Shown here: in pieces, positions 1 to 19,875 of the stretch | Numbering within the stretch: position 1 is the first letter of the stretch | Layout: every line of letters begins with the position of its first letter | Source of the DNA: Candidatus Bathyarchaeia archaeon | GTDB lineage: Archaea; Thermoproteota; Bathyarchaeia; Bathyarchaeales; Bathycorpusculaceae | Direction of reading: 5' to 3' | Length of the DNA stretch: 19,875 nucleotides | Assembly (NCBI GenBank): GCA_050015395.1 | Contig: JBEKBM010000035.1 | Span: 1-19,875 of the forward strand | The notes under the pieces: model-generated | Database searches by the model: none | Told to the model about the DNA's origin: nothing | Seen by the model: the letters and a program-made list of their open reading frames with translations, nothing else | Made by a program: the position numbers and the translations under genes

Positions 1-1
1 T

Positions 2-8
2 TCACCTT
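2..8 (-). promoter_or_regulatory. Shine-Dalgarno (AAGGTGA) for the next gene beyond the window edge
   Basis: The minus strand after the cas8b stop reads TAACAAAAGGTGAA. GGTGA is the archaeal SD core. Confidence 0.6.
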
Positions 9-11
9 TTG

Positions 12-329
12 TTAGAGATTCTCGAAAACTCCTTTGTAGAAGAAATAAGAGTAATCTTCATGCGCTTTCGCATCGTCGATTTCATCGGTCGGTATATCCT
101 TTTTTATTATTTGTGTAATGCTATCTGATCGGTTGACATCAGCGGCTTTAGAGAGCGAAATGCCCAAGCTCACTCGCGAATAGACAAATCTGAGCTTCTC
201 TCTGTCATACTTTGAATAGGTCAAAATGTCATTCGTTGAGTTATTCGCTTCTTTGGCGTCTCGCTTAAATTTTACATATTTTCCAGCAATGAGTCCAATT
301 TTATACGCATATTCTTCATTTTTGTTCAT
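12..329 (-). CDS. cas11: Putative internally translated Cas11 small subunit (105 aa, in frame within cas8b)
   Basis: In-frame ATG at 327-329 (MNKNEEYAYKIG...) preceded by AAAAAAGGGATTAGTT. It sits exactly at the start of the helical C-terminal domain. Confidence 0.55.
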   Translation of the reverse strand: MNKNEEYAYKIGLIAGKYVKFKRDAKEANNSTNDILTYSKYDREKLRFVYSRVSLGISLSKAADVNRSDSITQIIKKDIPTDEIDDAKAHEDYSYFFYKGVFENL

Positions 330-1745
330 AACTAATCCCTTTTTTCCATCATGAGTTAATAGCTTCAAACAAAACTGGGCAGTTTCGAAGAATTCCTGTT
401 TCGTTTTTTTCTCCTTTTCAGCGCCCTTTATCCAATCCCCGAGATAATTTTCCCTTATTATAATTAAATAGTGTTGGAGCAAAACAGTTCGATCAAAAAA
501 GGTGCCTGTCATGAAACACCTTATGGCCATAAGATAATCTGTCCATATAATGTCGTTTTTTCTTTTTATAATGAGGGATTCTAACGCCTTAGGGTGCCAT
601 AAAAAATTATCCTGAGCGCTGCTAAACATTTCCTTCATTTGGTCAAAAGTCAGGTTTTCATCAAGAAGCACTTCAAGCTTAGCTTGTGCTGCTTTAACGC
701 ATATAATCTTCATATTCGATGCTCGACTGACAGATACTCCCGGTTTACTGGTCAGAAGCTTGTAATTGCTGAGAAGTTGGTCGTATATGCCAGACCCCTT
801 TTTTTTAAATTGAAACTCTGGAACAGTAATATCAAAAAAATACCAAGTCAAACCCGATATGTCAAATCTGCTATCTGTTGGCATATTAATCTTTGGGAAG
901 GACTGATTACCTATGCCTAGATTCTGGTAGAAATCTTTGCCCGTTTTACAATTAAGGGTAAACGCTTGGTCGTCAAAGGAAACAAACTTTGCGTTTATAG
1001 TAGTCTTTGATGGATAATCTGTTGCAGAAGTCCCAAAAGAATCCTCGAACTCTTGAGTCAAAACGACATCTGCGCGCGCATCATCGCGGTGTTCAATTTT
1101 CAACTCATCCGATATAAGTGAATAAGGCAATACAACTATGCGGAATCGGATATTTCCCCAAAAGTCCTTGAGTTCTTCGCATATTTTTTTCTCTTGCCAG
1201 AAAGATGTAAAGGCGCCGCAAACTTTGAAAAAAAGCTCAGAAGTCAGTGCACCATCAGCATTTACAATCCCGGCTTCGCTATAAATTTCAAAGAGATTTT
1301 TATCTCGCACAAAGTAGTTTTTCCTATCTAATCTCAAGATCAAAGAATCTGCTTTAGTTGCTGATTCCTCTTTGTTATTTTCGCAGTCAAGTCGGTATTC
1401 ATAGGACGGTTTGTTTGTTTCGCCTGTTTTCTTTTCCCCTTGCACAGAGATTTGCAATTTCCCTTTTCTGTAATTGCCATAAAATTCTACATACGGTTTC
1501 TTAGATGCAGCTCCAGTTGCCCTATTTGGGAGACCAACTGATTCGAGATGGTTTAAAGGCATAGCAAGAGTTTTTCGGAAAGAATCATTTTGATTTGGTT
1601 CATCCCCATAATCTTCCAAAGTTTTAGGGTCAAGCTGAAGAGTTATGACGCTGCCGACCTTAACGAATACTTTTTTTATCGGAACCGGTTTGATTGCTTC
1701 GGTTGTGGTCACTCGATTTTTTAGGAAAAGTTCGTAAGCAAGCAT
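12..1745 (-). CDS. cas8b: Putative type I-B CRISPR-associated large subunit (Cas8b, TM1802/Csh1-like) with C-terminal Cas11-like domain
   Basis: 577 aa. The central KFVSFDDQAF...KDFYQNLGI...FDISGLTWYFF segment resembles the Cas8b 'KFYTxDKxGF...KNxP...F.G..YY' region. The helical C-terminus (AYKIGLIAGKY...YSYFFYKG) is typical of the small-subunit domain. An SD-like AAGGTGA follows the stop, implying a coupled downstream gene (cas7 expected) outside the window. Confidence 0.7.
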   Translation of the reverse strand: MLAYELFLKNRVTTTEAIKPVPIKKVFVKVGSVITLQLDPKTLEDYGDEPNQNDSFRKTLAMPLNHLESVGLPNRATGAASKKPYVEFYGNYRKGKLQISVQGEKKTGETNKPSYEYRLDCENNKEESATKADSLILRLDRKNYFVRDKNLFEIYSEAGIVNADGALTSELFFKVCGAFTSFWQEKKICEELKDFWGNIRFRIVVLPYSLISDELKIEHRDDARADVVLTQEFEDSFGTSATDYPSKTTINAKFVSFDDQAFTLNCKTGKDFYQNLGIGNQSFPKINMPTDSRFDISGLTWYFFDITVPEFQFKKKGSGIYDQLLSNYKLLTSKPGVSVSRASNMKIICVKAAQAKLEVLLDENLTFDQMKEMFSSAQDNFLWHPKALESLIIKRKNDIIWTDYLMAIRCFMTGTFFDRTVLLQHYLIIIRENYLGDWIKGAEKEKKTKQEFFETAQFCLKLLTHDGKKGLVMNKNEEYAYKIGLIAGKYVKFKRDAKEANNSTNDILTYSKYDREKLRFVYSRVSLGISLSKAADVNRSDSITQIIKKDIPTDEIDDAKAHEDYSYFFYKGVFENL

Positions 1746-1784
1746 TTTAATTTCTCTTGTAACTAGACTTTGGTAGCGTATCTC

Positions 1785-2103
1785 TTACAAATAGTATTTA
1801 ACATTTTCCAAGGGTTGAAAAATGTATTCTTTGATTTCTTGGAGTATGCTTGGCGAGTCTATGCTGAGTTGGATTTTGGCGTTTCTTTTGCCTTCGAAGT
1901 GTGCGGTTAGGGGTTCTCCGTTTATCTCCGCTTTCTCAAAGTCGTATAATGTACATTTTAGGGTCTTGCTGCTCCATGATGTTAAAGCGCGGGTCATGCT
2001 TCTCTTGTTGGATGATGAGGCGATGAGTAGTTAACCAGCCTACACCATTTGCCAATTTGAAGGATAAGATCGTCTTTTCTCCCGGAAAGCCATCAAATTT
2101 CAT
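1785..2103 (-). pseudogene. Frameshifted small protein, PH-domain-like (~105 aa if repaired)
   Basis: ATG at 2101-2103 gives MKFDGFPGEKTILSFKLANGVGWLTTHRLIIQQEKHDPRFNIMEQQDPKMY.., then a stop. The 70-aa ORF frame continues ..LYDFEKAEINGEPLTAHFEGKRNAKIQL... The total span is 319 nt (3n+1), consistent with one extra base near 1945-1955. Confidence 0.55.
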
Positions 2104-2241
2104 AATGCTAATTTTGTGCCCAAGTTCTATATTGATTTTTCTTTGTAATCAAGTCTTAGCCATGCGCGTAACGCCGGAACTTCCTCGACTTTGAATTTCT
2201 CTTGGTCGTTGTAGAGTGCCCTAATTTCTGAAGTGTTTTTC

Positions 2242-2262
2242 AAGAAAAGAAAAAATGAAAAA
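2242..2262 (-). terminator. Oligo-T terminator-like tract after the surface-protein gene
   Basis: The minus strand reads TTTTTCATTTTTTCTTTTCTT shortly after the stop at 2276. Confidence 0.45.
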
Positions 2263-2275
2263 GTTCGGCTAATTT

Positions 2276-3712
2276 TCAAGTAGTCTTAGCTAGCTTTGTT
2301 TTTCTTCTGTTTAGAATTATAAGTCCTAGTGTCGCTATGACTGCAACCAAGACAGCGATTATAACTAATAAAATCATTTGACCTCCAAGCAGGTTTCCCA
2401 TAGTGGTAGAGAGAGAAGCAGGAGTAGAGGTAGAACTAAACGTAGCAGTAGATGTAGGGCTAGAAGTAGATGCTTGAGGGTTTAAGCTCATAACTACTGC
2501 ATGGGTGCTGTGATGATAATGTATGGTTATTAACCAAACATTGCCCTGTGAGAAGGTGGCGTAAGGAGTCGTCTGGCCATCTACCGTTGCTGTTAGTGTT
2601 GAAGCATCGGGCATGAGTGATTTTGGAATGCAAACTTGGGCATACCCTATTGTTCCTGAAGGCCCAGAGACAGTAAAGCTTAACGCATCTGTTGTTGAGT
2701 CAAAAGCTAAACTTGTAAGCGTTGAATTTGAAGTTATGGAGAAGATATTTTGATCTTGATTATCGAAAGGTGCTACTGCAAAGTTGACTGTCGTGCTTAC
2801 ACTTGAGTAGACACCGTCACTTGGCCACGTAGCTTCAACGACATAGGTACCTGAAACAGAAGGCATCCACACACAAGAGAAACTTCCGTGATCGTCTGTG
2901 GTCACGTAAGCTAAGTTTTGCCAAGTGGCTCCATCTGTGACACTGTAGGACAACAGTACTCCAGCGCCAGATAAGCCTACTTCGTTATATGCCAGTGAAC
3001 CCTGAATTACAACGTTAAACCCAGAAAATGTTGTAGAACTTGTGCAATAAAACGATAAGGCCGGGGATGGCAGATTTGATGTAGGTGTTGGTTGTGGTGT
3101 AGGTGTTGGAGTCACTATTGGAGTTGGTTGTGGTGTTGGAGTACTTGATGATCCTGCAAAAAAGGCGTCAAGTTGATGATCCATAAGCATTGATACTGTT
3201 ATGCCGGTTCCAGCTCCCTCGTAGGTTCCATCAAGATACCAACCACTAAATGTGAAACCTGGATTTGGGGACTCTGTAACGACTACTGAAGCACTGGAAG
3301 TATAATTCCAAATTCCTGTTCCTGGCGCTATTGTTCCGCCGTTGGCTGGATTTGCGGTAATTGTAAGTGCCACTACTTGTACACTAAATACTGCTTCTAA
3401 GTCGTAGTTTTGGGTCATTGTTATGAGAATGCTTGATAGTTGGCCTTCGTAAACTCCATTCAGATACCAACCATTAAATGAGTAGCCTAAATTCGTTTGT
3501 TCAGTAGCAACAATAGTTGCACCATAAGAGTATTGACCAGATCCAGGAGTAACAGTTCCTGCTCCTGAAAGATTAACGGTTACGGTCAAAGTGTCCCAAG
3601 AAGCAGGAGGATAAGGAGGAGGAGTTTGCGCTGACACGATTGATGTAAAACCTACACTGATCAAAAATGTTAGCATAAGTAAGCACGTAATTTTGCGAGC
3701 GCTAACTTTCAT
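2276..3712 (-). CDS. Membrane-anchored cell-surface protein with two InlB B-repeat/Flg_new-like domains, Pro/Thr linker and Ig-like domain
   Basis: N-terminal signal peptide. Two repeats with G(Y/F)xFxGWY(L)xG and a terminal L-x-A-x-F. PTPQPTP linker, Ser/Thr-rich stalk, C-terminal TM helix followed by RRKTK. Confidence 0.85.
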   Translation of the reverse strand: MKVSARKITCLLMLTFLISVGFTSIVSAQTPPPYPPASWDTLTVTVNLSGAGTVTPGSGQYSYGATIVATEQTNLGYSFNGWYLNGVYEGQLSSILITMTQNYDLEAVFSVQVVALTITANPANGGTIAPGTGIWNYTSSASVVVTESPNPGFTFSGWYLDGTYEGAGTGITVSMLMDHQLDAFFAGSSSTPTPQPTPIVTPTPTPQPTPTSNLPSPALSFYCTSSTTFSGFNVVIQGSLAYNEVGLSGAGVLLSYSVTDGATWQNLAYVTTDDHGSFSCVWMPSVSGTYVVEATWPSDGVYSSVSTTVNFAVAPFDNQDQNIFSITSNSTLTSLAFDSTTDALSFTVSGPSGTIGYAQVCIPKSLMPDASTLTATVDGQTTPYATFSQGNVWLITIHYHHSTHAVVMSLNPQASTSSPTSTATFSSTSTPASLSTTMGNLLGGQMILLVIIAVLVAVIATLGLIILNRRKTKLAKTT

Positions 3713-3717
3713 AATTT

Positions 3718-3760
3718 ATCCTCTTTCTCTTTAGAAGAGTAATGAGTATAAAAGCTTTTA
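3718..3760 (-). promoter_or_regulatory. TATA box (TTTATA, 3747-3752) and SD (GAGGAT, 3718-3723) of the surface-protein gene, overlapping a 12-bp palindrome TAAAAGCTTTTA (3749-3760)
   Basis: Motifs read directly, about 35 nt upstream of the ATG at 3712, in the divergent intergenic region. Confidence 0.45.
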
Positions 3761-3895
3761 CAAAACAAAAAGAAACCTATCGCGAAATGTATACTTGTAA
3801 AGACTATTTATGAATAAATGTTACATTTGCGCATAAGTTATAAGCAAACATTAAACACAATAGAGAATATTGAGCACACGCTAGGCGGCGCTAAG

Positions 3896-6154
3896 ATGGT
3901 TGAGAAAACAAGCAAAAACCTCTTGTTACTAGCCATACTAGCTATTGCGTTTGCCTACAGATTCTCGCTTATGACAATGAATACTTTTCCGCCTGGAGCT
4001 GACATTGGATTATATGAAAGCGTAATAAAATCAATTACATCTGGAAAAACAAACTTCTTCTGGAATTATTACCAAATGGGCGGTGGCCTTTCAGTGACAA
4101 ATCCCGGCTACAGCATTTTTGCAGCATTCGTAATAAGTATGACGGGATTACCGGACTATTTAGCGCAGGCATTGGTGGCTTCTTTCTTTTCTGCGTTTAT
4201 AGTTTTGTGTGCTTTCTTGATTGTAAGACGAGTTTGGAGTGAATTAGCAGGCTTTATTGTTGCCGTTTTGGTTACTTTCTCTGCAAGCGATATTGTCATG
4301 TTAAATTGGGCTGGGTACCCAACTATAATAACGCTGATGTTAATTCCAATCGTATTTTATTTATTTCTCCATCCCTCAAAACTATCTTCTAAAAGTTATC
4401 TTGCAGTAACTTCCATTCTTATCAGTGCTATATTTTTAACCGAAATCTTCAGCGCATTTGTCTTCATTGCAATAACAATATTTGCACTCTTTATAGGCGC
4501 CCTTTTTTCAAAGAAGACGGGTCTATCAAAAAAACAGGCAATTTCTTGGTTGATGCCAATTGCCTTTGGCGCTTTACTGGTTTCGCCTTATCTAGTCAAT
4601 ATTGTTCCAGTATATTTCAGTTCAGAAGGCACCATAACTGGAACGGTTTCGGAAGTTAGTCAAGCGGTTCTTGAGACAAGCCTAATTCCCTTAGAAATTA
4701 TCTGCTTATGCTTGATTCCAGTTTTCCTGTTCTTTGTATTTTCTAAATATCAAAATGGAAAATTCTTGTCCATGCCTACAATTCTATTTGCCTCATGGAT
4801 TCTTGTTCCGGCACTGGCGACTCAAAGTTACTTGTTCGGCGTGTATTTGACTTATGAACTTTTTCTCTATTTTCTAGCTCTCCCAGTTATCATTTGCGTT
4901 GGCCTGGTAATTGCAAATTCACCCAATGCGCTTTCACGTGTAGCACCAATTCTGGGCAACTCCATTAAACTGAAAATCAAAGCAAAACCAGCCTTTAATC
5001 TTTCCACAAAAGCCTTAACTGTAGCCTTACTCTCAATCCTGATAGTTTTTACTTTATTCACGCCTCTTTTTGCTTTACCGAACGTTGGTGTTTCTCAAGC
5101 GGATTATTTCCAAGTTATGACTCCTTCAGAATATCAAGCGATACAATGGGTTAAGGCCTACACTCCTGTTGGCTCTGTCTGTGTCGCTGATGCAGAATTT
5201 GGTTGGTGGCTTTCAGGGTTCGCTCAAAGACCGACATTAAGCGCCGTTGATCCGCAGTATTTGATTTTGCAGCATGAGGTGGGACCAGCGAATGTGGCTA
5301 CAAACCTTTTGACAGCAGATTATCTAATAGATAACGGCCTTATCCAAATTGAACAAGCGGGAGCATACGCAAACGGTAACACACATGAAATTTTAGCAAT
5401 ACTAAATAATACATCCATCCATCCTACAGTTTTCTCAATAAATGATACACAAATTAGCGTCTTATACACGGAAAATGGTGCACCACAACAACTTAGTCTA
5501 GCAGAATTTACAAATACTAACACATATGTTGAAAGTAACTTAGATAATGCATCCTTTATAATAACACGAGAAAACCCACTCCTCAACGTTACTGAAGAAA
5601 TAACCCTTTTTAAAGGAGTTAGTTTCGCAGAAATTTCATTTATTCTTCAAAATAACACCGGCAATGTTAATTTTGATTGGCTACAGTTACCTTTCCAGTC
5701 TAGAGGCTTCCCCTTGCAGTATGCTAACAGTATTGCTATAGTCGATAACGTAATGCATGAGTTAAGTCAGATAGTGTTCCCTGAAGGAAAACTTGGCAGT
5801 GATGTTGTCATGCAAGAGAACCCCTCTTCCTATGAACTCATCTATAACCTTCAGGGGAATTCTACTTCTAAGATAAGCTTCTTTGTGGGGCTCTGCCAAT
5901 TTAACCCTGATACTGAGACAAATCAAGCCAATTACTATAACAACCTTATAGAAAATAACACTGAAAACTACCTTGATACGATTTCAAACTTACCGCTTAA
6001 TTGCTTTGATTACCAAACCGCAATAAGCGAATGGAACATATCATACATTGCCGTTACGGATTTTGATTCGCTCCCAAGGTTCTATGACGACCCAATGTTT
6101 GCCCTTGTTTTCAAGAATGACCAAGTTGCTATATTCAAAGTTATTAAATCTTAA
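3896..6154 (+). CDS. Polytopic membrane protein, probable GT-C fold glycosyltransferase (PMT/GT39-like) with extracytoplasmic C-terminal domain
   Basis: About 12 TM segments, an acidic PGADxGxY motif in the first loop, and 'EYQAIQWVKAYTP..VCVADAEFGWW' plus a terminal 'VFKNDQVAIFKV', as in archaeal GT-C proteins. Start moved from 3818 to the ATG at 3896 (MVEKTSK), just before the first TM helix. Confidence 0.75.
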   Translation: MVEKTSKNLLLLAILAIAFAYRFSLMTMNTFPPGADIGLYESVIKSITSGKTNFFWNYYQMGGGLSVTNPGYSIFAAFVISMTGLPDYLAQALVASFFSAFIVLCAFLIVRRVWSELAGFIVAVLVTFSASDIVMLNWAGYPTIITLMLIPIVFYLFLHPSKLSSKSYLAVTSILISAIFLTEIFSAFVFIAITIFALFIGALFSKKTGLSKKQAISWLMPIAFGALLVSPYLVNIVPVYFSSEGTITGTVSEVSQAVLETSLIPLEIICLCLIPVFLFFVFSKYQNGKFLSMPTILFASWILVPALATQSYLFGVYLTYELFLYFLALPVIICVGLVIANSPNALSRVAPILGNSIKLKIKAKPAFNLSTKALTVALLSILIVFTLFTPLFALPNVGVSQADYFQVMTPSEYQAIQWVKAYTPVGSVCVADAEFGWWLSGFAQRPTLSAVDPQYLILQHEVGPANVATNLLTADYLIDNGLIQIEQAGAYANGNTHEILAILNNTSIHPTVFSINDTQISVLYTENGAPQQLSLAEFTNTNTYVESNLDNASFIITRENPLLNVTEEITLFKGVSFAEISFILQNNTGNVNFDWLQLPFQSRGFPLQYANSIAIVDNVMHELSQIVFPEGKLGSDVVMQENPSSYELIYNLQGNSTSKISFFVGLCQFNPDTETNQANYYNNLIENNTENYLDTISNLPLNCFDYQTAISEWNISYIAVTDFDSLPRFYDDPMFALVFKNDQVAIFKVIKS

Positions 6155-6218
6155 TTTTAGATAATTTCTGCCGCGCGTGCGCGTCTATAATTTTAAGAAA
6201 GAAAAAGACAAAGAAAAG

Positions 6219-6695
6219 TTAGCTAAATTCAGCCTTGGATATAGCTACGAAAATAACGCTAAGAATTGATAGAATAGTCATAGGTAATCCAAGAAACCAG
6301 AGTTGTGTTGCTATTAAGATTCCAACAGCCGTCATAAAGCTTAGTCCGAAGATTGAGAATGCTATATACTTTCGATTTCGAAGTAATGCAATTATTCCAG
6401 AGGACAAGCCAAAAGAGAATGCCAATAAACCGAAGATTCCGATTACTACATAGTCCAAATTAACGCCGTTGACGTATCCCCAGCCATAACCCGACTCTGT
6501 TAACGCTGCATAAATAGCAAGTATTCCGACTCCAATTGCTACACAAGAACTAAGGATTGCTAAAACACCAGCAGTTATTGGAAAAGCTGTTCGCTTCTTT
6601 TGCACTACTACTTTGATAGGTTTAGCACAGTAAGGACAAAACGTTGCATCTTCATTAGTCACTTCTCTCCCGCAATTTTGGCATTTCATTTTCAA
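6219..6695 (-). CDS. Zinc-ribbon domain membrane protein
   Basis: N-terminal CQNCG...FCPYCA zinc ribbon followed by about 4 TM helices. Confidence 0.85.
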   Translation of the reverse strand: MKMKCQNCGREVTNEDATFCPYCAKPIKVVVQKKRTAFPITAGVLAILSSCVAIGVGILAIYAALTESGYGWGYVNGVNLDYVVIGIFGLLAFSFGLSSGIIALLRNRKYIAFSIFGLSFMTAVGILIATQLWFLGLPMTILSILSVIFVAISKAEFS

Positions 6696-7073
6696 ATCAC
6701 TGCTGGGCTATCTATTTGTTTTCAAATTTAAGCTTTAGGATTGAGAGCTTCTTCTTAGTTTTTTGTAATTATAATTATTCGGGATTTTTAAGTTAACTTA
6801 CTAAACGCTAAGTCATGGACACCGTTAAACAGTTCAAAAATTCCCCAGAAATAAGGGAATACTTAGATGAATGTTACCGAAGAGGCATCATTCAATAAAA
6901 AAAGAAAAGCTTGAACCCCTGCTCTCAATAGCTATTCACTGTATTCTTTTTAGTAACTGAAGTTTGGCGTTTTTAGATTTTTAGTTGTCTGCAGATAGTT
7001 TCAGGCTTTGCTTGATGTTTGAACTTCTGGTAAATCCAGTCCACGAGCCTTCGGAAGCATTGATCCTTCACGT

Positions 7074-7238
7074 AGCGTCAACTGGACTCTAAGAGACAGC
7101 GTACAAGCAAAACTCAGAGTAATGGTGAGGCATATCCTCAAGAAATACGGGTATCCGCCCGATAAGCAAGAAAATGCCACGTTAACGGTGGATCAAGCGA
7201 AGCTGCTGTGCAAAGACTAGGCAGAGACACAAACCTAA
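7074..7238 (+). pseudogene. hsdR: C-terminal remnant of type I restriction enzyme R subunit (HsdR, DUF3387-type tail)
   Basis: Translation [53 protein letters not shown] matches the conserved HsdR tail ([44 protein letters not shown]..W). There is no start codon, and a TAG at 7218-7220 falls where Trp is expected. Confidence 0.85.
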
Positions 7239-7845
7239 ACTGCATAATAGCACGTGCTCACATTTAACGGTTGGAGATTGGCACCTGTTGTTAAAGGAAT
7301 AACCGCTGTCTATCTTAAGGGTATGTACTCAAATATGGCCTCGCACCAGCAGAAAAAAGGGAAAGTTTACCGTTTAAGCCGCAGGAACAAGATTTACTGG
7401 GTAGATTACCAACACTGCGGGAGCGTTATTCTGGCATAGGGCATCTATGAGAAAATCAAAGGCTTGATTTGGCTTCACTTTACATGAGCATAGAAACATG
7501 GGAAAGCGTCAAAATTAATTGTTAGCAATTGTCAACATAACGAGATGTTATCTTTGTTATAGTTTGACTGCAGTCACATAAGAATAAATCTGTTTCTGAA
7601 CAAATATTTACTGGCGATTCCTTAATACTACATGCTGAGAAAACGGCCACATAGATTCGGCGAATGTAGTCTTGTTGGACAAATCAATGGAAAAACTTAT
7701 TTCCAAGAATTCTTATATAGTATTCCACCAATAAAGATTTCGACTTCACAAGCTTGAATAAGCTATGCGTTGAACAACAAGATAAACGGACGAATTGAGA
7801 TGAATCTTGGGAAGACCTTAAAAGGGAATGCCATATCACAAGTAA

Positions 7846-8397
7846 GTGAGAAACATGGTAAGTAATTCGATTTTTGACTATATCAACATTATGCGTTCTG
7901 ACCTTAACAAAATGGAAAACAAGGGTGAAGTCGATTCTTCCTTCGTTGCAAAAATTGATACTTTGGACTCAGAACTTAACAAAATGAAATTGTACTGGAT
8001 CAATCAAAAAGCAGTACCCATTAGTTCTGCCTTCATATTCTATTCTTCAATGCATAATGCTAGACTTATATTAAGCAAGATGAAAGAGCGATTCAAAATT
8101 GCTCATAAAGTTGGAGACAATCCTGGGATTGCTTGCGATTCTCTATTAATAATGCCCATTATCTCTGAAGTATACCAAAAGACTGCTGAAGCCGCTGAAG
8201 AAGGTCAAAAACTCAATCCATTTCTAGCGAATGAAGCACTTAAGTTGGTATCCACGCTGAGAACTACAGCTAAGCTAGTTGGCTTGCTTCCATCTTCTGA
8301 TGAAGAAACAAAGAAAACTGATACAGACCAGTTGAAGAAAACCGCATTGGAGCTAGACAAAAAATTTGTCGCATCCAACCTCCTCAACGACATCTAA
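7846..8397 (+). CDS. Hypothetical all-alpha protein, partner of the downstream PIN protein
   Basis: 183-aa ORF (start may be the ATG at 7855). Helical, charged composition. Overlaps the next gene by 32 nt. Confidence 0.7.
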   Translation: MRNMVSNSIFDYINIMRSDLNKMENKGEVDSSFVAKIDTLDSELNKMKLYWINQKAVPISSAFIFYSSMHNARLILSKMKERFKIAHKVGDNPGIACDSLLIMPIISEVYQKTAEAAEEGQKLNPFLANEALKLVSTLRTTAKLVGLLPSSDEETKKTDTDQLKKTALELDKKFVASNLLNDI

Positions 8398-9160
8398 GGT
8401 CTTTCTGGATACCTGTGTACTGGTTTCAGCATCCGTTTACGGCTCTTACAAGGATTTAGGCATTGAATCACAACATCAGTTTTACTTGAAAACAGTTCCC
8501 CTTTTTGACATTATTAGACGGCATGTCGAAAAGCGAATAGGAATAATCACTTTCACAATCGAGACACAAGCACTTGGTGTCATTGCAAGCGCCGTCGCCA
8601 ACCAACTTGAAGAAACAGCTGAAAAATTAACAGACCTAGAGCTAAAAGCCAAGATATTTGAGAGCCATGCTGTTTTCTTTGATCAATGCCTTGCTCACCT
8701 TCAGGAGAACCTTTCAGTTCTACAAAGAGAACCTGTTTCCCAAACAGAGGTAGAACGATATTATCCAGAAGTATCCATTATGTACAACAATCTTCGGGAA
8801 GTTGCGAAGAATCTTGACATAAACCACCTTATAAATGTAAATGTGACCCCAAGGTACCAGAAAACGATACGGTACGAAGTTTATAAACAGTACGAGAAAC
8901 GCTATAAACAACTCCTCAAACTGAAGAATGAGCCCGTGGAAGAGTCTGACAAAAGAATTCTCTGCGAAGCAATAAGTCTCTTGAAAATTTATCAAAAAAC
9001 AGACGCACACACAAAAATGTACCTATCATCCACAGACTACCATTTTTCACCAAGTGACTCCGGCGGAGAAATAGCTGAACAAATTTCAAAACAGTTTAAT
9101 ATAATGTGCGATTGGCCAGACAAAATCGCAAAACGTTTGAAGACTGAAGGTTATACCTAA
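8366..9160 (+). CDS. PIN-domain ribonuclease-like protein with a large helical insertion
   Basis: N-terminal VFLDTCVLVSA, a TIETQA glutamate helix, then SDKRILCEA and LSSTDYHF supply the PIN acidic catalytic pattern. Confidence 0.75.
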   Translation: MSHPTSSTTSKVFLDTCVLVSASVYGSYKDLGIESQHQFYLKTVPLFDIIRRHVEKRIGIITFTIETQALGVIASAVANQLEETAEKLTDLELKAKIFESHAVFFDQCLAHLQENLSVLQREPVSQTEVERYYPEVSIMYNNLREVAKNLDINHLINVNVTPRYQKTIRYEVYKQYEKRYKQLLKLKNEPVEESDKRILCEAISLLKIYQKTDAHTKMYLSSTDYHFSPSDSGGEIAEQISKQFNIMCDWPDKIAKRLKTEGYT

Positions 9161-9420
9161 GCCTTACGATGCATGTAGTAAACGCAAATAAATTAAGTGC
9201 TATCTGCTAATAGCGCTATTGCTCCGCAAGCGTAAGAAACCCGTAACCTTCAACAAGAGCTGCACCCGGCGCACTTAATACGCTCACGTACATGTCGCCG
9301 TTTATGTCACATTGATCATAGGTTTTTCCATCAGACATGCACATGGACCAAACGAAATTTTTGTACTCAGCTATTATGCTCGCGTATTTTGTCGCGTTTA
9401 TCACTTTCATTGCGATCATG

Positions 9421-9902
9421 CTAAAGCACCACGTGTAATCGGGCTGGAACATACTGTAGGGAAACAGTTATGCGTTTGCGACTAAGGCTACTGCGTATTT
9501 CATTGTTTATTCTTGTGTTGCCTTGTCCTTTGCTGGCGTGTCCAAGCCGCATTATTTTCCAGTTTTGCATGTTTCCGCGTATGATCTGAGGGTTACTGGT
9601 CAAAATATAGAAAGGTATCTTGGTTTGTGAAGTGTAGAGTTCCGCGATGAAATTTAATAGGCGTTTTCCAACACCTATTCCCTGATAGTCTGGAAGAACA
9701 ACTAATCTTGTTACTCGGTAGTATCTTGTTTTCATGTGGGTGTGGACGACTGCGATAAACGCTATCGGCTTGTCCTGATAGACTGCAGTGTAGCATCGTG
9801 CAGTTGAGGGCAGGGAGCCGTTTAGATAGTGATATTGCCGAAACATCTGCCACAGGGAAGCGCCGCACCGATAAACCTTGAGTTCAACGGGCGGCCTAAT
9901 CC
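9421..9902 (-). CDS. GNAT acetyltransferase domain, in the -1 frame of the upstream ABC ATPase (likely C-terminal half of an ABC ATPase-GNAT fusion)
   Basis: Acetyl-CoA motif A: RLVVLPDYQGIGVG. The frame is open upstream of the ORF-track ATG (9846) as RIRPPVELKVYRCGASLWQMFRQYHYL, back to the A7 run. Confidence 0.8.
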
Positions 9903-10502
9903 TTTTTTTCTGTCAAACTCCATAGTGTCTGTGCAGAACACCCAATCAGGCTCCAACCAATCAACAACATCATAATGGCAAGTTACGGCAATGAACTTCT
10001 TTTTAGATCGACGAACAGCCTTACTAATCGCATAAGCACTAACCTTAGCTATTTCCCTATCAACTACACTTGTAAACTCATCAAAAACAATCAACCCCTG
10101 ATTAAGACAAAGCGCTCTTGCGATGTCAACCCGCATCTTTTCACCTTGGCTGAGGCAATCGTAGCTCTTGAGCCAGTCCGGAGGAGAAGCAAAACCAACA
10201 CTCGAAAGTGCCCGGGTAACCTCACCGGTTTCAAGTTCTGTGGGAAAATCATCCAAGACGCATTTATGGGTGTACTCAAAGCCTCTAATGTAGGCGTCGG
10301 GAAATAGTTGTTTGGCTATGCTTGTTTTTCCTGATCCGCTTCGCCCCACGATTATTCCAACTTGCCAATCATCCGCTTCTATGGGTAGGGAACCTTTGAA
10401 GTGCTTTTCTAATTTGACGTCGGAAAGCGTGAAGCTGCCAACGACGCTTTGAGCTCTGAAGCTGTCTGATTGGTCCCATTGTTTTACAATGTCAAAATCC
10501 GT
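9822..10502 (-). CDS. Soluble phage-type ABC ATPase (N-terminal half of the ABC-GNAT fusion)
   Basis: Walker A GRSGSGKT, signature LSQGE, Walker B IVFDEFTS, H-loop VTCH, no TM partner. The frame is open 51 codons upstream of the ORF-track GTG (10349): TDFDIVKQW...FRAQSVVGSF...WQVGIIVG. Start placed tentatively at ACG 10500-10502. Confidence 0.8.
   Translation of the reverse strand, partial: TDFDIVKQWDQSDSFRAQSVVGSFTLSDVKLEKHFKGSLPIEADDWQVGIIVGRSGSGKTSIAKQLFPDAYIRGFEYTHKCVLDDFPTELETGEVTRALSSVGFASPPDWLKSYDCLSQGEKMRVDIARALCLNQGLIVFDEFTSVVDREIAKVSAYAISKAVRRSKKKFIAVTCHYDVVDWLEPDWVFCTDTMEFDRKKGLGRPLNSRFIGAALPCGRCFGNITI
9862..9909 (-). promoter_or_regulatory. Candidate -1 programmed frameshift signal: A_AAA_AAA (9903-9909), 7-nt spacer, hairpin (9862-9895)
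   Basis: The minus strand reads AG A AAA AAA GGATTAG GCCGCCCGTTGAAC TCAAG GTTTATCGGTGCGGC. GCCGC/GCGGC, CCG/CGG and TGAAC/GTTTA pair. Confidence 0.6.
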
Positions 10503-11044
10503 AGCTTGTAACCCTCCGATTTGAGCTTCTCAAAAATGCTTTTTTGGTTAGCCTCATCCTTGCACTCGACTATTATTTCATAGGTTGCAGGAATGCTAAC
10601 AGAAAACTCACGCTCCAGTAGTTCTTGAGGTAATTTTTCTCCTACAGATGCAAGAAGCGCTTTCAAACAGTCTTTTTCACCCTGCTCGATTATGCGCATG
10701 TACTCGGCAGCGTCAAGCTCCTTGTTATGTTTCCCTTTGAGCTTGTTGAGAATTTGCCGAAGCATCCGCCTATCCACGTCACTGACTGGCAACCGAAGAA
10801 CTGGAGCGTAAAACTCGTTATGCTGCTTACAGACTTCAGCACGCTGTTCACCATCAGCGTAGACGCCGTCTTTGTTGGTTATGAGTGGATATGCCCAACC
10901 ATATTTCTGCAGGCTCCTCCAAATTTGCTCTTGCTGATTAACCGTAGTACGATTTGGGTTTTGTTGATCCGCCTGTAGAAGACGAATATCCTCCAACAGC
11001 GGCAAATATGCATCAGGAACTCTAATTGTTGTTTTCTTCTCCAC
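10484..11044 (-). CDS. ParB/Srx N-terminal domain protein (phage type)
   Basis: NPN...SLQKYGWAYPLITNKDGVYADGEQR motif. C-terminal YEIIVECKDEANQ..FEKLKSEGYKLRILTL overlaps the ABC gene. SD-like AAGGAG before the GTG start. Confidence 0.85.
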   Translation of the reverse strand: MEKKTTIRVPDAYLPLLEDIRLLQADQQNPNRTTVNQQEQIWRSLQKYGWAYPLITNKDGVYADGEQRAEVCKQHNEFYAPVLRLPVSDVDRRMLRQILNKLKGKHNKELDAAEYMRIIEQGEKDCLKALLASVGEKLPQELLEREFSVSIPATYEIIVECKDEANQKSIFEKLKSEGYKLRILTL

Positions 11045-11330
11045 AGTATATCTTCTCCTTTTCCTTCATGAAAGAAATAGCAAACAAAAGTTGACCCCCG
11101 CCATCAGCCACCAGCAAATCCTTATTCGTAACTATTGGAACAACGAAGCCCAAACGCTTAATGCTCTCTTTCAGTGCCTTGAACTGGCGTTTCCCTAACC
11201 TGTTAGGATTGCAACCATCAACCCGAAGCTGACCAACGTCAACAACCTCAGCAGGCGGAACCTTCAAATCAAGATCCATTAACTTCCCTGGCACTTGCAT
11301 GGCACTTGCAGACAACAAAGTTTTTTCCAT
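11022..11330 (-). pseudogene. Second ParB N-terminal domain gene, apparently truncated at the catalytic DG motif
   Basis: NPNRLGKRQFKALKESIKRLGFVVPIVTNKDLLVADG parallels the downstream paralog. The expected GExR is replaced by GGGQ and unrelated sequence. Confidence 0.6.
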
Positions 11331-11331
11331 T

Positions 11332-12984
11332 TTAATCATCGTCAACTATTTTTTCCTTTTTCCTGATCACTGCAACACCAACTCCTGGAGGAGCTCTTGA
11401 GTAAACAAGGATGTTCACGCCGTTGCTGCACGCGTCCACTTGATCGTCATGTTCGCCTTCCGGGAAAACTTCAGCTTCATCCAGGAAATTGCTGATCCAG
11501 TCGCCTTCAACCAGGAAGACGTTTCCGCGTTCTGTAGCGGCGCTGAAGGGGTTCGCACGATTCTCCTTGCTCCCAGTACTGCGTTGACTGCGAAAAGCAT
11601 AACCAGGTAACACTTCTCTACCGTAATGATCCGTCGTAATTTTGCCGCCGCTGCCGCCTTCCTCCTCCATCCAAACCTCAACATCTTTGCCGTCGAGTTC
11701 AGCTGTCCTCTTAATGCGGTCTTCCAAGTTCTTGGGCGATCCGCGGAAATGCTCCATGTGATAAATGTAGTATTGCCCTTGCCACATACCGATTAATACT
11801 CCAGCAACCCAGTCAGGATCCTTGCCTTTCTCAGGCTCAGTAGCCGCCAAATCCCAAACGCGAATCTTACGCAAATCCATAGGCGCCTTAGCTTTCGGGA
11901 TAACTTTGAACCAGTCACGATGAAACATTGTTCCTACAGCAGCTTCCCAACTGCCTTCACGCAACTGTTTCCGTGTTGTCGGATCAAGCTTACTTAATGC
12001 TAACTCGTAGCTTCGCCTATCCAAGTACGGATTATCATCGAGCAGTGCTGGAATGAAAACGCGGCCGTACTTTTGGCCTTCAATAATAAAATACTGTTTA
12101 ACCCACGTGTGCCCTCTCCCGCCGGGGTTAGTTGCTGACCTTATCTGAAGCGGAATGCAACAGTTTTCAAGGCGCCTGTTCCTGCTGATTAAGTACTGGT
12201 ATTGCCACTGCTTAAACTGGGTAAGCTCATCCCAGCCAATATAATTATACGCGGCGCCTTGATGGTGGTAAACGTCTTCATCAATATCCATATAGCCGAG
12301 GCTTAAGGTTGCACCGCTTGGGAAAGTCCACTTGTAATCTTGCCCGTTCCATCTCGCTTCAGTGTTGCCTAGCCACTCATGAGTCCGAGCGATTAAGCCA
12401 TCAGGCTTCTTATGGTCCTGCAGTGTCTTGCGGAAAATAATTGCGTTGTAACCGGGATAGTTAACCCATCGGAGCGCTCCCATTAAGATTGCGTCTGTTT
12501 TGCCGCCTCCAGCAGCTCCGCCATATAATGCTTCGTCACAGTCAAGCAGTATGAATTCTGCTTGTGGGCTTCTGCCATCATCTGTTATTGCTGGCTTGTG
12601 CGGGATCCACTTGTTCTGCAGTACTGTCTTGTTGAAGAGAGCTTGCTTTTTCACATGCGTTTTTTCCCATTCAAGATTCCATGCATCGCTCCATTCAATG
12701 TATGCTTGCCAATCTTCACGTTTTGCTTCTTCGTTTGCCTTCAGCCATTCATCATACGCTTTGTGCCATTCACGGTACCACTGCAGGAACTCTTCAGTTT
12801 CCTGCTTTTCCAGTCTTTGTTGTTCTTCAACGGGAAGCTTCCGCCGTTCGCCCATACACTCTTCATATTTCCGCAGCAGCTCGGTGATTTCCTCTGCCTT
12901 GGCTTTCCGTTCTTCGTCTTCTTTGTCGGTGCCGAGTTTCTGCTCCACTGCCTGCAGACGCGTCAAAACATTTTTTCCATTCAT
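11332..12984 (-). CDS. terL: Phage terminase large subunit with ~110-aa N-terminal extension
   Basis: Walker A YGGAAGGGKT, Walker B IGWDELTQF, coupling motif ATNPGG, nuclease WDLAAT and HDDQVDA. Confidence 0.93.
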   Translation of the reverse strand: MNGKNVLTRLQAVEQKLGTDKEDEERKAKAEEITELLRKYEECMGERRKLPVEEQQRLEKQETEEFLQWYREWHKAYDEWLKANEEAKREDWQAYIEWSDAWNLEWEKTHVKKQALFNKTVLQNKWIPHKPAITDDGRSPQAEFILLDCDEALYGGAAGGGKTDAILMGALRWVNYPGYNAIIFRKTLQDHKKPDGLIARTHEWLGNTEARWNGQDYKWTFPSGATLSLGYMDIDEDVYHHQGAAYNYIGWDELTQFKQWQYQYLISRNRRLENCCIPLQIRSATNPGGRGHTWVKQYFIIEGQKYGRVFIPALLDDNPYLDRRSYELALSKLDPTTRKQLREGSWEAAVGTMFHRDWFKVIPKAKAPMDLRKIRVWDLAATEPEKGKDPDWVAGVLIGMWQGQYYIYHMEHFRGSPKNLEDRIKRTAELDGKDVEVWMEEEGGSGGKITTDHYGREVLPGYAFRSQRSTGSKENRANPFSAATERGNVFLVEGDWISNFLDEAEVFPEGEHDDQVDACSNGVNILVYSRAPPGVGVAVIRKKEKIVDDD

Positions 12985-13388
12985 TATCTTCGTTTCTCCA
13001 AAACCTTCTTTTCCGCTAACTCTTCAACGTGCTCAAGCCGTGATAGAATGTCCCGAGACAGTACAATGTCACTATGAACCTCTAAACTGTCCAAAACAAC
13101 TTTCAAAGCGCCTACCCGGGCATTATCATTATCCGCCTGTGAATAGAGGCTCCAAGCCGCCTTCTGCACTGCATTCAACTTTAACTCGATACTATCTGCA
13201 AAACCAGCAAACTTCTCTAAACCCAACAGGACAGGAACCCACTTCTCCCGCCGCCTCCAATCGCTCCATAAACACCACTCAGAAACCTTATATTTCGTAG
13301 CTAACTGCTCGATTACGGCTGAAGGATGAAAGCCCTTGTTAACGGCGTCTAGCATTTCAACGCGGCGTTTCAGCAGTTTAAGATTCAA
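12984..13388 (-). CDS. Putative terminase small subunit (HTH-like N-terminus)
   Basis: Directly upstream of terL with a TAATG stop/start overlap. HTH-like 'PSAVIEQLATKYKVSEWCLWSDW' followed by helices. TTG start at 13386-13388 behind AGGGGGA. Function inferred from position. Confidence 0.55.
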   Translation of the reverse strand: MNLKLLKRRVEMLDAVNKGFHPSAVIEQLATKYKVSEWCLWSDWRRREKWVPVLLGLEKFAGFADSIELKLNAVQKAAWSLYSQADNDNARVGALKVVLDSLEVHSDIVLSRDILSRLEHVEELAEKKVLEKRR

Positions 13389-13592
13389 AGGTATCCCCCT
13401 AAATTGGTCAAATCTGAACAATTTTGAGTAAACAAAAACTCTCCAAAATGTACGTAGTAAAACAAAAAAGAAAAAGGGGAAAAAATTGAAAAGTAGAAAT
13501 CCCGCTTTGGGTTTTTATAACCTTGTGGTAGTCTGTTGACAATCACATAGCTTTAAGAATTTATAAAATTAAATATAAATCACTCTCAAACT

Positions 13593-13883
13593 GTGGGAAA
13601 GGAAATATTCTTGAATAATCTTATTTCAAACAAAAAAACTAAGCCTCCACTATTCCAAGTTCTACTGCTAGATAATGATACTAGCGAAGACGTTGAAGTT
13701 CAAGAGGCGAAACAGGTGGACTTTTTCCAAGTCAAAGAGCACCTGAAAAACGGCGGATCAGTCTTTATCACAAGTAAAGACTCACAAAAACTAGTTTACC
13801 CCAAAGCCAAAGCACAGCTAAACTATAGCAAATCAAGAAAAAATTATGGAGCCCTCTTCCGACAACACCTGAGAAGTTCATAA
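13593..13883 (+). CDS. Small hypothetical protein
   Basis: 96-aa ORF with protein-like composition, downstream of TATA-like TTTATAAA/TAAATATA. Start uncertain. Confidence 0.6.
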   Translation: MGKEIFLNNLISNKKTKPPLFQVLLLDNDTSEDVEVQEAKQVDFFQVKEHLKNGGSVFITSKDSQKLVYPKAKAQLNYSKSRKNYGALFRQHLRSS

Positions 13884-13887
13884 ACGT

Positions 13888-13954
13888 GTGACGTGCATCC
13901 AGATGATTCCCTTTATCCCCTCTCTCTTTCGTACATTTTTTGGATGCACGCCAC
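13888..13954. repeat. Inverted repeat (perfect 10 bp CGTGCATCCA/TGGATGCACG, 14 bp with one mismatch) around a 39-nt pyrimidine-rich loop
   Basis: Arms at 13892-13901 and 13941-13950, immediately after the stop at 13883. Confidence 0.75.
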
Positions 13955-14147
13955 TCCCAGTTATCATTAATGTTTTTCACTTGCTTTTAGGTTAAGATGT
14001 CGCCTCTCAATTTTCAAGAAATTTAAGAATAAATTAACTCGGAAGGCTGGTAGGCCAGGTTCAGTAAAGATAAAGTTTTTTTGACATCGTCAGCGTCTGT
14101 TTCAATCTTGTTTTGATTAACAGGCTTGTTTTTGGTTGTTCTTATAT

Positions 14148-14198
14148 GTCACGCACGTTCATTGTTACTCGTCACGCATGTTCATAGTTATACGTCAC
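14148..14198. repeat. Imperfect 23-bp tandem repeat (about 2.2 copies)
   Basis: GTCACGCACGTTCATTGTTACTC / GTCACGCATGTTCATAGTTATAC / GTCAC, starting at 14148, 14171 and 14194. Confidence 0.75.
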
Positions 14199-14301
14199 CA
14201 CAGCCAAGTCCCCGTTTGCCCTGCATCTTTTCAGGTTAAGCTATTTTTTAAGACTATTTTTCGTAGCAAAAAGATACATAAAATATTGAAAGGATAAGCC
14301 C

Positions 14302-15372
14302 TTATTCTTTTTGCCTTAGAGCTTGTGGAATATAAGCACACCGTGGGTCTGAACCTAAAATGTCTCCCGTGTAAAACAACGCTGAAGAACGGCAGCCACC
14401 GCAAATCTCGCGGTACTCGCAAACGCCGCATTTGCCTTTTATGCTGTTTTTATCTTTAGCTTTGGTGAAGAACTGGGAATTTTGCATTTCAGCCCAGATT
14501 TCCTTAAGCGACTTATCCTTAATGTTCCCGAGCCTGTAAGCATCATTGTAACTGCAGGGTATGGCGTCGCCGTTTTCCGCGATACTCATGAATTTGCCGA
14601 AGAAGCATCTGCCTAAAAAGAAGTTGTTGTACCAGTTGTCAAAATCAGGCATCCCTCGCTGCCTTGCAACTCGCGCGTAAAAGGGAATGTACACGTTAAT
14701 TCCAGGTTTACCCTTGTATTCTAAAGTCAAGTCGTAGAGTTTGTTGCAAACCCATTCATACTGCTGCGGTTTGAGGTCAGCTTTAAGGCTGTTTTTGTCT
14801 TTGCTGTAGGGAACAAAACCGTGAAAAACCACCCAGCGGGCATCATATTTGCGTGCTAAATCAAGCACGTGACGCATATCTTCCTCGTTAACGTTTGTCA
14901 CAGAGTCGCCAGCGTTGGCAAACGTGTATACTAGGCAGTTTAACAGTTTTTCACGTGAAAACTTCTCTATCGCTGAAACCGCGGCTGCATAAGCACCTTT
15001 GCCGCGAATAGCATCATTTGTTTTCTCTGCGCCGTCGATGCTTACAGAAATTTTAACTTCGTTTTTGACAATGTTTTCAAAGGCTGTCTGGTCCATTAAG
15101 CGTCCATCAGTTATGATGCTTACGTTTAAACCAAGTTTTCTAGCGTAACTTATGACCTTGAAAAGGTCCTTTCTCAGAAACGGTTGTCCTCCGGTGATTC
15201 CGAAGAAGCTTGCGCCGAAATCGTTTACTTCATCAACAATTTTCATGGCGCCTGCAGTATCGACTTCATCTGCAACAGCGGGTTTGCCTGCAGAAGTACA
15301 ATGTACACAATTGCTGTCGCATGCGAAAGTGCATCGCCAAGGGACAATGAACAATGGACCCTTACTCTTCAA
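14302..15372 (-). CDS. Radical SAM protein with SPASM domain (PqqE/NirJ/AhbC-D-like)
   Basis: CDSNCVHC CxxxCxxC motif, TGGQP, VSIDG. C-terminal C...G...PC and CGVCEYREICGGCR...C SPASM cysteines. Confidence 0.9.
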   Translation of the reverse strand: MKSKGPLFIVPWRCTFACDSNCVHCTSAGKPAVADEVDTAGAMKIVDEVNDFGASFFGITGGQPFLRKDLFKVISYARKLGLNVSIITDGRLMDQTAFENIVKNEVKISVSIDGAEKTNDAIRGKGAYAAAVSAIEKFSREKLLNCLVYTFANAGDSVTNVNEEDMRHVLDLARKYDARWVVFHGFVPYSKDKNSLKADLKPQQYEWVCNKLYDLTLEYKGKPGINVYIPFYARVARQRGMPDFDNWYNNFFLGRCFFGKFMSIAENGDAIPCSYNDAYRLGNIKDKSLKEIWAEMQNSQFFTKAKDKNSIKGKCGVCEYREICGGCRSSALFYTGDILGSDPRCAYIPQALRQKE

Positions 15373-15743
15373 CCTTACTTTCTCCGTAGGATACGTGCTA
15401 ATCCAAAGCGAATATGCTATTTAACACTTCACATTTTTTTATGATTTTTTTAAGTTTAATTAAATGATTAGAAATTAAGCAGGCTATATCCAACACTGCT
15501 TTGTTCCAAAAGAGTTATTACTTTTATTAAAGCTGATAATAATTGAGGAAGGAGAATGGATGAGGAGAAGCTAGTTGATACTAGCCAGCTTAATTGTGAT
15601 CATGAAAATCAAAGATTGTATACGGACAGATGCTTTGATGTACTTAATGGTTTCGAGTTGACTTTTACTCGATGCATCAACTGCCATAAAATTGTCAGTT
15701 TAGAAGCAAAGAAATTTTCCAGTCAATAAATTCCTAGCTGTGT

Positions 15744-16151
15744 CTACTGGTTTTTGGCATAAAGATAGAGCGGTCCGTCTTTTAGCAGATCCAAAGCCCG
15801 TTGCGTTTGGGTAGTTGATAGCTTGCACGTTTTAGGGTCAGTTAGGAACGGGAGTTTCTCAGACGCGTTTTGTATAATGTGAAGATCTTCCCATGTTACT
15901 TTGACGTCATCGTAGGGGGTATGCTTGTCAACATTTTCAGTCCATGCGCCTGCATCAAGTTCGTCGCCTTCAGGCAACGCAGTGAAAGGCCCAACTAAAC
16001 TTTTGTCATCAGTGTTGTAGAGAAAGATTACGGTACCTGCCTTAATTTCTTCCAAAGGCTTGGATTCTTTTTCTGCGCAAGTATAACGTTTCCTACTTAA
16101 GCACTGTTGCTGTGACACTTTATTGCAAAAAAGCACATATCCATCATACAT
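15744..16151 (-). CDS. DCD (development/cell death)-like domain protein
   Basis: GYVLFCN...QCL...EEIKAGTVIFLYNTDDKSLVGPFTA...AW follows the DCD pattern G.IF.CN.....EC......I.PG..LFLY.......L.G.F.A. Confidence 0.65.
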   Translation of the reverse strand: MYDGYVLFCNKVSQQQCLSRKRYTCAEKESKPLEEIKAGTVIFLYNTDDKSLVGPFTALPEGDELDAGAWTENVDKHTPYDDVKVTWEDLHIIQNASEKLPFLTDPKTCKLSTTQTQRALDLLKDGPLYLYAKNQ

Positions 16152-16227
16152 TTTTAATAAAATCTACCTTCCATTAGTGAAGTCTCTCGGCGCTTATTTC
16201 CTTTTCTTTTTTATCAATTGAGCCTTT

Positions 16228-16312
16228 GTCAACTTCCGCTACTTCCAGCATCCCCCGCACAGCAGTTTCTGAAGGTTACATGTACCCCATTGGAGCAGTA
16301 GCTGCCGCCGCC
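16228..16312 (-). ncRNA. Candidate structured RNA or 5' leader, family unknown
   Basis: GC-rich island in an AT-rich intergenic region. Nested stems GCTACT/AGTAGC, TCCA/TGGA and CCTTC/GGGGG. G-U pairs favour the minus strand. AAAAGTTATTA (BRE/TATA-like) lies just upstream. Confidence 0.35.
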
Positions 16313-16455
16313 ATTATTGAGCATATTAGTAATAACTTTTCAGATTAGGAAAAACCAGTCCACAGAACCGCTAGAAGATTTTAATTGAATAATGCAATAG
16401 CAAACGAAGATTTAGAAAATTATTAAAGCTAGATTCGATTGCTAACTCGTATTAG

Positions 16456-17850
16456 GTGGAATACGCTTTCAAGGCTCTTTCAGTAGCAAAATTCGGCGGC
16501 AGCCTCTTAGACGTGGAAGGCAAAGGAATCCCTAAAATCATCAAGCAAATAAAAGAAATCAGCAAAAAAGACGGCTTTGGCCCAATCATTGTTTTTTCAG
16601 CGCCCATGGGCTGTACCGACGCGCTTATACGGATAGGTGAATCTTACGCGCAAGCATGCCCGCTTCCTCTTGAACCTGTTTTTGAAGTTTATGAAGGGCT
16701 AGCGAAGGCTCACGCTAAAGGAAAATGGCATAAACAAGCAGTAACTGAGTCGGCTAATTACAAGGCGTTAACGCAGGCTACTTTGGACTCAGTTAACAAA
16801 CGCTTCAGCGGCAACATTAAAGCAAGAATCCTAACTTTAGCAGGAGAACTCGCCATGTCCACATTAGCAGATTACATTTTAAAAAGCAACGGTTTAGACT
16901 CTTGCTGTGTCTCGCTGGAAGATTGGCCCATTGTCACTGACGACAACTTTGAGGATGCGATTCCTAATTACGAGTTAAGCAAAAAAAGAATCCACACCTT
17001 AATCGAACCGCTGGAAGATGGAAAAATAGTTTCTTTAGCAGGCTTCTTAGGCGTTACAGCCGATGGCCTTGAAACCATATTGGGCAGAGGCGGTTCAGAT
17101 TTAACGGCAGTTTTCACTTCCTGCCTCTTAAAAGACCTGTACGATACTGAAACATTATTGTACAAAGACGTACCAGTTCAAAGCGCTGACCCGAAAGTGG
17201 TGCATGGACAGAAGACTGAGCATGTTAAAGCGCTTACCTATAATGAAGCCCATAAAGCTTCAATGATGGGCATGAAAATAGTGCAGAGCCCAGCAATAGC
17301 CATGGCCAGACGCTTCACACAACCCTTAAAGGTGGTCCCGATTGATGAGCCTGAAATGTTCACAGTAATTGAGGCAGAAACAAGCGGCGGAGAAATAGTA
17401 AAATGCTTAACAGGCAAATCGGGCTGCGCAATCCTATCAATGAATGATGAGAAAAGCAGGTCGCTGGAAGATTCCTTGAGAATATGGGAAAAAAGAAATG
17501 ACTTCATGGATTTAGGCGCCGAAACCATGGAGACAGGGGAGCGGATTCGCGATTTCCTCTTCTTAGACTCAGACTTCATAAAGAAAAACGAGGAAAAACT
17601 TAAGGGCTTTGACGAAAACATGAAAATAGAATACGGCTTAGGCGTAGTCACTCTCATCGGCGACAGAATGAAGGATTCTCCAGGCGTAGCATCATTGGCT
17701 ATTAGCGCTATTTCAGGAATTAACATTAAACGCGGCATCTTTGCCCCTCACACATCACAAATAATAATAGTTGTCGAGGAAAAGAACGTTAACGCCACCG
17801 TTGCAGCCATCCACCTAAAGAAACAAGAAATGAACAAACAATCCCGTTAA
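16456..17850 (+). CDS. lysC: Aspartate kinase (amino-acid kinase domain plus C-terminal ACT-like domain)
   Basis: VAKFGGS, VFSAPMGCTDALI, LGRGGSDLTA, SADPKVV, LTYNEA. C-terminal VTLIGDRMKDSPGVA..IVVEE...VAAIH. Confidence 0.88.
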   Translation: MEYAFKALSVAKFGGSLLDVEGKGIPKIIKQIKEISKKDGFGPIIVFSAPMGCTDALIRIGESYAQACPLPLEPVFEVYEGLAKAHAKGKWHKQAVTESANYKALTQATLDSVNKRFSGNIKARILTLAGELAMSTLADYILKSNGLDSCCVSLEDWPIVTDDNFEDAIPNYELSKKRIHTLIEPLEDGKIVSLAGFLGVTADGLETILGRGGSDLTAVFTSCLLKDLYDTETLLYKDVPVQSADPKVVHGQKTEHVKALTYNEAHKASMMGMKIVQSPAIAMARRFTQPLKVVPIDEPEMFTVIEAETSGGEIVKCLTGKSGCAILSMNDEKSRSLEDSLRIWEKRNDFMDLGAETMETGERIRDFLFLDSDFIKKNEEKLKGFDENMKIEYGLGVVTLIGDRMKDSPGVASLAISAISGINIKRGIFAPHTSQIIIVVEEKNVNATVAAIHLKKQEMNKQSR

Positions 17851-18164
17851 CAGCAAAGAATCCATAATTTTTTTCTATGTTATTACAAAATTAGTTCATG
17901 TCCAAAAATTTTTGAGGCTTAAACAGTTTTTCACCGCGTTAACGTTAACATCATTGTTAAAATAACAAAACACCCGTTTTACATGATGCCGCTTGATTTT
18001 TTCTGCCCAGTCTTTAAGCTCATAAGGTTTTCATTTCTAAAGCGCCTCAGAAAACACTCGGAAAACGCCCACAGCAAGCATTCTGCACCCAGAGTAAGGA
18101 GCCGGACTTACCCAAACAGGTTCAAGTCCCAATGAAAACCGAACTACGGTAAAGCGATTTTTCG

Positions 18165-18728
18165 TTATTTGGTTTTTGATTTTTCTGAATTAAGGTATTG
18201 GGTCACGTGAGATGATGGATTTGAAGGGGCCGCATTATGAACAGCAGTGGTCTGGGTTTTGCTTTTGCGATGCAGGACAAAGATTATCAGAAGGCTTCCT
18301 AATACGGCAATAATTACTGTTATCAGCACGTAGTTTAGTGATGTTCCTGTTGAATTGTTGCTGCCTGGGATCACTGGGTTTGTCACATACGAGAATGTCA
18401 CATCAATCGAGTTGGACAGGTCGTTCTCGAAATTCAGCGTGTAGGTTCCGTTTTGCTGCGCGACGAAACCGAATGTCGTGGTTTTATCAATTATGCCTAA
18501 GTTAACAATTTCAGCGTAGTTGGGATCGCTCACCCAAAAGCGAACACTGCCAGTGGTAGAGATTGTGCCGTTAAATGTGGTTCCTTGAGGTAGCACATAC
18601 TGTAATTGGTTTGATGATGCGGAAAGAGTGAAGGTTGGAACTGTAGTGGCAAACGCTGAAACAGCCATCAATGACGCTAACAGCAGAACTGCCGATGCGG
18701 TAGACATTAGTAATTTGGTTTTTTTCAT
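18165..18728 (-). CDS. Single-pass membrane protein with emp24/gp25L/p24 (GOLD)-like domain
   Basis: Start reassigned to the ATG at 18726-18728 (MKKTKLL.. signal peptide). VRFWVSDPN...FGFVAQQNGTYTLNFEN is GOLD-like. C-terminal TM helix with a basic tail. Confidence 0.7.
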   Translation of the reverse strand: MKKTKLLMSTASAVLLLASLMAVSAFATTVPTFTLSASSNQLQYVLPQGTTFNGTISTTGSVRFWVSDPNYAEIVNLGIIDKTTTFGFVAQQNGTYTLNFENDLSNSIDVTFSYVTNPVIPGSNNSTGTSLNYVLITVIIAVLGSLLIIFVLHRKSKTQTTAVHNAAPSNPSSHVTQYLNSEKSKTK

Positions 18729-18843
18729 TTTCCCAACCGACAGATGCTTTAGAGAAGTTAAGACAGAGCTTAATAAAAATCGCGTTGAAAAAGAGAAAAA
18801 ATAACTTGGCTGAGCCATAAATATGAGTTGGACATTTTGAAAG

Positions 18844-18865
18844 TGGACCGGGCGGGATTTGAACC
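18844..18865 (-). other. tRNA-Ala 3'-end fragment (22 bp), att-site-like duplication
   Basis: The minus strand GGTTCAAATCCCGCCCGGTCCA is a T-loop, 3' T-stem, acceptor strand CCGGTCC (U70 of the Ala G3:U70 pair) and discriminator A. No D or anticodon arm upstream. Confidence 0.75.
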
Positions 18866-19465
18866 GTGTAGGGTTCAAACCACAAAGCTCATTTGTTAAA
18901 ATTTGCCGAATAAGCTATTTTTTGTAAGTTATACTGAGATTTGGGAATATCTGACCCTATTTGATTTGGGTTCAAACCATTGTTCGCTTTCAAGCCAAGC
19001 TTTAGTTCAAGTGATCAGATCCACCGCGTAACAGTAAGGTTCGAGTCCAACGGAAACCTGCTGAGCAACCGCTTTTTATACTGCTAAATTCCCCCGTCTT
19101 TTTTTTCTAACTTTATAAAATGCTGACGAAATAACTTATTAACAAACATGCAATCACTACAGCTACCGCTAAGGCAATAATGCCCCTGCTTCGCATAAAA
19201 CTTGAGCAAATGATCGTTAAATAAAAAATTACTGAAAAATCTCGCTAACACAAAGTTTGTTCAACAAAAATACAAGACTCATAAAAACAGTTGAAAAAAG
19301 GGGATTTGGACAATGGGTACTCAAGTAAGCTTTTGCTCGTAAAGTCATCTTACAGATGTCCACCGCTAACACCAGACCTCATTTTTGATGATTTGCAGCA
19401 GTTTTTCGGTTCCAGCATTTCTTACTCACTCCAAGTTACCCGCATTTTCCCTTTTTTCGGTCCTC

Positions 19466-19875
19466 TTAGCTGACCACTTTCCTGAATAGGTACAGGGTGG
19501 CGCCGAAAGTCACAATTGCAATCACTCCGATTACAGCGTAAGCAGAAGCAAACGTACTCCAAGTCAACCCTCCCTCGACTAAGCCCCTTGTTACGTTAGA
19601 AACATAACTCAATGGGTTGTAGTCAGAAACGGTTCGCGCCCAAAGAGGCATGATTGATGTGGGAAAGAGACCGCTGCTAATAAAGATAAGTGGTAAGGCT
19701 ATAATATTGGACACTGCTGATAGAGTTTCTGCGTTCTTTGTCTTCAAGCCCAAGGCAAGTGAAAGCCCAAACCAAGCAAGTCCGAAGAAGGCAAAAGTCA
19801 CGAAAATGAGTAAGAGTCCACCGACCCCGGTTGCGATTCTAAGACCCAGCAGCATTGCCACTCCAATTATTATGG
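19466..19875 (-). CDS. ABC-2 type transporter permease (DrrB-like), 5' end outside the window
   Basis: Hydrophobic helices with PLIFISSGLFP..MPLWARTVSDYNPLSY, the ABC-2 permease C-terminal motif. The frame is open to the window edge. Confidence 0.88.
   Translation of the reverse strand, partial: IIIGVAMLLGLRIATGVGGLLLIFVTFAFFGLAWFGLSLALGLKTKNAETLSAVSNIIALPLIFISSGLFPTSIMPLWARTVSDYNPLSYVSNVTRGLVEGGLTWSTFASAYAVIGVIAIVTFGATLYLFRKVVS

Follow-up and report, generated by a model that had tools for sequence, protein, structure and literature searches.

A probable programmed −1 ribosomal frameshift between the ATPase and acetyltransferase halves of a virus-derived gene of Bathyarchaeia

When a viral gene breaks into two reading frames between an ABC-ATPase and a GNAT acetyltransferase, are its halves made as one protein and, if so, which machinery joins them? 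The question is raised by a locus on the minus strand of contig JBEKBM010000035.1 (assembly GCA_050015395.1, Candidatus Bathyarchaeia archaeon), of which a stretch of 19,875 nucleotides was analysed and is referred to here, at its whole length, as the window. A preliminary description had proposed a programmed −1 frameshift with a slippery heptamer, a 7-nt spacer, a hairpin, a TGA in the −1 frame and a GNAT continuation, and all of these features are present at the minus-strand coordinates it gave (Table 1).

Across the run of seven A (A7), the ATPase frame reads GAC AGA AAA AAA GGA, and A_AAA_AAA is therefore an X_XXY_YYZ heptamer in phase with the upstream frame. After the TGA, the −1 frame reads CAG AAA AAA AGG and stays open to a stop at 9423-9421, i.e. 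for 163 codons, while the 0 frame terminates 26 codons past A7, close to the 27 or so first estimated. The 7 nt between the run and the predicted hairpin lie within the range of about 5–9 nt expected between a slip site and a stable RNA structure. Upstream of the run, a GGAG that could act as a Shine-Dalgarno-like element is found within 20 nt in 76/96 relatives, and the Glu codon at this site is GAG in 76 and GAA in 10, versus 668 and 716 gene-wide. By itself, the heptamer was dropped as evidence: the window shows no excess of A7 runs (19 observed versus 27.5 expected). Because the motif alone is not above chance, its significance rests on the comparison with relatives.

Table 1 Features of the ATPase/GNAT locus, in window coordinates
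Feature	Position	Strand	Basis or remark
Shine-Dalgarno-like box GGAGGG	10512–10517	−	9 nt 5' of the ACG; relatives have ATG, TTG or GTG there
ParB-like gene directly upstream of the ATPase/GNAT gene	10484–11044	−	phrog_620, phrog_498
ABC-ATPase reading frame (0 frame)	9822–10502	−	PF00005; phrog_11143 positions 11–195; from ACG 10502-10500, aligned with the relatives' start codon, to TAA 9824-9822, including the 26-codon out-of-frame tail
Possible upstream Shine-Dalgarno-like GGAG	9918–9921	−	8 nt 5' of the heptamer; low confidence
TGA closing the −1 frame just upstream of the slip site	9913–9915	−	at most 6 nt from the run in 80/96 relatives
Slippery heptamer A_AAA_AAA, then G	9903–9909	−	both Lys codons AAA AAA in 96/96 non-redundant relatives
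Spacer, 7 nt	9896–9902	−	variable among relatives, first G excepted
Downstream hairpin, predicted	9862–9895	−	folding; outer stem invariant in 72/72 stem-type relatives
−1 frame ORF, GNAT acetyltransferase half	9421–9912	−	PF13508, PF00583; phrog_11143 positions 197–351
0-frame stop TAA, end of the ATPase-only product	9822–9824	−	78–79 nt past the run in all intact relatives

For this comparison, 160 loci were fetched, of which 112 with at least 60% ATPase identity were classed as close and 48 as distant. The GNAT part lies nearby in the −1 frame in 107 of the 112 close loci (right at the junction, L045 and L050 are −1 too), whereas 44/48 distant loci are in frame. The run is at least seven A long in all intact relatives. 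Signal conservation was assessed on the window together with 100 intact loci, a set that has 96 non-redundant members, and in all 96 the phase of the heptamer permits tandem slippage on the two Lys codons. Synonymous identity in 7-codon windows peaks at codons 186-206, reaching 0.80–0.90 against a gene-wide 0.459 ± 0.119, and this peak coincides with the slip site and the hairpin; part of the constraint could stem from dual coding with the 0-frame tail. The ATPase has a dN/dS ratio of 0.06 and the GNAT part one of 0.135, rough values since dS is saturated and few of the 400 sampled pairs were usable (51 and 94, respectively); dS is 0.575 in the overlap versus about 2 elsewhere. By these substitution patterns, both halves are under purifying selection. 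Had the close homologues all been in-frame fusions with no conserved hairpin, the proposal would have fallen, but the break prevails among them and the stem described below is kept in 72/96. In-frame variants exist as well, namely L111 (A10) and protein P0121, in a cluster of 5 member sequences.

Folding predicts a hairpin from G9895 to C9862 with 14 bp, one bulge and one 1x1 internal loop, where a stem-loop of some 13 bp had been proposed. Its energy over a 48-nt stretch is −23.2 kcal/mol (z = −3.58, with 0/200 shuffles as stable); folded in a 116-nt context, the same region has a z of only −1.05, which is not exceptional. The outer GC stem, in which 9895-9888 pair with 9870-9862 around a bulged U at 9867, is the part that never changes in the stem-type relatives, while the inner stem (9886-9881 with 9877-9872) is variable and unsupported. 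Paired cells make up 93.6% of the hairpin alignment versus 93.4% in shuffles, the observed value is attained by 106 of 500 shuffles, and RNAalifold retains just 7 invariant pairs. Since shuffles do as well as the inner stem, the stem claimed here is limited to its outer 7–8 bp. The check suggested at the outset, for conservation with covariation, was borne out in part: the frame break, the slippery run and the stem are kept, but none of the 14 proposed pairs is altered on both sides in the alignment of relatives. Because the outer stem never varies, a covariation test has no power here. What argues for the stem is its invariance, its complementarity and its codon choice. Among the 72 stem-bearing rows, Pro196 is CCG in 72 (gene-wide share 17%), Pro197 is CCC in 70 (23%), Arg204 is CGG in 71 (11%) and Gly206 is GGC in 72 (39%), codons that run against codon usage; the stem-less rows have CCA at Pro196 in 20/24 cases. 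The spacer and the 3' flank of the hairpin are free to vary. No pseudoknot, i.e. no loop-to-downstream helix of 5–7 bp shared by 80% or more of the 72 stem sequences, was detected, and an Rfam scan of 9700-10100 returned no match at E up to 1. The hairpin is not essential for the family, since 24/96 relatives are without it.

We propose, with a probability of roughly 70%, that a single ancestral ABC-ATPase/GNAT gene of the phrog_11143 family contains a programmed −1 ribosomal frameshift site at this locus, the gene being part of a tailed provirus, or of a region of viral origin, in a peat archaeon of the Bathyarchaeia. While reading the ATPase frame, ribosomes would arrive at A_AAA_AAA with tRNA-Lys in both the P and A sites, and the GC-rich hairpin 7 nt downstream would then stand at the mRNA entry channel and hinder translocation. 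Some ribosomes would slip back by one base, upon which both tRNAs would re-pair perfectly on AAA, and would go on in the −1 frame to yield a protein of about 359 aa with ATPase and GNAT joined, in agreement with the fusion of about 360 aa originally envisaged. Ribosomes that do not slip would stop 26 codons later and release an ATPase-only protein of about 226 aa. How efficient such slippage may be, and whether the ratio of the two products matters, are further steps of the proposal; a fixed ratio limiting a toxic or DNA-modifying enzyme, as first suggested, would be one form it might take.

A −1 recoding site might also be read by the polymerase, and here run length and hairpin bear on the choice. 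The RNA-DNA hybrid of multisubunit polymerases spans 8–9 bp, and efficient slippage is usually described for runs of at least 8–9; a hairpin 3' of the run is placed to affect a ribosome, but not an RNA polymerase already past the run. Among the 96 non-redundant relatives, 69 have A7 with the stem and none has A7 without it, while the stem-less relatives are all A8–A9 (24/24), and their folds average −11.2 kcal/mol with z close to 0. At least 4–5 changes of the stem state are needed on the tree; in 4/4 independent pairs the A7 state moved likewise, too few for significance (sign test, p = 0.125). Transcriptional slippage, in which RNA polymerase stutters on the run and adds one A in some transcripts so that the fusion arises by ordinary translation, would suit a pure homopolymer, the 24 A8–A9 relatives with no significant downstream structure, the A10 variants that are in frame (L111 and its in-frame sisters L113 and L114) and the far relative L115, where a T9 run goes with a GNAT part in the +1 frame. 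The available text on the poly-A frameshift of Methanococcales magnesium chelatase (PMC3711429) describes a comparable archaeal case. The A7 of the window, and that of the 69 A7 relatives, is shorter than the polymerase hybrid, a length that the 24 hairpin-less runs do attain. Moreover, A7 never occurs without the hairpin (0/69), and this hairpin, the most conserved RNA-level feature, would have no influence on a polymerase past the run. Transcriptional slippage is therefore rather unlikely at this site, and slippage on the ribosome the most likely form of recoding.

Could the run length itself vary in the DNA? The A7 at 9903-9909 is bridged with 0 gaps by contigs of four runs other than the probable source (X3 record 6, X5 record 21, X4 record 10 and X9 record 30), and the indel table is empty. 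The A7 is thus the true DNA sequence, and the assembly error that a reading of A8 would have revealed is not there. Phase variation, in which slipped-strand mispairing alters the run and turns the GNAT half on or off within a virus population, is consistent with the in-frame length variants among close relatives (L111 with A10, and P0121 with its cluster of 5). A contingency locus should, however, give mixed run lengths, whereas the off-frame length is nearly fixed: besides the 107/112 close loci in −1, the best 120 of 6197 homologous protein-database clusters (78–91% identity) are all unfused, ATPase-only proteins of 201–282 aa, and 19 of those proteins, when aligned, all end at the same stop. 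With no indel at the run in four independent runs, and with a conserved hairpin that would be left without a role, phase variation has very little to commend it.

A further question is whether the GNAT half needs the ATPase frame at all. The 163-codon −1 piece matches GNAT families PF13508 and PF00583, the 0-frame piece matches PF00005, and both match phrog_11143 (357 positions) contiguously, at 8.9e-58 for the ATPase piece and 9.5e-33 for the −1 piece. In the window, the −1 ORF has no start codon before an ATG at 9846-9844, and in 56/96 relatives the interval from the upstream −1 stop to an invariant Trp codon is free of ATG, GTG and TTG; the −1 ORF, with no start of its own, continues the protein seen in in-frame homologues. 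In an AlphaFold model of the in-frame relative L111 (pLDDT 84.9), the slip site falls in a loop (residues 191-200), and the GNAT elements that come next are a strand (201-205) and a helix (207-216); on this model, GNAT strand beta1 and helix alpha1 are encoded just past the slip site. Two separate genes, i.e. an ATPase ending at 9822 and a shorter GNAT protein starting from its own ATG, would accord with the 141-aa ORF that this ATG opens (9421-9846), with an ATG one codon 5' of the Trp in 29/96 relatives and with database annotations that separate the two. The window's ATG comes after the invariant Trp, inside alpha1, so that a protein started there would miss beta1 and part of alpha1, most relatives offer no start before the Trp, and the stretch from slip site to ATG is conserved as −1 protein, collinear with in-frame relatives. 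Independent initiation is accordingly highly improbable, and, on the alignment and the model, translation of the −1 part has to come from the ATPase frame.

The archaeal, virus-derived setting that had been suspected is reflected in terminase and ParB-like neighbours in the window, where portal and capsid genes are not recognisable, and in relatives from 46 assemblies whose titles, with few exceptions, name Bathyarchaeia or Bathyarchaeota; a ParB-like gene lies upstream of the ATPase/GNAT gene in 111/118 loci. A canonical start codon is missing from the ATPase frame of the window, which could mean decay of this particular copy; the gene begins at ACG behind a conserved Shine-Dalgarno box in 41/93 archaeal relatives. 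An assembly error, or a decaying pseudogene in a defective provirus, could draw on that missing start, on about 10 relatives with extra stops or frame breaks (e.g. L015, L019, L043, L054, L078 and L106) and on the lack of recognisable portal and capsid genes in the window, but the available sequences already contradict it, with A7 confirmed in four runs, the same break across 60–91% protein identity at the low dN/dS of both halves, and signal conservation highest at the site.

The order of domains, an ABC nucleotide-binding domain and then a GNAT, is that of phrog_11143 and collinear with its profile; the Walker A, ABC signature, Walker B and GNAT motifs are present. It had been stated that phage proteins of this kind are often single polypeptides, and this agrees with a profile that spans both halves gap-free, with the in-frame distant loci (44/48) and with a single in-frame ORF in 14/30 cultured-phage records; it is the window's clade that, unlike many members of the family, is split by a −1 break. 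The predicted fold of L111 resembles ABC nucleotide-binding domains and GNATs. Foldseek returned ABC nucleotide-binding domains for it; TmcA (2zpa), a tRNA cytidine acetyltransferase, ranked 17th with a low TM-score. NCBIfam gave generic ABC and GNAT matches only and no equivalog, and PADLOC likewise gave generic ABC/GNAT matches with no clear system. JGI names proteins of this type 'ABC-type ATPase with predicted acetyltransferase domain'. PHROGs lists phrog_11143 without known function.

Several known systems resemble the proposed site. In Escherichia coli dnaX, a −1 frameshift occurs at A_AAA_AAG with an upstream Shine-Dalgarno-like element and a downstream hairpin. The Lys-Lys heptamer of A, the stem-loop a few nt downstream, possibly the upstream GGAG and the two products per gene are common to both, whereas the dnaX shift ends at once and gives the shorter product, while here it would give the longer one with a whole enzyme domain, in an archaeal host and with a hairpin that shows no covariation. 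The dnaX case is mentioned in the available text of a 2021 review (PMC8211752), according to which the sole reported archaeal −1 programmed frameshift is that of the α-L-fucosidase fucA1 of Saccharolobus solfataricus (A_AAA_AAT). As described there, fucA1 likewise joins two ORFs of one enzyme by a −1 shift at an A-rich heptamer and has in-frame full-length homologues elsewhere, but it is cellular, essentially confined to one lineage and shown by experiment; the present site is virus-derived, recurs in about 100 sequences with a much stronger conserved hairpin and is known from sequence alone. The tail assembly chaperone frameshift of tailed phages and of the haloarchaeal siphoviruses HVTV-1 and HCTV-1, 2 and 5 (PMC8211752 and PMC3711429, available text) is also a conserved viral −1 shift that gives a short and a long product with a common N-terminus. 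Here, in contrast, the gene is an enzyme fusion beside ParB-like genes, and its two frames are halves of a protein that many relatives encode as one polypeptide. The magnesium chelatase frameshift of Methanocaldococcus and Methanococcus shares the poly-A run at a −1 break and the fused homologues elsewhere; in the available text of PMC3711429, its efficiency correlates with the length of the run, a conserved hairpin further downstream goes unmentioned, it was tested in E. coli only and it may be transcriptional. An ATPase-GNAT frameshift was not found in the literature searched: the accessible parts of PMC8211752, PMC3711429, 10.1101/2023.08.24.554615 and PMC11705971 do not mention one, and the main text of two Bathyarchaeia virus papers, the supplements of which may list the gene, does not contain 'ABC', 'acetyltransferase', 'frameshift', 'ParB' or 'GNAT'.

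The programmed ribosomal shift proposed for the window may belong to a wider pattern. The Bathyarchaeia viruses with their A-run, the A9 lineage L116 and cultured phages of Streptococcus, Lactococcus and Oenococcus, in which the −1 break lies at a U-run, form one clade (SH-aLRT 99). A tentative reading, which we hold to be somewhat doubtful, is that the −1 break in the ATPase-GNAT linker is an old, maintained enzyme-dose device common to archaeal and bacterial viruses, whose signals would have been exchanged repeatedly between A7 with a hairpin (ribosomal), A8–A9 without one (possibly transcriptional) and a U-run with P-site slippage. The ACG start would then be a second brake on expression, and possibly a case of non-canonical initiation in Archaea.

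With fucA1 as the one experimentally grounded archaeal −1 frameshift named in the available text of that review (PMC8211752), the site adds a canonical signal of heptamer, spacer and hairpin with about 100 natural variants, and the natural series of A7 with a hairpin versus A8–A9 without one could reveal what archaeal ribosomes and polymerases require in order to shift. Bathyarchaeia viruses cannot be grown, but the same break is present in cultured Lactococcus and Oenococcus phages, and the idea is therefore testable in tractable hosts. The reading also corrects annotation, as thousands of entries (6197 homologous clusters) carry names such as 'ABC transporter ATP-binding protein' with the downstream ORF unannotated or truncated, a fault shared by reference phage genomes. 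Finally, it would suggest that the dose of the ParB-adjacent ATPase-GNAT enzyme, or the balance between its short and long forms, matters to the virus.

The preliminary description had proposed a probable programmed -1 frameshift joining an ABC ATPase to a GNAT acetyltransferase, and all elements of that observation were found in the window: the phase of the A7 run, the 7-nt spacer, the hairpin, the TGA, the GNAT coding sequence in the -1 frame and the stop of the 0 frame, i.e. the ATPase frame. The latter ends 26 codons past the run (hereafter, the tail). When placed on phrog_11143 (357 positions), the ATPase piece occupies positions 11-195 and the -1 piece positions 197-351, with zero residues lost at the joint relative to this family. 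Judged by sequence, the two pieces are one gene split over two frames. None of 200 shuffled sequences matched the stability of the hairpin; in a longer sequence context, the z-score of the hairpin region is only -1.05. The run as such is not rare (19 A7 runs observed in the window versus 27.5 expected).

Features of the putative recoding site, its surroundings in the window, and joints in relatives
Feature	Position	Strand	Basis or remark
ABC-ATPase open frame	TGA 10532-10530 to TAA 9824-9822	-	PF00005; Walker A, ABC signature, Walker B
A7 run, phased A_AAA_AAA	9909-9903	-	ATPase frame ..GAC AGA AAA AAA GGA..
Upstream stop of -1 frame (TGA)	9915-9913	-	Frame translation
-1 open frame, 163 codons after TGA	to 9423-9421	-	GNAT families PF13508 and PF00583
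Predicted hairpin, 14 bp, 7 nt past run	G9895 to C9862	-	-23.2 kcal/mol, z = -3.58
Last 7-8 codons before 0-frame stop	9825-9848	-	Synonymous identity
Start region of ATPase frame	10500-10517; aligned position in L001-L117 (relatives' loci)	-	Row counts
Pair of neighbouring, overlapping ParB-like ORFs (107 and 186 aa)	10484-11345	-	ParB and methylase PHROGs
Large terminase	11332-12984	-	
135-aa ORF	15744-16151	-	PF10539 'Development and cell death' (DCD) domain, E = 1.2e-10
Joint, L111	about 3560-3600		A10, in frame
Joint, L115	about 3540-3580		T9 run, GNAT part +1
Joint, L164 (Vinitor-27)	3031-3136		
Joint, L165 (315.4)	1112-1223		
Joint, L166 (phiNIH1.1)	1082-1193		
Joint, L167 (P335)	1135-1240		

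A protein search with the ATPase piece returned 6197 relatives, the best 120 of which (78-91% identity; JGI, ENA, NCBI, Logan) are all 201-282 aa long and are therefore ATPase-only gene calls. A common stop, the same tail and an invariant Lys-Lys were seen in 19/19 aligned relatives. We took 160 loci, 80 from species-representative genomes and 80 from IMG/VR, and determined the frame relation at each by local tblastn using both halves. The species-representative loci come from 46 assemblies (counted by accession prefix), 44 of them titled Bathyarchaeota, Bathyarchaeia or uncultured archaeon and two Anaerolineaceae, the latter on short contigs. Among the 112 loci whose ATPase identity is 60% or more, 107 have an adjacent GNAT part in the -1 frame; close homologues keep the frame break and are not mostly in-frame fusions. 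L045 and L050 are -1 at the junction with a further break downstream, L019 has an additional frame break, the top GNAT match of L018 is located elsewhere, and L111, which belongs to this identity group, is in frame. Below 60% identity (48 loci), we observed 44 in-frame fusions, three -1 loci (L112, L116, L118) and one +1 locus (L115). In every -1 locus, the A-run at the joint is 7 or longer and the 0 frame stops 78 or 79 nt beyond it. About ten relatives, among them L015, L019, L020, L043, L051, L054, L078 and L106, retain A-run and stem but have additional stops or frame breaks in one of the two halves, being either copies in decay or errors of long-read assembly.

An intactness filter left 100 loci; with the window added, these comprise 98 unique sequences, which clustering at 97% nucleotide identity reduced to 96. 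AAA encodes both lysines in 96/96, and nearly all of the 15 top 7-codon windows of synonymous identity lie at codons 186-206 of the ~350-codon read-through alignment (0.78-0.90 versus 0.459 +/- 0.119 gene-wide). The same GC stem is present in 72 of the 96. In the alignment of these stem-bearing rows both arms are invariant and the spacer and 3' flank vary, the arms relying on codons otherwise seldom used in these genes: Pro196 is encoded by CCG in 72/72 (gene-wide share 17%), Pro197 CCC in 70/72 (23%), Arg204 CGG in 71/72 (11%) and Gly206 GGC in 72/72 (39%). Stem-less relatives use CCA for Pro196 in 20/24. In the overlap, dS is 0.575 versus ~2 in the flanks; this synonymous constraint could be due in part to dual coding, as the 0-frame tail is encoded here too. 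What speaks against the structure is the lack of covariation: zero pairs show change on both sides, paired cells amount to 93.6% versus 93.4% in shuffles, and RNAalifold retains 7 pairs only, all invariant; the inner stem is supported by neither the covariation test nor RNAalifold. No conserved pseudoknot was found around the site, and an Rfam search of the site region gave no match. Codon choice and substitution rates point to recoding signals that are under selection. Very high synonymous identity is also seen in the last 7-8 codons before the 0-frame stop (Phe TTT 0.98; Tyr TAT 0.98 and 1.00), the position of which is fixed across relatives; dual coding of the tail, codon bias or a second RNA element could account for it.

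For the ATPase dN/dS is ~0.06, for the GNAT part 0.135, both rough values because dS is saturated. The -1 frame is shut by a stop no more than 6 nt from the run in 80/96 sequences, and 56/96 have no ATG, GTG or TTG from the upstream -1 stop to the invariant Trp codon. In an AlphaFold model of L111, an in-frame relative (33-row alignment, pLDDT 84.9, pTM 0.75), the slip site sits in a loop (residues 191-200) and is followed by two elements of the GNAT fold, a strand at 201-205 and a helix at 207-216; the ATG of the window at 9846-9844 falls within this helix. Together, reading frames and model suggest that the -1 part is translated, and only via the ATPase frame.

Run length and hairpin go together: all 69 A7 rows have the stem, as do three A8-A9 rows, and the 24 stem-less rows are all A8-A9 with no significant fold (mean -11.2 kcal/mol, z about 0). 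In the tree, the -1 clade (97 rows, SH-aLRT 100) has A9, stem-less basal members; the A7-plus-stem type is nested within it, and two nested groups reverted to stem-less A8-A9. When the junction columns are left out, at least 4-5 switches of the stem state are seen, the A7 state follows that of the stem in 4/4 independent pairs (p = 0.125), and a single clade of stem-less rows is rejected by the AU test (p = 6e-5). Rare in-frame variants were observed inside the -1 clade. L111 is nested among A9 rows, and its A10 is also found in the in-frame sisters L113 and L114; P0121 (339 aa, 5 member sequences), the one such close relative in the protein database, is a clean in-frame fusion at the Lys-Lys joint, and a second database protein, P0122, is a garbled multi-frame call. 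The joint of the distant L115 (47% identity) could reflect an error or polymerase slippage, in a single case.

Thirty cultured-phage records were present in both match lists, and their coordinates were compared by hand. The GNAT part is -1 in 16 (12 Streptococcus phages, Lactococcus phage P335 and 3 Oenococcus phages), i.e. in 16/16 Lactobacillales phage records by coordinate arithmetic, and in frame in 14 (Gordonia, Arthrobacter, Porphyromonas, Burkholderia and Pseudoalteromonas phages). The ParB / ATPase / -1 GNAT layout recurs in Oenococcus Vinitor-27, Streptococcus 315.4 and phiNIH1.1, and Lactococcus P335. Annotations of these four give the ATPase as a 226-aa 'ABC transporter' and either omit the GNAT part or truncate it, its N-terminus being unannotated; the joint is a U-run (GGUUUUUC, or UCUUUUA in Vinitor-27), before which the -1 frame opens by 0-4 codons, with no start codon before the conserved Trp. 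In a quick tree, the Bathyarchaeia clade falls into one clade with these phages, L116 (A9, -1) and the in-frame L113 and L114 (support 99); given the long branches, the -1 break may have a single origin or several.

The window is an entire 19.9-kb contig of a 2.59-Mb, 42-contig genome bin, with one gene copy. Neighbours of the ATPase/GNAT gene are two ParB-like genes, a large terminase and a radical SAM/SPASM gene, and host-like genes (amino-acid kinase, ABC-2 permease) are also present. Both ParB-like ORFs match the same N-terminal part of ParB and methylase PHROGs and are therefore paralogues, not a split gene; the second is the conserved partner directly upstream of the ATPase in 111/118 loci. 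In the window, the ParB/ATPase genes have the terminase on their upstream side; a homologue of the terminase was found in 7 other loci only, there downstream of the GNAT part. No portal or capsid genes were recognised in the window, and the region may be rearranged or defective. One further ORF matches the DCD domain, a family known mainly from plants. From its upstream stop as far as the Walker A region, the ATPase frame of the window is devoid of ATG, GTG and TTG codons. Where relatives start (93 rows), we found ACG in 41 (window included), ATG in 13, TTG in 11, GTG in 1 and CCG in 24, the last mostly with ATG one codon upstream; 37/93 are without any canonical start. A GGAG-type box lies 4-18 nt upstream in 40/41 ACG rows, and the overlapping ParB-like ORF is in frame +1 relative to the ATPase. 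The ACG rows may use non-canonical ACG initiation or coupling to this ORF.

How, then, is the -1 frame entered? Structure downstream of a run can act on the ribosome and not on a polymerase past the run, and efficient polymerase slippage is usually linked to runs longer than A7. For these two reasons a ribosomal -1 frameshift is the best explanation, and a likely one, for the type found in the window (A7, 7-nt spacer, invariant GC stem). The stem-less A8-A9 relatives may use either transcriptional slippage or unstimulated ribosomal slippage. A GGAG 8 nt upstream of the heptamer, where the Glu codon is GAG in 76 and GAA in 10 (668 versus 716 gene-wide), may, by analogy with the Shine-Dalgarno-like stimulator upstream of the dnaX slip site, act in the same way, a weak lead. 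That the break is an artefact, with A8 misread as A7, is ruled out: near-identical sequence is present in 20 DNA runs from 18 studies, and contigs of four runs other than the probable source span 9903-9909 with 0 gaps and bear out the A7, zero indels being listed across 9421-10532.

We put the probability of programmed recoding of some kind at the window site at roughly 0.9. The conserved break, slip codons and stem support the -1 frameshift originally proposed, and on comparative grounds this is very probably a site of programmed -1 recoding, conserved and canonical in layout. According to a 2021 review (PMC8211752), fucA1 is the only reported -1 PRF in Archaea; the review further names predicted examples from tailed viruses of haloarchaea and a presumed example in magnesium chelatase. 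A literature search, within the partial texts it returned, found no report of an ATPase-GNAT frameshift. The site would bring programmed -1 recoding to a gene family and a host group in which no such site is known to have been described.
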